DNA of 64,000 nt from positions 4,081-68,080 of the forward strand of contig JBBAFH010000003.1 in the NCBI GenBank assembly GCA_041655535.1, written 5' to 3'. The translations under genes were made by a program, and so were the position numbers. The notes beneath the pieces are model-generated. The model did not search any database and was not told the DNA's origin. It saw only the letters and a list, made by a program, of their open reading frames with translations. Positions 1 to 64,000 of this stretch are shown here, piece after piece (position 1 is the stretch's first letter; every line of letters begins with the position of its first letter). The stretch comes from Bacilli bacterium (GTDB taxonomy: Bacteria; Bacillota_I; Bacilli_A; RF39; UBA660).

Positions 1-3000
1 AATGAATTATTATCAACGTCTCTAATGTTTTTAGTAACAGTTACTTTTATTGTTCTAGTTTGTCTATACATACTATCAACTTCCGGATCAAAAATTATAT
101 ATGGACCGCTTTGTTCTAATACATTTACTTGTCTTATAACGCTTTTTTCAACACCATAATTACTTATAACTACATATTCTAATTGATATTCACCGACAAT
201 ATTAGTGTTTAAATTACCAGTTACTTTAATTAAGTGTGAAATATCACCGTCAACATCATCAATTGCCTTAGCGCCTAATTCTTGATACTTATCGCCAACA
301 AATATTTCGATTAATTCATTACCATTTAAAGTTAGGATTACTTCTGGTGCAACTACATTTACCCTTCTAGTAATCGCCTCTTCAGCACCATAATTACTTA
401 TCAACTTATATTCAACAGTATAATTACCAACAATTCCAGGTATAACATCTGATGTTATTTCAATTAAGTGAGAAATATCACCATCTATTTCATCAATAGC
501 TACTGCTCCTAATTCATTGTATGTTTCATTAACGTACATCTCAAGTGGATCATCGCCATTTAATGTTAAGGTTACTTTTGGTGCAACTACTTCAACAATT
601 CTTTTTTCAATTACTGCTTTTTCTAAATCAGGATCATCATAAATATATTCAATAGTGTATTTGCCAGCAATATTTGGATTTACTGTGCTATTAATGTGGA
701 TTCTATTTTTTACATCACCTAAAAGCTCATGAGTTGCAATAAACCCAGGTTCGCTATATTTTTCTTTAACATACATTTCATATGGATTATTACCAAGCAA
801 CTCAATTGTTACAGTTGGTTCAGTAACTTCGATTGTTCGGTATTTATATCCTGTTACTCCAAAACTATTGGTTACCTCGTATTTTATTTTGTTAGTTCCT
901 TTTTTAGTTGGATTAACATTTCCTGATATTTTTATATCACTTGTAAGGTCTCCATCTATTTCATCAAGTGCTGTTGCCCCTAATTCTTCATAAACGCTAT
1001 TTTTATATAATTTTACAAATTCATCACCAACTAAAGTAATTACTGGTGGTGGAGAGAAAACATTAACAGTCCTTGTAACCGTAGTTGTTTTTCCATTACT
1101 ATTTGTCGCACTATATTTTACTTGATATTTACCTAGTATAGAAACATTAATATTACTTTCTATTATTAATTTGTCAGTAAGATCTCCATCTATTTCATCA
1201 AAAACAGTTGCTCCTAATTCTTGATATGGTAATAAAACTCTATGCTGCATTGGGTTATCACCAATTATAGTGATTTCTGGTGGTGGAATATGGACTTCCA
1301 CATTTCTAGTAACAGTCGCTGTTCGACCATAGCTATTTTCTACTTCATAAACCACTTCATAAACACCGACGTTGTTGGTATCCACATTATTTTTAATCAT
1401 ACGAATTTTACTGGTTATATCGCCGTCTAATTCATCAGTAGCCCTAGCACCTAATTCATTATGAGCCCTACCTAAAACAACCTTTGTGTATTGGCTACCA
1501 TTTAACCATATTTTTGGTGTTGATATATACACATCAACACGTCTTGTTCTTTCAGTAGTATTACCTGCATCATCAGCAACTTTGTAGTTTATATAATAAT
1601 CTCCTTCAGTATAGACATCAACAAAACCACTGATTTCTATTCTATCAGTTAAACTAATTTCTTCACGACCACCATAACGCGGAAAATAATCAATAGCCCA
1701 CGCTCCTGGTTCTTTGTACTCTTTGGTAATTAATTGTTTCATAGGATTACTACCGTTTAAGTATATCACCGGTTTTCCATTATCTATTTTATAAGGTTTG
1801 CTCAATTTTATTCTAACATTCCCATGAATATCCCTTGCTAAAACATATACTCTATAATATCCACTAGTTTTTGGGCTTTTTATAGGAGTATTATTACTAA
1901 AGGGAGTCCTTATTAAATCCTCCAATGATGTATACAGCGGCATTCTCCAACCTTCACCAATCCACATGTACCTTAAACTATTTTCATCAACATCATATTT
2001 GTTTTTCGTAACTTCAACTAATGGGTCGTGATTATTAGCGGGCTTTGTATCACCATCTGGTGTAATTTGAATGAACGGACCATCATCAGGTAATATTTTT
2101 ATCGACCTCTGAACACTAGCTGTTGCCCCAAAACTATTTGTAACACTATATTTAATAGTATAACTGTATTGTTTTTCTTCTATAATTTCAGACTCATTTA
2201 TTTCCTTTTTTTCAACCTTGTAATCCTTATAACTTATTTTTATTGTTTTGAATTGAGTAATTAATTTTTCAATTTTGTATGTTAAATCTCCATCAACTTC
2301 ATCTGTTGCTGTTGCGCCCAATTCAGTATATTTATTTCCAATATAAACAATTGTTGGGTTGTCACCATTTAATATTATTTCTGGTCTTGGTGGTTCAACA
2401 ACTATTTTTCTTGAAACTGGTATTGCTGTTTTTCCATCCTTATTAGTTACTGTATATATTAACTCATAGACGCCTATTTCATTCACGTTCACGTTACCGA
2501 TTATCTTAATATCACTACTAATATCACCATAATATGGATCTAGTGCTACCGCACCTGGTTCAACATACTCTTGTTGTAAAGTGATTTTTAATGGATTGTC
2601 CCCATTTAAAGTTATAACAGGACTATCTTTAGGTGATACCATAATTGTTCTAATTACCATTGGAGCTTTATTACCATTGCTATCTGCAACATTATATCGA
2701 ATTTGATAAGTACCAGGCATATTAATATTTAGATTACTAGTAATATTAATTTTATCTGTAATATCACCATCTTCAGGATCATATGCCGTTGCTCCAAGTT
2801 CTGTATATGAATCACCTTCTCTTATTACGATTGTTTCTTGACCAATTAATGTTATTAATGGTTTGTTTTTTATATCAATCATATATTCTTCTAAAATATA
2901 AGGGTCATCTATTGTTCCTGTTCCTGCAAGGTATTGAACATTTTTATCAAGGTTAATTACAGGCCTTACTGAAATTACAGATGATTGAACAAGACCTGGT

Positions 3001-4073
3001 GTTACTTGTCCTATATTATTTACATACCAAGCTTTATTTGAAGTATCACTACTGGCATTCATCGTCCATTGGTGATACTTATTTTTGTATAGAAAATTAT
3101 TAATTTCACCCGCTGTATAAGCACATGGGTTTGTAGAACCACCTGTTTTGTAACTATTAACACAACTTGTATTTGAAGATGTGTACATAAAATCACTAGG
3201 ATTTATCAATCCTATCCCGCTTAACTCACTTAATCCACGGAAAAAGCCATAATTAGTTTCACTATCAATTCCCTCAGACTCACTAAATGTTTCAATATTG
3301 GTTGGATTATAAAACGGAACACCACCAATTTTCCAATTTGTTTCTTTAACATAATTATATTTATCAATAACTACTAAATTGTCTAACCAGTTATTAAGTT
3401 TATTATTTAGAGTACTTGTTTGAAATGGATTTTTACCAAATTCATCATACTGGATACCGGTTGTTGATGAGTGTAATGTACGTCCGTCTTCAATCGGAGT
3501 AGAACCCCCATTTTCAAGACCTTCAAAAACCAGTTTAATTCCACCATCATCAGTTTTTATTATTCTCCATAAAACACCATATACTGATTCTTGATCATAT
3601 CGGCCAAATAAAACCCAGTTGTTAGGATTTTCTCCAGTATAATAATCAGCACCATTTTTCTTCGTGGTGTCTTCTTTAGTATATTCGCTTGCGTTACAAT
3701 ACGTTGGACATATAATATGAGCTTTTGATTTAATTGTTTTTCCTTCTTTTTCAATTAAAACATAACCGTCACAAGCTGTTGTGTTATCTGTCGGATCAAC
3801 AACTTTTGTCACAAAGTGTTCTTCTCTTAACACTTTTAACGGAACATTTATAGTTACACCATCTTTTATTTGTCCACCTTTAACAGTTATATAATTTTCT
3901 GCAGCACGTTCTACCGATTTAGCATTTAAATCACAAACTCTTTGTCTAACAGCCCCGATAACATTGCCAATTATAGGGATAGATATTAACAAAATAATAG
4001 CAATTATAACTATCATTCCTAACAACTCAACTAATGTAAAACCTTTTTTATTGTTAAATTTATGGTTATTCAC
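1..4073 (-). CDS. Very large pilin-like surface protein, 3'-partial (runs off the window). It has a prepilin-type N-terminal cleavage/methylation signal, a ~390-aa Cys-containing globular region, and about 10 tandem Ig-like (DUF5011-type) domains
   Basis: Not in the ORF track because no stop codon lies inside the window. The reverse complement from GTG at 4073 (SD GGGGTGA at 4078-4084, in-frame TAA at 4095-4097) reads VNNHKFNNKKG/FTLVELLGMIVIIAIILLISIP, a class III signal with Glu at +5. The frame stays open for 1357 codons down to position 1. It contains ~79-aa units of the form P.ITLNGDNP......Y.ELGA.A.D..DGDL...I...G.VN....G.Y.V.Y.V....G......R.V.V. Confidence 0.85.
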   Translation of the reverse strand, partial: MNNHKFNNKKGFTLVELLGMIVIIAIILLISIPIIGNVIGAVRQRVCDLNAKSVERAAENYITVKGGQIKDGVTINVPLKVLREEHFVTKVVDPTDNTTACDGYVLIEKEGKTIKSKAHIICPTYCNASEYTKEDTTKKNGADYYTGENPNNWVLFGRYDQESVYGVLWRIIKTDDGGIKLVFEGLENGGSTPIEDGRTLHSSTTGIQYDEFGKNPFQTSTLNNKLNNWLDNLVVIDKYNYVKETNWKIGGVPFYNPTNIETFSESEGIDSETNYGFFRGLSELSGIGLINPSDFMYTSSNTSCVNSYKTGGSTNPCAYTAGEINNFLYKNKYHQWTMNASSDTSNKAWYVNNIGQVTPGLVQSSVISVRPVINLDKNVQYLAGTGTIDDPYILEEYMIDIKNKPLITLIGQETIVIREGDSYTELGATAYDPEDGDITDKINITSNLNINMPGTYQIRYNVADSNGNKAPMVIRTIMVSPKDSPVITLNGDNPLKITLQQEYVEPGAVALDPYYGDISSDIKIIGNVNVNEIGVYELIYTVTNKDGKTAIPVSRKIVVEPPRPEIILNGDNPTIVYIGNKYTELGATATDEVDGDLTYKIEKLITQFKTIKISYKDYKVEKKEINESEIIEEKQYSYTIKYSVTNSFGATASVQRSIKILPDDGPFIQITPDGDTKPANNHDPLVEVTKNKYDVDENSLRYMWIGEGWRMPLYTSLEDLIRTPFSNNTPIKSPKTSGYYRVYVLARDIHGNVRIKLSKPYKIDNGKPVIYLNGSNPMKQLITKEYKEPGAWAIDYFPRYGGREEISLTDRIEISGFVDVYTEGDYYINYKVADDAGNTTERTRRVDVYISTPKIWLNGSQYTKVVLGRAHNELGARATDELDGDITSKIRMIKNNVDTNNVGVYEVVYEVENSYGRTATVTRNVEVHIPPPEITIIGDNPMQHRVLLPYQELGATVFDEIDGDLTDKLIIESNINVSILGKYQVKYSATNSNGKTTTVTRTVNVFSPPPVITLVGDEFVKLYKNSVYEELGATALDEIDGDLTSDIKISGNVNPTKKGTNKIKYEVTNSFGVTGYKYRTIEVTEPTVTIELLGNNPYEMYVKEKYSEPGFIATHELLGDVKNRIHINSTVNPNIAGKYTIEYIYDDPDLEKAVIEKRIVEVVAPKVTLTLNGDDPLEMYVNETYNELGAVAIDEIDGDISHLIEITSDVIPGIVGNYTVEYKLISNYGAEEAITRRVNVVAPEVILTLNGNELIEIFVGDKYQELGAKAIDDVDGDISHLIKVTGNLNTNIVGEYQLEYVVISNYGVEKSVIRQVNVLEQSGPYIIFDPEVDSMYRQTRTIKVTVTKNIRDVDNNS
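115..2866 (-). repeat. Tandem coding repeats with a period of about 235-240 nt (~79 aa Ig-like modules), about 10 copies. They are interrupted at ~1790-2100 by a different beta-rich module
   Basis: The ELGA/EPGA motif (plus-strand gc.cctaattc / cctggttc) recurs at ~270, 505, 745, 975, 1210, 1450, 1705, 2315, 2555 and 2795. Copies have diverged at the DNA level. A module starting GP(F/Y)I occurs at ~2100 and again at ~100. Confidence 0.8.
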
Positions 4074-4166
4074 AACATCACCCCAATACACTTTTTATAA
4101 TTAATAATAATTCATAAAAAGTAACATTCTATCCTTAGTTTGTATATATATCATACCATAAATTCA

Positions 4167-4200
4167 TAAAAAAAAGGAAATAATTTATAAGTTATTTCCT
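4167..4200 (-). terminator. Rho-independent terminator after the secA-trx-PH operon
   Basis: Stem AGGAAATAA (4175-4183) pairs with TTATTTCCT (4192-4200), followed on the minus strand by a T-run (plus-strand A-run 4167-4174). An extended -10 (TGGTATGAT, minus strand) for the pilin-like gene follows. Confidence 0.6.
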
Positions 4201-4643
4201 TTTATATTTAATTCTCTATAAAGTTTTCTTTTTTCTTTCATCATATAATCGGTAAAAATATTTTCTATTTCTGGAAGGGCTCTCTTTTGAACATTTGATA
4301 AAGTTACCACTTCTTTAATTGTATCTATATGAACTGAACCCCATAAAATTCCCATTTGTACCTTTAAATCATTGAACATATCGGGCGTAATTGCGGTAAA
4401 GAAATATCCAAAGAAAACTCTTTTTTGACCTAATAAAATCCGTTTATCAGTAAGTGCAATTACATATGTTGTAAATATATCTAGGTGACTAGCGTTCTTT
4501 TGAGCCGCAAAAGCATATTTTACGTGTTCATCCTCATTTAAGTGAATATCAATAACTTTAGAATGTGCCTTTAATCTCCATGATATTGTCCATGGATATT
4601 TTTGTTTAAACTCTCTTACTTTTGAGTATACTTCACCTTGCAT
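4185..4643 (-). CDS. Bacterial PH-domain protein (YokE-like, bPH family)
   Basis: 152-aa ORF. The segment YVIALTDKRILLGQKRVFFGYFFTAITPDMFNDLKV...GSVHIDTIKEVVTLSNV resembles the bacterial PH fold family. Recognised by eye only. Confidence 0.5.
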   Translation of the reverse strand: MQGEVYSKVREFKQKYPWTISWRLKAHSKVIDIHLNEDEHVKYAFAAQKNASHLDIFTTYVIALTDKRILLGQKRVFFGYFFTAITPDMFNDLKVQMGILWGSVHIDTIKEVVTLSNVQKRALPEIENIFTDYMMKEKRKLYRELNIKGNNL

Positions 4644-4662
4644 ACTAAGCCCTCCTTCTTAA

Positions 4663-5499
4663 TTATTTAATAAATCCTTGTTCTTTAAATAATTCAATAT
4701 AATTTGCTTCTTCAGCTAATCCTACAATATTATCAAGTTCCTTATTATCCTGAACAATCATTGTATGCGGAGTACCAAACTCTTCCATACCAAATCCTTC
4801 AAGAGTTTCAATAAATGCAGTATATTCATCATTGTCAGAAATCTCATTAATTTCAATAACATTGATAGTAATTTCTTTTTCTTTTGCTATTTTATTTAAA
4901 ATTGGTTTTGCTGCAGTACAATATGAACATGTGGTTTGACTTAAAACAACAATACTTTTTTCTTTGTTCTTAACTAATTCTAAATACTCTTTAACATCAA
5001 TAAAGTTTAAATCAGCAGTGCTTTCATTGTTTGCTTTTTCATCTGTTATTTCTTTAGGTTCAGCGTCTTTATCTAAAAATTCACTTTCTTTTAATTGTTC
5101 AATTAATTGATCAGCATTTAAATACCCAGCTTTCCCAAAAACCTTTTCACCTTTATTACTAATAACTAAATAAGGTGTTCCAAAATCTTCTTCATCAATA
5201 TTGAAACTACTAAGTAAATCTGCTCGTTGTTGACTTGTCAAATCTAATATATCTATATAAGTATATTCAAAATCATATTTTCTTGATGTATCATCTATAA
5301 TAGGATTAAATTGAGCACAATAACTACAATCAGAGCTACCAATATAAATTAAACTACTTTTCTCGTTTTTATAAGTTTGATTAACATAATCAATAATTTT
5401 TTTACCATTAGTATGTTTAATATACATTGATAATGGTAAAAGTGCCACGATAGCACATATCACTAATAAGGTTATTGTTATTTTTTTTGTTTCATTCAT
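4663..5499 (-). CDS. Membrane-anchored protein with two thioredoxin-fold domains (two CSYC active sites)
   Basis: N-terminal TM helix (ITITLLVICAIVALLPLSMYI). Two CxxC motifs sit in Trx-like contexts: SSDCSYCAQFNP and QTTCSYCTAAKP, each followed by a GTP motif. Confidence 0.7.
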   Translation of the reverse strand: MNETKKITITLLVICAIVALLPLSMYIKHTNGKKIIDYVNQTYKNEKSSLIYIGSSDCSYCAQFNPIIDDTSRKYDFEYTYIDILDLTSQQRADLLSSFNIDEEDFGTPYLVISNKGEKVFGKAGYLNADQLIEQLKESEFLDKDAEPKEITDEKANNESTADLNFIDVKEYLELVKNKEKSIVVLSQTTCSYCTAAKPILNKIAKEKEITINVIEINEISDNDEYTAFIETLEGFGMEEFGTPHTMIVQDNKELDNIVGLAEEANYIELFKEQGFIK

Positions 5500-5510
5500 T
5501 TAATACACCT

Positions 5511-8003
5511 CTATTTTCCATGGCAATGTTTATATTTTTTTCCACTTCCACATGGACATAATTCATTGCGTCCTGTTTTTTCAACTTTTTTAGGAGTTCT
5601 TTTAACTGGTTTATCACCATCATTAGCTACTTCTGTTTCAACAACTTTCTTTCTTTCGATATTTTGTCTAATTTCAGAATTTAATAAATATAATGTAATT
5701 TCACGATCAATTGTGTTTAACAGGTTATCAAACATTTCATAACCTTCATTAGTATAAGCTCTTAAAGGATTTTCTTGTGCATATCCTCGTAAGTGAATTC
5801 CTTCTTTTAAATGAGCCATAGTATTAATATGTTCCATCCAATACGTATCAATTACACGAAGGGCGATTGCCTTTTCAAATTCACTCTTAATTTCTTCTGG
5901 AACACTAGATACCTTTTTATCATATTCAGCAATCATTTTTTCAGAAATATAATAAACTATATCATCAGGCAATTTATCTTTTATTTCATCAATAGTAATC
6001 GCATTTCTTAAAAATTTGGTGTTAACCATTTCTAAAATTTCAGATAAATCTGTATCAGTTAAAATCGTAGTTTCCACTAAGTGACTCATAACTAATTCAT
6101 CAACATAATTAGTGAAATTGTCAGCAACCATTTCATATATTGACGGAAAGTCTAATATTTCATTTCTTTTTTCATAAATAATCTTACGTTGTTGATTAAT
6201 AACATCATCATATTGTAATAAAGTTTTTCGAACATCGAAGTTATTTCCTTCAACTCGACGTTGTGCAGATTCAATCATCTTAGCAAACATTGAATTACGA
6301 AGCGATAACTCTCCATCAAAACCAACTTTTTGTAGCATCACTTTAGCGCGATCAGTTCCAAAGCGAACCATTAAATCATCTTCAAATGAAACACAGAATT
6401 GTGACATCCCAGGGTCACCTTGACGACCAGAACGTCCTCTTAACTGATTATCAATTCTTCTTGATTCATGTCTTTCGGTACCTATAACACAAAGACCACC
6501 AATTTCTTTTACTTCAGCACTTAATTTAATGTCAGTACCACGACCAGCCATATTAGTAGCAATTGTTATTGCACCTTTTTGACCAGCATTAGCAATTATT
6601 TCTGCTTCTCTCGCATGATTTTTAGCATTTAAGATTTCATGTGAAATTTTTTCTTTTTTTAATAAAGAACTAATATATTCACTAGTTTCAACAGCAATGG
6701 TTCCAACTAGTACTGGTTGTCCTGTTTCATGTCGCTCTTTAATTTCTTTAACAATTGCTTTAAACTTACCATCTCTAGTAGCAAACATTAAATCTCCGAA
6801 ATCATCACGAACTACTGGAACATTGGTTGGAATGCATATAACATACATGTTATATATTTCGCGAAACTCTTCTTCTTCTGTTTTTGCAGTACCTGTCATA
6901 CCAGATAACTTTTTATACATTCTAAATAAATTTTGGAATGTAATTGTTGCTAAAGTTTTTGTTTCTTCACCAATTTCAACACCTTCTTTAGCTTCAATAG
7001 CTTGGTGGAGTCCATCAGAATAATTTCTTCCTTGCATTAAACGTCCAGTAAATTGATCTACAATAACAATTTTCCCTTCTTCAACCACATAATCGAAATC
7101 CCTTTTCATTGTGTAGTTGGCACGTAATGCTTGGTTAATATAATGAACTAAAGTAGTATTGTTTAAATCAAATAAATTTGATAAACTAAATTCTTTTTCA
7201 GCACTTGAAATACCAGTTTCATCTAAAGCAACAGATTTAGTTTTTTCATCATATATAAACCCATTATTTTCTTTAAGTGTTTTTACAAAACGATCAGCTT
7301 GAATATATAAATTCGATGATTGTAAGAAACCACCAGAAATTATTAAAGGAGTTCTTGCTTCATCTATTAATACTGAGTCAACCTCATCTATAATAACAAA
7401 ATTTAATGGTCTTTGAACTCTATTTTCGGCTTTTACAACCATGTTGTCTCGAAGATAGTCAAATCCTATTTCGTTATTAGTAGAATATAAAATATCACAA
7501 GCATATGCTTCTTTCTTCTCACTAGGAGTTAAGTCACGATGATTGACCCCAACTGTTAAACCTAAAAAGCGATAAATATTTCCCATCCAATTCGCATCAC
7601 GGTCAGCCAAATATTCATTAACTGTAATTATATGAACTCCTTCACCGGTTAAAGCATTTAAGTAAGCTGGCATGGTTGAAGTTAAAGTTTTACCTTCTCC
7701 TGTTTTCATTTCGGCAATATTGCCGTAGTGAATTGCTAACCCACCAACTAATTGAACATAATATGGCTTTTCACCAATTACACGAAATGCTGCTTCACGA
7801 ACTACAGCAAAAGCTTCTTCTTTAACATCTTCTAAAGTTTCCCCTTTTTTTATTCGTTCTTTGAATTCTTCGGTTTTATTTTTCAACTCTTCATCACTAA
7901 GTTTACTTATTTTTTTGTCGAGTTTTTCTATTTCATCAGCTATTTTTTGAAACTTTTCAAGTTCTTTGTATTCATGATCAAATATCTGTTTAAAAAACTT
8001 CAT
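5511..8003 (-). CDS. secA: Preprotein translocase ATPase SecA
   Basis: 830 aa. Contains the Walker A motif MKTGEGKT, DEVDSVLIDEARTPLIISG, and the C-terminal zinc finger CPCGSGKKYKHCHGK. Confidence 0.97.
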   Translation of the reverse strand: MKFFKQIFDHEYKELEKFQKIADEIEKLDKKISKLSDEELKNKTEEFKERIKKGETLEDVKEEAFAVVREAAFRVIGEKPYYVQLVGGLAIHYGNIAEMKTGEGKTLTSTMPAYLNALTGEGVHIITVNEYLADRDANWMGNIYRFLGLTVGVNHRDLTPSEKKEAYACDILYSTNNEIGFDYLRDNMVVKAENRVQRPLNFVIIDEVDSVLIDEARTPLIISGGFLQSSNLYIQADRFVKTLKENNGFIYDEKTKSVALDETGISSAEKEFSLSNLFDLNNTTLVHYINQALRANYTMKRDFDYVVEEGKIVIVDQFTGRLMQGRNYSDGLHQAIEAKEGVEIGEETKTLATITFQNLFRMYKKLSGMTGTAKTEEEEFREIYNMYVICIPTNVPVVRDDFGDLMFATRDGKFKAIVKEIKERHETGQPVLVGTIAVETSEYISSLLKKEKISHEILNAKNHAREAEIIANAGQKGAITIATNMAGRGTDIKLSAEVKEIGGLCVIGTERHESRRIDNQLRGRSGRQGDPGMSQFCVSFEDDLMVRFGTDRAKVMLQKVGFDGELSLRNSMFAKMIESAQRRVEGNNFDVRKTLLQYDDVINQQRKIIYEKRNEILDFPSIYEMVADNFTNYVDELVMSHLVETTILTDTDLSEILEMVNTKFLRNAITIDEIKDKLPDDIVYYISEKMIAEYDKKVSSVPEEIKSEFEKAIALRVIDTYWMEHINTMAHLKEGIHLRGYAQENPLRAYTNEGYEMFDNLLNTIDREITLYLLNSEIRQNIERKKVVETEVANDGDKPVKRTPKKVEKTGRNELCPCGSGKKYKHCHGK

Positions 8004-8096
8004 TTTTATCTTCCTTTCTTGTACATATCTATTTTATCAAAAAAAGGTAAAAAATAATAGTTTTATATAGCAAACTTATAAAAAAGGCTTTAAAGC

Positions 8097-8633
8097 CTAA
8101 TTTGTTGTTATAATACCATAATTATTATCTTTTCTCTTATAAACGATACAAATTTTACCACTTTTGTCCTCAAGATAAACAAAAAAGTCATGGTCAATTA
8201 AATTCATTTGTAAAATAGCTTCTTCTTCACTCATTGGTTTCATTTCAATGCTTTTTCTTTTAACTACTTTATTTTCTTCTTTCTCATATTCTTTATCCGT
8301 TTTAAAATTAGTTACTAATTCCTTTACATTAGCACGATTCACTTTTTTATTCATTCTAGTTTTATTTTTTCTAATTTGTCTTTCTAACTTTTCACTAACT
8401 AAATCAATTGCAGCATATAAATTTTTATCCTCTACTTCAGCACGTAGAATTACCTTGTTAAGATGAATTGTGACTTCAACTATTTGTTCAACACCACGAA
8501 TCTTAACTACAACATTAGCGGTTATATTATCAGAGTTTTCTAAATAACGACCGAGTCTCCCTATTTTATTCTCAATATAATCATTAATTGCCTCAGTTAT
8601 TTTTACTTTGTTTCCACGAATATTAAATTTCAT
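8097..8633 (-). CDS. hpf: Ribosome hibernation promoting factor, long form
   Basis: 178 aa. N-terminal RaiA/HPF domain (MKFNIRGNKVKITEAINDYIENKI) plus the C-terminal dimerisation domain (KPMSEEEAILQMNLIDHDFFVY). A terminator hairpin lies at ~8080-8098. Confidence 0.9.
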   Translation of the reverse strand: MKFNIRGNKVKITEAINDYIENKIGRLGRYLENSDNITANVVVKIRGVEQIVEVTIHLNKVILRAEVEDKNLYAAIDLVSEKLERQIRKNKTRMNKKVNRANVKELVTNFKTDKEYEKEENKVVKRKSIEMKPMSEEEAILQMNLIDHDFFVYLEDKSGKICIVYKRKDNNYGIITTN

Positions 8634-8700
8634 AATATCATCCTCCTATAATAATTATAGCACAATCAAACAAAAATATAAATAAAAACAAAAAAAACTG

Positions 8701-8913
8701 CTAAACAAGTGCAGTTTTAATTTCTATAACATTTTTTGCTTGTAATCCCTTGTCAGTTCTTACTAGTTCGAACTCAACATATTGTCCTTCGACTAGAGTT
8801 TTATAGCCAGACGACAGGATTGCAGAATAGTGAACAAAGATGTCTTCTTCATCGCTATGTTCAATAAATCCAAAGCCTTTATCGTTATTAAACCATTTAA
8901 CTTTACCTCTCAC
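8701..8913 (-). CDS. Cold-shock protein (CspA family)
   Basis: GTG start with SD AAGGGAGAG. Contains [15 protein letters not shown] and the VHYSAI RNP motifs. 70 aa. Confidence 0.95.
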
Positions 8914-9160
8914 AAATAAACTCTCCCTTCTAGTATCATTACATTTTAAATATACCCTCTATGAATGCAATAATCAATAAAATGGGAAAGTCAAATTCCG
9001 ACATTTTTTTAGTTATTGCGAAAATGGATTTGTTATATAATCAAAAGATCCCGACAAAAAATATTTTACTCGTTTTTAATTTTTTTTAAATATCAAATGC
9101 TCGAAATGCCCACTTTTACGTTCAAAATGCATTTTTGATGTTTTTTTAGGACCCTTTTTT

Positions 9161-9196
9161 GCATTTGAGACACATAATCGGCCATTTGGGACATAA
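9161..9196 (+). promoter_or_regulatory. LytTR-type direct-repeat operator upstream of agrBD
   Basis: GCATTTGAGACAcataatcgGCCATTTGGGACATAA. The 9-mers GCATTTGAG and CCATTTGGG are separated by 12 bp (21-bp register) and lie immediately upstream of the putative -35. The same block recurs at 46247-46282 on the minus strand. Confidence 0.65.
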
Positions 9197-9199
9197 AAC

Positions 9200-9228
9200 A
9201 TTACAGATTAAATTTTATATGATATAAT
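9200..9228 (+). promoter_or_regulatory. Putative sigma-A promoter of agrBD
   Basis: -35 TTACAG (9200-9205), 17-bp spacer, -10 TATAAT (9223-9228). SD GAGGTG at 9234-9239. Confidence 0.5.
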
Positions 9229-9246
9229 TTAACTGAGGTGTGATAT

Positions 9247-9870
9247 TTGTTGAAAAATCAAGTTTTAAATACTTTATTAAACTTTATTAAAAAACATTAT
9301 CCAAACTATACTAAACAACAAATGTTAACTATTAAATATGGATTAGAGGGAATTTATATAACAATTACTAAAACCATTATAATATTCCTAATAGCTATAT
9401 ATTTAAATTTATTTGTAGATCTTATAATTTTAATGTTATTTTATACTTTATTAAGAATGTTTTCATTTGGATTACACGCTAATAATAGTCTAGTATGCCT
9501 AGTTGCATCATCTACTCTATTTATAGGAGCAACTTACTTATGTACAATATTAACTATTAATTTACAAATCAAATTAATTTTAGCAGTTATATCAATTATA
9601 TTTTTTTATAAATATTCACCCGCTGATACTACGAAAAAACCAATCAATAATATTAAAAGAAGAAATAATTATAAATTACTATCAACAATTACTGCGATAA
9701 CTTATAGTTTTATTATAGTTTTTTCAAATAATCATTTTATTGCAAATACTCTACTATTTTCATTAGTTATTCAATCTTTTTTAACAACACCTTTGGCATA
9801 TAAACTTTTTAATCAGCAATATAATAATTACTTGCAATATAAAAAAGGAAAGGAGGTTGGTTGTGATTAA
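9247..9870 (+). CDS. agrB: AgrB-family propeptide-processing membrane endopeptidase
   Basis: TTG start. 207 aa and polytopic. Conserved R..S.G.HA.....C signature (LLRMFSFGLHANNSLVC). Immediately followed by an AgrD-like peptide gene. Confidence 0.85.
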   Translation: MLKNQVLNTLLNFIKKHYPNYTKQQMLTIKYGLEGIYITITKTIIIFLIAIYLNLFVDLIILMLFYTLLRMFSFGLHANNSLVCLVASSTLFIGATYLCTILTINLQIKLILAVISIIFFYKYSPADTTKKPINNIKRRNNYKLLSTITAITYSFIIVFSNNHFIANTLLFSLVIQSFLTTPLAYKLFNQQYNNYLQYKKGKEVGCD

Positions 9871-9985
9871 ATTTTTAGCTTTGGCTTTAAGTTCACTGGC
9901 TTATGTTGCTGCTAATACATTCACAACTGCTTGCATGTTTCTGTGGTTAGACGAACCAGAAACACCAGATTTCTTAATAAAATAA
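9863..9985 (+). CDS. agrD: AgrD-like autoinducing peptide precursor (40 aa)
   Basis: Not in the ORF track (too short). GTG start 6 nt after SD AAGGAGG (9850-9856), overlapping the agrB end by 8 nt. Translation is MIKFLALALSSLAYVAANTFTTACMFLWLDEPETPDFLIK: an amphipathic leader, a single Cys, then an acidic EP..P tail as in known AgrD peptides. Confidence 0.8.
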   Translation: MIKFLALALSSLAYVAANTFTTACMFLWLDEPETPDFLIK

Positions 9986-9994
9986 GAAATAAAA

Positions 9995-10020
9995 AAAATG
10001 TAGGAATATTTCTACATTTT
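9995..10020. terminator. Bidirectional terminator between the convergent agrD and kinase genes
   Basis: Stem AAAATGTAG (9995-10003) pairs with CTACATTTT (10012-10020). It is flanked by an A-run on the left and a T-run on the right. Confidence 0.6.
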
Positions 10021-11304
10021 TATTTTAATTTTTTGTTTAAATACATCTCTAACAAATTCCCTTTCAATCGAAATTCGTTCGTCTTTATCAATTATTATTT
10101 TGACTAAGCTTAATCCGTATCCCCGACCTTTACCTTTACTAGAATACCCTTCATCATCCATTCTTTCTAAATCAATCGAACCTTGAAAGTTATTAGAAAC
10201 ACAAAAATAGAAATCATTTCCTTCTTTATATAAATAAATACCAATTGCTTTCATTTTTAAATCTTCAATCGCTTCAATAGCATTATCAATTATAATGCCA
10301 GCAATTGCACATAAATTTTTATTTAACTCAAAATCAAAATTCTTGTAACTATTAGAGTATATATTTTTGCTAATTTCTAAATTACAACTAATTCCCTTTT
10401 CCTTCATAATTAACATTTTTTGGTATATTAATCCTTGAAATCCACCAGAAGGAAGGCGTTTTGTTTTAGTTAGAATTTCATCATCATCTTTTTCCTTTAA
10501 ATTAATAATTTCATCAATATGATTAATAATGTCACTGTTTTTTTTAGGTATCATTCCTTTTAGAACAATAAAGTTGTTTTTGTTTTCATGATTAGTTCTT
10601 CGATATTTTTCAAGAATTTTTTCATATTCTGTTAAATCATTAATTAATTTATTATATTCTTTTTTTAAATTGCTATGGTAATTTTTTTCCAAACTTATGT
10701 TTATTACTAGAAAAGTAATAATAATTATTAGAATTACACTTAAAATCATCGCTAATAAAACATCAAGTTTAAAATACATATAATAAAAGAAAACGGAATA
10801 GATCAACACAATAAGCGCTAAAATAGGAAGAATTTCAAAAACACCTTGACTCCTTCTGTTTTCAGTCACACTTCCAAAAAAATGAACGATCTGTTTTACA
10901 TTAATTAAAATAATCATTATCAATGCAATAAGTATATTAAGCCAAAATCGTCCAAGAAAAGCTTCACTTAAAGTCGTTGGTTCTATCTTTAACAACATAA
11001 CTAAAATAATAGCAACTATTATTTCGGAAACGGTTATTAAAACAAATACAAAAAAACTTCCAATAATGACATTAATAATTTTTTTCTTGAAGTATAATTT
11101 ATTTAATATTATTAACACTATATAATTTATTAAAACACGTATATAATGTTTTGTTGCTATAAACAATATTGTCATTAGAATTGTATTAATAAGTACAACC
11201 AACCAAAATTCTGTTTTTTTATAGTCAATTTGTTCTTTAAAGATTCTAGAGGATACATAAAAACATGCTAATGAAATTATAAAACTACTTAATAAATAAG
11301 TCAT
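10012..11304 (-). CDS. agrC: AgrC/ComD-like (HPK10) membrane sensor histidine kinase
   Basis: 430 aa. About 6-7 N-terminal TM helices, the H-box RRTNHENKNNFIVLKGM, and a C-terminal ATPase motif GYSSKGKGRGYGLSLV. Overlaps the upstream regulator gene by 4 nt. Confidence 0.85.
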   Translation of the reverse strand: MTYLLSSFIISLACFYVSSRIFKEQIDYKKTEFWLVVLINTILMTILFIATKHYIRVLINYIVLIILNKLYFKKKIINVIIGSFFVFVLITVSEIIVAIILVMLLKIEPTTLSEAFLGRFWLNILIALIMIILINVKQIVHFFGSVTENRRSQGVFEILPILALIVLIYSVFFYYMYFKLDVLLAMILSVILIIIITFLVINISLEKNYHSNLKKEYNKLINDLTEYEKILEKYRRTNHENKNNFIVLKGMIPKKNSDIINHIDEIINLKEKDDDEILTKTKRLPSGGFQGLIYQKMLIMKEKGISCNLEISKNIYSNSYKNFDFELNKNLCAIAGIIIDNAIEAIEDLKMKAIGIYLYKEGNDFYFCVSNNFQGSIDLERMDDEGYSSKGKGRGYGLSLVKIIIDKDERISIEREFVRDVFKQKIKIKM

Positions 11305-12008
11305 AGCTTTGATACCTCTTTTTTATATTTAGGACTCAACCAATCTATCTCAACTCCAGTATCAAAAGTTATTTTTTTCTTAGCTAAATTGACAATTGAT
11401 ACTCTAGTAGAATTAATAATACATGACCGATGTGATTGGACAAATACATCACCTAACATTTCAGACATATCCATTAGTGTTTTATTTACACTAAGTTGTG
11501 AATAGTCAGTATTTATAATAACCTTTCGCTCGATACTATCTCTGGTTATATATAATATATCATTAATTGGTATGGTATATATAGCTCCTCTATCTTCAAA
11601 ACGAATTACTCCTTTTTTTCCTAAAACATCCAGAGCTTTAGAAATAGATTTACTTAAATGTTTAGGATAGTCATCATACTTATTTATAAAAGATAAAAAT
11701 AAAAATTCATTTTTTAAAATAGTATATCCCAGTTCATCGTGTGATGTTAAAAAGATAATAACGCTTTCAATATCAATTTTTCTAATTACTCGAGCTATAT
11801 CGATTCCTGAAGAAGATGGAGTTTCGATATCCAATATATATATTCTGAAAGGTAACTTTGAACGCATTAATTTCATAAAACTATTATCATAATCATCAAA
11901 CAAATGACATTGATATTCCATTTTGTTTTTTAACATTTCTTCATCAATAATAGAATTAATTTGATTTAAAATTTCTGCATTGTCATCACATACAACAAAA
12001 TTAACCAT
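11301..12008 (-). CDS. agrA: LytTR-family response regulator (AgrA-like)
   Basis: The start is most likely ATG at 12008 (MVNFVVCDDNAEIL, SD GAGGTG). The track ORF start at 12083 adds an implausible extension. Receiver domain plus a C-terminal LytTR domain (IYTIPINDILYITRD...VQSHRSCIINSTRV). Confidence 0.9.
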   Translation of the reverse strand: MVNFVVCDDNAEILNQINSIIDEEMLKNKMEYQCHLFDDYDNSFMKLMRSKLPFRIYILDIETPSSSGIDIARVIRKIDIESVIIFLTSHDELGYTILKNEFLFLSFINKYDDYPKHLSKSISKALDVLGKKGVIRFEDRGAIYTIPINDILYITRDSIERKVIINTDYSQLSVNKTLMDMSEMLGDVFVQSHRSCIINSTRVSIVNLAKKKITFDTGVEIDWLSPKYKKEVSKL

Positions 12009-12175
12009 TAACACACACCTCAAATCACGTTCGCTCATCGCAAAACTCCACTTAATATTACCATATACTGGTAAAAATTGCAATATTAAAAATTTATTTT
12101 TTAATTCATCTGATGTTTCTTTATTTGAAAAAGAAATTAGACAAAAAATCTAATTTCCAATATATTTTAATACAA

Positions 12176-12340
12176 TTATATAAAATCACGACGCGATTGA
12201 TTAAAAAGTGCAAAAATAACAAATATAATAATAATAATCCAAATTATGCCTAAACCACTTCCGCCATAACCTCCGCCGTAGCCACCGCCACAGTATGGAA
12301 TTGGTGGACAGCAACTACCAGGATATCCCCAAGTTCCCAT
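12176..12340 (-). CDS. Small Gly/Tyr/Cys-rich membrane-tailed protein (YjcZ-like tiny sporulation protein family)
   Basis: Not in the ORF track (54 aa). SD AAGGGGGG lies 6 nt before the ATG at 12340. Translation is MGTWGYPGSCCPPIPYCGGGYGGGYGGSGLGIIWIIIIIFVIFALFNQSRRDFI. Confidence 0.55.
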   Translation of the reverse strand: MGTWGYPGSCCPPIPYCGGGYGGGYGGSGLGIIWIIIIIFVIFALFNQSRRDFI

Positions 12341-12781
12341 TTTGTTCCCCCCTTTTATATTTCTATAATAGGTTATTCATATACTTCATTCTTGAATGTG
12401 GATTAAACTATATTAAACGTTTTTTACCAATCTTTTATTTTACATAGTTATTAAACTCATTAAAAGAGGAGGTGTGATCGTCTCTGATTTTTTGTCATCA
12501 ATAATATCTAAAAGGGTTTTATTATGGTTATATGAAATAAATATATTTGACACTTTTGATAACTAGCACTCACTACTAACCCGACTTATTTCAGTTGAAA
12601 CAGTCCCTTTATATAAGTATAATTTTTTCAGATATCTTTTACTGTCATAATACATTAAACATTCTAAAAGATGTGCTTTTTGACATTTCTCATTAGCTGG
12701 TTTTTTTAAAATTTTTGATTATATGATTCAATCATTCGATCATAACTTCTAATATGGTTAAAATGTCAAATATTTTGCTCG

Positions 12782-12803
12782 CAACTGTCAGCAGTTGTTT
12801 TTT
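12782..12803 (+). terminator. Possible rho-independent terminator inside an otherwise ORF-free 0.5-kb gap
   Basis: Stem CAACTG, loop tcag, stem CAGTTG, followed by TTTTTT. Confidence 0.4.
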
Positions 12804-12876
12804 AACATATTTTTAATAAATAAAAAATCAACCATTGGTTGATTCATTGACTCGATTAATCGAGATTGTTTTCTTA

Positions 12877-12953
12877 TGGTGGAGAATAAGGGACTCGAAC
12901 CCTTGACCCCCTGCGTGCAAGGCAGGTGCTCTAGCCAACTGAGCTAATTCCCC
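12877..12953 (-). tRNA. tRNA-Ala(UGC)
   Basis: The reverse complement starts GGGGAATTAGCTCAG. Anticodon loop is CTTGCAC. It has the G3:U70 pair, a T-arm GGTTCGAGTCC and an encoded CCA. A hairpin plus T-run lies downstream at ~12822-12843. Confidence 0.95.
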
Positions 12954-13080
12954 AAAGAACATCATTACTAAATAATGACTAATATAGTATATCACTAAAA
13001 TTTCAAAAAAGTCAACATCTATTTTAAAAATCTATTAAATATAAGGGAATAAATCATATAAAAATCCCAATTAACTCAAC

Positions 13081-13752
13081 TTATATAAACAAACTAATTA
13101 TAAATATTATACCTAATATCAAAGGTTGATGAATTAAATAAATCAATAAAGAATTTTTACTTACTGCAATTATAATTTTGTTCTTCGTGTATAAATTAAA
13201 TATACTTACTTTTTTGTAATAAAAAACTTTGTTAAAAACAATTCCAGCTATATATAGGGAAACATATGGAAATAATGGATAATAATCAACTGAAGCTTTT
13301 CCAAAAATATTATCAAAAAATTTAAATATTTCTATATTATATATAGGTGTGTTAATACCAAAACAAATCAAAAATATTAACATTAATAACCAATACGTAT
13401 TTAGTTTTTTTAAAATAGGATATAACATCATACATATACCTAGAAAATGCAATATACCAAATCTTACATATTGATTATTAAATATAATAAAAGTAATTAC
13501 GGAGACAATTAATCCAAAACTCAAAGTCACTATTCCCTTTTTAAATATATCCTTACTAAACCCGCTGTTTATTCCCGAAAGGATAATAAATAGTATTGCA
13601 GCCATTCGACCTAGAAAATACCAAAAACCTGACTCATAATTTACATTTAATCCGACAAATTCATTTAAATCATAAATCAGATGAAAAATAATCATTGAAG
13701 TAATGGCAATCAACTTTAAAATATCTATTTCAAAAATTCTTTTATTTTCCAT
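13081..13752 (-). CDS. Polytopic membrane protein, DUF1624/heparan-alpha-glucosaminide N-acetyltransferase-like
   Basis: 223 aa and highly hydrophobic. The N-terminal RIFEIDILKLIAITSMIIFHL motif is typical of that family. Confidence 0.6.
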   Translation of the reverse strand: MENKRIFEIDILKLIAITSMIIFHLIYDLNEFVGLNVNYESGFWYFLGRMAAILFIILSGINSGFSKDIFKKGIVTLSFGLIVSVITFIIFNNQYVRFGILHFLGICMMLYPILKKLNTYWLLMLIFLICFGINTPIYNIEIFKFFDNIFGKASVDYYPLFPYVSLYIAGIVFNKVFYYKKVSIFNLYTKNKIIIAVSKNSLLIYLIHQPLILGIIFIISLFI

Positions 13753-13828
13753 TCTTCACCTCAACATAATCTACGATTTATTAATATAAAAAGCACACAA
13801 ATTAATATCGTATGCTTTGTTGACTATA

Positions 13829-13905
13829 TGGTCGGGAAAACAGGATTTGAACCTGCAACCCCTTGGTCCCAAACCAAGTGCACTACCAAGTTGTGCTATT
13901 TCCCG
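13829..13905 (-). tRNA. tRNA-Pro(UGG)
   Basis: Reverse complement CGGGAAATAGC...; anticodon loop TTTGGGA; encoded CCA. Confidence 0.95.
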
Positions 13906-13908
13906 TTA

Positions 13909-13985
13909 TGGCGCGCCCGATAGGAGTCGAACCCATAACCTTTTGATCCGTAGTCAAACGATCTATCCAATTGATCTACGGGCGC
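13909..13985 (-). tRNA. tRNA-Arg(ACG)
   Basis: Reverse complement GCGCCCGTAGATCAATTGG...; anticodon loop CTACGGA; encoded CCA. Confidence 0.95.
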
Positions 13986-14004
13986 AAGATCGTCAATATT
14001 TAAA

Positions 14005-14080
<76 letters not shown>

Positions 14081-14083
14081 AAA

Positions 14084-14159
14084 TGGCGGTCCCGACGAGA
14101 ATTGAACTCGCGATCTTCTGCGTGACAGGCAGACGTGATAACCGCTACACCACGGGACC
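14084..14159 (-). tRNA. tRNA-Asp(GUC)
   Basis: Reverse complement GGTCCCGTGGTGTAGCGG...; anticodon loop CTGTCAC; encoded CCA. Confidence 0.95.
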
Positions 14160-14162
14160 ATA

Positions 14163-14239
<77 letters not shown>

Positions 14240-14258
14240 ATATTAATTTAAATAAAAT

Positions 14259-14349
14259 TGGCGGAGAAAGAGGGATTCGAACCCCCGCGCCGTTTCCGAC
14301 CTGCTGGTTTTCAAGACCAGTCCCTTCAACCAGACTTGGGTATTTCTCC
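14259..14349 (-). tRNA. tRNA-Ser(UGA)
   Basis: Reverse complement GGAGAAATACCCAAG...; anticodon loop CTTGAAA; long variable arm; encoded CCA. Confidence 0.95.
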
Positions 14350-14381
14350 ATATTTTATATAAATCACAAAAAAAATTTAAA

Positions 14382-14470
14382 TGGTGCCTAAGGCCGGAAT
14401 TGAACCGGCACGAGAGTTGAGTCTCGCAGGATTTTAAGTCCTGTGCGTCTACCTATTCCGCCACTCAGGC
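14382..14470 (-). tRNA. tRNA-Leu(UAA)
   Basis: Reverse complement GCCTGAGTGGCGGAA...; anticodon loop CTTAAAA; long variable arm; encoded CCA. Confidence 0.95.
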
Positions 14471-14479
14471 AAAAAAGAA

Positions 14480-14555
14480 TGGTGTCCCGTACAAGATTCG
14501 AACTTGTGACCCTTTGATTAAAAGTCAAATGCTCTACCAACTGAGCTAACGGGAC
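14480..14555 (-). tRNA. tRNA-Lys(UUU)
   Basis: Reverse complement GTCCCGTTAGCTCAGTTGG...; anticodon loop CTTTTAA; encoded CCA. Confidence 0.95.
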
Positions 14556-14567
14556 AAAAATTAAAAA

Positions 14568-14642
14568 TGGCTGCCTCGGCTAGATTCGAACTAGCGCATG
14601 CCACAGTCAAAGTGTGGTGCCTTACCGCTTGGCTACGAGGCA
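14568..14642 (-). tRNA. tRNA-Gln(UUG)
   Basis: Reverse complement TGCCTCGTAGCCAAGCGG...; anticodon loop CTTTGAC; encoded CCA. Confidence 0.93.
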
Positions 14643-14657
14643 ACATACCAACATAAA

Positions 14658-14741
14658 TGGTGGAGGGAGATGGATTTGAACCATCGAACCCGAAGGAACA
14701 GATTTACAGTCTGCCGCGTTTGGCCACTTCGCTATCCCTCC
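14658..14741 (-). tRNA. tRNA-Tyr(GUA)
   Basis: Reverse complement GGAGGGATAGCGAAGTGG...; anticodon loop CTGTAAA; long variable arm; encoded CCA. Confidence 0.95.
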
Positions 14742-14743
14742 AA

Positions 14744-14820
<77 letters not shown>

Positions 14821-14821
14821 A

Positions 14822-14898
14822 TGGTGGGCAATGTAGGACTCGAACCTACGACCCCCTGCTTGTAAGGCAGGTGCTCTAACCAACTGAGCTAATCACCC
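14822..14898 (-). tRNA. tRNA-Val(UAC)
   Basis: Reverse complement GGGTGATTAGCTCAGTTGG...; anticodon loop CTTACAA; encoded CCA. Confidence 0.95.
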
Positions 14899-14936
14899 AT
14901 TAACACTGGACGTAACTTAATATAACATTTATAGAA

Positions 14937-15305
14937 TTATTTGTCAACAAAATTTGAATTTTTTCTAATATTTTCTTCTATCCATGTTGGAAGCATCGTA
15001 GATAATGTGCTAAAACCTGAATTAGTTTCTTTTATTTTACGTTTTCTAAAATTATTATTTTTCTTATAATCAATATTTTTGATACTTAGTTTTAATTGTG
15101 ATAGCTTCTCATCAACTTCTAAAACCTCAACGAATATTATGTCACCGACACTAACGTGGTCATTAATATTTCTAACATAACTATGAGATACTTCAGAAAT
15201 ATGGATCAATCCGCTATAAAATTCATCTAGCGATACAAATATGCCGTACGGTTCAATACCAGTAACTGCACCCTTTACTATCTTTCCTTTCTTATATTTT
15301 GTCAC
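14937..15305 (-). CDS. yabR: S1 RNA-binding domain protein (YabR-like)
   Basis: The best start is GTG at 15305 (SD AGAGGTG, preceded by a -10 TATGATATAAT). The track ORF start at 15344 falls inside that promoter. S1 motif: GIFVSL....GLIHISEVSHSYVRNINDHVSVGD. A tRNA cluster follows it, as with B. subtilis yabR. Confidence 0.8.
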   Translation of the reverse strand: MTKYKKGKIVKGAVTGIEPYGIFVSLDEFYSGLIHISEVSHSYVRNINDHVSVGDIIFVEVLEVDEKLSQLKLSIKNIDYKKNNNFRKRKIKETNSGFSTLSTMLPTWIEENIRKNSNFVDK

Positions 15306-15403
15306 ATTTACACCTCTATGAAAGATTATATCATAAAATATCATACATTTAAAAGTATTTACTAAATTAAATTATTAATATATAATGTTAATGGAGGTAA
15401 TTT

Positions 15404-15634
15404 ATGAAAAATAATGAAGAAAAAATAATTAATATAATTAATGAATTAAGACCGTTTCTTATTAGTGATGGTGGAAATATCGAATTTGTTAAATTGGAAA
15501 ATAATATTGTTTATATAAAGTTGTTGGGCGCATGCTCTAATTGTCATATGGTTAACATAACTTTGAAAGAAGTTATTGAAACAGCTATTATTAATGAAAT
15601 TCCAGAAATAACTGAAGTTATAAATGTTGAGTAG
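15404..15634 (+). CDS. NifU-like (Nfu C-terminal domain) Fe-S assembly protein
   Basis: 76 aa. Contains DGGNIEFVKLENNIVYIKLLGACSNCHM with the CxxC motif, similar to YutI. Confidence 0.85.
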   Translation: MKNNEEKIINIINELRPFLISDGGNIEFVKLENNIVYIKLLGACSNCHMVNITLKEVIETAIINEIPEITEVINVE

Positions 15635-16541
15635 TTTGTATTTTACTTATCCACTCGATATTTGGTATTGATATTACTTGTTTTAAATAAGTATATAGCT
15701 TGTTTAAAAACAACTCATAATCGCTTATTTTATGAATGATTTTCAATATTTCTTTTTCAGAAAGTTGATTGTGAACAATTAATTCAAAAACATCAAAATA
15801 AAATGTCGGAAATAACATTCTTGCATATAATAACAAACAATCAGTTTCATTTAAATTGTTAGAAGTAATATAATCAATGACATCATAGGTTATGTTATCG
15901 CCATCAAAGAAACGGCTTTTAAAATATTCACATATATCTCTTGTCTTACTATCAATGATAAAGTTTAAGGGGTTATACAAATCAAAAAGAGTATCATCCT
16001 TTTTTATTCGCCCATGTGATAGAGATAAAGATTTATTATTAGTATTGATGTTTTTAAGAAAACTTATACCCGTTTCAGTCATTCCGACAAAATAACTAAA
16101 ACTTTCTCGAAGCAATGGGAAGGTTTTTCCAAATTGACTAACTTGATATTCGAAAAAATCAATTTTCTCAATCCATAAGTATAACCATTTGTCTCTTCTT
16201 AATGAATTTTCAGATGCGTTCATACTTATGTTAGAAAACCAAATCAAATCATCATAAGTTATATTACGGGAATCCGTTATATATATAAATAACAAAATAT
16301 AGGGAATGTTATTTATTAATGTTACTTTTAATGAGTTATTATTCAAAACTATTTGATGACAGTATATTCCTTGTGATAGTAAAGATGTACTTAAAGAATA
16401 CAAATCATTAATTTCCTTTTCAGTGCGGTAACATGGTAGAAAAATATATTTTTTATTTCCTATATTAAATTTAAAATTTTTATCCTGTTGGTGAATATTA
16501 TCCGGTTCAAGATTGTAAAAATAGTTAATTGTATTTTTCAT
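15618..16541 (-). CDS. Hypothetical protein, possibly a YutH/CotS-family kinase-like spore coat protein
   Basis: 307-aa ORF. The assignment rests mainly on context (NifU/YutI-like and YutG-like neighbours, as at the B. subtilis yut locus) and on its general length and composition. No catalytic motif was verified. Confidence 0.4.
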   Translation of the reverse strand: MKNTINYFYNLEPDNIHQQDKNFKFNIGNKKYIFLPCYRTEKEINDLYSLSTSLLSQGIYCHQIVLNNNSLKVTLINNIPYILLFIYITDSRNITYDDLIWFSNISMNASENSLRRDKWLYLWIEKIDFFEYQVSQFGKTFPLLRESFSYFVGMTETGISFLKNINTNNKSLSLSHGRIKKDDTLFDLYNPLNFIIDSKTRDICEYFKSRFFDGDNITYDVIDYITSNNLNETDCLLLYARMLFPTFYFDVFELIVHNQLSEKEILKIIHKISDYELFLNKLYTYLKQVISIPNIEWISKIQTTQHL

Positions 16542-16598
16542 ATATTCACCTCAACTAATTTTATGATTTTATTACTATTTTATGATTGGAGGATTAAT

Positions 16599-17084
16599 AT
16601 GAATAATTTAAAAGAAAGTGCCATAAAAAAATTAAACAATCGAGGGGTTGAAATAATTGATATTGCAGAGATTGTTTATGATTTACAAAAAAAATATTTA
16701 GCAACTTTAACGATGGATGATTGTGTTAAATCTGTTTGTGCAGTAATAGAAAAAAGAGAAGTGGTCCATGCTATTTTAACTGGTATTGCTATTGACGAAG
16801 CAGCCGAAAAAAATCTCCTTGATGAGGAAATTAATGACATAATTAAAAAAGATGACTCACTATACGGTATTGATGAAATTTTACCACTTAGTATAGTTAA
16901 TGTTCATGGATCAATTGCTTTTACTAATTTTGGACATTTAGATAAATTAAAACCTGGTATCATCGGTAAATTAGATAAACTAGGTGAAGAAATGAAACAA
17001 TGTCATACCTTTTTGGATGATATTATATGTGCAATTGCTTCTTCAGCCGCTAGTCGTCTAGCACATAAAAATAGAATTGATTAA
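16599..17084 (+). CDS. Phosphatidylglycerophosphatase A-family protein (YutG-like)
   Basis: Start is ATG at 16599 after SD TGGAGGA. The track start at 16488 is rejected. REVVHAILTGIAIDEAAEK...LYGIDEILPLSIVNVHGSIAFTNFG..DKLKPGI...CHTFLDDIICAIASSAASRLAH closely parallels B. subtilis YutG. Confidence 0.85.
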   Translation: MNNLKESAIKKLNNRGVEIIDIAEIVYDLQKKYLATLTMDDCVKSVCAVIEKREVVHAILTGIAIDEAAEKNLLDEEINDIIKKDDSLYGIDEILPLSIVNVHGSIAFTNFGHLDKLKPGIIGKLDKLGEEMKQCHTFLDDIICAIASSAASRLAHKNRID

Positions 17085-17100
17085 CAATTCTATTTTTTAT

Positions 17101-17805
17101 TTATCCAATAAGTTTTTTTATTTCATTTAACTTATTAGTTAATTCTTCATTTTTTTGTTTTTCTTGATCATATAATTCCTTAAACGAATCAGTTTCAACG
17201 TTTTCTTCTCTTGTTTCAACTGTTGGTTCCATTGGCCATTCATTTTCAAATGATACATCAGGCGCTACTTCAGAAATTGGTGTTTCAACCGGAGTTTTTT
17301 CAGTAGTTTCTGTAACCACATCAATATTAGGCTCCATTGGCCATTCATTTTCCATGGTTTGTTCATGGGTATCAATTGGTGTTTCTTCAACCTCTGGCAT
17401 TGATGGTGTTTCTTCAACTGTTGGTTGTTCTACAACCTCTTTTTTATTTGCACCTAATAATTCAGTTAATTGATTAGATAATTTAAATACTCTTCCATCA
17501 TTAATAATTAATGATTCCAAATTATTTAAATTTAAATCAGCTACTTCTGCTACTCCGTCTTTATTAGCACGAATAATTACTTTTATTAATTCTTTAATTG
17601 CCATCCAAGCATCATCATCAATATTAGTAGTTGTAAAGGCACCATTTTCATTAGTTACTTTGACCGCATATAATTTAACATAACTTTGCTCATCAACTTC
17701 ATTTAATGAATAAATTAAGTATCCACTATTGTTTAATTCAAAATAGCGAATAACTTCAGCATTGATTGATTCATTATTTGCATTAATTAAATTTACTCTT
17801 TCCAT
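17101..17805 (-). CDS. DUF1292-like protein with an acidic, internally repeated C-terminal tail
   Basis: The N-terminal ~90 aa fit the DUF1292 pattern (NESINAEVIRYFEL...YLIYSL...DDDAWMAIKELI). The C-terminus carries ENEWPMEP twice (identical 20-nt DNA repeats at 17228-17247 and 17333-17352). Confidence 0.4.
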   Translation of the reverse strand: MERVNLINANNESINAEVIRYFELNNSGYLIYSLNEVDEQSYVKLYAVKVTNENGAFTTTNIDDDAWMAIKELIKVIIRANKDGVAEVADLNLNNLESLIINDGRVFKLSNQLTELLGANKKEVVEQPTVEETPSMPEVEETPIDTHEQTMENEWPMEPNIDVVTETTEKTPVETPISEVAPDVSFENEWPMEPTVETREENVETDSFKELYDQEKQKNEELTNKLNEIKKLIG

Positions 17806-17912
17806 TTTATTCCTCCTTTTTATTCTTCATACTAATTATATCAAATATATCATTATTTGCAATTATTTTTTGTAACTTTTAAAATAAACTTAAAAAAAGA
17901 GTAATAATTACT

Positions 17913-19877
17913 CTATTTTTCATTTATATTATCTATTAACTCTTGCTTATTCATTTTAGTATAACCTGGTATCTGATGTTCTTTTGCAATTTCTTTTAGT
18001 TCAGTAACTGTTAACTTAGTTAACGTATCATCATCAATTTCATCTGGCATACGTCCATGTTCTGCAAGATATTCAATTTGTTCCTTGGTTAGTGTTTCAC
18101 GTTCGATTAACGTTTCAGCAATTAAATCTAATAAGTCAATATTTTCTTTAATAATGTGTTTAGCCACTTCGTATTGTTCACCAATAATTTTTCTGATTTC
18201 TTCATCAATTTGATATGCAACTTGACTAGAAAAATTACGACTCTTATTATAATCTCTACCTAAAAAAACACTAGATTCTTGATGTTCAAATTGAACTGGA
18301 CCAAGACTACTCATTCCATATTCAGTAACCATCGCACGAGCAATTTTTGTTGCTTGCTCAAAGTCATTGTGAGCTCCGGTAGTAACTTCATTAAATACTA
18401 TTTCTTCAGAAACCCTACCTCCAAGAAGACCAGCAATTCTTTCTAATAATTCTTTTTTAGTAGATGTATATCGTTCTTCTTTTGGTAACATTAACGCATA
18501 TCCACCAGCATAACTTCTTGGTATAATCGTTACTTTTTGAACAACATTAGCATCGTTTAATTTTAATCCTAAAACAACATGCCCAGCTTCATGATAAGCA
18601 ACTAATTTTTTTTCGTTTTCAGTATATTTTTTAGATTTTTTAGCGGGACCCATTAAAACACGGTCATGGGCTTCATCAACTTCATCCATTGTAATGTTAT
18701 TTTTATCACGTCTAACCGCTAATAATGCAGCTTCATTAAGTAAGTTTTCCAAATCAGCGCCACTAAATCCAACTGTTCTTTTAGCAATATTTGATAATCT
18801 AACCCCTTTAGAAAAGGTTTTTCCTTTAGCGTGAACTTCTAATATTTCTTCACGTGCTTTAGAATCTGGTAAATTAACTGTAACTTGACGATCAAATCGC
18901 CCTGGTCTAAGCAACGCTGGATCTAAAACATCAGGTCGGTTTGTTGCCGCAATAATAATAATTCCTTCATTAGCACCAAAACCATCCATTTCAGTTAATA
19001 ATTGGTTTAAAGTTTGCTCACGTTCATCGTGACCGCCACCTAAACCAGCACCCCTTTGACGCCCGACAGCATCTATTTCATCAATAAATATCAAACATGG
19101 AGCATTGTGTTTAGCTTGTTTAAACATATCTCTAACACGGCTAGCACCAACTCCAACAAATAATTCAACAAAATCTGAACCACTTATATAATAAAATGGT
19201 ACGCTCGCTTCACCGGCAACTGCTCTTGCTAATAAAGTTTTACCAGTACCCGGAGGACCTACAAGTAAAACTCCTTTTGGAATTCTAGCACCTAATCTTT
19301 GAAATTTTTTGGGATTTCTCAAGAAATCAATTAATTCTGATACTTCTTCTTTTTCTTCACTAAGACCGGCAACATTTTCAAATGTTATTTTATTAGAATC
19401 AGGATTTAATTTTGCACGACTCTTACCAAAATCCATTGAATTGTTAGCAGTTCCCACTTGTTTTTTTACAAATGCGAAAGCAAATCCAATAAGTAGTAAC
19501 ATTGGCAATATATTAATTAAAAACAATAAAAATGTTCCTGACTCAGGATCAACATGAGTATCAACTTTAAAATTATACTTTTCTTCAGCATTAAATATTT
19601 TAGAAATAACCTCATTAGATAATGGAACCTTTAAAATAAAGGTTTCACTTTCCTCATATCCTTTCAAAGTACCTTTTATTTCATAGATACTTGCTCTGTT
19701 ACGGGGAATAATTACTATTTCCTCAACTTCTTCTTTATTAACATGTTCCATAAATGAATCATAAGTTAAATTATTTATTTTTGTATTCGTTTTTCCAAAA
19801 ACATATACAATTGACATCATTACTAAAAATAATATTAAATACGGGTATAACCCTTTTTTCATACCTTTTTTATTCAT
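17913..19877 (-). CDS. ftsH: ATP-dependent zinc metalloprotease FtsH
   Basis: 654 aa. Contains Walker A GPPGTGKT, the SRH region, and the zinc site HEAGH. It also has a C-terminal 30-aa Rho_N/HeH-like tail. Confidence 0.97.
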
Positions 19878-19891
19878 AATATTCTCCTTCC

Positions 19892-21217
19892 TTAATAGTA
19901 TTTTATTATTATATCATACTTTTCATTTTTTAATTTATCAAATTTTGATTTTTTCAAACCTGGTAGCCACACAATAACTCCTGTCGAATCAACAACAACA
20001 GGCCAAGATTTTCTTTCCTCAATAGGCACTTTTTCATCGATAAAAATATCGTTGATTTTTTTACGACCAAGCATCCCTTTAACATACATTTTATCTCCAT
20101 TTTGTCTTGTTCTAACATGAAGTGGTAGTATTACTTCGCTACTATTTAAACGACAATAATAGTTACTATCAGAAGTAGTTTTTTCGACTACTTCAATATT
20201 ATGACCATTAGGTAGATTCATGTAGTTTATCAATTCAATTTCATATTCATTACTCTTAGTTTCTTCTAAAACCACTGTGAAAGTATCATATGATTTAATT
20301 GCTTTGATATTATTTGGTAAATGAATTTTTACATTAGCACGTTTCGAATGGATAAGATTGTGAATTAATTTAACATGTTGATCAGTTATTAACATCAAAT
20401 CATCTTGATATATTTGTTCTAAAATATAATAAATGATTTTCATTTGAATAACCTTTTCCTCTTTTAAAAACGCTTCAATATTCATAATATTTTGAATATA
20501 AATTTGTTTTAATTTTTCTTTTACAATTTTATCTATATAATTATTGTATTCAAGCAAGGTTGTACTAAATTTATAAAATTTTTCATGAACCTTTTCATCT
20601 TCTTTTTTAAACTCAGGAACAATATATTTACGAAAACGATTACGTGTATATACATCTTTAACATTCGATCCATCTAATACATAATTTATTTTATTTTTTT
20701 TGTTATATTCATAGATTTCTTGTTTAGTAACATTAATCAATGGTCTTATAATTGTATAAGTATCCATATTCACCACTTTTGAAAACCCACTATACCCTCT
20801 TAAAGTTGAACCTCTAACAATACGCATCAAAATAGTTTCAATTAAATCGTCACCATGATGTGCTGTGAATAAATATTTAGCATTATATTTTTTGACGATT
20901 TTACTAAAATAATTATATCTAATACTCCTTGCTTCATTATGAAAATTATCGTCACCGTAATCTTCAATTTTATGCCACTCAAAAACGATACCATGATTCG
21001 CGCAGAAACGTTCTACAAAAACTTTTTCATCATCACTTTCTTTACGTAGATTGTGATGAACGTGAGCACATATCACTTGGATATCTAAACTCTTTTTTAT
21101 ACGACTTAAAAGATGTAGTAATGCCATTGAGTCCGGACCTCCAGAAACTCCAACAACAATTGCATCGCCATACTTTATTTTGACTTCGTCCATTAAATAG
21201 TTATATGCCTTTTCCAC
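19892..21217 (-). CDS. tilS: tRNA(Ile)-lysidine synthase TilS
   Basis: PP-loop motif VGVSGGPDSMALL. The preferred start is GTG at 21217 (SD AGAGGTG, -10 TAAATATAAT upstream) rather than the track start at 21265. Confidence 0.9.
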   Translation of the reverse strand: MEKAYNYLMDEVKIKYGDAIVVGVSGGPDSMALLHLLSRIKKSLDIQVICAHVHHNLRKESDDEKVFVERFCANHGIVFEWHKIEDYGDDNFHNEARSIRYNYFSKIVKKYNAKYLFTAHHGDDLIETILMRIVRGSTLRGYSGFSKVVNMDTYTIIRPLINVTKQEIYEYNKKNKINYVLDGSNVKDVYTRNRFRKYIVPEFKKEDEKVHEKFYKFSTTLLEYNNYIDKIVKEKLKQIYIQNIMNIEAFLKEEKVIQMKIIYYILEQIYQDDLMLITDQHVKLIHNLIHSKRANVKIHLPNNIKAIKSYDTFTVVLEETKSNEYEIELINYMNLPNGHNIEVVEKTTSDSNYYCRLNSSEVILPLHVRTRQNGDKMYVKGMLGRKKINDIFIDEKVPIEERKSWPVVVDSTGVIVWLPGLKKSKFDKLKNEKYDIIIKYY

Positions 21218-21271
21218 TATTACACCTCTATTATTAATTTTATTATATTTAAAAGATGATATCAAGTATAT

Positions 21272-21940
21272 TTACCATTTTATAGGATTATTATTAATAC
21301 TTTGTAAATGTTTGTTTATTTTAGAAAATGGTTTACTTCCAAAAAAGCCGCGACTTGCAGAAAGTGGAGATGGATGAACTCCTTCAATTATAATGTGTTT
21401 TTTGTTTGTAATCAAAGGCTTTTTGCTTTTTGCGTAATTTCCCCACAAAACAAAAATAACAGTCTTTTCACGTTCATTTAGAAGCTCAATTATTTTATTA
21501 GTAAAAATCTCCCAACCTTTATTTTTATGTGCTAATGGCTTATCTTTTTCCACTGTTAAAATAGCATTTAGCAATAAAACACCTTTAGTTGCCCAATCAG
21601 TCAAATTATTATCAACTCGAATTATTTCTAAATCACTTTTAAGTTCCTTAAATATATTATTCAATGAAGGGGGTCTTTTTTGATTGTTCATAACAGAAAA
21701 AGACAAACCATGAGCTTCGCCAACTCCATGATATGGATCTTGTCCTAAAATCATCACTTTTACTTCGTTATAATCAGTTAATTTTAAAGAGTTCAATATG
21801 TTTTGATATTCAGGAAAAATAGTTTTCTTTTTGTATTCTTCTTTTAAAAAAAGTAATAGTTTCTGAAAATATTCTTTTTCCATCTCTTCTTCTAATAAAG
21901 TATCCCAATAGTTATTTGTTTTTAATAAATTTGTTTTCAT
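21272..21940 (-). CDS. ung: Uracil-DNA glycosylase
   Basis: Contains GQDPYHG, HGLSFSV and HPSPLSA motifs. Confidence 0.93.
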   Translation of the reverse strand: MKTNLLKTNNYWDTLLEEEMEKEYFQKLLLFLKEEYKKKTIFPEYQNILNSLKLTDYNEVKVMILGQDPYHGVGEAHGLSFSVMNNQKRPPSLNNIFKELKSDLEIIRVDNNLTDWATKGVLLLNAILTVEKDKPLAHKNKGWEIFTNKIIELLNEREKTVIFVLWGNYAKSKKPLITNKKHIIIEGVHPSPLSASRGFFGSKPFSKINKHLQSINNNPIKW

Positions 21941-22770
21941 TTTACCAAATTGTTTGCTATCTCTACAAAAACTTCAATTGGAATTTGTTCAGCTCGGGAT
22001 TCTAAATTAAAATGATTATTTAAAAGAACTTTTTCAATTGTTTCTAAATCATACTCACGTAAATTATTCTTTATTGTTTTTCTTTTTTGGCGAAAACTAT
22101 CATATATTATTTTAAAAAATAATTCTTTATTTTTTAAGACAAACCTTTTTTCAATTTTATTGAATTCAACTACAATACTGTCCACATTCGGTTTAGGTAT
22201 AAAAACATTTTTGCTAATATCCATAATTTTTTTAACATCATAAAAATAATTGATAAAAATGGATAATGAATTATAGTCTTTAGTTCCTGGTTTAGCTCGC
22301 AAACGATTGCCAACTTCCTTTTGTACCATAACAACTATTTTATCTGGATTTATATTGTCTTCTATTAATTTTATAATTATAGGAGTCGTAATATAGTATG
22401 GTAAGTTAGCAACAACGTAAAGTTTTTCATATTCATAACTTTTAATATCATCAATAACGTCCCTCTTTAAAAAATCTTCAAATATTATTTTAACATTCTT
22501 ATGACCTTCTAAATTATTACCTAAAATTTCCTTTAATTTAGTATCAATTTCATAACATAATACTTCTTTAGCAGCTTGGGCTAGCTTGTTAGTAAGTGCT
22601 CCACCACCAGGTCCAATTTCAATAACTAATGTTTCTTTATCCACGTTACTTTTGTTAACAATAGCATTGATTATATTTTCGTCAACTATAAAGTTTTGAC
22701 CAAATTTCTTTTTAAAATTAAAATCATGCTTTTCTAATAGTTCTTTCGTCTTTTTAGGTGAGTATTCCAT
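21937..22770 (-). CDS. rsmA: 16S rRNA (adenine1518/1519-N6)-dimethyltransferase RsmA/KsgA
   Basis: Contains FGQNFIVD, the SAM motif IEIGPGGGALT, and NLPYYITTPII. Confidence 0.95.
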   Translation of the reverse strand: MEYSPKKTKELLEKHDFNFKKKFGQNFIVDENIINAIVNKSNVDKETLVIEIGPGGGALTNKLAQAAKEVLCYEIDTKLKEILGNNLEGHKNVKIIFEDFLKRDVIDDIKSYEYEKLYVVANLPYYITTPIIIKLIEDNINPDKIVVMVQKEVGNRLRAKPGTKDYNSLSIFINYFYDVKKIMDISKNVFIPKPNVDSIVVEFNKIEKRFVLKNKELFFKIIYDSFRQKRKTIKNNLREYDLETIEKVLLNNHFNLESRAEQIPIEVFVEIANNLVK

Positions 22771-22813
22771 ATGTACCTCCTTCTTTTTAATAAAAAAGAA
22801 GACTTAAAGTCTT

Positions 22814-23524
22814 CTACCATCCCCAGCGCAAAACATTGTAATCAACATTATTACTTGTTGTTTTATGTACCCCAGGATCCTTTTGTGATAAAAAGGCTAA
22901 GTCGATTACGATTTTATTTTCTTCTTTCCATGCAGTTCTCATTGCATACCCAGTATCCATAACAACTCCAATAAATGGTTGATCATTTTCGCGATATATC
23001 TCAATAACAGTTCCACAAGGGAAAACATCATGAGTGGCTGCTAGTATTCTTATATCTCCATATTCGTCATCATTATAAACAATTCCGTCTTTATATAAAT
23101 TAAAACTTTTTCTATCTTTTGTCTTACATGCAACAGTTCCACTGCAACCCTTACAATCAGCTCCGTATGCCGTTAAGCGACCACTAAAGTCACCACTAGG
23201 ACCCGTTCCTACTTCAACAACCTTATTAACAACTTCTTTTATTATTTCTGTTTTTTTAGTTGTCGGGTTTTCATAAATAATTCCATCTTCTCCTTCAATA
23301 ATTACGCGTTTACTATTAAATGGTAATTTAGAAGTTTTTTTGACAATAGTATCATACTCAACAATAGTATTTATCCTATTTAAACTTTTATTCAAATTAG
23401 TGTTAGTATTTACAGTTTCCACAGTATTTAAGGTATAACTACCAAACATTGATGCTACAGAAACCACTAATAAACTTATCAATTTACCAACAAAATGTAG
23501 TAAATATGAATTCATAAATTTCAC
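22814..23524 (-). CDS. Secreted G5 plus 3D (RlpA/MltA-like) domain protein, YabE-like
   Basis: Signal/TM segment at the N-terminus, a G5-like segment (VIIEGEDGIIYENPTTKKTEIIKEVVNKVVEVGTG), and a C-terminal 3D-type segment (GTVIEIY...IGVVMDTGYAM...IVIDLAF). It sits next to rsmA as yabE does in Bacillus. Confidence 0.7.
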   Translation of the reverse strand: MKFMNSYLLHFVGKLISLLVVSVASMFGSYTLNTVETVNTNTNLNKSLNRINTIVEYDTIVKKTSKLPFNSKRVIIEGEDGIIYENPTTKKTEIIKEVVNKVVEVGTGPSGDFSGRLTAYGADCKGCSGTVACKTKDRKSFNLYKDGIVYNDDEYGDIRILAATHDVFPCGTVIEIYRENDQPFIGVVMDTGYAMRTAWKEENKIVIDLAFLSQKDPGVHKTTSNNVDYNVLRWGW

Positions 23525-23553
23525 CTCGTAATATTCCTAACACAAAAATTCTA

Positions 23554-24318
23554 TCATAAAACACTTTTTATGTCAAATTGACAAATAGCATTATCAGTTG
23601 TGCTTTTCATTACTTTCTCTAAATCAATATTTTTAATTTCAGCTATTTTTTTAGCAATATATTTTATATTTGCTGGTTGATTTCGTTTGCCGCGAAGAGG
23701 AACCGGCGACAAATAAGGACTATCAGTTTCCAACAATAAATATTTTAAATCAATGTTTTTTACAACTTTTTCTAATTCTTCTGTTTTATCAAAAGTTATA
23801 ATTCCACCAATCCCTAACATTATACCGAGTTCCGTTAATTTTTTTGCAGTTTCTAAATTATAACTATAGCAATGCACAACCAATTTCATATCACGGTATT
23901 CTTTTTTGCTTAAAATATTATACGTATCATTTAAAGCCTCGCGACTATGAATAACTGCTGTTTTATTATGTTTTTTAGCAAGATAAAGTTGTTTTTCAAA
24001 GATTTCCTTCTGAAATTTTTTATTTTCATCAGTCCAATAATAATCCAAACCAATTTCACCAATTCCTATTATTTTTTCATTATTTAAGTTATTCACAATG
24101 AACTCCAAATCACTATATTTGAAATTTTCCAGCTCTGACGGGTGAACACCTAAGGTACCATATATATTTTTGTATTTATTACACAATTTAATAACTTCTT
24201 TATTCGTCGCAGTGTTTGTACCACTTACTATTATTATATTACTTTCCATATTTTTAATTACAACATCTATATCATCATAATATTCGCTATATAAATGACA
24301 ATGAGTATCAATTAACAT
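23554..24318 (-). CDS. tatD: TatD-family metal-dependent DNase/hydrolase
   Basis: Contains IDTHCHL, GEIGLDY, IHSREA and ETDSPYL motifs. Confidence 0.9.
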   Translation of the reverse strand: MLIDTHCHLYSEYYDDIDVVIKNMESNIIIVSGTNTATNKEVIKLCNKYKNIYGTLGVHPSELENFKYSDLEFIVNNLNNEKIIGIGEIGLDYYWTDENKKFQKEIFEKQLYLAKKHNKTAVIHSREALNDTYNILSKKEYRDMKLVVHCYSYNLETAKKLTELGIMLGIGGIITFDKTEELEKVVKNIDLKYLLLETDSPYLSPVPLRGKRNQPANIKYIAKKIAEIKNIDLEKVMKSTTDNAICQFDIKSVL

Positions 24319-24363
24319 TCTATCACCTCATAAAAAAGATTATACCATAATATAGGTATAATC

Positions 24364-24534
24364 TTAATCCCTCTTTTTTATATACACGTATTTGATAATA
24401 ACAAATATAACAAATAAGAAATATATAAAATTTATAGCATTAAATTCAATTAGAAGACTTCCCAAGTTGAGTAACGTTACTACAATAAAGCAAACAGCAA
24501 TACTTACCTCTTCTTTATTTTCTTTAGTAATCAT
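24364..24534 (-). CDS. Possible 56-aa small membrane protein
   Basis: Not in the track. Strong SD AAGAGGAAGGG lies 4 nt before the ATG at 24534. Translation is MITKENKEEVSIAVCFIVVTLLNLGSLLIEFNAINFIYFLFVIFVIIKYVYIKKRD. No family was recognised. Confidence 0.35.
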   Translation of the reverse strand: MITKENKEEVSIAVCFIVVTLLNLGSLLIEFNAINFIYFLFVIFVIIKYVYIKKRD

Positions 24535-24654
24535 GTTTCCCTTCCTCTTTTACTCACAACACTATAAATATAGCATAAGCATAGTGCAAATACAAAGTTT
24601 TTCTACACTTATATTTAGACATTTTACAACATTTGACACTTAAATGTATAAATT

Positions 24655-26217
24655 TTAAGAATTTTTAATTTCTTCTAATTTCTCTTGTTTATCAATTCTT
24701 AGGAAAAGTGGCTCTGGAATATTCAATTTAATATCAAAATCCATGCCCCTAAAATCATTTATCGAATCATAACTTTTGTTTTTAGTGTTTAGTTGATAGA
24801 AAATCTTATCAGCTGTGTCTGGTAGAAATGGTTGAATTAAGACTGCTCCAATTCTTAGAGTTTCAAGCAAATTATAAATAACAGTTGCCAATCGTTCTTT
24901 ATTGCTATCATCTTTAGCTAATACCCAAGGAGTTGTTTCATCAATGTACTTGTTAGCACGATTAAATATATCAAAAATCAAATTTACGGAATCAGATATT
25001 TTATATTCTTCCATCTTCTTTTCAATTTGAATTTTTTGATTATTTATAAAGTTAATCAGTGAATAATCTATGTCTGTTGTTTCTCCCGGTTGAATAACTA
25101 TCCCATCAAAATATTTATGAGACATACTTAAAGTTCTGTTTAATAAATTTCCCAAATTATTAACTAGATCAGAATTAATTTTATCAATCAATAATTCATG
25201 AGTAAAAATCCCGTCGTTTGCATATGGCATTTGACTTAGTAAATAATGTCTAACTGGGTCAACTCCAAATAGTTTTACTAAATCATCGGCATATATAATA
25301 TTACCTTTTGATTTACTCATCTTCTCTTCACCTGATAACAGCCAAGGATGTCCTAAAATCTTTTTAGGAAGGGGCAGATCTAAAGCCATTAACATAATTG
25401 GCCAATAAATAACATGAAATCTTAAAATATCCTTGCCTATTACATGAAGGTCTGCTGGCCAGTGTTTTGCAAACTGCGGTTCGTGTTCCCCATCTATATC
25501 GTATCCTATAAAAGTAATATAATTACTTAATGCATCAATCCAAACATATACAACATGACCTTCATCAAAAGTTACGGGAACGCCCCAATCAAATGACGTC
25601 CTTGATACACAAAGGTCTTGTAACCCCGGTTTTATAAAGTTATTGACTATTTCGTTTTTACGACTAACTGGCGATATAAATTCAGGGTTTTGATTTATGT
25701 ATTTTTCTAAACGATCAGCATAATTACTTAATTTTAAAAAATATGCTTCTTCTTTTGTTGATACTACTTCTCTTCCACAATCAGGACATTTACCATCAAT
25801 TAATTGTGATTCAGTAAAAAATGATTCACAAGGTGTACAATATAAGCCTTCATAAACGTCTTTATAAATGTCTCCTTGTTTATATAATTTTTCAAATATT
25901 TTAGAAACCATTGCCTTATGACCCGGATTAGTTGTTCTGACAAATTTATCATAACTAGCATTTACAATATCCCATATTCTTCTTATTTCAAGGGATATAT
26001 CGTCAACAAATTTTTGATTACTTTGATTATTTGATAAAGCATTATCTGATATTTTTTGACCATGTTCATCAGTTCCCGTTTGAAAATAAACTTCATATCC
26101 TAATAAACGCTTATAACGGGCAATCGCATCAGCTAAAACAATCTCATAAGTATTTCCAATATGAGGTTTTCCCGAAGCATATGCAATAGCAGTATAAATA
26201 TTAAAATTTTTATTCAT
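24655..26217 (-). CDS. metG: Methionyl-tRNA synthetase (short form, without the C-terminal tRNA-binding domain)
   Basis: Contains the HIGH motif (KPHIGNTYE), KMSKS, and the zinc knuckles CTPCE...CPDCG. The start is most likely ATG at 26217 (MNKNFNIYT), which overlaps the dut stop by 8 nt. Confidence 0.95.
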   Translation of the reverse strand: MNKNFNIYTAIAYASGKPHIGNTYEIVLADAIARYKRLLGYEVYFQTGTDEHGQKISDNALSNNQSNQKFVDDISLEIRRIWDIVNASYDKFVRTTNPGHKAMVSKIFEKLYKQGDIYKDVYEGLYCTPCESFFTESQLIDGKCPDCGREVVSTKEEAYFLKLSNYADRLEKYINQNPEFISPVSRKNEIVNNFIKPGLQDLCVSRTSFDWGVPVTFDEGHVVYVWIDALSNYITFIGYDIDGEHEPQFAKHWPADLHVIGKDILRFHVIYWPIMLMALDLPLPKKILGHPWLLSGEEKMSKSKGNIIYADDLVKLFGVDPVRHYLLSQMPYANDGIFTHELLIDKINSDLVNNLGNLLNRTLSMSHKYFDGIVIQPGETTDIDYSLINFINNQKIQIEKKMEEYKISDSVNLIFDIFNRANKYIDETTPWVLAKDDSNKERLATVIYNLLETLRIGAVLIQPFLPDTADKIFYQLNTKNKSYDSINDFRGMDFDIKLNIPEPLFLRIDKQEKLEEIKNS

Positions 26218-26704
26218 TATTATCACCTTTACTGGTACTGCCAAAGCCACCAGTTCTTTCATTTTCTATTTTTTCTTCATTATCAACAATTAAAAATTTA
26301 GTGAATATTCCTTGTAAATAAGCATCACCTTTATTTATAATATATTCTTTATCACCATGATTTTGCAACTTAATCCACATATGTCCTTCATTTGATGGAT
26401 TATTGTAATAATCACTTTCAATAATTCCAATTTGATTACATAGCCTAACATTATATTTAAATCCCATACTACTTCTAACAACAAGCATCAACATTTCGTC
26501 ATTACTCATGCTAACTTTTATCCCTGTTGGAATTTTTTTGGTTTCACCAGGTTGAATTATGTAATCTTCTATTGCCCAAAAATCATAACCAGCACTGTTT
26601 TTAGTGCTTCTTTTTGGTAAATTATATTCTTCATATAATTCAGGATCATTAGCAATGTCTTCACTAAATTGGTTAAAATTAATTTTTTCAAAATATCTTT
26701 TCAT
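26210..26704 (-). CDS. dut: Trimeric dUTPase-family protein (YncF/YosS-like)
   Basis: Start is ATG at 26704 (SD AGGAGG). Contains AGYDF, VVRSSMG, IGIIESDYY and RTGGFGSTS motifs. Confidence 0.85.
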   Translation of the reverse strand: MKRYFEKINFNQFSEDIANDPELYEEYNLPKRSTKNSAGYDFWAIEDYIIQPGETKKIPTGIKVSMSNDEMLMLVVRSSMGFKYNVRLCNQIGIIESDYYNNPSNEGHMWIKLQNHGDKEYIINKGDAYLQGIFTKFLIVDNEEKIENERTGGFGSTSKGDNNE

Positions 26705-26721
26705 TTTTTTCCTCCTAAATA

Positions 26722-26945
26722 AAAAAATCACATCCTATTTAAGGACGTGATTACGCGGTACCACCTTAATTTATAAAAATTATACACTCAAAGTTTTAAC
26801 GCTAGCTAGCGGTTTAGCCTACATATCGACTAAACAATTCCGGAACCATTCTAAATACTTTGTTACCTTTGCTTTCACCAAGCGCAAAGTCTCTAAAGAA
26901 ACGACAGTATTTTTCTTTCCTTCAACATCTTTAAACAATAATTAG
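26722..26945 (-). promoter_or_regulatory. T-box riboswitch leader, probable Met specifier, preceding dut-metG
   Basis: Read on the minus strand: an extended -10 TGCTATAAT (~26950-26958), an AG bulge AGAGA, a distal loop TGGTGAAAG, AGTA...AGAATGG (candidate AUG specifier), and the T-box sequence AAGGTGGTACCGCG (~26753-26766). A terminator ATCACGTCC/GGATGTGAT plus T-run follows (~26722-26752). Confidence 0.8.
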
Positions 26946-26967
26946 CGTTATTATAGCATATTTAAGC

Positions 26968-27501
26968 TTATTGTTCAAGATATTTACCCAAAAACTGTGA
27001 AGCAATCTTGACAACTTTTTCATCCGTATGGTTTAATTCCTCATCGTTTGAGGTCATTATTACTAAACCTATTGCGTCACCATTAGCAATTATAGTACTT
27101 ATTGCATAGGTTCCTAATTCATTTTTACCATTAATTAATTCATATTCTTTAGGATATTTTTCTAATATATTTTCTCTTCTCATTATTGAAATTTCTAATT
27201 TTTCACTTATAGGTTTATTTAAATAATCCTTTTTATTTAGTCCTGCTACTGCTATAATATCTTTCGTATCGGTTATAATAATATTGTTTTTAATAAAACT
27301 ATGCATTGAATCAACAAATTTTTGAGAAAAATCATTTATATTTTTCATTAGTGAATATTTTTTCAAAATTATTTTATCTTCACCTTCTATATATATTTCT
27401 ATATTATCGTTATTATTTATTCTTAATGTTTTCCTAATTTCTTTTGGAATAACAATTCTACCCATCTCGTCAATTCGTCTTACAATACCTATACTTTTCA
27501 T
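26968..27501 (-). CDS. spoVT: Stage V sporulation protein T (AbrB-type N-terminal domain plus GAF-like C-terminal domain)
   Basis: 177 aa. Contains GIVRRIDEMGRIVIPKEIRKTLRI. The length and its position next to mfd match SpoVT. Confidence 0.85.
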   Translation of the reverse strand: MKSIGIVRRIDEMGRIVIPKEIRKTLRINNNDNIEIYIEGEDKIILKKYSLMKNINDFSQKFVDSMHSFIKNNIIITDTKDIIAVAGLNKKDYLNKPISEKLEISIMRRENILEKYPKEYELINGKNELGTYAISTIIANGDAIGLVIMTSNDEELNHTDEKVVKIASQFLGKYLEQ

Positions 27502-27608
27502 GTTTACCTCACTCTCTAGTTAATATTTTGTCTAATTATGGTATTTTTATACTCACACCAGTTGACAAATATGATATAATTAAAACATTTAGCAAAAGGA
27601 GTTTTATT

Positions 27609-29231
27609 ATGGATAAAGTTTATGTGTTTGGACATAAAGTGCCAGATACCGATAGTGTAACATCAGCAATCGCACTAACAGAATTAAAAATTAAACAAGA
27701 GATGAATGCTTCACCAAGAGTACTTGGTGATATTAATTCAGAAACAAAATTTGTGCTTGATTATTTTGGTTTTCCACAACCAGAATATTTAAATGATGTT
27801 AAACTACAAATCAAAAATTTAGAATATCAAAAAAATTATTTTTTAAATATGTATGAATCAATTTATACAGCCTACAATTATATGAGTAACAACTCAATTA
27901 GTAATTTACCAATAATTGATGAGAATAAAAAACTAATTGGGATCATTTCAATGAAAGATATTGCGAAAGATCACATTAAAGGAGATATATATAAACTGCA
28001 TACTTCTTATGATAATATTATAGAAGCCTTAGATGGCGAAGAAATAACTCGGTTTGATGAAATAATTAACGGAAAAATTATTGTTCCTTCATATAGAAGT
28101 ACTACTTTTATAAATAAAATTAAAATTGATAACAATTCAGTACTTATTATGGGGGATCGTCATAGCATTCATGAATATGCTATTACCAATATGGCTAAAT
28201 TAATTATTCTTTCAAAAAATTCAATTATTCTCGATGAACATTTAGAAATAGCAAAAAAAAATGGAGTAAACATTATCAGAACTTCATATGATACATTTCA
28301 AGTTACCAGAATGATAAGTTTATGTAATTATGTTCATACAATTAGCAACAAAACTAACATTGTTTATTTTAATGAATTAGATACGGTTGAGGATTTTGAA
28401 GAAATTGCAACCAAGACTAAATATAGCAACTATCCCGTTCTTAATCAACAAAGACAATGTTTAGGTCTTATTCACATTTCAGACCTATCTGAAAAAAACA
28501 GGAAAAAAGTTATTTTAGTTGATCATAATGAAGAGCAACAGAGCGTTTTAGGAATTGAACAAGCAGAAATTTTAGAGATTGTTGATCATCATAAGATAGG
28601 GTCTATCGGAACGACACTACCTATCAATTTTAGAAACATGCCCGTTGGGAGTACTAATACAATTGTGTATCTTTTATACAAAGAAAATAACGTTGAAATT
28701 GATAAAAGCATTGCTGGGCTAATGCTTGCTGGAATTATTTCTGATACACTATTATTAAAATCCCCAACAACTACTCAAATAGATATAAATGTGTTAAATG
28801 AATTGGCGATAATTACAGAAATAGATGTTAATGATTTTGCAAAAAAAATGTTTGATGCGGCATCATCTTTAGATGGTAAAACAAAAGAAGAAATTATTTT
28901 TAGTGATTTTAAAAAATTTACAGTTAAAGATTATCAAGTAGGAATAGGTCAAATTTTTTCTACGAACCCATCTGTTATTAAAGATAATATAGAAGATTAT
29001 CTATCAATAATTGAAAAATCTTCAAAAGATGGAGATTATCATATTTTTGCTGTTTTTGTAACCGATATATTAAATCAAGGATCTTTTATTTTATATAGTC
29101 AAGGATCCAAATACTTACTTAGTGAATCGCTAAAAGTGACAAATTTAGAACAATGGTCATTTATAAAGGATTGTTTATCAAGAAAAAAACAGATTGTTCC
29201 AAGTATTATGAATTTTATAAAATCAAAATAA
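27609..29231 (+). CDS. ppaC: Family II (DHH) inorganic pyrophosphatase with a CBS/DRTGG insertion
   Basis: Start is ATG at 27609 (SD AAAGGAG). Contains FGHKVPDTDSVTSAIAL, a CBS pair (LPIIDENKKLIGIISMKDI), DHNE, DHHKIG, and the DHHA2 motif GIISDTLLLKSPTT. Confidence 0.85.
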   Translation: MDKVYVFGHKVPDTDSVTSAIALTELKIKQEMNASPRVLGDINSETKFVLDYFGFPQPEYLNDVKLQIKNLEYQKNYFLNMYESIYTAYNYMSNNSISNLPIIDENKKLIGIISMKDIAKDHIKGDIYKLHTSYDNIIEALDGEEITRFDEIINGKIIVPSYRSTTFINKIKIDNNSVLIMGDRHSIHEYAITNMAKLIILSKNSIILDEHLEIAKKNGVNIIRTSYDTFQVTRMISLCNYVHTISNKTNIVYFNELDTVEDFEEIATKTKYSNYPVLNQQRQCLGLIHISDLSEKNRKKVILVDHNEEQQSVLGIEQAEILEIVDHHKIGSIGTTLPINFRNMPVGSTNTIVYLLYKENNVEIDKSIAGLMLAGIISDTLLLKSPTTTQIDINVLNELAIITEIDVNDFAKKMFDAASSLDGKTKEEIIFSDFKKFTVKDYQVGIGQIFSTNPSVIKDNIEDYLSIIEKSSKDGDYHIFAVFVTDILNQGSFILYSQGSKYLLSESLKVTNLEQWSFIKDCLSRKKQIVPSIMNFIKSK

Positions 29232-29234
29232 AGA

Positions 29235-32200
29235 TTATATCTTATCGATATAATCTTTTTTTATTAATTCTAATAGTTCTATTAAATAATACACAAAATG
29301 TTTGTCAAGATTTAATGTATCAAGTGTTATTAATAATTTTTTCTTTCTTATTCCAAAACGAAACATTTTAGATATTTTGCTGACATCAATAAATAAATTT
29401 TGAATATTGATCTTTTCAACAATCTCTTTAGGAAGTTCAATTTCTATAAAATTTTTAGTTTGCTTAACTTTATTAATATTCATTTTTCTTGCTATATTCT
29501 CAAATAACTCCTCATGCATATAAACAAGTAGTTTTGTGTCAAGCGGACCAAAACGATCTTCAACCTCAGTTTTTACTTCGATTAATTTTTGTTGCGAATC
29601 TATCGTATTAATTTTAGAGTGTACCTCTATTTTTAATTCTTCTTCAAAAATATAATCATCACTAATGGTTGTATCAACTTCAATTAAAGGAAGTATCTCA
29701 TCATCAATCGGTTCTTCTAAAACTTCACCCTTTAATTTTTTTATTTCATTATCGAGCATATTTAAAAACATTTCGATACCAACCGTATCAATAAAACCTG
29801 CTTGTTCACTTCCCAAAATGTCTCCAGCTCCTCTAATTGATAAATCTCGCATAGCAATGGAAAAGCCACTGCCAAGTTCGGTAAAATCTTTAATAACATT
29901 TAATCTTTTAGTTGCAATTTCAGATAAAATTTTTCGATTATCGTACATTAAATAACAATATGCAATTTTATCACTTCTACCAACGCGCCCTCTAATTTGA
30001 TATAACTGTGACAATCCAAAACGATCAGCATCAACAATAATTAAAGTATTTACTCTTGGAATATCAATTCCTGTTTCAATAATCGTTGTACAAAGTAATA
30101 CATCATATTCATAATTATAAAAATCTATCATCACTTTCTCTAGTTCCTTTTTAGACATTTGACCATGTGCTGAAACAATTCTTATATCGGGCATTAATTT
30201 TTGTAATTCTGATTCTTTCAAAGACATATTTTGAATATTATTATATAAAATAAATACTTGACCATTACGAGACTTTTCTTTATAGATTGCATCTTTAATT
30301 AATAAGTTATTATAAGCCATTACATATGTTTGAACCGGATAGCGATTTATTGGTGGAGTTTGAATTAAAGACAAACTCCTAATACCAGTAAATGTCATTT
30401 GTAATGTTCTTGGAATTGGGGTTGCAGTTAATGTTAAAACATCAACGTCTGTTTTATATTTTTTTATTTTTTCTTTATGTTTAACACCAAACCGTTGCTC
30501 CTCATCAACGACTAGTAATCCTAAGTTGTTAAATATAATATCTTCACTTAAAATTCTATGTGTACCAATTAAAATATCTATTTTTCCGTCCTGAATTTCC
30601 TTAATTATCTTTTTGGTTTCCGAGGGTGTTACAAATCGATTTAATAAAACAATGTTAACTGCAAATGATTTAAATCTATCTATAGCATTATTATAATGTT
30701 GATTCGACAATATTGTTGTGGGACATAGAAATGCTACTTGCTTCCCTGATAACACAGCTTTAAACATTGCTCTAAAAGCAACCTCTGTTTTTCCAAAACC
30801 AACATCCCCACACAATAATCGATCCATTGGTATTGGCTTTTCCATATCTGCTTTAATTTCCTCAGTTACCTTTGTTTGATCGACAGTATCAGTAAATTTA
30901 AATTCTTTTTCAAACTCTAATTGCTCAACACTATCTTCATCAAACGCAAATCCTTTTGATGATTCTCGTTCTGCATATAACTTTAATAAAGATGCAGCTA
31001 TACTTTCGATTTTTTGTTTAACATGTAATTTTGTTTTAGCCCACTCAACGCTACCTAATTTATTCAGTTTCGGAACAGCATTCCCATTAGAAGAATATTT
31101 CTTTATGTTTTCAATTTTTTCAACCGGAACATATAGTTTATCCTTTCCACGGTATTGGATTAAAAGATAATCTTTATCAAATCCATTTTTACTTACTTTC
31201 GTCATTCCACAGTATTGACCAATACCGTGAGTTTCATGAACAATATAATCTCCTATATTGATTTTTTTTATATTTCTAATTTGAGTACCAATTTTAAATT
31301 TTGATTTATACTTTTGATTTGTGTTTCTTTTATTAAATATTTCATTATCGCTAATAACAATTAAATTCGGCAGTTCAAAACCATGATTTATTTTTTTGAT
31401 AATTATATTTATTTTTCCATCTATTATTTTATCAAGCGAAGAAAAAACAATTTCTTTGTTTTCTAATTCATCAATTAATTTGTTAGCTGCATATCTATCC
31501 GGCAAACAAATTATAATTTTTTCTTTAGTTAAAAGATATTTATTTAATTGGTTATTAATGATTTCGGGGGTATTACCGAATGGTTCAACATCCCTAGAAT
31601 TATAGACTAATCTGTTTTTTAAGTGATCTATATCGTTATCAAAATCTGTTAAATGAATAACATCTCTTTTAAGATTATATAGATCATGCATATAAGTAAT
31701 ATTTTTTAAGTCATTATTTTTTTGATAGTTAAATATTTCATTTTGCAATAATTTATATCCAACTTCTATTTCATTATAATTATTAATAATTACTTTTGGA
31801 TTATTTAAATAACTACTTATATTAACCGGTTTCATATATTTAATAAGTTCTTTTTGTGTTACAACGTCTATATCAATATCATCATTTACAATAAATTCGG
31901 TATTTGGATAAATCTTGATTTTATTTATTTCTTCGATAGTTTTTTGAGTATCCACATCAAAAAGTCTAATTGATTCGACTGTGTCTCCCCAAAATTCAAT
32001 TCGAACAGAATTTGTTTCATTAATAGGGAAAATATCCAATACAAATCCACGAACTGCCATTTCTCCTGTTTTATTAACCAAAATTTCTCTTTTATACCCT
32101 ATTCTATTACACACTTTTACAATTTCAGATATAGTGTAGTCTTTATTTACTTTAATGATTAATTTATTATCATCAAAAAGTTGTTTCGGAGGTAGAAATC

Positions 32201-32525
32201 TTAAATACCCCATTAGATTTGTTACAATTATTTTTTTATCATTATCTATTATTGCTTGAATTGTTTCTAATCTTGTGTTTTTTAATTCTGGACTTAAAGC
32301 AACAGCCTCACTAGTCAAAAAATCATCCATTGGGAACAGCAATACATCCTTTGTATAATTAAGTAAGGTTTGATACATAGTTGTGGCTTCATATAAAGAA
32401 TTAACTAAAAAAACAACAGATTCGTCTAGTTCAACAAATCTATTATATATGTATATACATTTTAATTCCTTATTTAAACCAATTACTATCTCGGTTTTAG
32501 GATCAATTGTTAGTGTTTTATTCAT
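29235..32525 (-). CDS. mfd: Transcription-repair coupling factor Mfd
   Basis: 1096 aa. Contains an RNAP-interaction domain, the helicase motifs GDVGFGKTEVA and DEEQRFGV, and a TRG region. Confidence 0.95.
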   Translation of the reverse strand: MNKTLTIDPKTEIVIGLNKELKCIYIYNRFVELDESVVFLVNSLYEATTMYQTLLNYTKDVLLFPMDDFLTSEAVALSPELKNTRLETIQAIIDNDKKIIVTNLMGYLRFLPPKQLFDDNKLIIKVNKDYTISEIVKVCNRIGYKREILVNKTGEMAVRGFVLDIFPINETNSVRIEFWGDTVESIRLFDVDTQKTIEEINKIKIYPNTEFIVNDDIDIDVVTQKELIKYMKPVNISSYLNNPKVIINNYNEIEVGYKLLQNEIFNYQKNNDLKNITYMHDLYNLKRDVIHLTDFDNDIDHLKNRLVYNSRDVEPFGNTPEIINNQLNKYLLTKEKIIICLPDRYAANKLIDELENKEIVFSSLDKIIDGKINIIIKKINHGFELPNLIVISDNEIFNKRNTNQKYKSKFKIGTQIRNIKKINIGDYIVHETHGIGQYCGMTKVSKNGFDKDYLLIQYRGKDKLYVPVEKIENIKKYSSNGNAVPKLNKLGSVEWAKTKLHVKQKIESIAASLLKLYAERESSKGFAFDEDSVEQLEFEKEFKFTDTVDQTKVTEEIKADMEKPIPMDRLLCGDVGFGKTEVAFRAMFKAVLSGKQVAFLCPTTILSNQHYNNAIDRFKSFAVNIVLLNRFVTPSETKKIIKEIQDGKIDILIGTHRILSEDIIFNNLGLLVVDEEQRFGVKHKEKIKKYKTDVDVLTLTATPIPRTLQMTFTGIRSLSLIQTPPINRYPVQTYVMAYNNLLIKDAIYKEKSRNGQVFILYNNIQNMSLKESELQKLMPDIRIVSAHGQMSKKELEKVMIDFYNYEYDVLLCTTIIETGIDIPRVNTLIIVDADRFGLSQLYQIRGRVGRSDKIAYCYLMYDNRKILSEIATKRLNVIKDFTELGSGFSIAMRDLSIRGAGDILGSEQAGFIDTVGIEMFLNMLDNEIKKLKGEVLEEPIDDEILPLIEVDTTISDDYIFEEELKIEVHSKINTIDSQQKLIEVKTEVEDRFGPLDTKLLVYMHEELFENIARKMNINKVKQTKNFIEIELPKEIVEKINIQNLFIDVSKISKMFRFGIRKKKLLITLDTLNLDKHFVYYLIELLELIKKDYIDKI

Positions 32526-32537
32526 ATAATCCCACCA

Positions 32538-33104
32538 TTAATTTTGTTTTTTATTATATTTATTCATTAAGTTATTAAATGATAATTTCAGAAAATCTTC
32601 AATTATTTTAGGGAAAATATTGATTATTTCATCTATTTTTTTAATATCGTCATTAGAAAATTTCCCGAGAACATAATTTCGAGTATCAATTAAACTATCC
32701 TTTGAGATTCCTATTTTCATTCTTTTATATTCGGAACTATTCAAATGTAGCTCAATATTTTTCAATCCATTATGACCGCCCGAACTTCCTTTGTATTTTA
32801 ATTTATATTCACCAACAGAAAAACTCATATCATCACAAATTACAAAAATGTCATCAATATCAACATTAAAATAATCAACAAAACTTTTAATGACTTCTCC
32901 TGACAAATTAATATATTTCATAGGTTTTAATAATATTATTTTTTCTCCATTGCAATTAAACTCACCATACACTCCATTAAATTTTTTTTTATTAACTAAT
33001 ATACCTTTTTCTTTAGCTAAAGCATCAATCATTATAAAACCAACGTTATGTCGTGTTGTTTCGTATTCCTTACCTGGATTTCCAAGTCCTACTATTAACT
33101 TCAT
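32538..33104 (-). CDS. pth: Peptidyl-tRNA hydrolase
   Basis: Contains MKLIVGLGNPGKEYETTRHNVGF and GGHNGLKNI. Confidence 0.95.
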   Translation of the reverse strand: MKLIVGLGNPGKEYETTRHNVGFIMIDALAKEKGILVNKKKFNGVYGEFNCNGEKIILLKPMKYINLSGEVIKSFVDYFNVDIDDIFVICDDMSFSVGEYKLKYKGSSGGHNGLKNIELHLNSSEYKRMKIGISKDSLIDTRNYVLGKFSNDDIKKIDEIINIFPKIIEDFLKLSFNNLMNKYNKKQN

Positions 33105-33116
33105 TTTCTTACCTCC

Positions 33117-33956
33117 TTAACTAATATTGTGATAAACTTTATATACTTCGTTCTTACTGATTTTACGATCTTGAGCTGTTTTTTTGATAGATTCTTTAAC
33201 ATCATATCCTTCTTTAATATACAAATTAACGTGTTCAATAATTGTTAAATTATCATAATTATTTTCTTTTTTATTCTTTTCAACAATTATAACTAACTCA
33301 CCCTTTACATTACTAACTTCTTCAATTATATTACTTATTCTTCCACGGTATACTTCCTCAAATTTTTTACTTATTTCCCTAGAAATACTAATTTTTCTGT
33401 TACCCAAAATTTGCATTATATTATTAAGTGTCTTTCCTACACGATGTGGCGATTCATAAAAAATTATTGTGTAATCTAAATTTTTCAAATTTTCTAATTC
33501 TTTTTTTCTTTTTTCTTCTTTGTTATTTAAAAAACCAAAAAACAAAAACGGTGATGGCTCTAATCCGGAAACTATTAAAGCTGGAATCAACGCGGTTGGC
33601 CCCGGTAAAGCAATAACATTATAATTATTGTCAATAGCTACTTTTACTAATTCATATCCTGGATCACTAATAACGGGTGTTCCCCTGTCGGTTACTATTC
33701 CTACATTTTTTCCATTTGTTAAGTATTCTAACATTTTATTATGATTATCTGTTTCATTATAATTATGATTAGATATTAATTTTTTAACAATATTTAAATG
33801 TTTTAATAATTTTACCGTTACTCTTGTATCCTCAGCAAAAATTACATCAACGTGCTCTAATATTTTTATGGTTCGTAGTGTTATATCATCCAAATTACCA
33901 ATTGGTGTTGGTATTAAATACAATGACGGACTATTATCATAACTTTTTTGTGACAT
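33117..33956 (-). CDS. rsmI: 16S rRNA (cytidine1402-2'-O)-methyltransferase RsmI
   Basis: Contains LYLIPTPIGNLDDITLR, AEDTR and DRGTPVISDPG. Confidence 0.93.
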   Translation of the reverse strand: MSQKSYDNSPSLYLIPTPIGNLDDITLRTIKILEHVDVIFAEDTRVTVKLLKHLNIVKKLISNHNYNETDNHNKMLEYLTNGKNVGIVTDRGTPVISDPGYELVKVAIDNNYNVIALPGPTALIPALIVSGLEPSPFLFFGFLNNKEEKRKKELENLKNLDYTIIFYESPHRVGKTLNNIMQILGNRKISISREISKKFEEVYRGRISNIIEEVSNVKGELVIIVEKNKKENNYDNLTIIEHVNLYIKEGYDVKESIKKTAQDRKISKNEVYKVYHNIS

Positions 33957-33965
33957 TCTATCCCT

Positions 33966-34685
33966 CTATTCAAAAAATTTTTTTATTTCTTCAGTATATT
34001 CTCCGTTTTCTTCATGAGTATAAATCGGTGGCAATACTTTTAAACCTTCTTTACCATTTTTACTTCCTTCTATTAATAAAATGTTGGAATTACTATTGCT
34101 TTTAGGATAAACAAATTGAATTTTTTTTGGTTCAATATTGTTTTTTTTCATAGCTTCAATGATTGAAACTAATCTTTCTGGACGATGAACAATGGCTATA
34201 ACACCATTATTTTTTAATAGTTTTTTACTGATTTTCATTATTTTATCAATATCAAGCGATACCTCATGACGAGCAACAGTTTTATATTCACTATCATTTA
34301 ACCTTGAATCTGGATTTACTCTAAAAAAAGGTGGATTGCATACAATCACATCAAATGTATCACTTTCTAAATTTAGGGCTAATTTATTTATATCATCATT
34401 AATTAATGTTATTTGAGCATTTAAGTTATTTATATCAACCGATTTTTGAGCCAAAGAAAAAACTTTTGGCTGAATTTCAACACCAGTTATATGAGCGGTT
34501 GTTTTTGTTGTTAAAATTATAGATATTGGAGCATTTCCACATCCAATATCTAGTATTTCTTTTGCTCTTGCATTAATTGTTACAAAGTTTGGTAATAAAA
34601 CAGAGTCTAAAGAAAAATTAAACATTGATGAATTTTGATAAATTTTAAGGTTTTTATATCCTAATAAATAATTAACAACATCCAT
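33966..34685 (-). CDS. tRNA (adenine37-N6)-methyltransferase, YabB/TrmN6-like
   Basis: SAM motif ILDIGCGNA plus the NPPF motif (VCNPPFF). Conserved position between yaaT and rsmI. Confidence 0.75.
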   Translation of the reverse strand: MDVVNYLLGYKNLKIYQNSSMFNFSLDSVLLPNFVTINARAKEILDIGCGNAPISIILTTKTTAHITGVEIQPKVFSLAQKSVDINNLNAQITLINDDINKLALNLESDTFDVIVCNPPFFRVNPDSRLNDSEYKTVARHEVSLDIDKIMKISKKLLKNNGVIAIVHRPERLVSIIEAMKKNNIEPKKIQFVYPKSNSNSNILLIEGSKNGKEGLKVLPPIYTHEENGEYTEEIKKFFE

Positions 34686-35469
34686 TTTTTGATTTTTCCA
34701 CTTCTACTATTCCAACTCCTGGAACATTTACTTTATATATTCCCTTTAATATTTCAAAAGAAACAACCACACCTTCACCACTATCCGTTTTTACTTTTTG
34801 GCCAATATTAGGCATGCATTTTCGACAATCACTATATGTTTGATCTTCATACTTTAAACAACATAATAATCTTCCACAAGATCCATTTATTTTTGTTGGA
34901 TTTAATGATAGATTTTGATTTTTAGCCATATTAATTGTTACGTTATCTAAACTATTTAAAAATTGTGAACAACATAAATTTCTACCACATTGTCCTAGAC
35001 CACCAATTTCTTTAGCTTTATCTCTAATACCGATTTGTCTTAATTCAATTCTGGTTTTATAAATATTTGCTAATTCTTTTGCTAGATTTCTAAAATCTAC
35101 TCGCGCATCAGCTAAAAAATAAAATTGAAGTTGATTACGATTAAAAGTAAAATTGGCATCAATTATTTTCATATTAAGACCATTTTTCTTTACTAACTTT
35201 TTGCAAACAACAATTGCTTCTCGAGCGTCATCAATATTTTTTTTGTGTTTCAAAGAATCACTTAATGATGAAACTTTTACAACTATATTTAATGGAGTTT
35301 TTATTTTAGATTCTTCAAGTTCAAATAAGTCAGTAGCAACTTTACCATATTGTAATCCTCGTTCTGTTTCAACAATTACTTCAACATCTTTACTTAGCAT
35401 AAGATTATTTGGTAAAAAGTAGTAAACCTTTCCACCTTCTTTTAATGTTACTCCTACAACTTTAATCAT
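34672..35469 (-). CDS. ricT: PSP1-domain protein YaaT/RicT
   Basis: Start is ATG at 35469 (SD GGAGGTG). Contains the Cys-rich motifs GQCGRNLCCSQF and GSCGRLLCCLKYE. Confidence 0.9.
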   Translation of the reverse strand: MIKVVGVTLKEGGKVYYFLPNNLMLSKDVEVIVETERGLQYGKVATDLFELEESKIKTPLNIVVKVSSLSDSLKHKKNIDDAREAIVVCKKLVKKNGLNMKIIDANFTFNRNQLQFYFLADARVDFRNLAKELANIYKTRIELRQIGIRDKAKEIGGLGQCGRNLCCSQFLNSLDNVTINMAKNQNLSLNPTKINGSCGRLLCCLKYEDQTYSDCRKCMPNIGQKVKTDSGEGVVVSFEILKGIYKVNVPGVGIVEVEKSKNGCC

Positions 35470-36424
35470 AATTATCACCTCCAAAATTAATAACTAACTT
35501 GTCCATTAATAGTTTGCTGTTTGCGTTATTTCTTATTTTTCGCTTTAGTTTTATTAAAACATCTATTTTATGACATATTTTGTTACTTGTAGTATTTTCA
35601 CATAATACTTTGATGTTTTCATTTATATCATTGAAAACATTTATTTTATTATTTACTTTGTAAGTTAACATGTCATTATAAAATAAAGTCATTATATCAA
35701 ACGCTACTATCATATCTGATTTATCTTTTACTTTTTCATGCCACATCTTATTTAAATATAATAATGTTTGGATTTTGTTTTTTTCATAGTGAGTTATAAA
35801 TTTTATAATGTTATCGATAAACTCATCACTATGTTCATTATCAATAAATTTATTCATTTCTGTTTTCTTATTGAAAAGATTCATAGCTATTTTTTCTTTA
35901 GTTGACAAGCTGTCATCAGTTGTTTTTTTATCATCCAGCAATCTTATATTAAGACATCGTGATGTTATTGTTTCAAGCAATTGATATTTATTATCAGTTA
36001 TGAGTATTGCAATTATATCATTTTCTGGTTCTTCTAAAAATTTTAATATAGAATTAGATGACTGTGTATTTAATTTTTCACAATTATTTATTATATATAT
36101 TCGTTTGTTTCCATCAATTGATTTGTTACTTAATTCTTTTTGAAGCGTTTCAACAACTTCCTTTTTAATAATAATACTTTCTGAATCTATTAAAATTAGG
36201 TTATTATAGGTTCCATTATTTATTTGATTAATAATATTATCTTTTATTTTATCGTCACTTACATCTTTTAAAATAATTTTTTTAGCAAAAGCAATAGCAA
36301 AATCCATCGTTTTCGAATAATTATTAGAGATTAATAAGTAGGCATGAGATATGTTTTGTTTTTTTATAGTATTGTTTAATATTTGATATGCAATTGGCTG
36401 TTCTTCCCTATACTGGCTAAACAT
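35462..36424 (-). CDS. holB: DNA polymerase III delta' subunit
   Basis: 320 aa. AAA+-like N-terminus (ISHAYLL), LKFLEEP, and SRC (TITSRC). Confidence 0.8.
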   Translation of the reverse strand: MFSQYREEQPIAYQILNNTIKKQNISHAYLLISNNYSKTMDFAIAFAKKIILKDVSDDKIKDNIINQINNGTYNNLILIDSESIIIKKEVVETLQKELSNKSIDGNKRIYIINNCEKLNTQSSNSILKFLEEPENDIIAILITDNKYQLLETITSRCLNIRLLDDKKTTDDSLSTKEKIAMNLFNKKTEMNKFIDNEHSDEFIDNIIKFITHYEKNKIQTLLYLNKMWHEKVKDKSDMIVAFDIMTLFYNDMLTYKVNNKINVFNDINENIKVLCENTTSNKICHKIDVLIKLKRKIRNNANSKLLMDKLVINFGGDNYD

Positions 36425-36436
36425 TTCTATACCTCC

Positions 36437-36625
36437 TTAAAAAACTAACGTCAAAATAATTATTAGCGAAATTAATGATGGAAATCCTAATAGCATCACT
36501 AAACTAACTGTCACTAAATTTAATGGAATTATTAAATTTAATGGTGCTGCTATCATATTATAACCATAAATTAAAAACGAACTATATATTACCTTTTTTA
36601 TTACTGAGATCATTTTTTTTAACAT
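36437..36625 (-). CDS. bofA: BofA-family small membrane protein (pro-sigma-K processing inhibitor-like)
   Basis: 62 aa with two TM segments. PLNLIIPLNLVTVSLVMLLGFPSLISLIIIL parallels the BofA C-terminal region. Located next to recR, as in Bacillus. Confidence 0.6.
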   Translation of the reverse strand: MLKKMISVIKKVIYSSFLIYGYNMIAAPLNLIIPLNLVTVSLVMLLGFPSLISLIIILTLVF

Positions 36626-36664
36626 AATTATCCTCCTTATTAAATTTATGAGGATAATTAATTA

Positions 36665-37264
36665 TTATGAAACTTCTTTACGATCTTCAATAGCTTTTTC
36701 TAGCGTTAGATAATCTACATAATCCATATCTGCACCATGAGGGATGCCTTGGGCAATTTTTGTTATTTTAACTCCTGTTGACTCTAACATTTTTGTAATA
36801 TATAAAGTAGTTGTTTCTCCCTCGATGCTTTGTTTTAAAACAATAATCACTTCTTCTATGCTATTGCTAATAATACGTTCTTTAAGAGTTGAAAGATTAA
36901 TGTCGGAAGGATTAATTCCATCTAATGGTGATATTAAGTTATCTATAATATGATATTGTCCGTTGTACACGTTAGATTTTTCTAACATAATAGTATTTTT
37001 AGGTTCCTGAACAATACAAATTATTTGTTTGTTTCTTGTTTCATCTAAACAAATATCGCATTTTTCATTTTCTGTTAGATTGTTGCAAACAACACATCTT
37101 TTTATTTTTGTTTTTATATCACATAAACTTTTAGAAAATAAATTAGTAACGTCATCATCTAATTTTAATGTTGCCAAAGCGAGTCTTTCAGCGGTCTTTT
37201 CTCCAATTCCTGGGAGTTTTTTAAAACACTCGATCATGTTTCTAATTGTTGTTGGATAATTCAT
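36665..37264 (-). CDS. recR: Recombination protein RecR
   Basis: Contains the HhH motif LPGIGEKTAERLA, the zinc finger CVVCNNLTENEKCDIC, and a Toprim domain. Confidence 0.95.
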   Translation of the reverse strand: MNYPTTIRNMIECFKKLPGIGEKTAERLALATLKLDDDVTNLFSKSLCDIKTKIKRCVVCNNLTENEKCDICLDETRNKQIICIVQEPKNTIMLEKSNVYNGQYHIIDNLISPLDGINPSDINLSTLKERIISNSIEEVIIVLKQSIEGETTTLYITKMLESTGVKITKIAQGIPHGADMDYVDYLTLEKAIEDRKEVS

Positions 37265-37560
37265 TAAAATAAACCTGGCATTCCTTGAGTATATTTACCT
37301 AATTTTTGTTCTGTTGTTTTTTCAATTTGACTTATAACATCATTTATTGCTACAACAAGCATGTCTTCTAACATCTCAACATCTTCTTTAGAAATTTCTT
37401 CTGCATCTATTTTTACATTTAATAATTCCTTGTTACCCTTCATTTCAACAGTAACGATTGATGTCTTTGACAAAAAAATAGTACCATCAATTTTTTCTTT
37501 TTCAATCATCATCTCTTTTTGGATTTTTTGAACTTGTTTCATCATGTTTTGCATATTCAT
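37264..37560 (-). CDS. ybaB: Nucleoid-associated protein YbaB/EbfC
   Basis: 98 aa. Contains MMKQVQKIQKEM and the C-terminal GMPGLF. Located between dnaX and recR. Confidence 0.9.
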   Translation of the reverse strand: MNMQNMMKQVQKIQKEMMIEKEKIDGTIFLSKTSIVTVEMKGNKELLNVKIDAEEISKEDVEMLEDMLVVAINDVISQIEKTTEQKLGKYTQGMPGLF

Positions 37561-37574
37561 TCTTATTCCTCTTT

Positions 37575-39275
37575 CTAATTGTTATATTCTATAATATTTC
37601 CAAACAAACTGTGAATTTCATCATTATTTTTGTTTGATTCAGTTTGTTTGGTTAGATATTCTAACATCTTTGGAGTTTCCTCTTTATAAATGTATGTAAT
37701 TGTTTTAGATTTAAATTCTTTACGGTGAAAATTCCACTCTTCTTTGTTTAAAGCAATTATCTTATAATTATGACCAAATATTTTATTGATAAATTGTTCT
37801 ATTGCTAATATATTGTTATTAAAGGTTTTTTCCATGCTATCGCTTGAATAAACAAAAATTATGTTTTCAGCGCTTGCAGCAGGAATTTTGGCATCTAGTA
37901 AAATCGATGCGATTTTATTATAGTTTTTATCCAAAATATAATCTCTTGCTTTTTCAATTTCATTTTTTAATTTATTTAAAATTGTTTTACTCGGTTTTGA
38001 AAAAGTATTATTTACTCTTAATTTTTTCAACTTTGATAATTCTTCATCATCTTTATCAGTTATTGTTTTTTGGTTTTGACTTTTCTTTGTTTCTTCCTTA
38101 ACGTCTGGTTGCTTTTCTATTTCTGTTTCTTTTACTTTTTCTTGATTTTTTATGTTTTGTAATTCTTTTTTTTGATTTTGGTTTATTGATATTGGCTTCA
38201 CTTCATCGTTTCTTATCAGTGAAACCATTAATAATTCAAATACTAATCTCGGATTATTAAAATTTTTCATTTCATTTAAAGAATTATTTATTACTAATAT
38301 CATTTTAAACAATTCATTTGTATCGGTTTTATCAATAAACTCATTATATATTTCCCGGGAAATGTTGTTGTTTGAATATGTGGGAATATTTTTATAAATT
38401 ATAACGTTTTTTATAAATTTTATTATTTCCTCAACTAACTTAATTAAATTTTTGCCATTATTATCATAATCATCGAGAAGTAAAAAGATTTTAGATAAAT
38501 CTTTTTCAATGATACTATCTATTAATTCCCTCATTTGATTATGCGGCAAAGTTCCATTTATTTCGTTTACATCAGCTATGGTTATTTTATTTTCAGAATA
38601 AACAGATGATTGCTCTAGCATACTTATTGCATCACGCATACCACCTGACGAAAAGCGAACTATTTCTTCTAGTGCATCTTCTTCAATGCTAATCGCTTCT
38701 TTTTCACATATATATTTTAACCTTTGCGACATACTTTTTTCATCTATTCTTTTAAATTCAAATTTTTGACATCTAGAAAGTATAGTTTCAGGTATTTTAT
38801 GAGGTTCTGTTGTTGCTAAAATGAAAATAATATGCGATGGTGGTTCTTCCAATGTCTTTAATAACGCATTAAATGCACCGATTGTCAACATGTGAACTTC
38901 ATCTATTATGTAAATTTTATACTTACCAATTGACGGAACCAGTGACACTTTACTTTTTAATTCACGAATTTCATCTACTCCATTATTAGAAGCCGCATCT
39001 ATTTCTACAATATCAACACTTTGTTTTTGAATTATTTGTGTACAATTGACACATTTGTTACATGGTTCATATTCTTTTAAATTAATGCAATTAACTGTTT
39101 TAGCCAAAACCTTTGCGACACTAGTTTTTCCAGTACCTCTAGGGCCTGTAAATAAATAAGCGTGAGTAATTTTGTTGCTAGCTATTTCGTTTTTCAATAT
39201 TTTGATTATAACTTTTTGACCAACAACTTCTTCTAATGTTTGTGGTCTATATTTTCTGTATAATGATTGATACAT
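37575..39275 (-). CDS. dnaX: DNA polymerase III gamma/tau subunit
   Basis: Contains GPRGTGKTS, the zinc module CNKCVNC, DEVHML and SRCQ. Confidence 0.95.
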   Translation of the reverse strand: MYQSLYRKYRPQTLEEVVGQKVIIKILKNEIASNKITHAYLFTGPRGTGKTSVAKVLAKTVNCINLKEYEPCNKCVNCTQIIQKQSVDIVEIDAASNNGVDEIRELKSKVSLVPSIGKYKIYIIDEVHMLTIGAFNALLKTLEEPPSHIIFILATTEPHKIPETILSRCQKFEFKRIDEKSMSQRLKYICEKEAISIEEDALEEIVRFSSGGMRDAISMLEQSSVYSENKITIADVNEINGTLPHNQMRELIDSIIEKDLSKIFLLLDDYDNNGKNLIKLVEEIIKFIKNVIIYKNIPTYSNNNISREIYNEFIDKTDTNELFKMILVINNSLNEMKNFNNPRLVFELLMVSLIRNDEVKPISINQNQKKELQNIKNQEKVKETEIEKQPDVKEETKKSQNQKTITDKDDEELSKLKKLRVNNTFSKPSKTILNKLKNEIEKARDYILDKNYNKIASILLDAKIPAASAENIIFVYSSDSMEKTFNNNILAIEQFINKIFGHNYKIIALNKEEWNFHRKEFKSKTITYIYKEETPKMLEYLTKQTESNKNNDEIHSLFGNIIEYNN

Positions 39276-39326
39276 TTATCTCACCTCATTATAATATTAT
39301 ATCATTTTTACCGTTATATTTAAATG

Positions 39327-39764
39327 CTAATTCCTTTTATCTTTAAAAAACACTTTTAGCATTTCAGAAGATTCTTTTGTATATAGATTATTAATTTGTT
39401 CTGATTCTAAATTAACTTTTAATGTATCGGGGATATTGCTAAAAAAACCTGTTTTTTCAGATGAAGCAGCATAAAAAATTTTTGATATTCTTGATTGTAT
39501 TATTGCACCATAACACATTAAACAAGGTTCGAGCGTTACATATAATATACAGTCATCCAAATGCCAACTATTTAATTTTTTACATGCCTTTTCTATTGCA
39601 ATAATTTCTGCATGATTTGTAACTAATTGATTTTTTTCGCGTTTGTTATGAGCTTTTGCCAAAACAATGCCATCTTTAACAATTATTGCACCTACCGGAA
39701 CATCGTTTGATTTAAGTGATTTTTTCGCTTCTATTAGAGCTAATTTCATATATTCATTTTTCAT
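39327..39764 (-). CDS. tadA: tRNA-specific adenosine deaminase TadA
   Basis: Start is ATG at 39764 (MKNEYMKLALIEAKK). Contains HAEIIAI and PCLMCYGAI. The track ORF start at 39836 would overlap the SRP RNA. Confidence 0.9.
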   Translation of the reverse strand: MKNEYMKLALIEAKKSLKSNDVPVGAIIVKDGIVLAKAHNKREKNQLVTNHAEIIAIEKACKKLNSWHLDDCILYVTLEPCLMCYGAIIQSRISKIFYAASSEKTGFFSNIPDTLKVNLESEQINNLYTKESSEMLKVFFKDKRN

Positions 39765-39795
39765 AATACACCCCTTATATAATAACACAAAAAAA

Positions 39796-39868
39796 GACAC
39801 ACACATATAGGGAATCTTAAGGCTGCTATTTTCCAATCCTGACCTGGTTCAATTATATATGTTGTGTC
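39796..39868 (-). ncRNA. ffs: Short (4.5S-type) signal recognition particle RNA
   Basis: The reverse complement reads GACACAACATATATAATTGAACCAGGTCAGGATTGGAAAATAGCAGCCTTAAGATTCCCTATATGTGTGTGTC followed by TTTTTTT. It is a long hairpin with the conserved domain IV elements CAGGUCAGG...GGAA tetraloop...AGCAGCC. Confidence 0.7.
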
Positions 39869-39916
39869 AATTAAGATAATATAATATTTAATTTAAAAAA
39901 GCAATTTTATTTAAAA

Positions 39917-40037
39917 TGTTTCACGTGGAACATTTGGTGTTGATGTTTTGATGTTTCACGTGGAACATTTGGTGTTGATGTTTTGATGTTTCACGTGGAA
40001 CATTTGGTGTAGGGGCTTTGATGTTTCACGTGGAACA
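39917..40037. repeat. Array of four perfect parS (ParB/Spo0J-binding) sites in a 35-bp tandem repeat, plus one extra half-site
   Basis: TGTTTCACGTGGAACA occurs at 39917-39932, 39952-39967, 39987-40002 and 40022-40037. This is the exact reverse complement of the Bacillus parS consensus TGTTCCACGTGAAACA. The repeat unit is ATGTTTCACGTGGAACATTTGGTGTTGATGTTTTG. A half-site GTGGAACA lies at 40050-40057 within a 20-bp direct repeat TGGAACATTAAACTATATA x2. Confidence 0.85.
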
Positions 40038-40081
40038 TTAAACTATATAGTGGAACATTAAACTATATAAAAGAAGACATT

Positions 40082-42532
40082 TTAAATATCTTCTTTTGTT
40101 TCTTCAACAATATTTTCTTCTTCATTTATCACAATAGCGATTGAACTAACTTTTTGATCTTCTTTAAGATTGATTAATCTAACTCCTTGTGCAATTCTAC
40201 CTATCCTTGAAACTTGATTTAATGATAGTCTTATAACTGTACCAAAATTAGTTACCATTAATAAATCTTCATTTCCATCCACAAGTTTAAAAGCAATTAA
40301 ATTTCCGTTTTTTTCAGTTATGTTAAGAGCTTTAACACCTTTTGTACCACGGTGTGTTACTCTATATTCATTTATATCAGTTTTCTTGCCGTAACCCTTT
40401 TCAGTTACAATTAATACTTCTTGATCATCCGTTGCTATTTCACAACCAATACATTTGCTTTTTCCTACGTTTATACCTCTAACACCGCTAGCGGTTCTGC
40501 CCATAATTCTTATTTCTGATTCATTAAATCTAATCATTCTTCCATCAGTTGTAGCAATCATTATATCGTTATTTCCATTAGTTTTTTTAACTGATATTAA
40601 TTCATCATCTTCTTTAAGTGTTATTGCTAATTTTCCTGTTACTCTTATACTTTCAAATTCTGAAATTTTAGTTCTTTTTATTAAACCATTTTGTGTACAA
40701 AATACAACATTGTGGTCTTTATCTTCTTCAGTAACACGTAACAGAACATTAACTTTTTCATCTTTATCTAATGGTAATAGATTAATTATTGGTAAACCTT
40801 TTGATTGTCTATTAAATATTGGAATCGTATAACCTTTAATTCTATATACTTTTCCTTTATTAGTAAAGAATGTTATATAATCATGTGTTGTCATAACCAA
40901 TAAATGTTCAACAATATCTTCTTCGTTAATTGACATGCCTTTTATACCTACTCCACCTCTATTTTGAGTACGATAAGTTTCACTGTTAATTCTTTTTATG
41001 TAACCTTTATCAGTTAATGTCACAACTATATCTTCAACTGGTATTAAAGACTCATCTTCTATATATTCAATTGATGTCATGTCAATGTTAGTCTTTCTGT
41101 CATCTCCATACTTAGTCTTTATTTCAAGTAACTCTTCTCTTACAATATTGAGAATTTTTTCGTTACTAGATAATATTTCTCTTAAGTTTTCAATCAAAGC
41201 CAATAATTCTTTTAATTCTGATTCTATTTTTTCTCTTTCTAAACCAGTTAATCTTCTTAATTTCATTTCTAAAATTGCTTCAGATTGTAACTGACTTAAT
41301 TGAAATTTTTGAATTAATTTTTCAATTGCTTCAGTATCAGAGTTTGCTGCTTTAATTATTCTAATAATCTCATCTATGTTATCAAGAGCAATTCCTAATC
41401 CTTCTAGTATATGTGCTCTTTTTTCTGCTTTCTCTAGATCAAATTTTGTTCTTCTAATAATTACTGCTTTTTGATGTTCAATATATTTTTCAATTATTGT
41501 TTTTAAACCAAGCAGTTTTGGTTCTCCATCTACTAAAGCCAATAAATTTATTCCATAAGAAATTTGTAAATTTGTATATTTAAATAAGTTATTCAATATA
41601 ACGTTAGCGTTAGCATCTCTTCTTACTTCTATTACTATTTTTATTCCTTTTAAATCTGTCTCGTCTCTTAAATCAGTTATACCTTCTATTACTTTTTCAC
41701 GAGCTAAATCGGCAATTTTTGTGATTAATGACGACTTATTAACTTGATATGGGATTTCTGTAATTACAATACTTTGCTTTCCGTTTTTATTTTCAACGAT
41801 TTCAGAAGATGCTCTGATGGTAATTATTCCCTTCCCGGTATCATATGCCTTTTTTATTCCACTATTACCAAGAATATGAGCGCCTGTTGGAAAATCAGGT
41901 CCTTTAATATAATCCATCAACTCAAGTGTTGTAATATCGTTATTATCGATGTATGCAACACACCCATCTATTACTTCTCTTAAATTATGAGGTGGAATAT
42001 TGGTTGCCATACCAACTGCTATTCCCATTGTACCGTTTACTAATATATTAGGAAAACGACTTGGTAAAACACTTGGTTCTTTCCTTTCACCATCATAGTT
42101 AATACCAAAATCAACAGTATCTTTGTTTATATCTCTTAACATTTCCATAGAAATTTTAGCAAGTTTTGATTCTGTATAACGCTGTGCAGCAGCCGAATAA
42201 CCATCAATAGAACCAAAGTTACCATGTCCATCAACTAAAACATAACGATAGTTAAATGGTTGAGCCATTCTAACCATAGTGTCATATACTGCTGTATCCC
42301 CGTGAGGGTGATAATGTGCTAAAACATTACCAACAGTGTTTGCACTCTTAACAAATTTCTTTTCTGGTAAGAATCCTTCTTCATACATTGTGTATAAAAT
42401 ACGTCTATGTACTGGTTTTAGACCATCACGAACATCAGGTAATGCTCTAGATACAATAACACTCATCGAATAGTCAAGAAACGATCCTTCCATCTCATCT
42501 GAAATATTAATATCTTTTAATTTTTCATCCAT
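40082..42532 (-). CDS. gyrA: DNA gyrase subunit A
   Basis: 816 aa. Contains [16 protein letters not shown], the catalytic AAQRYTE, and a C-terminal beta-pinwheel. Confidence 0.97.
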
Positions 42533-42544
42533 ATTATCACTCCT

Positions 42545-45585
<3,041 letters not shown>

Positions 45586-45686
45586 TATTTCCTCTTTTCT
45601 GCTTTGGTCCCTTTTAAAATGATTTTTTCGTTTTTAATGACCCCCTATACATACATCTATATTATATCACAAATTTGACCTAAAAA

Positions 45687-45714
45687 AGTAAAAAAAAGCG
45701 TAATTAACGCTTTT
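45687..45714 (-). terminator. Rho-independent terminator after comK
   Basis: Minus strand reads AAAAGCGT-taatt-ACGCTTTT followed by TTTTAC. An extended -10 (TGTGATATAAT, minus strand) for recF follows. Confidence 0.6.
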
Positions 45715-46162
45715 ATTTGTTTTTTCTCTGTCTCAATATTGATTCAAGCCTTGAAGCTCTCAAAACTTGATTTTCAAAAGAAGAATATGAGATAGGAATT
45801 TCTAATGATGTTCCATTTTTAAAGTAAATAATAGTATTATTTTTTTCTTTCTCATAATGAGAAACTTTATTCAATGAGAACCATGAGCATTCAGACGAAC
45901 GTGCTGATCCTGTTGGAAAGAAAATTATTTCTCTACTCTCTTCAATTATTATAGGGGATTTGTATATTGTTCCACCTAAAAAGTGTTTGCTGCCCTCAAA
46001 TCTGCCTAAATAAGAACTTCCGAAATAACGACAACTATCATCAATAATTTTTGGAGTTACACGTTCTACGATAAAACTACCATCATCTTCGATAATTTTA
46101 CTTTTTTGATTATCAAGTGCAATTATTGCAATAGTTGATAAATTAATTTCATATTTTTCCAC
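45713..46162 (-). CDS. comK: Competence transcription factor ComK
   Basis: YEINLSTIAII, SCRYFGSSYLGRFEGS, IIFFPTGSARSSECSW and LEIPISYSSFENQVLRASRL align with B. subtilis ComK (SCRFFGSSYAGRKAGT, IFLFPTLSS...CGW, LPISYNSFENQVYRTAWL). The likely start is GTG at 46162, 8 nt after AGGAGG. The track start at 46171 overlaps that SD. Confidence 0.85.
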   Translation of the reverse strand: MEKYEINLSTIAIIALDNQKSKIIEDDGSFIVERVTPKIIDDSCRYFGSSYLGRFEGSKHFLGGTIYKSPIIIEESREIIFFPTGSARSSECSWFSLNKVSHYEKEKNNTIIYFKNGTSLEIPISYSSFENQVLRASRLESILRQRKNK

Positions 46163-46246
46163 TAATTTCACCTCCTACTAATATAATTCGACAAATAAAT
46201 CGAATTTCCTTCCTATCATATAATATTTTTTTTTGTTTTTGGGCAA

Positions 46247-46282
46247 TTATGTCCCAAATGGCCGAATCTATGTCTCAAATGC
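46247..46282 (-). promoter_or_regulatory. LytTR-type direct-repeat operator upstream of comK (a copy of the agrBD operator)
   Basis: Minus strand reads GCATTTGAGACAtagattcgGCCATTTGGGACATAA, which is 33/36 identical to 9161-9196 with the same order, 21-bp register and orientation relative to the downstream gene. A candidate -35 TTGCCC, 17-bp spacer and -10 TTATAT follow. Confidence 0.6.
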
Positions 46283-46291
46283 AAATATAGG

Positions 46292-46320
46292 CATAAAAAA
46301 ACAACTAAAAAAGTTGTTTC
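46292..46320 (-). terminator. Rho-independent terminator after dnaN
   Basis: Minus strand reads AAACAACT-ttttt-AGTTGTTT followed by TTTTTTA. Confidence 0.65.
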
Positions 46321-46326
46321 AGACAC

Positions 46327-47454
46327 TTAATAGGTCCTTATAGGTAAAATCAATTGTGTTAAAGAATTATCATTTATGTTTTTTATTATGATCGGTTTTA
46401 ATTCTCCATTTAATAAAATTTCTATATATTCATCTTCCATTGATTTTAATGCATCAAGCATATATTTTGAAGAAAATGAAATAATAATATTATTTTCATT
46501 ATTTTTTTCAACTATTATTTTTTCTTCCACCTTACCTATTTCAGGAATATTTGAGGAAATTGTTACATCGTTTTCCTTTAATTCCAATTTTATTGTATGT
46601 TTTTCAAATTCATTTGTTAATAAAGAAGCTCTATCAATAGAATTATAAAAGTCATTTCTTTGAACTTTCAATTTTAATGTAAAATCATTTGGTATAAGTG
46701 CAGAAGTATTGGGATATGTCCCATTTATTAAACGAGACATGAATATAATATCCGAAAATTTAAAAATAATGTTATTACTAAATATGTGTAATTCTATAAA
46801 ATCATCATCATCGGTTATTATTTTACTTAATTCCATTATATTTTTATTAGGAATGATAATATTTACCTCATTCGATAATTTTTCATCTAATTTAATTTCT
46901 TTTGAAGATAATCTATAAGAATCAGTTGCAGTACATTTTAATATATCTTCTTTTACTTGAATATTTAAACCAGTTAAATGTGGTCTTGCTTCATCATTAG
47001 ATGTTGCAAAAATAGTTTGATTAATTAAATTCTTTAAAACTCTTTTATTTAACTTAATAGGGTTTGATTGTTCTTCTAAATTTAATGTTGGAAAATCTTC
47101 TGTTTTATTACAATTTAAATAAAATGAAGATTTTGAAGTATATATGTTTATTTTATCTTCAATTACTTCTTCAATTGTTATTGTTTCATTTGGAAGCTTT
47201 CTAATTATTTCATATATATACTTACCATATACAACAATTACTCCTGTGTTAATAATTTTTGTGATTTGCTTACTAGGTATAAAAGTTTTAATTGCTATAT
47301 CATTATTAGTACTTAATAAATATAGTCCTTCATTCGTTAATTCTAATTTTATACAATTTAAGATTGGAATTAAGTTTTTACTTGATATACCTCTTATTAC
47401 ATAATTTAAGTGTTCTAGTAATATTTTTTGATTGATTTCAAAATTCATTTTCAT
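46327..47454 (-). CDS. dnaN: DNA polymerase III beta sliding clamp
   Basis: 375 aa with a three-domain clamp pattern (ATDSYRLS, LINGTYPN, LILPIRTY at the end). Located directly downstream of dnaA. Confidence 0.95.
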   Translation of the reverse strand: MKMNFEINQKILLEHLNYVIRGISSKNLIPILNCIKLELTNEGLYLLSTNNDIAIKTFIPSKQITKIINTGVIVVYGKYIYEIIRKLPNETITIEEVIEDKINIYTSKSSFYLNCNKTEDFPTLNLEEQSNPIKLNKRVLKNLINQTIFATSNDEARPHLTGLNIQVKEDILKCTATDSYRLSSKEIKLDEKLSNEVNIIIPNKNIMELSKIITDDDDFIELHIFSNNIIFKFSDIIFMSRLINGTYPNTSALIPNDFTLKLKVQRNDFYNSIDRASLLTNEFEKHTIKLELKENDVTISSNIPEIGKVEEKIIVEKNNENNIIISFSSKYMLDALKSMEDEYIEILLNGELKPIIIKNINDNSLTQLILPIRTY

Positions 47455-47460
47455 TCTCCT

Positions 47461-47594
47461 ATTCTTATTTTTTTAAGTAATATTATTATTATAGATGTGG
47501 ATTGTGTGGATAACTCTAATAAATACCATAATATAAAAGTAAAGCTAATAAAATTAATTGTGGAAAAATATATATTTTAAAAAGTTATTCACAA
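47461..47594. promoter_or_regulatory. oriC, dnaA-dnaN part: an AT-rich unwinding candidate plus a DnaA-box cluster
   Basis: AT-rich run at 47461-47494. Perfect DnaA box TGTGGATAA at 47505-47513. Variant boxes are TGTGGATTG (47496-47504), TGTGGAAAA (47559-47567) and TTATTCACA (47585-47593). Confidence 0.7.
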
Positions 47595-48947
47595 TTATTT
47601 TAAATCTCTAATAATTTTATTAATCTCTTTATCTAAATTTATATTATTTTTTAATTCTTTATTAATTTTATCAACTGAATGCATTACTGTAGTGTGATCT
47701 TTTCCACCAAACATAGATCCAATTTTAGCAAATGGTTCATTGTAAACAGTTCTGCAAATATACATAGCTATTTGTCTAGGAACCGCAATATTGGTAACTC
47801 TTCTTTTTCCTTTTAAATCCTCAATAGTAATATTATAAAGATTTGCTACAAGTTGTTGAACATGTTCAATATTGTTTTTAGCTGTAATACACTTACCAAA
47901 ATAATCCTTTAATGCTTCAACTGTTAAAGTTAAAGTAATGTCTGATCCACTCATCATAGCTGCATAAGCAACCACTCTTGTAATCGCCCCTTCTAATTTT
48001 CTAATATCACCAATACAGTTACTAGCAATATATTCTTTAACTTCCTGTGGGAAACTATTATTTAGTCCGTTTCCTTCTATTTTCTTTTCTATAATAGATA
48101 GTCTTAAATCAAAATCAGGTGGCATTATATCAACCATTAATCCCCAAGTAAATCTAGTTCTTAATCTATCTTCTAATTGTTTTAAATCATCTGGTGATCT
48201 ATCAGATGAAATAATTATTTGCTTATTGTTAGTATGAAGTTCATTAAATGTGTTGAAAAATTCCTGTTGTGTTTTATTTGCAACCTCTAAATATTGAATA
48301 TCATCAATCATAAGTACATCAATATCCCTATATTTTCTTTTAAAGTTTTCAACTTCATTTAAGTTATTATCATTCTTATTTTTTCTGTATAATTCTATAA
48401 AATCGTTAACAAATTGTTCACTAGTTACATATAAAACTTTTTTATTAGAATTACTTACAATGTAATTACCTATTGCATGCATTAAATGAGTTTTACCTAA
48501 ACCACTATTACTATAAATAAATAAAGGATTGTACATAATACCAGGTTTTTCTGCAACTGCTATAGCAGTTGTTTTAGCAAATCTATTGCTTTCTCCTACT
48601 ACAAAATTCTCAAATAAGTATTTTGGATTTAAATTAGAAGCAAAAGAATTTGTCGATTCTTCTTCAATGATTTCAATTTGTTCATCTTTTAGTTTTTCAA
48701 TCTCTTCTTCAGTAAAATAATCAAAAATAAAATTAGAACCTGTTACTTCATTGAATATATTTTCAATTAAAGTATTATAATTTTCTTTAAGATGTTTTTT
48801 GTGAATCAACATTGGTACTAAAACTGTGGCTTTATTTTCATGCAACGAAATTAATTTAGTATCAGCAAACCAAGCTTCATATAACATTGGTGCTAAATTA
48901 TTATTCATTTTTTTAAGAAAATTATCCCAAATATTGTTTATTTCCAT
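47595..48947 (-). CDS. dnaA: Chromosomal replication initiator DnaA
   Basis: Start is ATG at 48947 (MEINNIWDNF, SD TGAGGTG). Contains Walker A SNSGLGKTHLMHA, MIDDIQ, and the C-terminal DNA-binding motif GGKDHTTVMHS. The track start at 49058 adds a spurious extension across the DnaA boxes. Confidence 0.96.
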   Translation of the reverse strand: MEINNIWDNFLKKMNNNLAPMLYEAWFADTKLISLHENKATVLVPMLIHKKHLKENYNTLIENIFNEVTGSNFIFDYFTEEEIEKLKDEQIEIIEEESTNSFASNLNPKYLFENFVVGESNRFAKTTAIAVAEKPGIMYNPLFIYSNSGLGKTHLMHAIGNYIVSNSNKKVLYVTSEQFVNDFIELYRKNKNDNNLNEVENFKRKYRDIDVLMIDDIQYLEVANKTQQEFFNTFNELHTNNKQIIISSDRSPDDLKQLEDRLRTRFTWGLMVDIMPPDFDLRLSIIEKKIEGNGLNNSFPQEVKEYIASNCIGDIRKLEGAITRVVAYAAMMSGSDITLTLTVEALKDYFGKCITAKNNIEHVQQLVANLYNITIEDLKGKRRVTNIAVPRQIAMYICRTVYNEPFAKIGSMFGGKDHTTVMHSVDKINKELKNNINLDKEINKIIRDLK

Positions 48948-49192
48948 AAATGCGCACCTCACTTTATTAACTAAAATTATTTTACACCAAAAACACAAAA
49001 AAACCAAGTAAAATCGGCTTTTCCACAATGAAAACATCAAAAAACATTTGTTTTCCACATAATTGGGGATAACAAAAAAGAAATTAACAATTTAAATAGA
49101 AAAGTTTTCCACATAATTGGGGATAACTTAGTTCTTATAAGAAAACAAAGACTTAAAAAAAAATAGATATTAACAAAGTTGTGTGAATATTG
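48948..49192. promoter_or_regulatory. oriC, upstream-of-dnaA part: DnaA-box cluster with a duplicated composite element
   Basis: TTTTCCACA occurs at 49018-49026, 49050-49058 and 49104-49112. The 24-nt unit TTTTCCACAtaatTGGGGATAAC is duplicated at 49050-49073 and 49104-49127 (54-bp period). Each unit pairs two inverted box variants. TGTGAATAT lies at 49181-49189. Confidence 0.7.
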
Positions 49193-49221
49193 TTTGACAA
49201 ATTAACAAAACATCTATATAA
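49193..49221 (+). promoter_or_regulatory. Consensus sigma-A promoter of rpmH-rnpA
   Basis: TTGACA (49193-49198), 17-bp spacer, TATAAT (49216-49221). Confidence 0.65.
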
Positions 49222-49260
49222 TTATTAGAGCAAATGTGAATTAGTTCAGGAGGTGTAATT

Positions 49261-49383
49261 ATGAAAAGAACTTTTCAACCTAATAAAAGAAAAAGAAGTA
49301 AAAAACAAGGTTTTTTTGCACGTATGAAATCTAATATAATAAATAGAAGACGTAAAAAAGGACGCAAAGTTTTATCACACTAA
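49261..49383 (+). CDS. rpmH: 50S ribosomal protein L34
   Basis: Not in the track (40 aa). SD AGGAGGTG. Translation is [40 protein letters not shown]. Confidence 0.92.
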
Positions 49384-49425
49384 AAACACTACGCACTGTG
49401 GTGTTTTATTCTCTGGAGTGAAAAT

Positions 49426-49755
49426 ATGAAAAAAAAGAATATATTAAAACAAAATAGTGAATATAATAGAATTATTCAAACATTTAAACCTATTCGCTAT
49501 AAATATTTAAGTCTTTATATTGAAAGGACAACCGAAGAGAATTATTTTTTTGGTTTTTCAGTAGGTAAAAAAATTGGTAATGCTGTTAAAAGAAATAAAA
49601 TAAAAAGACAGTTAAAATCAATAATTGATAAAAACCCCTACCAAAATGGATTTAATTGTATTATAATGGTAAATAGTGGAATAATTAAAAAATCATTCCA
49701 AGAAATAGAGATAGATTTAAATAAAATAATAAAGGATATTAATATTTTAAAATAG
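49426..49755 (+). CDS. rnpA: Ribonuclease P protein component
   Basis: 109 aa and basic. Contains FGFSVGKKIGNAVKRNKIKRQLK. Follows rpmH. Confidence 0.9.
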   Translation: MKKKNILKQNSEYNRIIQTFKPIRYKYLSLYIERTTEENYFFGFSVGKKIGNAVKRNKIKRQLKSIIDKNPYQNGFNCIIMVNSGIIKKSFQEIEIDLNKIIKDINILK

Positions 49756-49769
49756 TTAGGAGAAACTAA

Positions 49770-50678
49770 ATGAAAAAAAAATATATCAAAATACTATTAA
49801 TCTTTGTTTTAATATTTGCTGTATCAGGATGCACTAAAAATTTCAACGATGAAGGAAAAATATATACCGAAAATATTTTGTGTAGACCAGAAAAAGCAGA
49901 GACAATTCAAGTATATGAAAAAAACAACATACAAATTGAAAATTTAAAGGAATGTGAAAATTTTAAAATAACAGATGGTGGTTATGAAGGATTATGGACA
50001 ACTGTATTTGTTAAGCCACTAGCCTTCCTTTTAATTCAAGCTGGAAAAGTTTTAAACAGTTATGGATTAGCCATTATAGCGATAACAATCTTTTTAAGAT
50101 TACTAGTAGTTCCGTTAACAGCAAAAACGGCAGCTCAATCTACTAATATGGGGAAAGCTCAACCAGAATTAGAAAAGTTAAATAAAAAATATTCAAATAA
50201 AACTGATCGTGATTCGTTGATGCTAAAAAGTCAAGAACAACTATTAATATATAAAAAGTATGATATAAAACCAATGTCAGGATGTTTATTTGCTTTTATT
50301 CAAATTCCATTATTTTTTGCTTTTTTTGAAGCAATAAATAGGCTACCTGTTTTATTTGAAGAAAATTTTTTAGGTTTGTTTGAATTAAGAAGAACACCAA
50401 TGGAAGCTTTTGCGCTTAATCAATATTATTATATAATATTTGTTATATTGATTATTGGTACAACTTATTTTTCGTTTAAATTAAATAAAACAGTATCAAT
50501 GTCACCAGAACAAGAAAAGCAAATGAAAATGACAACCAATATTATGATTGTAATGATATCAATATTCTCATTTAATTTAACAACCGGAATTGGACTATAT
50601 TGGATATTTAATAGTGGATTTACTATTGTTCAAAACTTAATTGTGAAAGGGAGTAAAAAAAATGCTGCAAATTCATAA
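49770..50678 (+). CDS. yidC: Membrane protein insertase YidC (lipoprotein type, SpoIIIJ/YqjG-like)
   Basis: Contains the lipobox FAVSGC, YGLAIIAITIFLRLLVVPL, and GLYWIFNSGFTIVQ. Confidence 0.93.
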   Translation: MKKKYIKILLIFVLIFAVSGCTKNFNDEGKIYTENILCRPEKAETIQVYEKNNIQIENLKECENFKITDGGYEGLWTTVFVKPLAFLLIQAGKVLNSYGLAIIAITIFLRLLVVPLTAKTAAQSTNMGKAQPELEKLNKKYSNKTDRDSLMLKSQEQLLIYKKYDIKPMSGCLFAFIQIPLFFAFFEAINRLPVLFEENFLGLFELRRTPMEAFALNQYYYIIFVILIIGTTYFSFKLNKTVSMSPEQEKQMKMTTNIMIVMISIFSFNLTTGIGLYWIFNSGFTIVQNLIVKGSKKNAANS

Positions 50679-51276
50679 TTTCGAGGGAAAATCAAAAGAA
50701 GATGTATTAGAAAAGGCTCTTAATGATTTAGAGGTAATTGAAGAAGAAATAATAACAGAATTTACGGAAGTAGAGGCTAAATTATTTAAAAGTAAAAAAT
50801 ACGAATTAAAAGTTTTAAAAATAGAAGATTTAAAAAGTTATTTAAAAACCTTTTTTACTACTGTTTCCAACTTAATGGATGTAGATATAAATTGTGAAAT
50901 TCAAATTCGTGATGATATATTAAAAATAAATTTAATAACTTCTGATAATGCTATTATTATTGGAAAAGAAGGAAAAACATTAAATTCTTTCCAACAAATA
51001 TTAAGACAGTCACTAAACAATCAAATCCCGTTTAATATAAAGGTGAGTGTTGATGTTTCTGGATATAGAACTAAAAAGATCAAAAATTTAGAATACGATA
51101 TTAGAGATATTGCTAAAGAAGTTTTAAAAACTAAAATTGATGTTAAGTTAGATGAAATGAATTCATATGAAAGAAGAATTGTTCACACAGTAATAGGAAC
51201 ATATGATGAGCTAGAGACAGAAAGCATAGGTAAAGAACCAAATCGATACATTGTTATAAAATATAAAGAAAAATAA
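50662..51276 (+). CDS. jag: RNA-binding protein Jag/KhpB (Jag_N, KH and R3H domains)
   Basis: Contains the KH-like motif IIGKEGKTLNSFQ and the R3H motif MNSYERRIVHTVI. Follows yidC. Confidence 0.9.
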   Translation: MLQIHNFEGKSKEDVLEKALNDLEVIEEEIITEFTEVEAKLFKSKKYELKVLKIEDLKSYLKTFFTTVSNLMDVDINCEIQIRDDILKINLITSDNAIIIGKEGKTLNSFQQILRQSLNNQIPFNIKVSVDVSGYRTKKIKNLEYDIRDIAKEVLKTKIDVKLDEMNSYERRIVHTVIGTYDELETESIGKEPNRYIVIKYKEK

Positions 51277-51415
51277 AATTAAGCCAATTATTTAAACAAC
51301 TTAAATAATTGCTTTTTTTATAAATTATTGACTACTAATTGTTATTATTGTAGAATTAATTTATAAAAGGGGTGATAAAATTAAAACATTTGATAAATTA
51401 GAATATTATGAAATA

Positions 51416-51892
51416 GTGAAGCCAATAATAAAAAATTATGAGTTTCAGATTAGAAAGACATATCAACATCATGATAACGAATCTGTTTTCATTCATTCTT
51501 TAAAAGTTTCAATTTTATCATATAAGATTGCTAAAAAATTAAAAATGGATTATAATAGTGCTGCTATTGGAGGATTACTTCATGATTTTTATAGTGAACC
51601 TTGGTTGATAGATGGAAAAATCAATAATAAGAAAAGTGATAAAAAAATCTCATCTAAACACGGTTTCGCACATGCTAAAGATGCTCTAAATAATTCGAAA
51701 ACTCATTTCGATTATTTATTGAATAAAAAAACCGAAAATATTATTTTAAGACATATGTTTCCACTTAACATTACTCCTCCTCGCTATTTAGAAGCGTGGA
51801 TTGTAACAATAGTTGATAAATATATATCTCTTAGTATTTTTAAAAATCCAAAAGAACTTCCTAAATATATAGGAATAAAAATAAAGAAGTGA
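51416..51892 (+). CDS. HD-domain metal-dependent phosphohydrolase
   Basis: Contains the HD motifs HSLKVS and GGLLHDF. The GTG at 51416 (track start) has no SD, so the start may instead be AUU at 51380, 4 nt after AAGGGGTGA. Confidence 0.75.
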   Translation: MKPIIKNYEFQIRKTYQHHDNESVFIHSLKVSILSYKIAKKLKMDYNSAAIGGLLHDFYSEPWLIDGKINNKKSDKKISSKHGFAHAKDALNNSKTHFDYLLNKKTENIILRHMFPLNITPPRYLEAWIVTIVDKYISLSIFKNPKELPKYIGIKIKK

Positions 51893-51901
51893 GGTGAAAA
51901 A

Positions 51902-53257
51902 ATGGATGATACTATAGTTGCAATATCGACAGCTCTAGGTGTTGGGGCAATATCGATTGTCCGTCTTAGTGGTAAAGAAGCGATTAGCATTGTAAATAAT
52001 GTTTTTGTTGGTAAAAATTTAGAAACAGTTGATTCTCACACGATTAATTATGGTCATATAATTGAAGAAAACAAAATCATAGATGAAGTTTTAATTTCAA
52101 TTATGCATGGTCCAAAAACTTTTACTCGTGAAGATATTGTTGAAATTAATTGCCACGGTGGAATAACAACAACTAATAAAGTTCTTCAAGTTTTATTAAA
52201 TAGTGGTTGTCGATTAGCAGAACCAGGCGAATTTACCAAAAGAGCTTTTTTGAATGGTAGAATTGACTTACTTGAAGCTGAAGGAATAATGGATTTAATA
52301 AATTCCAAAACTGAGCAATCACGTGAATTAGCACTTAATCAAGTTGGTGGAAAAGTTTCAAAATTAATTCAAAATTTACGTCAACAACTTCTTGAAATAA
52401 TTGCGAATATTGAAGTAAATATCGATTATCCAGAATATGAAGATATCCCTGAACTAACAATTCAACATTTAAAATTACAAATAGGAAATATCAAAACACA
52501 AATAAACACAATTATTAAAGAAAGTGAAAATGGGAAAATTATTAAAGAAGGAATTAAAACTTCAATTATAGGTCGACCAAATGTAGGAAAAAGTAGTATA
52601 TTAAACAAATTAATTGATGAAGATAAAGCAATAGTAACAGATGTTCCGGGAACAACAAGAGATATTGTAGAAGGTACACTTAATATTGGTGGTTTGATTC
52701 TTAATATGATAGATACAGCGGGTATTAGAAAAACAGATGATATTGTTGAAAGCCTAGGTGTTAAAAAGAGTTTAGATCTTATTGAAAATTCTGATTTAAT
52801 TTTATATGTCTTAAATAATAATGAATCTATAAATGCTGAAGATTTAGAGATAATCTCAAAATTAGAAAATAAGAATTATATAATTATAATTAATAAAATT
52901 GATCTAACAAAAAAAATTGATGAAACAAAAATACCTAGTGAAAATATTGTATATGTAAGTACAATTAAAAACAGTGGTATTATTGAATTAAAAGAAAAAA
53001 TAAAAGAAATTTTTAATTTAGAACAAATTGTTACTAACGATTTAACATATTTGACTAATGCCAGAAGTATTTCAATTTTAAAACAAGCTCTAAAAAGTAT
53101 TGGAAATGTTGAGCTTGGAATTGCAAATGAGATGTATATAGATATGATTGAAATCGATATCAAAAGTATATGGCAAAAATTAGGTGAAATAACCGGGGAT
53201 ACATACGAGGATGAATTAATAGATCAATTATTTAGTCAATTTTGTTTGGGTAAATAA
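51902..53257 (+). CDS. mnmE: tRNA modification GTPase MnmE
   Basis: Contains DTIVAISTA, G1 GRPNVGKSS, DTAGIR, and the C-terminal FCLGK. Confidence 0.96.
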   Translation: MDDTIVAISTALGVGAISIVRLSGKEAISIVNNVFVGKNLETVDSHTINYGHIIEENKIIDEVLISIMHGPKTFTREDIVEINCHGGITTTNKVLQVLLNSGCRLAEPGEFTKRAFLNGRIDLLEAEGIMDLINSKTEQSRELALNQVGGKVSKLIQNLRQQLLEIIANIEVNIDYPEYEDIPELTIQHLKLQIGNIKTQINTIIKESENGKIIKEGIKTSIIGRPNVGKSSILNKLIDEDKAIVTDVPGTTRDIVEGTLNIGGLILNMIDTAGIRKTDDIVESLGVKKSLDLIENSDLILYVLNNNESINAEDLEIISKLENKNYIIIINKIDLTKKIDETKIPSENIVYVSTIKNSGIIELKEKIKEIFNLEQIVTNDLTYLTNARSISILKQALKSIGNVELGIANEMYIDMIEIDIKSIWQKLGEITGDTYEDELIDQLFSQFCLGK

Positions 53258-53315
53258 ATATTGTTTATAAAAAGAAGTTGTGCTATACTTTAACTAGGAA
53301 AAAAAGGTGAGTTAG

Positions 53316-54314
53316 ATGGAAATAATTAGTTTTGCGCTTAGAGGAAATTATAAAAGATTTTACAATGATTTAAAAACAATTAGTAAAAAAAATGGGAAAA
53401 GTCCGTTTCTAATGTTTAGCGATACTGTATTATCAACCCTATTTTTAGGTAGTGGTATGCAAGATTATTTGAATTATCGTTTTTATGAGAGATCTTGGAA
53501 AGAAAGAAAAGAATATGCGACAATTGGTTACTTATCAAAATTTTATGAGAAAGCAGCCAACATTAAATATGCTCCATTTATTTCTACTAAGACAAACTTT
53601 TTTAAAAATTATGGTGAATTTACCAAAAGAGATATGTATGACCCTGAGGATGGATATAATAAGTTTTTAGAATTTATAAAAAAACATAAAGTTTTTATAA
53701 AAAAGCCTACAATCGGTTTAGGTGGCGACGGAATAACTAAAGTGGAAACTAAACAAATTAAAAATACTAAAAAATTCTATAAAGAAATTAAAGAAAATAA
53801 AATGTATTTAGAAGAATTTATTATTCAAAATAAAGACTGGGGAAAAATTAATCCAGGAAGTGTTAACACAATAAGAGTTATGACTTCAGCGATTAATGGG
53901 AAAGTTGATATTTTCTTTATGGCTGCAAGAATAGGCCACGGAGATAGTGTTGTTGATAATTTTCATGCAGGTGGTTTATCAACCTTGATTGATATTGAAA
54001 AAGGAATACTAAAAGGACCAGGGTATACAAAAAAACTTGAAAAATCCAATGTTCACCCTCTAACAAAAGTAGTGATTGATGGTTATAAAATACCTTATTT
54101 TGAAGAGATAAAAGAAATGGTTACAAAAGCAGCTTTAGTTAATGATAAAATTCATATTGTTGGATGGGATGTTGCTATTACTGATAAAGGCCCTTTAATT
54201 ATTGAAGGAAATCGAGGCCCAGGTTGGGATTTGGTTCAAATTCTTTTAAATAAAGGTGGAAAATATATGTTACGGAAAATCGAAAAAGAAATGAAAGATC
54301 ATAATTTATGGTAG
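53316..54314 (+). CDS. ATP-grasp protein of the sugar-transfer-associated (ATPgrasp_ST) / alpha-L-glutamate ligase-related type
   Basis: 332 aa. Contains FIKKPTIGLGGDGI, NTIRVMT, DNFHAGGL, and IVGWDVAITDKGPLIIEGNRGPG, typical of that family. Recognised by eye only. Confidence 0.6.
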   Translation: MEIISFALRGNYKRFYNDLKTISKKNGKSPFLMFSDTVLSTLFLGSGMQDYLNYRFYERSWKERKEYATIGYLSKFYEKAANIKYAPFISTKTNFFKNYGEFTKRDMYDPEDGYNKFLEFIKKHKVFIKKPTIGLGGDGITKVETKQIKNTKKFYKEIKENKMYLEEFIIQNKDWGKINPGSVNTIRVMTSAINGKVDIFFMAARIGHGDSVVDNFHAGGLSTLIDIEKGILKGPGYTKKLEKSNVHPLTKVVIDGYKIPYFEEIKEMVTKAALVNDKIHIVGWDVAITDKGPLIIEGNRGPGWDLVQILLNKGGKYMLRKIEKEMKDHNLW

Positions 54315-54368
54315 AAAGGGTTTCTTACTCTTTTTATTTTTCAATTTTATAGATAAAGGAGGTGTAAA

Positions 54369-56237
54369 ATGGAATATGAAATTATTGTTGTTGGAGCTGG
54401 GCACGCTGGTTGTGAGGCTGCTTTAGCGTCAGCTAGAAAAAATCACAAAACTTTATTAATAACTAGTAATATAAATAACATTGCTGACATGGCATGTAAT
54501 CCATCAGTTGGAGGAAGTGCAAAAGGAATTGTTGTTAGAGAAATAGATGCTTTGGGTGGAGAAATGGGAAAAGTAGCTGATCGATCACAAATTCAAATTA
54601 AAAAATTGAATAGTAGAAAGGGACCAGCTGTTCAAGCTTTAAGAGCTCAAATAGACAAAATTGTTTATCCTAAGGAAATGGTAAAGGTTTTAAATGATCA
54701 ACCAAACTTAAAAATAATGGAAGCAATGGTTGAAGATTTGATAATAAAAGATAACCAAGTAAACGGGGTTTTATTAAATGATAAAACAAAAATAATTGGT
54801 AAAATGGTAATTTTAACAACAGGTACTTACTTAAAATCAGATGTTTTAATAGGTAGTACAAGGACGAGAAAAGGTCCACATGATGAAAAACCTAGTTTAC
54901 ATCTAAGCGATAACTTAAAAGAACTAGGGTTTCAAATTCTTAGATTAAAAACAGGAACGCCACCTCGTATTGATAAAAATACAATTGATTTTAGCAAGAC
55001 AAAAATCGAAACTGGTGATAATGTTTATTTAAGTTTTAATCATGATTTTACTTATGATTATGAAATAGAAGGTCAACAACCTTGCTATTTAACATATACA
55101 AATGCAAAATTGCATCAATTAATTCAAGAAAATTTAGAAAAATCCAGTATGTATGGAGGTTTAAATGACATTGTTAGTGTTGGACCAAGATATTGCCCTT
55201 CTATTGAAGATAAAGTAGTTCGTTTTTCTGATAGAGAACGCCACCAAATATTTTTGGAACCTGAAAGTATTTATTACGATGACATTTACATACAAGGGTT
55301 TTCTACAAGCATGCCCCACGACATTCAAGAAAAAATGGTTAAGAGTATTAGTGGTTTAGAAAACGCAAGAATTTTAAAATTTGCTTATGCAATAGAGTAC
55401 GATGCTATTAATCCAACTCAAATTAAGCAAAGTTTAGAAACAAAAATAATTGAAAACTTGTATACTGCTGGACAAATTAACGGTACTAGTGGTTATGAAG
55501 AAGCAGCTTGCCAAGGGTTAATTGCTGGAATAAATGCCTCGTTAAAATTGGAGGGAAAAGAACCTTTGATTTTAAAAAGAAGTGATGCTTATATTGGAGT
55601 ATTAATAGATGATCTAGTCACTAAAGGGGTAATTGATCCATACAGACTTTTAACCTCAAGAGCAGAATATCGCCTACTATTAAGACATGATAATGCTGAT
55701 ATAAGATTAAGGCAATATGGTTACGAAGTTGGTCTAATAGATGAAGATAGATATCAAAAATTTCAAGAAAAATTATTGAATATTAGTAAACTTGAAAATC
55801 TTTTAAAAAACAATAAAATAACTCCTACTAAAGAAGTAAATGAATATTTAGAAAGCATTAATTCTGCAATAATAAAAGATGGTATTACAATATATGATAT
55901 TTTAAAAAGGCCAGAAGTTGATATTGAAAAATTAAGAAGATTTATAGATATTCCCTATTCAACTGAAATAATTGAACAAGTAGAAATAAATATCAAATAT
56001 GAGGGTTATATTAATAAGGCTTTAAAAGAAGCTGAAAAGATGATTAAGTTGGAAATGAAGAAAATACCAGACAATATTGATTATAATAAGATTCACAATC
56101 TTGCTAGTGAAGCAAAACAAAAATTGAAAACAATACGTCCGACTTCAATCGGGCAAGCTCTACGTATTAGTGGTGTTAATCCAAGCGATATATCAATACT
56201 TATGGTGTATTTAAAAAAGGGTGAAAGAAATGAATGA
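54369..56237 (+). CDS. mnmG: tRNA uridine 5-carboxymethylaminomethyl modification enzyme MnmG
   Basis: Contains the FAD motif VVGAGHAGCEAA, GPRYCPSIEDK, and AGQINGTSGYEEAA. Confidence 0.97.
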   Translation: MEYEIIVVGAGHAGCEAALASARKNHKTLLITSNINNIADMACNPSVGGSAKGIVVREIDALGGEMGKVADRSQIQIKKLNSRKGPAVQALRAQIDKIVYPKEMVKVLNDQPNLKIMEAMVEDLIIKDNQVNGVLLNDKTKIIGKMVILTTGTYLKSDVLIGSTRTRKGPHDEKPSLHLSDNLKELGFQILRLKTGTPPRIDKNTIDFSKTKIETGDNVYLSFNHDFTYDYEIEGQQPCYLTYTNAKLHQLIQENLEKSSMYGGLNDIVSVGPRYCPSIEDKVVRFSDRERHQIFLEPESIYYDDIYIQGFSTSMPHDIQEKMVKSISGLENARILKFAYAIEYDAINPTQIKQSLETKIIENLYTAGQINGTSGYEEAACQGLIAGINASLKLEGKEPLILKRSDAYIGVLIDDLVTKGVIDPYRLLTSRAEYRLLLRHDNADIRLRQYGYEVGLIDEDRYQKFQEKLLNISKLENLLKNNKITPTKEVNEYLESINSAIIKDGITIYDILKRPEVDIEKLRRFIDIPYSTEIIEQVEINIKYEGYINKALKEAEKMIKLEMKKIPDNIDYNKIHNLASEAKQKLKTIRPTSIGQALRISGVNPSDISILMVYLKKGERNE

Positions 56238-56934
56238 ACAGGAATTTGTGCAAGCAATTAGTGAATTAGGAATTGAAATAACTGATTATCAAAGAAAACA
56301 ATTTAAAAAGTACTATGAATTGCTTATTGAGTGGAACGAAAAAATGAATTTAACCGGAATTACTAAAAAGGAAGAAGTCTATTTAAAACATTTCTATGAT
56401 AGTGCAACAATAATTAAAATTATAAAAGTTGAGGATTTTCAAAATCTATGTGATGTTGGTTCTGGTGCAGGTTTTCCCGGTGTGATAATCAAAATATTAT
56501 ACCCTGATTTAAAAATTACCTTGATTGATTCATTACTGAAACGAATTACCTTTTTAGATGAAGTAATTAAAGAATTGAAACTTGAAAAAATAGAGACAAT
56601 TCACTGTCGAATTGAAGAATTTGGTCAAGAAAATAGGGAGTCTTTTGATATTGTAACAGCACGAGCGGTTGCACCCTTAAATGTTTTATTGGAATACTGT
56701 ATTCCTATAGTAAAAAAGGACAAATTTTTCGTACCATTAAAAGGTAATATTTCCCGGGAAATAAGTTTATCGAATAAAGCACTTATTGAATTAAAATGTA
56801 AGATTATAAATAAGATGGAGTTTTATTTGCCAATAGAGAATAGTTTTAGAAGTTTGATACTTGTAAAAAAAGAAGAATTAACACCAATGAAATATCCTAG
56901 AAGGTTCGATAAAATAAAGAAAAAACCATTATAA
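56221..56934 (+). CDS. rsmG: 16S rRNA (guanine527-N7)-methyltransferase RsmG
   Basis: Contains the SAM motif DVGSGAGFPG and ARAVA. An alternative start is ATG at 56230. Confidence 0.93.
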   Translation: MKEMNEQEFVQAISELGIEITDYQRKQFKKYYELLIEWNEKMNLTGITKKEEVYLKHFYDSATIIKIIKVEDFQNLCDVGSGAGFPGVIIKILYPDLKITLIDSLLKRITFLDEVIKELKLEKIETIHCRIEEFGQENRESFDIVTARAVAPLNVLLEYCIPIVKKDKFFVPLKGNISREISLSNKALIELKCKIINKMEFYLPIENSFRSLILVKKEELTPMKYPRRFDKIKKKPL

Positions 56935-56935
56935 G

Positions 56936-56960
56936 GTGAGTGAATACTCACTTTTTCTTT
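56936..56960 (+). terminator. Rho-independent terminator after rsmG
   Basis: Stem GTGAGT, loop gaat, stem ACTCAC, followed by TTTTTCTTTTT. Confidence 0.7.
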
Positions 56961-56982
56961 TTTTGGGAAATATTTCCCAAAA
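56961..56982. promoter_or_regulatory. 22-bp perfect palindrome upstream of the noc-like gene (candidate protein-binding site)
   Basis: TTTTGGGAAATATTTCCCAAAA. It is not followed by a T-run on either strand, so it is unlikely to be a terminator. It lies ~30 bp upstream of a plausible promoter (TTATCT...TATAGT) for the gene starting at 57049. Confidence 0.5.
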
Positions 56983-57048
56983 CATATTGTTTTATCTTAA
57001 AAATTATAGTATCATATATATATAAAAGAATAAAAAGGGAGGTAAAGT

Positions 57049-58548
57049 GTGGAAAACGATAAAAAAATTGTTAATTTAAATTTGGATGATATATTGCCTA
57101 ATAGATTCCAACCAAGAATTAAATTTGACGAAAAAGCTATTAATGAATTAGCTGGTTCTATAAAAGAACACGGTGTAATTCAACCAATTTTAGTTAGAGA
57201 AATTGGTGATAAATACGAAATAATCGCTGGTGAAAGAAGATATAAAGCTAGTACTGTTGCGGGGTTAGAAAAAATACCAGCTATTATTAATAATTTAAAT
57301 GATCATGATAGTGCCGAAGTTGCACTTATTGAAAATATTCAAAGAAAAGATCTAACACCTATTGAAGAGGCAATATCTTATAAAAAAATATTGGATATGG
57401 GGTATTTGAATCAAGAGTCATTAGCATCAAAGATTGATCGTAATCAATCAACGATTTCAAATAAATTACGATTACTTAATTTAGATGATTTAGTACAAGA
57501 GGCATTATTAGATAATAAAATATCTGAAAGACATGCTCGTTCTTTACTTAGACTATCGGATAAAACAAAACAACAAGAAATGTTAAACAGAATTATTGCC
57601 GAACGTTTAACAGTTAGAAGAACTGATGAAGAAATCGATAAATTGTTAGATGTTGTAAGCAAACCTGAAGAAAATCGAAATGAGGAAATAAAAATGAATA
57701 ATCCATCTCAAAAAGATATTTTCAACATGCCATCAACACCAATAATTGAAGAAATAGAAATTTTTGATGATTTTGAAAATATTGATGAACAACCAGCGAT
57801 AGTTTCTTTTCCGAAAAATGAGATTGAAGAAACAAACTTTAAACCTGGTTTTTTAGATATTGATAAAATCGAAAAAAATGCTGAGGAAATTCATGTTGAA
57901 AAACCAGTGGCAGACTTGGATAGTTTGTTAAAATCAGATGAACAATTTGCTGATTTAAACTCTGTTCAAAATGATCCGATTATTGAGCCACAGGTAACAG
58001 AAGGAAAATTCTTTAGTTTTGTTACCAACGATGTTAATAACCTTGGAACCAAAGAATATGATGATGGAAAGTTCAATGATTTTGATTTCAAAATAGATAA
58101 CGTAGAAACTACACAAAATTTAAATACTGAGGAAACAGACGTGAAACCAATAACTATTGAAGAACCAATAAACCCTGAAATTAATTATAATATTGAACCA
58201 GATATTCAACCGACAGCAAATAATGATTTTTCTAATAGTAACTATTTTGATAATATTCAACCTGATTACAACTTTAATTTTGATGAAGAAGAAACAACAG
58301 AAGCAATAGGAGAACCTAAAACCGACGTTAATGAATTCGAATCAGTTGAACCGAATTATAATATCCCAGCCGTGAATGATTTAGATTCTGCTAGCATTGA
58401 AAATAATTCAGGAAATTTTCAAGAAGTTATAATGTATGCTAGAAGCTGTGGGAAAAAGATTGAAGAACTTGGATATTTTATAGATGTTGACGAAGTAGAT
58501 TTTGGAGATAAGTATCAAATTACTTTTAAAATTAGTAAAATTAAATAA
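57049..58548 (+). CDS. noc: ParB/Noc-family protein (Noc-like by position) with a long acidic insertion
   Basis: GTG start with SD AAGGGAGG. Contains the ParB N-domain motifs LPNRFQPR and GERRYKAS, the HTH motif QSTISNKLRLL, and ISERHARSLL. The C-terminal ...FGDKYQITFKISKIK resembles the Noc C-terminal end. It is 499 aa, against roughly 280-290 aa for typical Noc. Confidence 0.75.
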   Translation: MENDKKIVNLNLDDILPNRFQPRIKFDEKAINELAGSIKEHGVIQPILVREIGDKYEIIAGERRYKASTVAGLEKIPAIINNLNDHDSAEVALIENIQRKDLTPIEEAISYKKILDMGYLNQESLASKIDRNQSTISNKLRLLNLDDLVQEALLDNKISERHARSLLRLSDKTKQQEMLNRIIAERLTVRRTDEEIDKLLDVVSKPEENRNEEIKMNNPSQKDIFNMPSTPIIEEIEIFDDFENIDEQPAIVSFPKNEIEETNFKPGFLDIDKIEKNAEEIHVEKPVADLDSLLKSDEQFADLNSVQNDPIIEPQVTEGKFFSFVTNDVNNLGTKEYDDGKFNDFDFKIDNVETTQNLNTEETDVKPITIEEPINPEINYNIEPDIQPTANNDFSNSNYFDNIQPDYNFNFDEEETTEAIGEPKTDVNEFESVEPNYNIPAVNDLDSASIENNSGNFQEVIMYARSCGKKIEELGYFIDVDEVDFGDKYQITFKISKIK

Positions 58549-58662
58549 TTATCAAGATTAACACAAAAGGAGTTAAATTTGTTTTAACTCTTTTTTTAAC
58601 TCTTAAAAAAGTAAAATCTTGTTTATATAATATAATAATGATAAAATGATTGGGGTGGTAAT

Positions 58663-60612
58663 ATGAAATTTGAACTTGTTTCCAAATATAAACCAGCAGG
58701 AGATCAACCTAAAGCGATTGAAGAGTTAATCAATAATATTAATAATAATGAGAAACATCAAGTTTTATTAGGTGCAACAGGAACGGGGAAAACTTTTACT
58801 GTAGCAAATGTAATTGCTAGTGTTAACAAAAAAACACTTGTTTTAGCACACAATAAAACTCTTGCAGGTCAATTATATAGTGAATTAAAAGAATTGTTTC
58901 CAAACAATAAAGTAGAATATTTTGTATCATATTACGATTACTATCAACCAGAAGCATATGTCGCGAAAACAGACACTTATATTGAAAAAGATGCTTCAAT
59001 CAATGACGAAATTGATGAACTTCGTCACTCGGCGACTTCAGCCTTACTTAATAATGATGATGTAATAGTAGTAGCATCGGTGTCTTGCATTTATGGTATT
59101 GGTGAAATAGATGAATATAAAAATAAAATGTTAACAATTAATGTTGGTGATAATGTTAATCGTAATGTAATTATTGAAAAATTAATAGATATGCTTTATG
59201 AAAGAAATAATATTGATCTAAAAAGAGGATCTTTTAGAGCACGCGGAGATATTTTAGAAATTGTTCCTATTAGTCAACACGGAAAGGCTATTAGAGTTGA
59301 TTTTTTTGGTGATGAAATCGAAAAAATTAATGAATTTGATATTTTAACTGGAGAACTACTATCAAATAAGAGATCAATCAGCATTTTTCCTGCCAGTCAT
59401 TTTGTAACTAGTGAGGAAAAGTTAAAAGTTGCTATTAAAAATATTAGAGAAGAATTAGAAGTCCAATTGTCAAAATTTAAACAAGAAGGAAAACTATTAG
59501 AATATCAACGTTTACAAGAACGAACTAATTATGATTTGGAGATGCTTACAGAAACAGGTTTTTGTCGTGGTGTAGAAAACTATGCAAGACATATCGCATT
59601 AAAAGAAGCAGGCGAAACACCAACGACTTTAATAGATTTTTTTGGTGATGATTTTTTAATGATAATAGATGAGTCTCACGTAACTATTCCTCAAATTGGT
59701 GGAATGTATAACGGTGACCAATCAAGAAAATCAACACTTGTTGATTTTGGGTTTAGACTTCCTAGTGCTAAGGATAATCGTCCTTTGAAATTTGAAGAAT
59801 TCGAAAAAAAATTAAAAAATGTAATTTATGTATCAGCAACCCCTGGAGATTACGAATTGCGTAAATCAGATAACAAAATAATTGAACAAATAATTCGTCC
59901 AACTGGTTTGTTAGATCCTCTAATTGAAATAAAACCAACTAAAGGTCAAATTGATAATTTAATAAGTAGTATTCATGATCAAATCGCCAAAAATGAAAGA
60001 ACCTTAATAACAACATTAACCATTAAAATGTCCGAAGAATTAACTGCTTACTTGAAAAAAATGGATATAAAGGTTGCTTATCTACACAGTGAAATAATAA
60101 CTCTTGAGAGATTAAAAATAATTAGAGATTTAAGACTAGGTAAATATGATGTTTTAGTTGGAATTAATTTATTAAGAGAAGGATTAGATATTCCAGAGGT
60201 TAGTTTAATTGCAATTTTAGATGCAGATAAACAAGGATTTCTGCGTAGTTCTAGAAGTTTGATTCAGACGATTGGACGTGCCGCTAGAAATTCTAATGGA
60301 AAAGTTATAATGTATGCAGATAAAATAAGTGATGCAATGGATGTAGCTATAAACGAGACGAATCGTCGTCGTTTAATTCAAGAAAAATATAACGAAGTAC
60401 ATCACATAACGCCACAAACAATAATTAAATCAGTAAGAGAGTTGATAAGCAATAACCAAGAACTCGAAGAAGTAAAACCGGAAAAATTAAGCAAGAAAGA
60501 TAAGATAAATTTAATAATGAATATTGAAGTTGAGATGCGTGAAGCTGCTAAAAACTTAGATTTTGAAAGAGCTACAGAATTAAGAGATATATTATTAGAA
60601 TTAAAGGGATAA
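58663..60612 (+). CDS. uvrB: Excinuclease ABC subunit B
   Basis: Contains GATGTGKT, the beta-hairpin [14 protein letters not shown], and a C-terminal UVR domain (FERATELRD). Confidence 0.97.
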
Positions 60613-60719
60613 GTAGAAATGTGTTATTTTAACACTTATGTTTTTTTTATAAAATATTGTAATAAAACTATAAATATTATATAATATAAAAGATAACAAA
60701 AATGCAATAAGGAGGAAAT

Positions 60720-61145
60720 ATGAAAATAGTAATAGTAAACAATCAATCTAAACGTCTTAATAGTTTTATTGATTGGTTAATTCATATGCTTGGGTATGCT
60801 TTGGTATTAATCGCGGTATCTTTAATTTTTAAAAAGACTATATATATAGATGATAGTTACTTTGGATTTTGGGGATTAATGGCTGCAATTATAATATACA
60901 TTTTAAATAAAACTATAAAACCAGTTTTAATTTGGTTAACATTACCAATCACTGGCTTAACATTAGGATTGTTTTATCCATTTATAAATGTATTTATTTT
61001 AAACATGGTTGATTTTATATTAGGAAATCACTTTAATATAGAAAATCTATTTATGAGTTTTATTGTTGCCATATGTATATCAGCAATGAATTTATTAATG
61101 GGTGCGTTAGTAATAGAACCAATACTAAGGAGGAATGCAAGATGA
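60720..61145 (+). CDS. YvlD-like membrane protein (phage holin 4_2 family fold)
   Basis: 141 aa with four TM segments. Contains IKPVLIWLTLPITGLTLGLFYPFINVFILNMV. Its stop overlaps the lgt start (ATGA). Confidence 0.6.
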   Translation: MKIVIVNNQSKRLNSFIDWLIHMLGYALVLIAVSLIFKKTIYIDDSYFGFWGLMAAIIIYILNKTIKPVLIWLTLPITGLTLGLFYPFINVFILNMVDFILGNHFNIENLFMSFIVAICISAMNLLMGALVIEPILRRNAR

Positions 61146-61957
61146 GTTCTATATTTTTAGATTTGGGCATTATCAAAATTTATTGGTACTCAGTTATAAT
61201 ATTAACTGGTTTACTAATAGGAGGAACAATGGCTATTAAGGAAGCAGGAAAATGGAAAATTAATGAAGATTTTATGATTAACTTATTTTTCTTTCTTATC
61301 CCTATATCAATAATTGGTGCCAGACTTTACTATGTAACATTCAATTTTGAATATTATAAAAATAATATAGTCGACATATTTAAAGTATGGGAGGGAGGAA
61401 TAGCAATTCACGGTGCTATTATCTTTGGTATTTTATTTATTATCTTCTATGCTAAAAAACACAAGGCAGATCTATTTAGATTATTAGATATAATTTCAGT
61501 AGGCATGCTTATTGGTCAAGCAATTGGTCGTTGGGGCAACTTTTTCAATCAAGAAGCTCATGGAGCGGCAACAACTCTTGAATTTTTAAACAGTATACAT
61601 ATTCCACAATTTATAATTGATGGGATGAAAATAAATGGTGTCTACTATCATCCTACATTTTTATATGAATCGTTATGGTGTTTAGTTGGATTTTTCTTAA
61701 TTTTACTTATTCGCCGTTATAGATATGTTAAAATTGGACAAATAACTGCCTTTTACTTAATGTGGTATGGAATCGGAAGATTCTTTATAGAAAGTCTTAG
61801 AACTGATAGTTTAATGTTTAATGATTTGAAAATGGCTCAAATTGCCTCTATTTCAATGGTAGTAACGGGTATAATTTTATTTATCTTTAAGAAGCGTGGT
61901 TCAAAACTAAGTAATTTATATAATGATGAGGAGAATGTTGAAGATGTCAAATTTTGA
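61142..61957 (+). CDS. lgt: Prolipoprotein diacylglyceryl transferase
   Basis: Start is ATG at 61142 (SD AGGAGGAA). Contains YWYSVIILTG, WEGGIAIHG, and GRWGNFFNQEAHG. Confidence 0.93.
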   Translation: MSSIFLDLGIIKIYWYSVIILTGLLIGGTMAIKEAGKWKINEDFMINLFFFLIPISIIGARLYYVTFNFEYYKNNIVDIFKVWEGGIAIHGAIIFGILFIIFYAKKHKADLFRLLDIISVGMLIGQAIGRWGNFFNQEAHGAATTLEFLNSIHIPQFIIDGMKINGVYYHPTFLYESLWCLVGFFLILLIRRYRYVKIGQITAFYLMWYGIGRFFIESLRTDSLMFNDLKMAQIASISMVVTGIILFIFKKRGSKLSNLYNDEENVEDVKF

Positions 61958-62849
61958 TTGTGTTGTAATCGGCAGCGGACCATCTGGGATGACAGCAGCA
62001 ATCTATTTAAGACGCGCAAATTTGAATGTGGCAATAATTGAAAAGAGTGCTCCTGGTGGGCTGATGAATAATATTATTAATATTGAAAATTATCCAGGAT
62101 TTACTAGAGTTGAGGGACCTACTTTGTCAATGAAGATGAATAAACAAGTTACTGACTTAAACGTCACATACAAGTATGGAAATGTTGTTTCGGTTGAAAA
62201 TTATGGTGATTACAAAATTGTAAAAACAGAAACAGAGGAAATAAAATGTAAATCAGTTATTGTGGCGAGCGGTCGGGTTCCACGAAAACTTGGATTAGAA
62301 AACGAAGACAAATTGATTGGTAGAGGAATTGGATTTTGCGCATTATGTGATGGTTTCTTCTTTAAGGATAAACCAGTTGCTATAGTTGGTGGCGGTAACG
62401 GTGCTGTAGAAGCAGCAATGTATTTATCAACTATTTGTTCAGAAGTTTTTTTAATTCATCGTCGTAATGAGTTAACTGCTGACAAAGCAACTATAGATAA
62501 ACTTAAAAGTCGTGAAAATATAAAGATAAAATATAATAGTGTAGTTAATACAATAATACCTGAAAACAACAAATTAAAAGCTATAAATATTTCTACGAAT
62601 AATCAAATAAGTAAATTAGAAATTGAAGGAATGTTTATTTATATTGGTCAAATTCCAGACACAAATTATTTAGTTAAATCGGGTGTCAAGTTAGAAAAAC
62701 AATATGTATTGGTTGATCCAACAATGAGAACTAATATAAAAAATATATATGCATGTGGTGATGTTATAAAAAAAGAAATATATCAAATAACTACTGCTAT
62801 AGGAGAAGGAACTATTGCTGCAACATCAGCTACAAAAGATATTAATTGA
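61944..62849 (+). CDS. trxB: Thioredoxin-disulfide reductase
   Basis: Start is ATG at 61944 (MSNFDCVVIGSGPSGMTAA). Contains the redox site CALCDG, GGGNGAVEAA, and ACGDV. Confidence 0.92.
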   Translation: MSNFDCVVIGSGPSGMTAAIYLRRANLNVAIIEKSAPGGLMNNIINIENYPGFTRVEGPTLSMKMNKQVTDLNVTYKYGNVVSVENYGDYKIVKTETEEIKCKSVIVASGRVPRKLGLENEDKLIGRGIGFCALCDGFFFKDKPVAIVGGGNGAVEAAMYLSTICSEVFLIHRRNELTADKATIDKLKSRENIKIKYNSVVNTIIPENNKLKAINISTNNQISKLEIEGMFIYIGQIPDTNYLVKSGVKLEKQYVLVDPTMRTNIKNIYACGDVIKKEIYQITTAIGEGTIAATSATKDIN

Positions 62850-62940
62850 AATATCTTTTTTATTAGGTTGATATCATAGATTTATTATCTAGTTTATGAT
62901 AAAATAATAAATAGATATACATATAGAAAATGGTGATAGA

Positions 62941-63726
62941 ATGGGAAAGATAATTTCACTAGTTAATCAAAAAGGTGGAGTTGGAAAAACAACATCAAGT
63001 ATAAATTTAGCAGCCTCATTAGGTATATTAAGAAAAAAAGTTTTATTGGTGGATTTAGATCCACAAGGTAATACAACCACCGGGATTGGTTTAAATAAAG
63101 CTGATGTTAAAAAAAGCATATATGATTTATTAATAGATGAAGCAACATTAAATGAAGTGATTGTAAAAACAAAATTCAAGAATTTATATGTAATTCCTGC
63201 GACTATAAATCTAGCAGGAGTAGACATTGAATTGATGGATAAAAGTCGCCAAGAACCTGGTTTTGCTAAAGGAGGCCAATTAAAAAAATATTTAAGTGAA
63301 ACAAAAGAAATGTTTGACTATATAATTATTGACTGTCCACCATCTTTAGGAATTTTAACAACTAACGCATTAACGGCTAGTGATTCAGTTATAATTCCAG
63401 TTCAATGTGAGTTTTTCGCCTTAGAAGGAATTATGCAATTATTAAACACAATTATGCTGGCTCAAAAAAATCTAAATCCAACTCTCGATATTGAGGGTGT
63501 ATTACTTACAATGTTAGATAGCAGAACTAAGTTAGGACTAGAAGTAGTTGAAGAAATTAAAAGCTATTTCAAGGAACGCGTATATGATACAATAATTCCA
63601 AGATTAGTTCGTTTATCAGAAGCACCAAGCCATGGTAAACCAATTCTAGCCTATGATCCACAAAGTCGTGGAACAGAAGCATATTTGAATTTAGCTAAGG
63701 AAGTGATTGAACGAAATGGAAAATAA
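62941..63726 (+). CDS. soj: Chromosome partitioning ATPase Soj/ParA
   Basis: Contains the deviant Walker A NQKGGVGKTT, DLDPQGN, and IIIDCPPSLG. Confidence 0.96.
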   Translation: MGKIISLVNQKGGVGKTTSSINLAASLGILRKKVLLVDLDPQGNTTTGIGLNKADVKKSIYDLLIDEATLNEVIVKTKFKNLYVIPATINLAGVDIELMDKSRQEPGFAKGGQLKKYLSETKEMFDYIIIDCPPSLGILTTNALTASDSVIIPVQCEFFALEGIMQLLNTIMLAQKNLNPTLDIEGVLLTMLDSRTKLGLEVVEEIKSYFKERVYDTIIPRLVRLSEAPSHGKPILAYDPQSRGTEAYLNLAKEVIERNGK

Positions 63727-64000
63727 AAAAAGAGCCCTTGGTATGGGATTGGAGCAACTTTTTAACAGTGAAAATTTAGATCTTGCTAGCGTTGAAAAAA
63801 AGATATACGAAACAGCAAATCGAGAAGAAATAATAGAAATTAATTTAAGTGAATTAAGACCTAATCCTTATCAACCACGTAAAGTGTTTGACGAAAATGC
63901 AATTAATGAATTAGCATCTTCAATAAAAGAACATGGTGTTTTTCAACCTATAATAATAAAAAAGACGATAAAAGGCTATGAAATAATTGCTGGTGAAAGA
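63716..64000 (+). CDS. spo0J: Chromosome partitioning protein Spo0J/ParB, 5'-partial (runs off the window)
   Basis: Not in the track because there is no stop in the window. ATG at 63716 overlaps the soj end. Translation is MENKKRALGMGLEQLF...LRPNPYQPRKVFDENAINELASSIKEHGVFQPIII...YEIIAGER. Confidence 0.9.
   Translation, partial: MENKKRALGMGLEQLFNSENLDLASVEKKIYETANREEIIEINLSELRPNPYQPRKVFDENAINELASSIKEHGVFQPIIIKKTIKGYEIIAGER

Follow-up and report, generated by a model that had tools for sequence, protein, structure and literature searches.

A tandem array of consensus parS sites between gyrA and ffs, a probable ParB-loading centromere of an uncultured low-GC Bacilli bacterium

The spacer between gyrA and ffs in the chromosome of an uncultured, low-GC Bacilli bacterium contains four, possibly three, perfect parS sites. 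It is quite probable that they form a functional ParB-loading array, that is, an origin-proximal chromosomal centromere in which the multiplicity of sites is selected. Judged from the DNA, the sites belong to the chromosomal parS family by every feature testable here, and the array appears to be a real ParB loading site of a fairly ordinary kind. The sites are best read as a ParB-loading centromere since canonical parS sites are found near the origin, genes for ParA and ParB are present, and the gyrA-ffs spacers of relatives contain parS as well. The array would then mark the likeliest point at which the chromosome of this organism is grasped for segregation, and the centromere should be annotated between gyrA and ffs, not at parB. 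The analysis covers a 64-kb stretch of a metagenome-derived genome, here called the window, and the organism is known only from metagenomes.

Sequence and Repeat Structure of the Array

An exact-match scan of the window located TGTTTCACGTGGAACA at positions 39917-39932, 39952-39967, 39987-40002, and 40022-40037 (sites 1-4). Its reverse complement is the Firmicute parS consensus TGTTCCACGTGAAACA, and all four sites are assigned to the minus strand, on which site 1 reads TGTTCCACGTGAAACA. As claimed in a preliminary description of this DNA the agreement is complete, all four sites matching 16/16 positions of the parS consensus TGTTNCACGTGAAACA, a 16-bp near-palindrome. Site 1 adjoins the ffs promoter region, and site 4 is on the gyrA side of the array. 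Each unit of the array consists of the 16-bp parS and a 19-bp spacer, and the units are head-to-tail direct repeats containing one parS each. Tandem Repeats Finder reports the stretch 39916..40039 as a repeat with a 35-bp period (3.5 copies, 95% matches). The segment between the sites had been described as repeated as well. This is true for spacers 1 and 2, which are identical (TTTGGTGTTGATGTTTTGA), as are units 1 and 2, but the spacer from site 3 toward site 4 is changed at six of its 19 positions. Within the array there are 6/19 changes in this one spacer versus 0/64 in the sites. A CRISPR-like array was ruled out because of the 35-bp period and because the "spacers" recur as well.

The array is followed by a 20-nt direct duplication of GTGGAACATTAAACTATATA at 40030..40069 (Tandem Repeats Finder: period 20, 2.0 copies, 100% matches), which had earlier been read as 19 nt long. 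It overlaps the right half of site 4 and thereby creates the lone half-site at 40050-40057 that had already been recognized. The duplication is probably a slippage product. Half-parS sites in P. aeruginosa reportedly bind ParB weakly (PMC10419367), and by analogy the half-site found here may do so too, although it looks more like a by-product of slippage.

No further parS-like site with up to three mismatches is present anywhere in the 64-kb window, as was also stated in the preliminary description. A shuffle control at the same threshold gave on average 0.52 matches in 100 shuffles, and none reached the observed count of eight. When the fully palindromic form of parS was used the sole extra match was a three-mismatch site at 12587 that does not have the CACGTG core. 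The next 10 kb to the right of the window have no parS-like site with up to two mismatches. Over about 74 kb around oriC, parS-like sites are confined to the array, and none was found in or next to parB.

Genomic Context

The array sits in a spacer between co-oriented transcription units, with the gyrA stop on one side and the ffs promoter region on the other. In the direction of transcription gyrA (40082..42532, minus strand; NCBIfam DNA gyrase subunit A, 1177 bits) is upstream of the array, while ffs, which encodes the small SRP RNA (39780..39878, minus strand; Rfam RF00169, 62.5 bits), is downstream and has tadA (39327-39764, minus strand) as its next neighbor. The order on the minus strand is dnaA (47595-49058), dnaN, a comK-like gene, recF, gyrB, gyrA, the array, ffs, tadA, dnaX, ybaB, and recR. 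Beyond oriC are found rpmH, rnpA, yidC, jag, mnmE, mnmG, rsmG, a gene of the ParB family, uvrB, lgt, a trxB-like gene, parA, and the start of parB. The ComK-family gene (45713-46171, minus strand; Pfam PF06338, 1e-43) is kept between dnaN and recF in five of the relatives described below (L130, L132, L255, L256, and L257).

The position of oriC was deduced from the change of sign in GC skew at about 49-50 kb, the dnaA-dnaN-recF-gyrB-gyrA synteny, and the DnaA boxes. The boxes form two clusters, both considered part of oriC: one in the dnaA-dnaN spacer (47505..47593), and one at and upstream of the start of dnaA (49019..49126). The array lies on the left replichore, 7.5 kb from the former and 9 kb from the boxes upstream of dnaA, and the earlier figure of about 8 kb from oriC was a fair one. 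The distance between the array and parAB is 23 kb, with oriC in between.

A promoter-like element for ffs, TTGCTT-N17-TATTAT, can be read from the sequence at 39876..39904 (minus strand) and is conserved in the sister species. Its -35 hexamer has its edge 12 bp away from parS site 1. At the gyrA end of the array, RNA folding predicts a hairpin with a 12-bp stem and a 3-nt loop over the gyrA stop codon (40070..40097, minus strand), and this hairpin might act as a weak terminator for gyrA. Neither the promoter-like element nor the hairpin was picked up in scans for consensus promoters and terminators, and both assignments are therefore tentative.

It is very improbable that the palindromes serve another role, whether as binding sites for Noc, as an operator through which ffs or gyrA is regulated, or as an RNA structure or terminator. 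The short distance between site 1 and the -35-like hexamer of ffs would fit such a role, and ParB-type proteins can repress promoters beside parS in P. aeruginosa (PMC5521831). The transcript of the array also folds strongly (z = -7.5). The fold is, however, an automatic result of repeated palindromes, the spacer 39879-40081 has no match in Rfam, and no terminator was called in the array; a structured RNA or an intrinsic terminator was ruled out for these reasons. Furthermore, the distances to the promoter vary among relatives, two of which (L072 and L104) have most or all of their further sites downstream of ffs. Regulatory coupling to ffs was set aside since relatives differ in where the array lies with respect to ffs, but a side effect on ffs transcription is possible by analogy. 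The sequence is in addition that of parS and not that of the Noc-binding site, which is present separately in the window, as described in the section on ParB and Noc.

Copy Number and Assembly

The number of units is not secure. The ENA contig ERZ27247346:k141_1274299 (L001) agrees with the window throughout the DNA flanking the array (100% identity over 5.6 kb on one flank and about 3 kb on the opposite one), but has three units versus the four of the window; the unit that is absent is one of the identical units 1 and 2. A Logan contig from the same strain (SRR8449813) is likewise 100% identical and ends inside the array. The earlier claim of four sites at 35 bp is thus exact for 39917, 39952, 39987, and 40022, but the count is insecure (three or four) since an otherwise identical contig has three units. 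The fourth site, an identical internal unit, is polymorphic or assembly-dependent, and the array consists of four, possibly three, sites. Collapse of identical units is the usual error in short-read assembly. As such collapse undercounts, the number given here is likelier to be too low than too high.

The preliminary description had named a single site multiplied by the assembly as what would undo its claim. That a single site, or some other number of sites, has been mis-assembled from short reads is hardly credible. Two assemblies of one strain do differ by one unit, and short-read contigs of the strain and of relatives stop inside arrays. Three of the sites are nevertheless anchored by distinct junctions (toward the 20-nt repeat, at the variant spacer, and toward the ffs promoter), and these junctions recur in independent assemblies. 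An artifact made from a single site is ruled out. Moreover, typical reads are longer than the periodic stretch (95 bp), arrays are also found on long contigs of relatives (1.2 Mb in L257 and 355 kb in L256), and a collapse of identical units would lower the count and not invent sites. A scan of JGI metagenomes for the species-specific junction GTTTAATGTTCCACGTGAAACATCAAAG gave no match.

Short-read contigs ending inside parS arrays were seen for the same strain (L002) and for the relatives L127/L128, L081, and L130/L131. Short-read assemblies break at such arrays or collapse them, and a parS count based on MAGs, at the gyrA-ffs locus in particular, is therefore a lower bound.

ParB and the Noc-Type Paralog

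The gene for the partner ATPase, parA/soj (62941..63726, plus strand), was recognized by matches to the ParA family and overlaps the start of parB/spo0J, of which the first 95 codons are inside the window (63716..64000, plus strand). The full protein of 293 amino acids was obtained from the same strain (L123, 10776-11657). It scores 211 bits against B. subtilis Spo0J (PDB 6SDK), and carries GERRVRA, the CTP-binding arginine patch, as well as GKSRSHITN and MGHAR. Jalal et al. (PMC7383237) showed that all parS-binding ParBs share R173 and G201 (Caulobacter numbering), whereas Noc proteins have Q173, K179 and/or K184, and R201. With the numbering anchored on the equivalents of the conserved N178 and R204, the specificity residues of the 293-aa ParB are R-I-R-G, which is the parS type, the arginine being that of KSR and the glycine that of MGHAR.

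A second protein of the ParB family, of 499 amino acids, is encoded after rsmG, that is, in the Noc position (57049-58548, plus strand). Its specificity residues are Q-K-N-R, the Noc type. Its domains are ParB_N and HTH_ParB, and it has a C-terminal extension of roughly 300 amino acids that is acidic and of low complexity. Since the reading frame starts five amino acids before ParB_N, the N-terminal helix that targets B. subtilis Noc to the membrane could not be accommodated. Exact Noc-binding sites (NBS, ATTTCCCGGGAAAT) are found in the window at 38350-38363 and 56749-56762, inside dnaX and rsmG, and two exact NBS are very unlikely to occur by chance at a genomic G+C content of about 27%. The sites of the array have the CACGTG core of parS and do not match NBS. 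The site sequence and the specificity residues rule out Noc binding at the array, and the array can be assigned to ParB because the Noc-type protein is a separate one, with exact NBS of its own elsewhere. No gene for SMC or ScpAB was seen in the 64-kb window.

parS Sites in the gyrA-ffs Spacer of Relatives

Eight relatives, all MAGs named 'Mollicutes bacterium' or 'Bacilli bacterium' in their source, were picked solely by the identity of their GyrA or TadA proteins and without reference to parS. The gyrA-ffs spacer contains at least two perfect parS sites in seven of the eight, and the eighth (L127/L128, GyrA 95%) is cut off, its contigs stopping just where an array with a 37-bp period begins. 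The comparison of copy number among relatives that had been proposed thus gave 2 to 17 copies in the same spacer.

The relative picked by TadA (L254, 89%) has three perfect sites spaced 38/37 bp and flanked on either side by decayed units, and its spacers are recognizably homologous to those of the window, with a 3-bp indel. At a GyrA identity of 86%, L129 has three perfect sites and one with a single mismatch at the irregular spacings of 156 and 86 bp. At least two sites are found in L130/L131 (81%), where they are part of a 207-bp repeat which also holds an NBS and at which the contig ends. L132 (78%) has at least four perfect sites and one with a mismatch at 63 bp, the array being broken by a run of N. 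Two perfect sites and a one-mismatch site at 43/44 bp are present in L255 (72%), and three perfect sites at 37 bp in L256 (70%). The most extensive array is that of L257 (69%; GCA_037071015.1, JBAMOY010000001.1, a 1.2-Mb contig), with 16 perfect sites and one with a 1-nt deletion at a period of 34 bp. This array, at 6523-7079, is the largest natural chromosomal parS array among the loci examined here. In L130 (7650-7681) an exact NBS abuts parS inside the 207-bp unit, and in L255 a near-NBS, ATTGCCCGGGAAAT, follows the parS cluster at about 6605-6620.

Four further relatives (L081, L072, L104, and L031) come from a scan for pairs of parS and are thus biased toward having them. L081 has three sites at 42 bp where its contig ends, L104 has five sites, and L031 has seven. 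L072 has ten sites: one after gyrA, four in the ffs-tadA spacer at 44 bp, two in the tadA-dnaX spacer, and three inside dnaX. Pairs or triplets of parS inside the coding sequence of dnaX are found in L072 (7874-7979), L104 (4221-4281), and L031 (2209-2293). They are always in one codon phase, encoding (N/D)V(P/S)R(E/G)T in a variable linker. The dnaX of the window itself has no parS. Further parS pairs occur in the tadA-dnaX spacer of more distant relatives.

The periods in the relatives are 34, 37-38, 42, 43-44, and 63 bp, and once 207 bp, compared to 35 bp in the window. It had been pointed out that with 35 bp between them successive sites would be on different faces of the DNA. As the period varies from 34 to 63 bp among the tandem arrays of relatives there is no conserved helical phase and no visible constraint of this kind, and helical phasing was ruled out as a design feature. 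Except for the spacers of L254, which are homologous to those of the window, the spacer sequences and unit lengths are unrelated across the relatives, while the 16-mers stay perfect. Perfect sites, unrelated spacers, and differing periods in one and the same spacer location point to selection on the 16-mer combined with turnover by tandem duplication. As far as can be told from the sequences, the pattern is the one expected from selection for the site together with repeated tandem amplification and decay, and argues for it.

Mechanism and Evolution of the Array

The steps proposed here follow the established ParABS model (PMC7333895, PMC7053999, PMC8299390). By analogy with B. subtilis Spo0J and Caulobacter ParB, a ParB dimer would bind each parS. 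Binding of CTP would then close the dimer into a clamp, the clamp would leave parS and slide onto the flanking DNA, and the vacated parS could load another dimer. With 35 bp from center to center (about 12 nm) four ParB dimers could probably sit side by side. Such an arrangement would provide redundancy and a higher loading flux, with the inner clamps having to wait for the outer ones to leave. The outcome would be one ParB focus near oriC on which ParA acts, and which would load SMC if the genome has it. The earlier expectation that the array should act as a dominant point of ParB loading and SMC recruitment was overstated. ParB-dependent condensation in vitro has been found to scale with the number of parS (PMC8299390). 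On the other hand, a single parS reportedly suffices for segregation in P. aeruginosa (PMC4368675), and in vivo a single parS is often enough in several model species (PMC7333895), so extra copies may add little.

The array itself would grow and shrink by slippage or unequal exchange, units being homogenized in the middle and decaying at the edges, while selection would keep the 16-mer perfect and in more than one copy at the gyrA-ffs locus across the clade. Signs of turnover are the three versus four units between identical flanks and the adjacent 20-nt duplication. Reviews have asked why the number of parS varies, and how clusters of parS expand (PMC7333895, PMC5815017). The locus and its relatives show one route of expansion, tandem duplication and decay of a parS unit at a conserved position, with 2-17 copies.

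If sites are functional it may still be asked whether their number matters. The extra units could be neutral slippage products in an AT-rich spacer, with no selected role for multiplicity, but this is rather unlikely. The three versus four copies in otherwise identical contigs would be explained in this way. So would the perfect duplication of 20 nt beside the array, which carries a half-site only and clearly points to slippage, and the decayed units at the array edges in L254, L129, L132, and L255. The sufficiency of one parS in P. aeruginosa (PMC4368675) and often elsewhere (PMC7333895) also fits. Neutral slippage would not, however, lead one to expect at least two perfect sites in seven of eight relatives picked by homology, with the eighth cut off at the start of its array. 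Neither are the sites of L129 simple tandem copies, given their 156- and 86-bp spacing. More distant relatives have, in addition, pairs of parS in the tadA-dnaX spacer as well as inside dnaX, where the codon phase is fixed; from their sequence and placement these pairs look like the result of pressure to accumulate sites and not of drift.

A bolder version of the preferred ParB-loading array is that the centromere of the clade is a fast-evolving satellite at the fixed gyrA-ffs locus, with two to at least 17 copies, and that multiplicity itself is selected. We regard this as doubtful. Were it true, copy number may also vary within a strain, multiplicity would tune the ParB loading flux or offset the lack of dispersed sites, and these genomes would constitute a natural experiment on the expansion of bacterial centromeres.

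Comparison with Known Centromeres

The closest likeness to the ParB-loading array is found in the chromosomal system of B. subtilis and other Firmicutes. The 16-bp sequence is identical and the position is origin-proximal, ParB is Spo0J-like with the GERR motif, ParA/Soj is encoded next to it, and there is a Noc paralog with separate NBS. The parS sites of B. subtilis are scattered around the origin, and they are often imperfect and often located within genes. The sites of the window, which are the only ones in about 74 kb, are by comparison perfect, intergenic, and head-to-tail at 35 bp. In PMC7614844 the B. subtilis sites are described as 'clustered near the origin'.

Caulobacter, Corynebacterium glutamicum, Myxococcus xanthus, and Pseudomonas aeruginosa also have several parS near oriC and one ParB zone (PMC5815017, PMC7083940, PMC3899335, PMC4368675). 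Their clusters span kilobases and contain sites of unequal strength, whereas the window has exact copies in a 121-bp minisatellite in which the origin by duplication is still visible.

The architecture is similar to that of the F-plasmid centromere sopC, in which a 43-bp unit is directly repeated 12 times and SopB binds a 16-bp inverted repeat within each unit (PMC3177203). Both consist of tandem direct repeats with one 16-bp palindromic site for a ParB-family protein in each, both have a variable copy number, and in both the majority of copies are presumably not needed. They differ, however, in motif and in ParB subtype, and sopC is located on a plasmid beside sopAB, whereas the array is chromosomal, between the core genes gyrA and ffs and 23 kb from parAB. 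The array was therefore ruled out as a member of the sopC-like plasmid centromeres. When 72,556 plasmids were searched by BLAST with the array, a trivial 32-nt stretch was the one match, and hence there is no evidence of a plasmid origin. The notion of a plasmid-style centromere, put forward in the preliminary description, is apt for the architecture but not for the location, since oriC separates the array from parAB and core genes surround it.

Compact parS Arrays in Other Genomes

A compact array had at first been considered exceptional. To see how common such arrays are, one genome per GTDB species was scanned for two consensus parS sites with 0-30 bp between them (up to 46 bp apart). At least 120 genome loci have a close pair, and they come from Actinomycetota, Bacillota, Bacteroidota, Pseudomonadota, Acidobacteriota, and others. 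Among the matches listed, the largest array at each locus has two sites in 96 cases, three in 22, and four in two, which makes 24 with three or more. The two four-site loci among these matches are L072, a relative of the organism studied here, and a Lachnospiraceae. In 93 of the 120 matches listed a gene of the origin region, mostly parA, rsmG, or mnmG, is within the 8-kb piece. Since close pairs and triplets are common across phyla, the tandem array is less exceptional than first thought. Four sites are near the top among the matches listed, and the 16-17 of L257 are exceptional.

Such groups in other genomes resemble the array in having 2-4 consensus sites at 23-46 bp center-to-center in spacers of the origin region. 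Examples are the three sites at 39 bp next to parA in Collinsella and the 4+3 sites at 46 bp in the Lachnospiraceae L118. They differ in that they are mostly found beside parA, rsmG, or mnmG, while the present clade uses the gyrA-ffs-tadA-dnaX region and reaches 16-17 units. Many Collinsella species (L038, L042, L051, L056, L063, L068, L073, L082, L100, and L110) have three consensus parS at exactly 39 bp between rsmG and parA, a conserved array in a different phylum.

For a specialist the surprise is modest, as the mechanism is otherwise that of established ParABS systems and compact pairs and triplets are common. What goes beyond the textbook is the organization as a tandem repeat, the fixed gyrA-ffs location, and the range of 2-17 copies within the clade. 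A full-text literature search returned engineered tandem parS and kilobase-scale clusters and no natural chromosomal tandem array, although one may have been described before. Natural arrays of consensus parS at 34-63 bp could serve as compact cassettes for ParB loading.

Close pairs of parS are found in viruses as well. In IMG/VR at least 120 viral contigs (L133-L252) have two chromosomal-type parS sites no more than 46 bp apart, and the commonest spacing among the matches listed is 42 bp. Natural spacings of 23-24 bp occur in phage genomes. A dozen or so viral contigs of roughly 11-12 kb, among the matches listed, have a parS pair near each end. One of these, L142, with pairs at 252-309 and 11475-11532, is phi29-like and encodes a protein-primed DNA polymerase B, a Gp16 ATPase, a connector, and a Phi29 major capsid protein. 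Its end pairs recall the Spo0J-binding sites of phage phi29.

Follow-up and report, generated by a model that had tools for sequence, protein, structure and literature searches.

The two nearly identical 36-nt blocks upstream of comK and agrB in this 64-kb stretch (the window, which is genome g1 in all comparisons) are predicted to be operators of the phosphorylated Agr-type LytTR response regulator encoded at 11301-12008, so that peptide quorum sensing would switch comK on directly. Judged from sequence features, a probability of roughly 0.7 is given to this reading. In the proposed mechanism, AgrB would make a cyclic peptide from AgrD; on sensing it, the AgrC-like kinase would phosphorylate the regulator on D60, and the regulator dimer would bind in tandem the two 11-nt half-sites, 21 bp apart and centred near -57. 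The bound regulator would then recruit RNA polymerase to promoters with a good -10 and a poor or absent -35. Three targets of one design are predicted, namely agrBD (autoinduction), a divergent promoter facing csp, and comK. We infer the identity of the binder, its activating sign, and that ComK drives competence in this organism. The wider proposal, for which we see even odds, is a one-step competence circuit in which the Agr peptide would act through the AgrA-like regulator on a comK promoter 1-3 kb from oriC, where quorum sensing and replication-dependent gene dosage would converge, while the same regulator would drive a divergent csp transcript as an output in the position of RNAIII.

The comK block on the minus strand (46282->46247) reads GCATTTGAGACAtagattcgGCCATTTGGGACATAA, and the agrB block on the plus strand (9161-9196) reads GCATTTGAGACAcataatcgGCCATTTGGGACATAA. 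The two lie 37 kb apart and are identical at 33/36 nt, with all three mismatches inside the spacer, exactly as an earlier note on this DNA had described. The distal half-site CATTTGAGACA and the proximal half-site CATTTGGGACA are letter-identical between the two blocks and follow each other in a 21-bp register. In the candidate comK operator (46247..46282, minus strand), the distal half-site is found at 46281->46271 and the proximal half-site at 46260->46250, separated by a 10-nt spacer; in the candidate agrBD operator (9161..9196, plus strand), they are found at 9162-9172 and 9183-9193. The 9-12-9 reading proposed before (GCATTTGAG / CCATTTGGG) holds, with the qualification that each conserved unit spans 11-12 nt (CATTTGRGACA), at 21 bp from start to start. 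The claimed agreement of the half-site with the ComE/LytTR 9-mer was also observed, as were two direct repeats of about 9 nt lying about 12 nt apart, the arrangement of AgrA/ComE-type operators (PMC4005675); this register is retained in relatives. The same motif is present at the promoter of the autoinducer genes agrBD in six genomes.

The pattern CATTTGRGACA-N10-CATTTGRGACA, searched with a tolerance of three mismatches, had only two matches in the 64 kb, at agrB and comK, and its chance expectation in 100 dinucleotide-preserving shuffles of the window was 0.00. When the whole window was scanned with a matrix built for the clade, only the comK site (33.5), the agrB site (33.5) and a divergent site in the agr region (23.0) rose above noise, the maxima of random windows having a mean of 16.6 and a 95th percentile of 21.2. 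Upstream of agrCA, no such site was detected even with the degenerate clade model, so positive feedback would pass through peptide production only.

Six genomes with paired comK and agr loci were compared: g1 (the window), g2 (JAQWBL01), g3 (JAQVZH01), g4 (DUPI01 species), g5 (CAZVQX01) and g6 (LFRM01). For g4, the pairing was checked from the accessions of adjacent proteins and from a 1.36-Mb contig common to both loci. A further genome, L130 (JAAYMD01, GCA_012521575.1), contributed its comK locus only. The in silico checks of the earlier interpretation, covering the anatomy of the blocks, their non-dispersal, their conservation and the co-occurrence of an agr locus with comK, all held at the sequence level.

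The comK promoter and transcription unit

The comK gene (45713..46162, minus strand) encodes 149 aa and has a GTG start and the ribosome-binding site AGGAGG. Its start had previously been placed at 46171; the actual start is the GTG at 46162 behind AGGAGG, and this 149-aa form is the gene called on public contigs, with no record found for the 152-aa form of the open reading frame. The product matches PF06338 over its full length (E=1.3e-43, residues 5-150 on profile positions 2-151 of 152), and 626 ComK homologues were found. Profile matches likewise bear out the other gene calls made from the sequence, namely AgrB, AgrD, the AgrC-like kinase and the LytTR response regulator. No late com genes were found in the 64-kb window, and a role of this ComK in competence is predicted from the protein family to which it belongs.

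The neighbours of comK are dnaN and recF, the local gene order being dnaA-dnaN-comK-recF-gyrB, and oriC is at a distance of 1-3 kb. The window covers the replication-origin region, as the GC skew flips sign near 48-49 kb and clusters of DnaA boxes flank dnaA. The repeats themselves bear no resemblance to DnaA boxes, which cluster elsewhere in the window, and that assignment was rejected. An intrinsic terminator follows comK (45694..45714, minus strand), indicating that comK is monocistronic, and a terminator-like hairpin after dnaN (46294..46325, minus strand), composed of AAACAAC-N7-GTTGTTT and a T run, insulates comK from dnaN; the stem of this hairpin is altered on both sides between species. 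Since terminators flank comK on both sides, it needs its own promoter. The 5' part of the dnaN hairpin doubles as an inverted half-site, TGTTTCAGACA, on the plus strand at 46315-46325.

At all three promoters of the window (agrBD, divergent and comK), the distance from the proximal half-site to the -10 is exactly 29 nt, and transcription would start about 7 nt after each -10. The comK -10 is TATGAT (46215..46220, minus strand, 46220->46215), with TATGAT, TATTAT or TATCAT aligned in relatives. No recognisable -35 was found at comK, where the expected place reads CCCAAA and the consensus scan gave no sigma-70-like promoter. A good -10 combined with a missing -35 is the layout expected of an activator-dependent promoter. 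The agrBD promoter, ATTACA-17-TATAAT with an extended TG (9200..9228, plus strand), has its -10 at 9223-9228, and this TATAAT is invariant in the six genomes. The earlier note had seen a plausible -35/-10 after each block; a -10 is present at both, but comK has no -35 and the -10 had been loosely placed. The repeats thus lie just upstream of promoters with weak core elements, the -35 being ATTACA at agrBD, TTTAAA at the divergent promoter and absent at comK.

Between the comK -10 and the ribosome-binding site lies a strongly conserved leader block (46172..46209, minus strand) that reads GGAAATTCG-N9-GTCGAATTATATTAGTAGGAGG and contains the inverted repeat AATTCG/CGAATT. It is probably the site of another factor. 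An RNA hairpin or riboswitch in this leader was considered and rejected: there were 0 compensatory pairs, L130 breaks 4/6 pairs, the folding stability was not significant (z-score -1.4), and no Rfam family was matched. By eye, no obvious K-box was seen upstream of comK.

The agr locus, its regulator and a third operator

The agr locus consists of agrB (9247..9870, plus strand; 207 aa; PF04647, E=1e-31), agrD (9857..9985, plus strand; about 40 aa, ...TTACMFLWLDEPETPDFLIK; TIGR04223, 24.5 bits with a cut-off of 19), the gene of an AgrC-like histidine kinase (10012..11304, minus strand; 430 aa, GHKL HATPase_c_5), which is convergent with agrBD, and the gene of the AgrA-like response regulator (11301..12008, minus strand; 235 aa; Response_reg with D60, and LytTR), the proposed binder of all three operators. 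AgrD reads ...TACMFLW/LDEPETP..., with the Cys five residues ahead of the acidic tail, and it is predicted to give a cyclic thiolactone with the ring CMFLW and a tail such as FTTA. An HPK10 kinase together with a receiver-LytTR regulator that has a phospho-acceptor Asp makes the pair agr-type. A single agrBDCA operon with a divergent RNAIII was not found, agrBD and agrCA being convergent. In relatives the order secA-hpf-csp-agrBD was observed, again convergent with agrCA. A pherotype split between the window and g2 was considered and dropped: their AgrB proteins are only 75% identical, yet the mature AgrD region is identical.

The regulator is intact in the six genomes, where D8, D9, D60, T88, K110 and the LytTR core HRSC..N are invariant. 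Its closest solved structure by sequence is pneumococcal ComE (E=8e-6), and more than 1,000 homologues of it were found. All paired genomes have, besides comK, an agr locus whose regulator is intact, and regulator and ComK are on one contig in at least five genomes. The claim that this is the sole LytTR protein of the window stands for the open reading frames of at least 110 aa that were scanned, all but those at 16488-17084 and 40455-40832.

The repeats could instead be LytTR operators whose binder is not the agr regulator but another LytTR protein from elsewhere in the genome, such as an orphan regulator or one of bacteriocin type, in which case comK would answer another signal. The genome is roughly 1.4-1.5 Mb long, of which the window shows 64 kb; several LytTR regulators are common in Firmicutes, and in g4 the half-sites at agrB and comK differ centrally. 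We nevertheless hold this to be unlikely, given that in both the window and g2 the comK site hardly differs from the agrBD site, so that one protein should bind both. The adjacent AgrA is moreover the normal cognate regulator of an agrBD promoter, and the agr regulator, besides being the only LytTR protein found in the window, is on the contig of comK across the clade.

A third candidate operator was observed in the agr intergenic region (9097..9129, minus strand), with CATTTTGAACG at 9129->9119, an N10 spacer and CATTTCGAGCA at 9108->9098. The earlier note had overlooked it. Its score of 23.0 exceeds the 95th percentile of the random-window maxima (21.2), and the site was outside the training set of the matrix. 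It and the agrBD operator stand back to back at a distance of 32 nt. The divergent promoter that follows, TTTAAA-16-TAAAAT (9063..9090, minus strand), has its -10 at 9068->9063, 29 nt past the proximal half-site, and points to csp (8701..8913, minus strand), a gene for a cold-shock-domain protein and the only gene downstream of this promoter; no terminator was found between the two. The divergent repeat is present at the same position in g2 (25.5), g3 (26.3) and g6 (17.3) and is weak in g4 and g5, and the divergent -10 hexamer, (G)TAAAAT or TATAAT, is conserved in all six genomes. An Rfam search of the divergent transcript region returned no RNA family. A 21-aa open reading frame downstream of the divergent promoter was set aside because it lacks a Shine-Dalgarno sequence.

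In S. aureus, the promoters P2 and P3 have suboptimal core elements, and two direct repeats just before them serve as AgrA sites (PMC4227749). The back-to-back repeats found here resemble these AgrA sites at P2/P3, and this is the main reason for assigning the repeats to the agr regulator and not to ComK. If the repeats were the operator of ComK itself, comK would be autoregulated, ComK would also control agrBD and csp, and the arrow would run from ComK to agr. Autoregulation of ComK is the rule in Bacillus, type I K-boxes likewise have a period of about 21 bp, the ComK of this clade is short (149 aa), and the window has no late competence promoter that would define its box. This arrangement is nonetheless considered even less likely than binding by another LytTR regulator. 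The half-sites repeat in the same direction and do not show the A4-N5-T4 dyad that K-boxes have, they match the ComE/LytTR 9-mer, and an agrBD promoter without an AgrA site would be unusual. Their position before a missing -35, together with the back-to-back pair at agr, is also typical of AgrA (PMC4227749).

Conservation and distribution of the repeat

The ComK proteins of the relatives come from metagenome-assembled genomes (MAGs) labelled Mollicutes or Bacilli bacterium, many of them from biogas reactors, and the order dnaA-dnaN-comK-recF-gyrB holds in every relative examined. Conservation of the motif upstream of comK and agrB, one of the checks suggested earlier, was followed through these genomes, and the comK repeat is kept in five further ones (g2, g3, g4, g6 and L130). 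It is located at -117 to -123 from the start codon and 28-29 nt before TAT[G/T/C]AT, while the spacer and flanks drift. The distal and proximal half-sites at comK are CATTTGAGACA / CATTTGGGACA in g2 (ComK 97% identical to that of the window), CATCTTAGACG / CTTTTCAAGCA in g3 (86%), TATTTAAGACA / TATTTTAGACA in g4 (83%), CATTTGAAGCT / CATTTAAGACA in g6 (81%) and AAATTTAGACA / CATTTAAGACA in L130 (74%). In g5, the most distant paired genome (ComK 71%), the agr locus is present and the matrix scan of the comK locus detected no comK site. All sites fit the loose consensus [C/T]ATTT-N2-3-[A/G]ACA.

A leave-one-out matrix was built from agrB promoters only, with the tested genome omitted, and comK loci were scanned on both strands for half-sites 20-22 bp apart. 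The comK site was the top match in 5/6 paired genomes (g1, g2, g3, g4 and g6), the second match in L130, and absent in g5. The comK promoter was thus predicted by a model that never saw one. Locus-wide P values against 300 composition-matched random loci were 0 for g1, 0 for g2, 0.007 for g4, 0 for g6 and 0.057 for L130; the score of g3 was not significant locus-wide (P=0.18). In a fixed 36-nt window upstream of comK, P was below 0.004 in all six of these genomes (g1, g2, g3, g4, g6 and L130). The pattern of conservation argues that the comK repeat is under selection.

Co-variation of the two promoters appears to be partial, being clear at a single half-site and in g3 alone. In this genome the proximal half-sites, CTTTTCGAGCA at agrB and CTTTTCAAGCA at comK, have four derived changes in common relative to CATTTGGGACA of the window and agree at 10/12 positions within the genome versus 7/12 to the window; the distal half-sites of g3 differ from each other. 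Whole-block similarity within g3 is 20/33, barely above the between-genome values. In g4, the centres of the half-sites do not agree between agrB (TATTTCGAACA / CTTTCGGAACA) and comK (TATTTAAGACA / TATTTTAGACA).

These data also bear on the idea that the regulator binds at comK with a neutral or repressive effect, for example because the promoter is a recent copy from agr or because the site serves the dnaN terminator region or oriC. The 33/36 identity in the window could mean a recent copy, the inverted half-site overlaps the dnaN terminator, and oriC is 1-3 kb away. Conservation in six genomes at a constant distance to the -10, down to 74% ComK identity, speaks against a recent accidental copy, the location at about -73 to -42 without a -35 is the layout of an activator site, and the half-sites are unlike DnaA boxes. 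We regard this option as the least probable of the three set out so far, and activation of comK by the agr regulator is kept as the preferred reading.

In the window, the block is not a dispersed repeat, the outcome named beforehand as fatal to the interpretation: its copies there are those at agr and comK plus the divergent one between csp and agrB. The strict pattern was also run against 185,579 GTDB species genomes, a set from which the window's own genome is absent, and gave 11 loci. The sole relative among them is a Bacilli MAG (L010), with its match upstream of its comK, and the remaining loci are 21-bp tandem arrays or coding-sequence matches. In JGI metagenomes, a search under relaxed settings returned 109 loci; practically all were unrelated 21-bp tandem arrays or chance matches, and there were no relatives among them. 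Chance resemblance or an assembly artefact, which has nothing in its favour beyond the AT-rich background, is already refuted by the zero matches expected in shuffles, by identical sequence upstream of comK on the independent assemblies L001 and L002, and by the presence of the repeat in related species.

Comparison with known quorum-sensing and competence systems

The locus shares with S. aureus agr the components AgrB, AgrD, an HPK10-type kinase and a LytTR regulator, as well as direct-repeat pairs in a register of about 21 bp before suboptimal promoters, and two of these pairs stand back to back in the agr intergenic region, as at P2/P3 (PMC4227749). It differs in that agrBD and agrCA are convergent without a site at agrCA, that the second promoter faces csp and not a recognisable RNAIII, and that comK is an extra target. 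The half-sites differ as well, CATTTGRGACA here and ACAGTTAAG for S. aureus AgrA. A link between agr and competence in S. aureus is weak and contested, with a modest effect of agrCA on comG expression in one study and none in another, and the effect was not shown to act at comK (PMC9072672, PMC10182052).

The ComCDE system of S. pneumoniae likewise combines an HPK10 kinase with a LytTR regulator and has 9-12-9 repeats before the pheromone operon and the master-regulator gene; ComE-dependent promoters, including that of the master regulator gene comX, have two 9-bp repeats with a 12-mer linker (PMC4005675). In S. pneumoniae, however, the double-glycine peptide ComC is exported by ComAB and the master regulator is the sigma factor ComX, whereas here the peptide would be an AgrD processed by AgrB, and a transcription factor, ComK, would take the part of master regulator. 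The circuit would work like ComE->comX and yet, with agrB and agrD as its peptide genes, is not a ComCDE system. The two would also be alike in lying near the origin: the pneumococcal competence circuit is said to be close to the origin, as Slager et al. reportedly described in 2014.

In B. subtilis, the route from ComQXPA through ComA, srfA/comS and MecA/ClpCP to ComK is similar in that peptide quorum sensing ends in ComK, a protein of the same Pfam family. The link there is indirect and post-translational (ComS and proteolysis), whereas here a candidate LytTR operator lies on the comK promoter itself, and comK is located between dnaN and recF. ComA of B. subtilis is a NarL-type regulator, and the comK promoter of Bacillus is governed by ComK, DegU, Rok, AbrB and CodY.

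The wiring had been put forward as undescribed, and literature searches indeed yielded no account of comK being controlled directly by Agr or by a LytTR regulator. The circuit is predicted to be a re-wiring of known modules, in which the logic of ComE->comX is built from Agr parts and ComK. The logic that leads from quorum sensing to competence is familiar; the direct hybrid wiring and the origin-adjacent placement are the predicted novelties. Two model routes are available for comparison: in streptococci ComE acts on comX, the gene of a sigma factor, and in Bacillus ComA affects the stability of ComK by way of ComS. If true, a LytTR/Agr regulator acting directly on the comK promoter would be a third, hybrid solution, and competence circuits would prove to have signal and master-regulator modules that evolution can recombine. 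The position of comK next to the origin raises the possibility of gene-dosage control like that proposed for the pneumococcus. As the lineage has no cultured member, the circuit would also give a way into the question of when DNA is taken up by these bacteria, which are abundant in digesters. The organisms are uncultured, low-GC, origin-compact Bacilli of anaerobic digesters and biogas reactors, and they carry sporulation genes.

Divergent operator at agr and a possible counterpart at comK

In the agr region, a third direct-repeat operator (CATTTTGAACG-N10-CATTTCGAGCA) with its own promoter (TTTAAA-16-TAAAAT) was found on the minus strand at 9063-9129. The agrBD operator stands back to back with this operator-promoter pair, which points at the cold-shock gene csp (8701-8913), and the divergent operator is kept in the relatives g2, g3 and g6. 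The layout of divergent operator and agrBD operator is similar to that of P2/P3 of S. aureus agr. Either csp or a long leader RNA could be a quorum-sensing output driven from the divergent promoter. In addition, a 21-codon ORF lies 3' of this promoter (8938-9003, minus strand), at a position matching that at which delta-toxin is encoded within RNAIII of S. aureus. Since the Shine-Dalgarno sequence is absent at this ORF, it is probably not translated.

Directly upstream of the comK operator, an inverted half-site (TGTTTCAGACA; 46315-46325, plus strand) overlaps the dnaN terminator and is kept there in relatives. At the same position, the fetched comK locus L130 carries a full inverted repeat, CATTTCGGACA-N10-TATTTAAAACA (about 2311-2344 of that locus, minus strand; score 23.8), and therefore comK may have a back-to-back operator arrangement too.

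Between the -10 element and the RBS of comK, a highly conserved block was observed on the minus strand at 46172-46209, consisting of GGAAATTCG-N9-GTCGAATTATATTAGTAGGAGG and containing the inverted repeat AATTCG/CGAATT. For this block no compensatory changes were found and the folding energy was not significant, and in L130 TCG is changed to TAG in both copies. The block looks like a putative DNA site of a second regulator of comK.

Conservation of the proposed circuit among relatives

The most distant paired relative was CAZVQX01 (L133 2311-2500; L145), with a ComK identity of 71%. The agr locus is retained in this genome and the repeat at agrB is degenerate with a 20-bp register, while no repeat was detectable upstream of comK, where an additional segment of roughly 25 nt (GGTTGCAATTAGCTGCTTTTTTT) takes its place. 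Either the agr-comK wiring was lost in CAZVQX01, or it was gained within the clade.

The AgrD core was unusually conserved in the clade (window 9857-9985; loci L136, L139, L141, L145 and L149), following the pattern ..AAN[G/T/S][F/I][S/T]TAC[M/V/I][F/I][L/F]W[L/M]DEP[E/K][T/M]P..LIK, and it was identical between the window and g2. Unlike the AgrD core, AgrB diverges in the same clade (47-78% identity), and no sign of pherotype diversification was found.

Gene neighborhood and lineage traits

Within 45713-49126, the dnaN-recF slot is taken by comK, and both the clusters of DnaA boxes and the point where the GC skew switches are 1-3 kb away from it. The agr locus is also origin-proximal at a distance of about 38-40 kb, so replication-dependent gene dosage could feed into the proposed agr/comK circuit. 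Such an input has reportedly been proposed for pneumococcal comCDE.

Directly upstream of the regulator gene and in the same orientation, a small ORF encodes 54 aa (12176-12340, minus strand), with an N-terminus rich in Gly/Tyr/Cys/Pro and a hydrophobic tail (MGTWGYPGSCCPPIPYCGGGYGGGYGGSGLGIIWIIIIIFVIF...). The product had no match in Pfam, and its counterpart in g2 is a called gene of 50 aa (L136 6926-7078).

Other features of the window were 13 clustered tRNA genes (12880-14898), a T-box leader upstream of metS (26738-26934), a SpoVT homologue (26968-27501) and a small SRP RNA (39780-39878). Since relatives carry YutH spore-coat genes in addition to the SpoVT homologue here, the lineage seems to be a spore-former, though some records label it Mollicutes.

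Separately, tandem arrays that repeat every 21 bp and include CATTTGGGAC or CATTTGAGAC in the repeated unit were observed in many unrelated genomes and metagenome contigs, including Dorea phocaeensis (L004, 530-640), L022, L030, L048, L060 and other loci; a Dorea intergenic region, for example, holds four copies of TCATTTGGGACACCTTGATTT.
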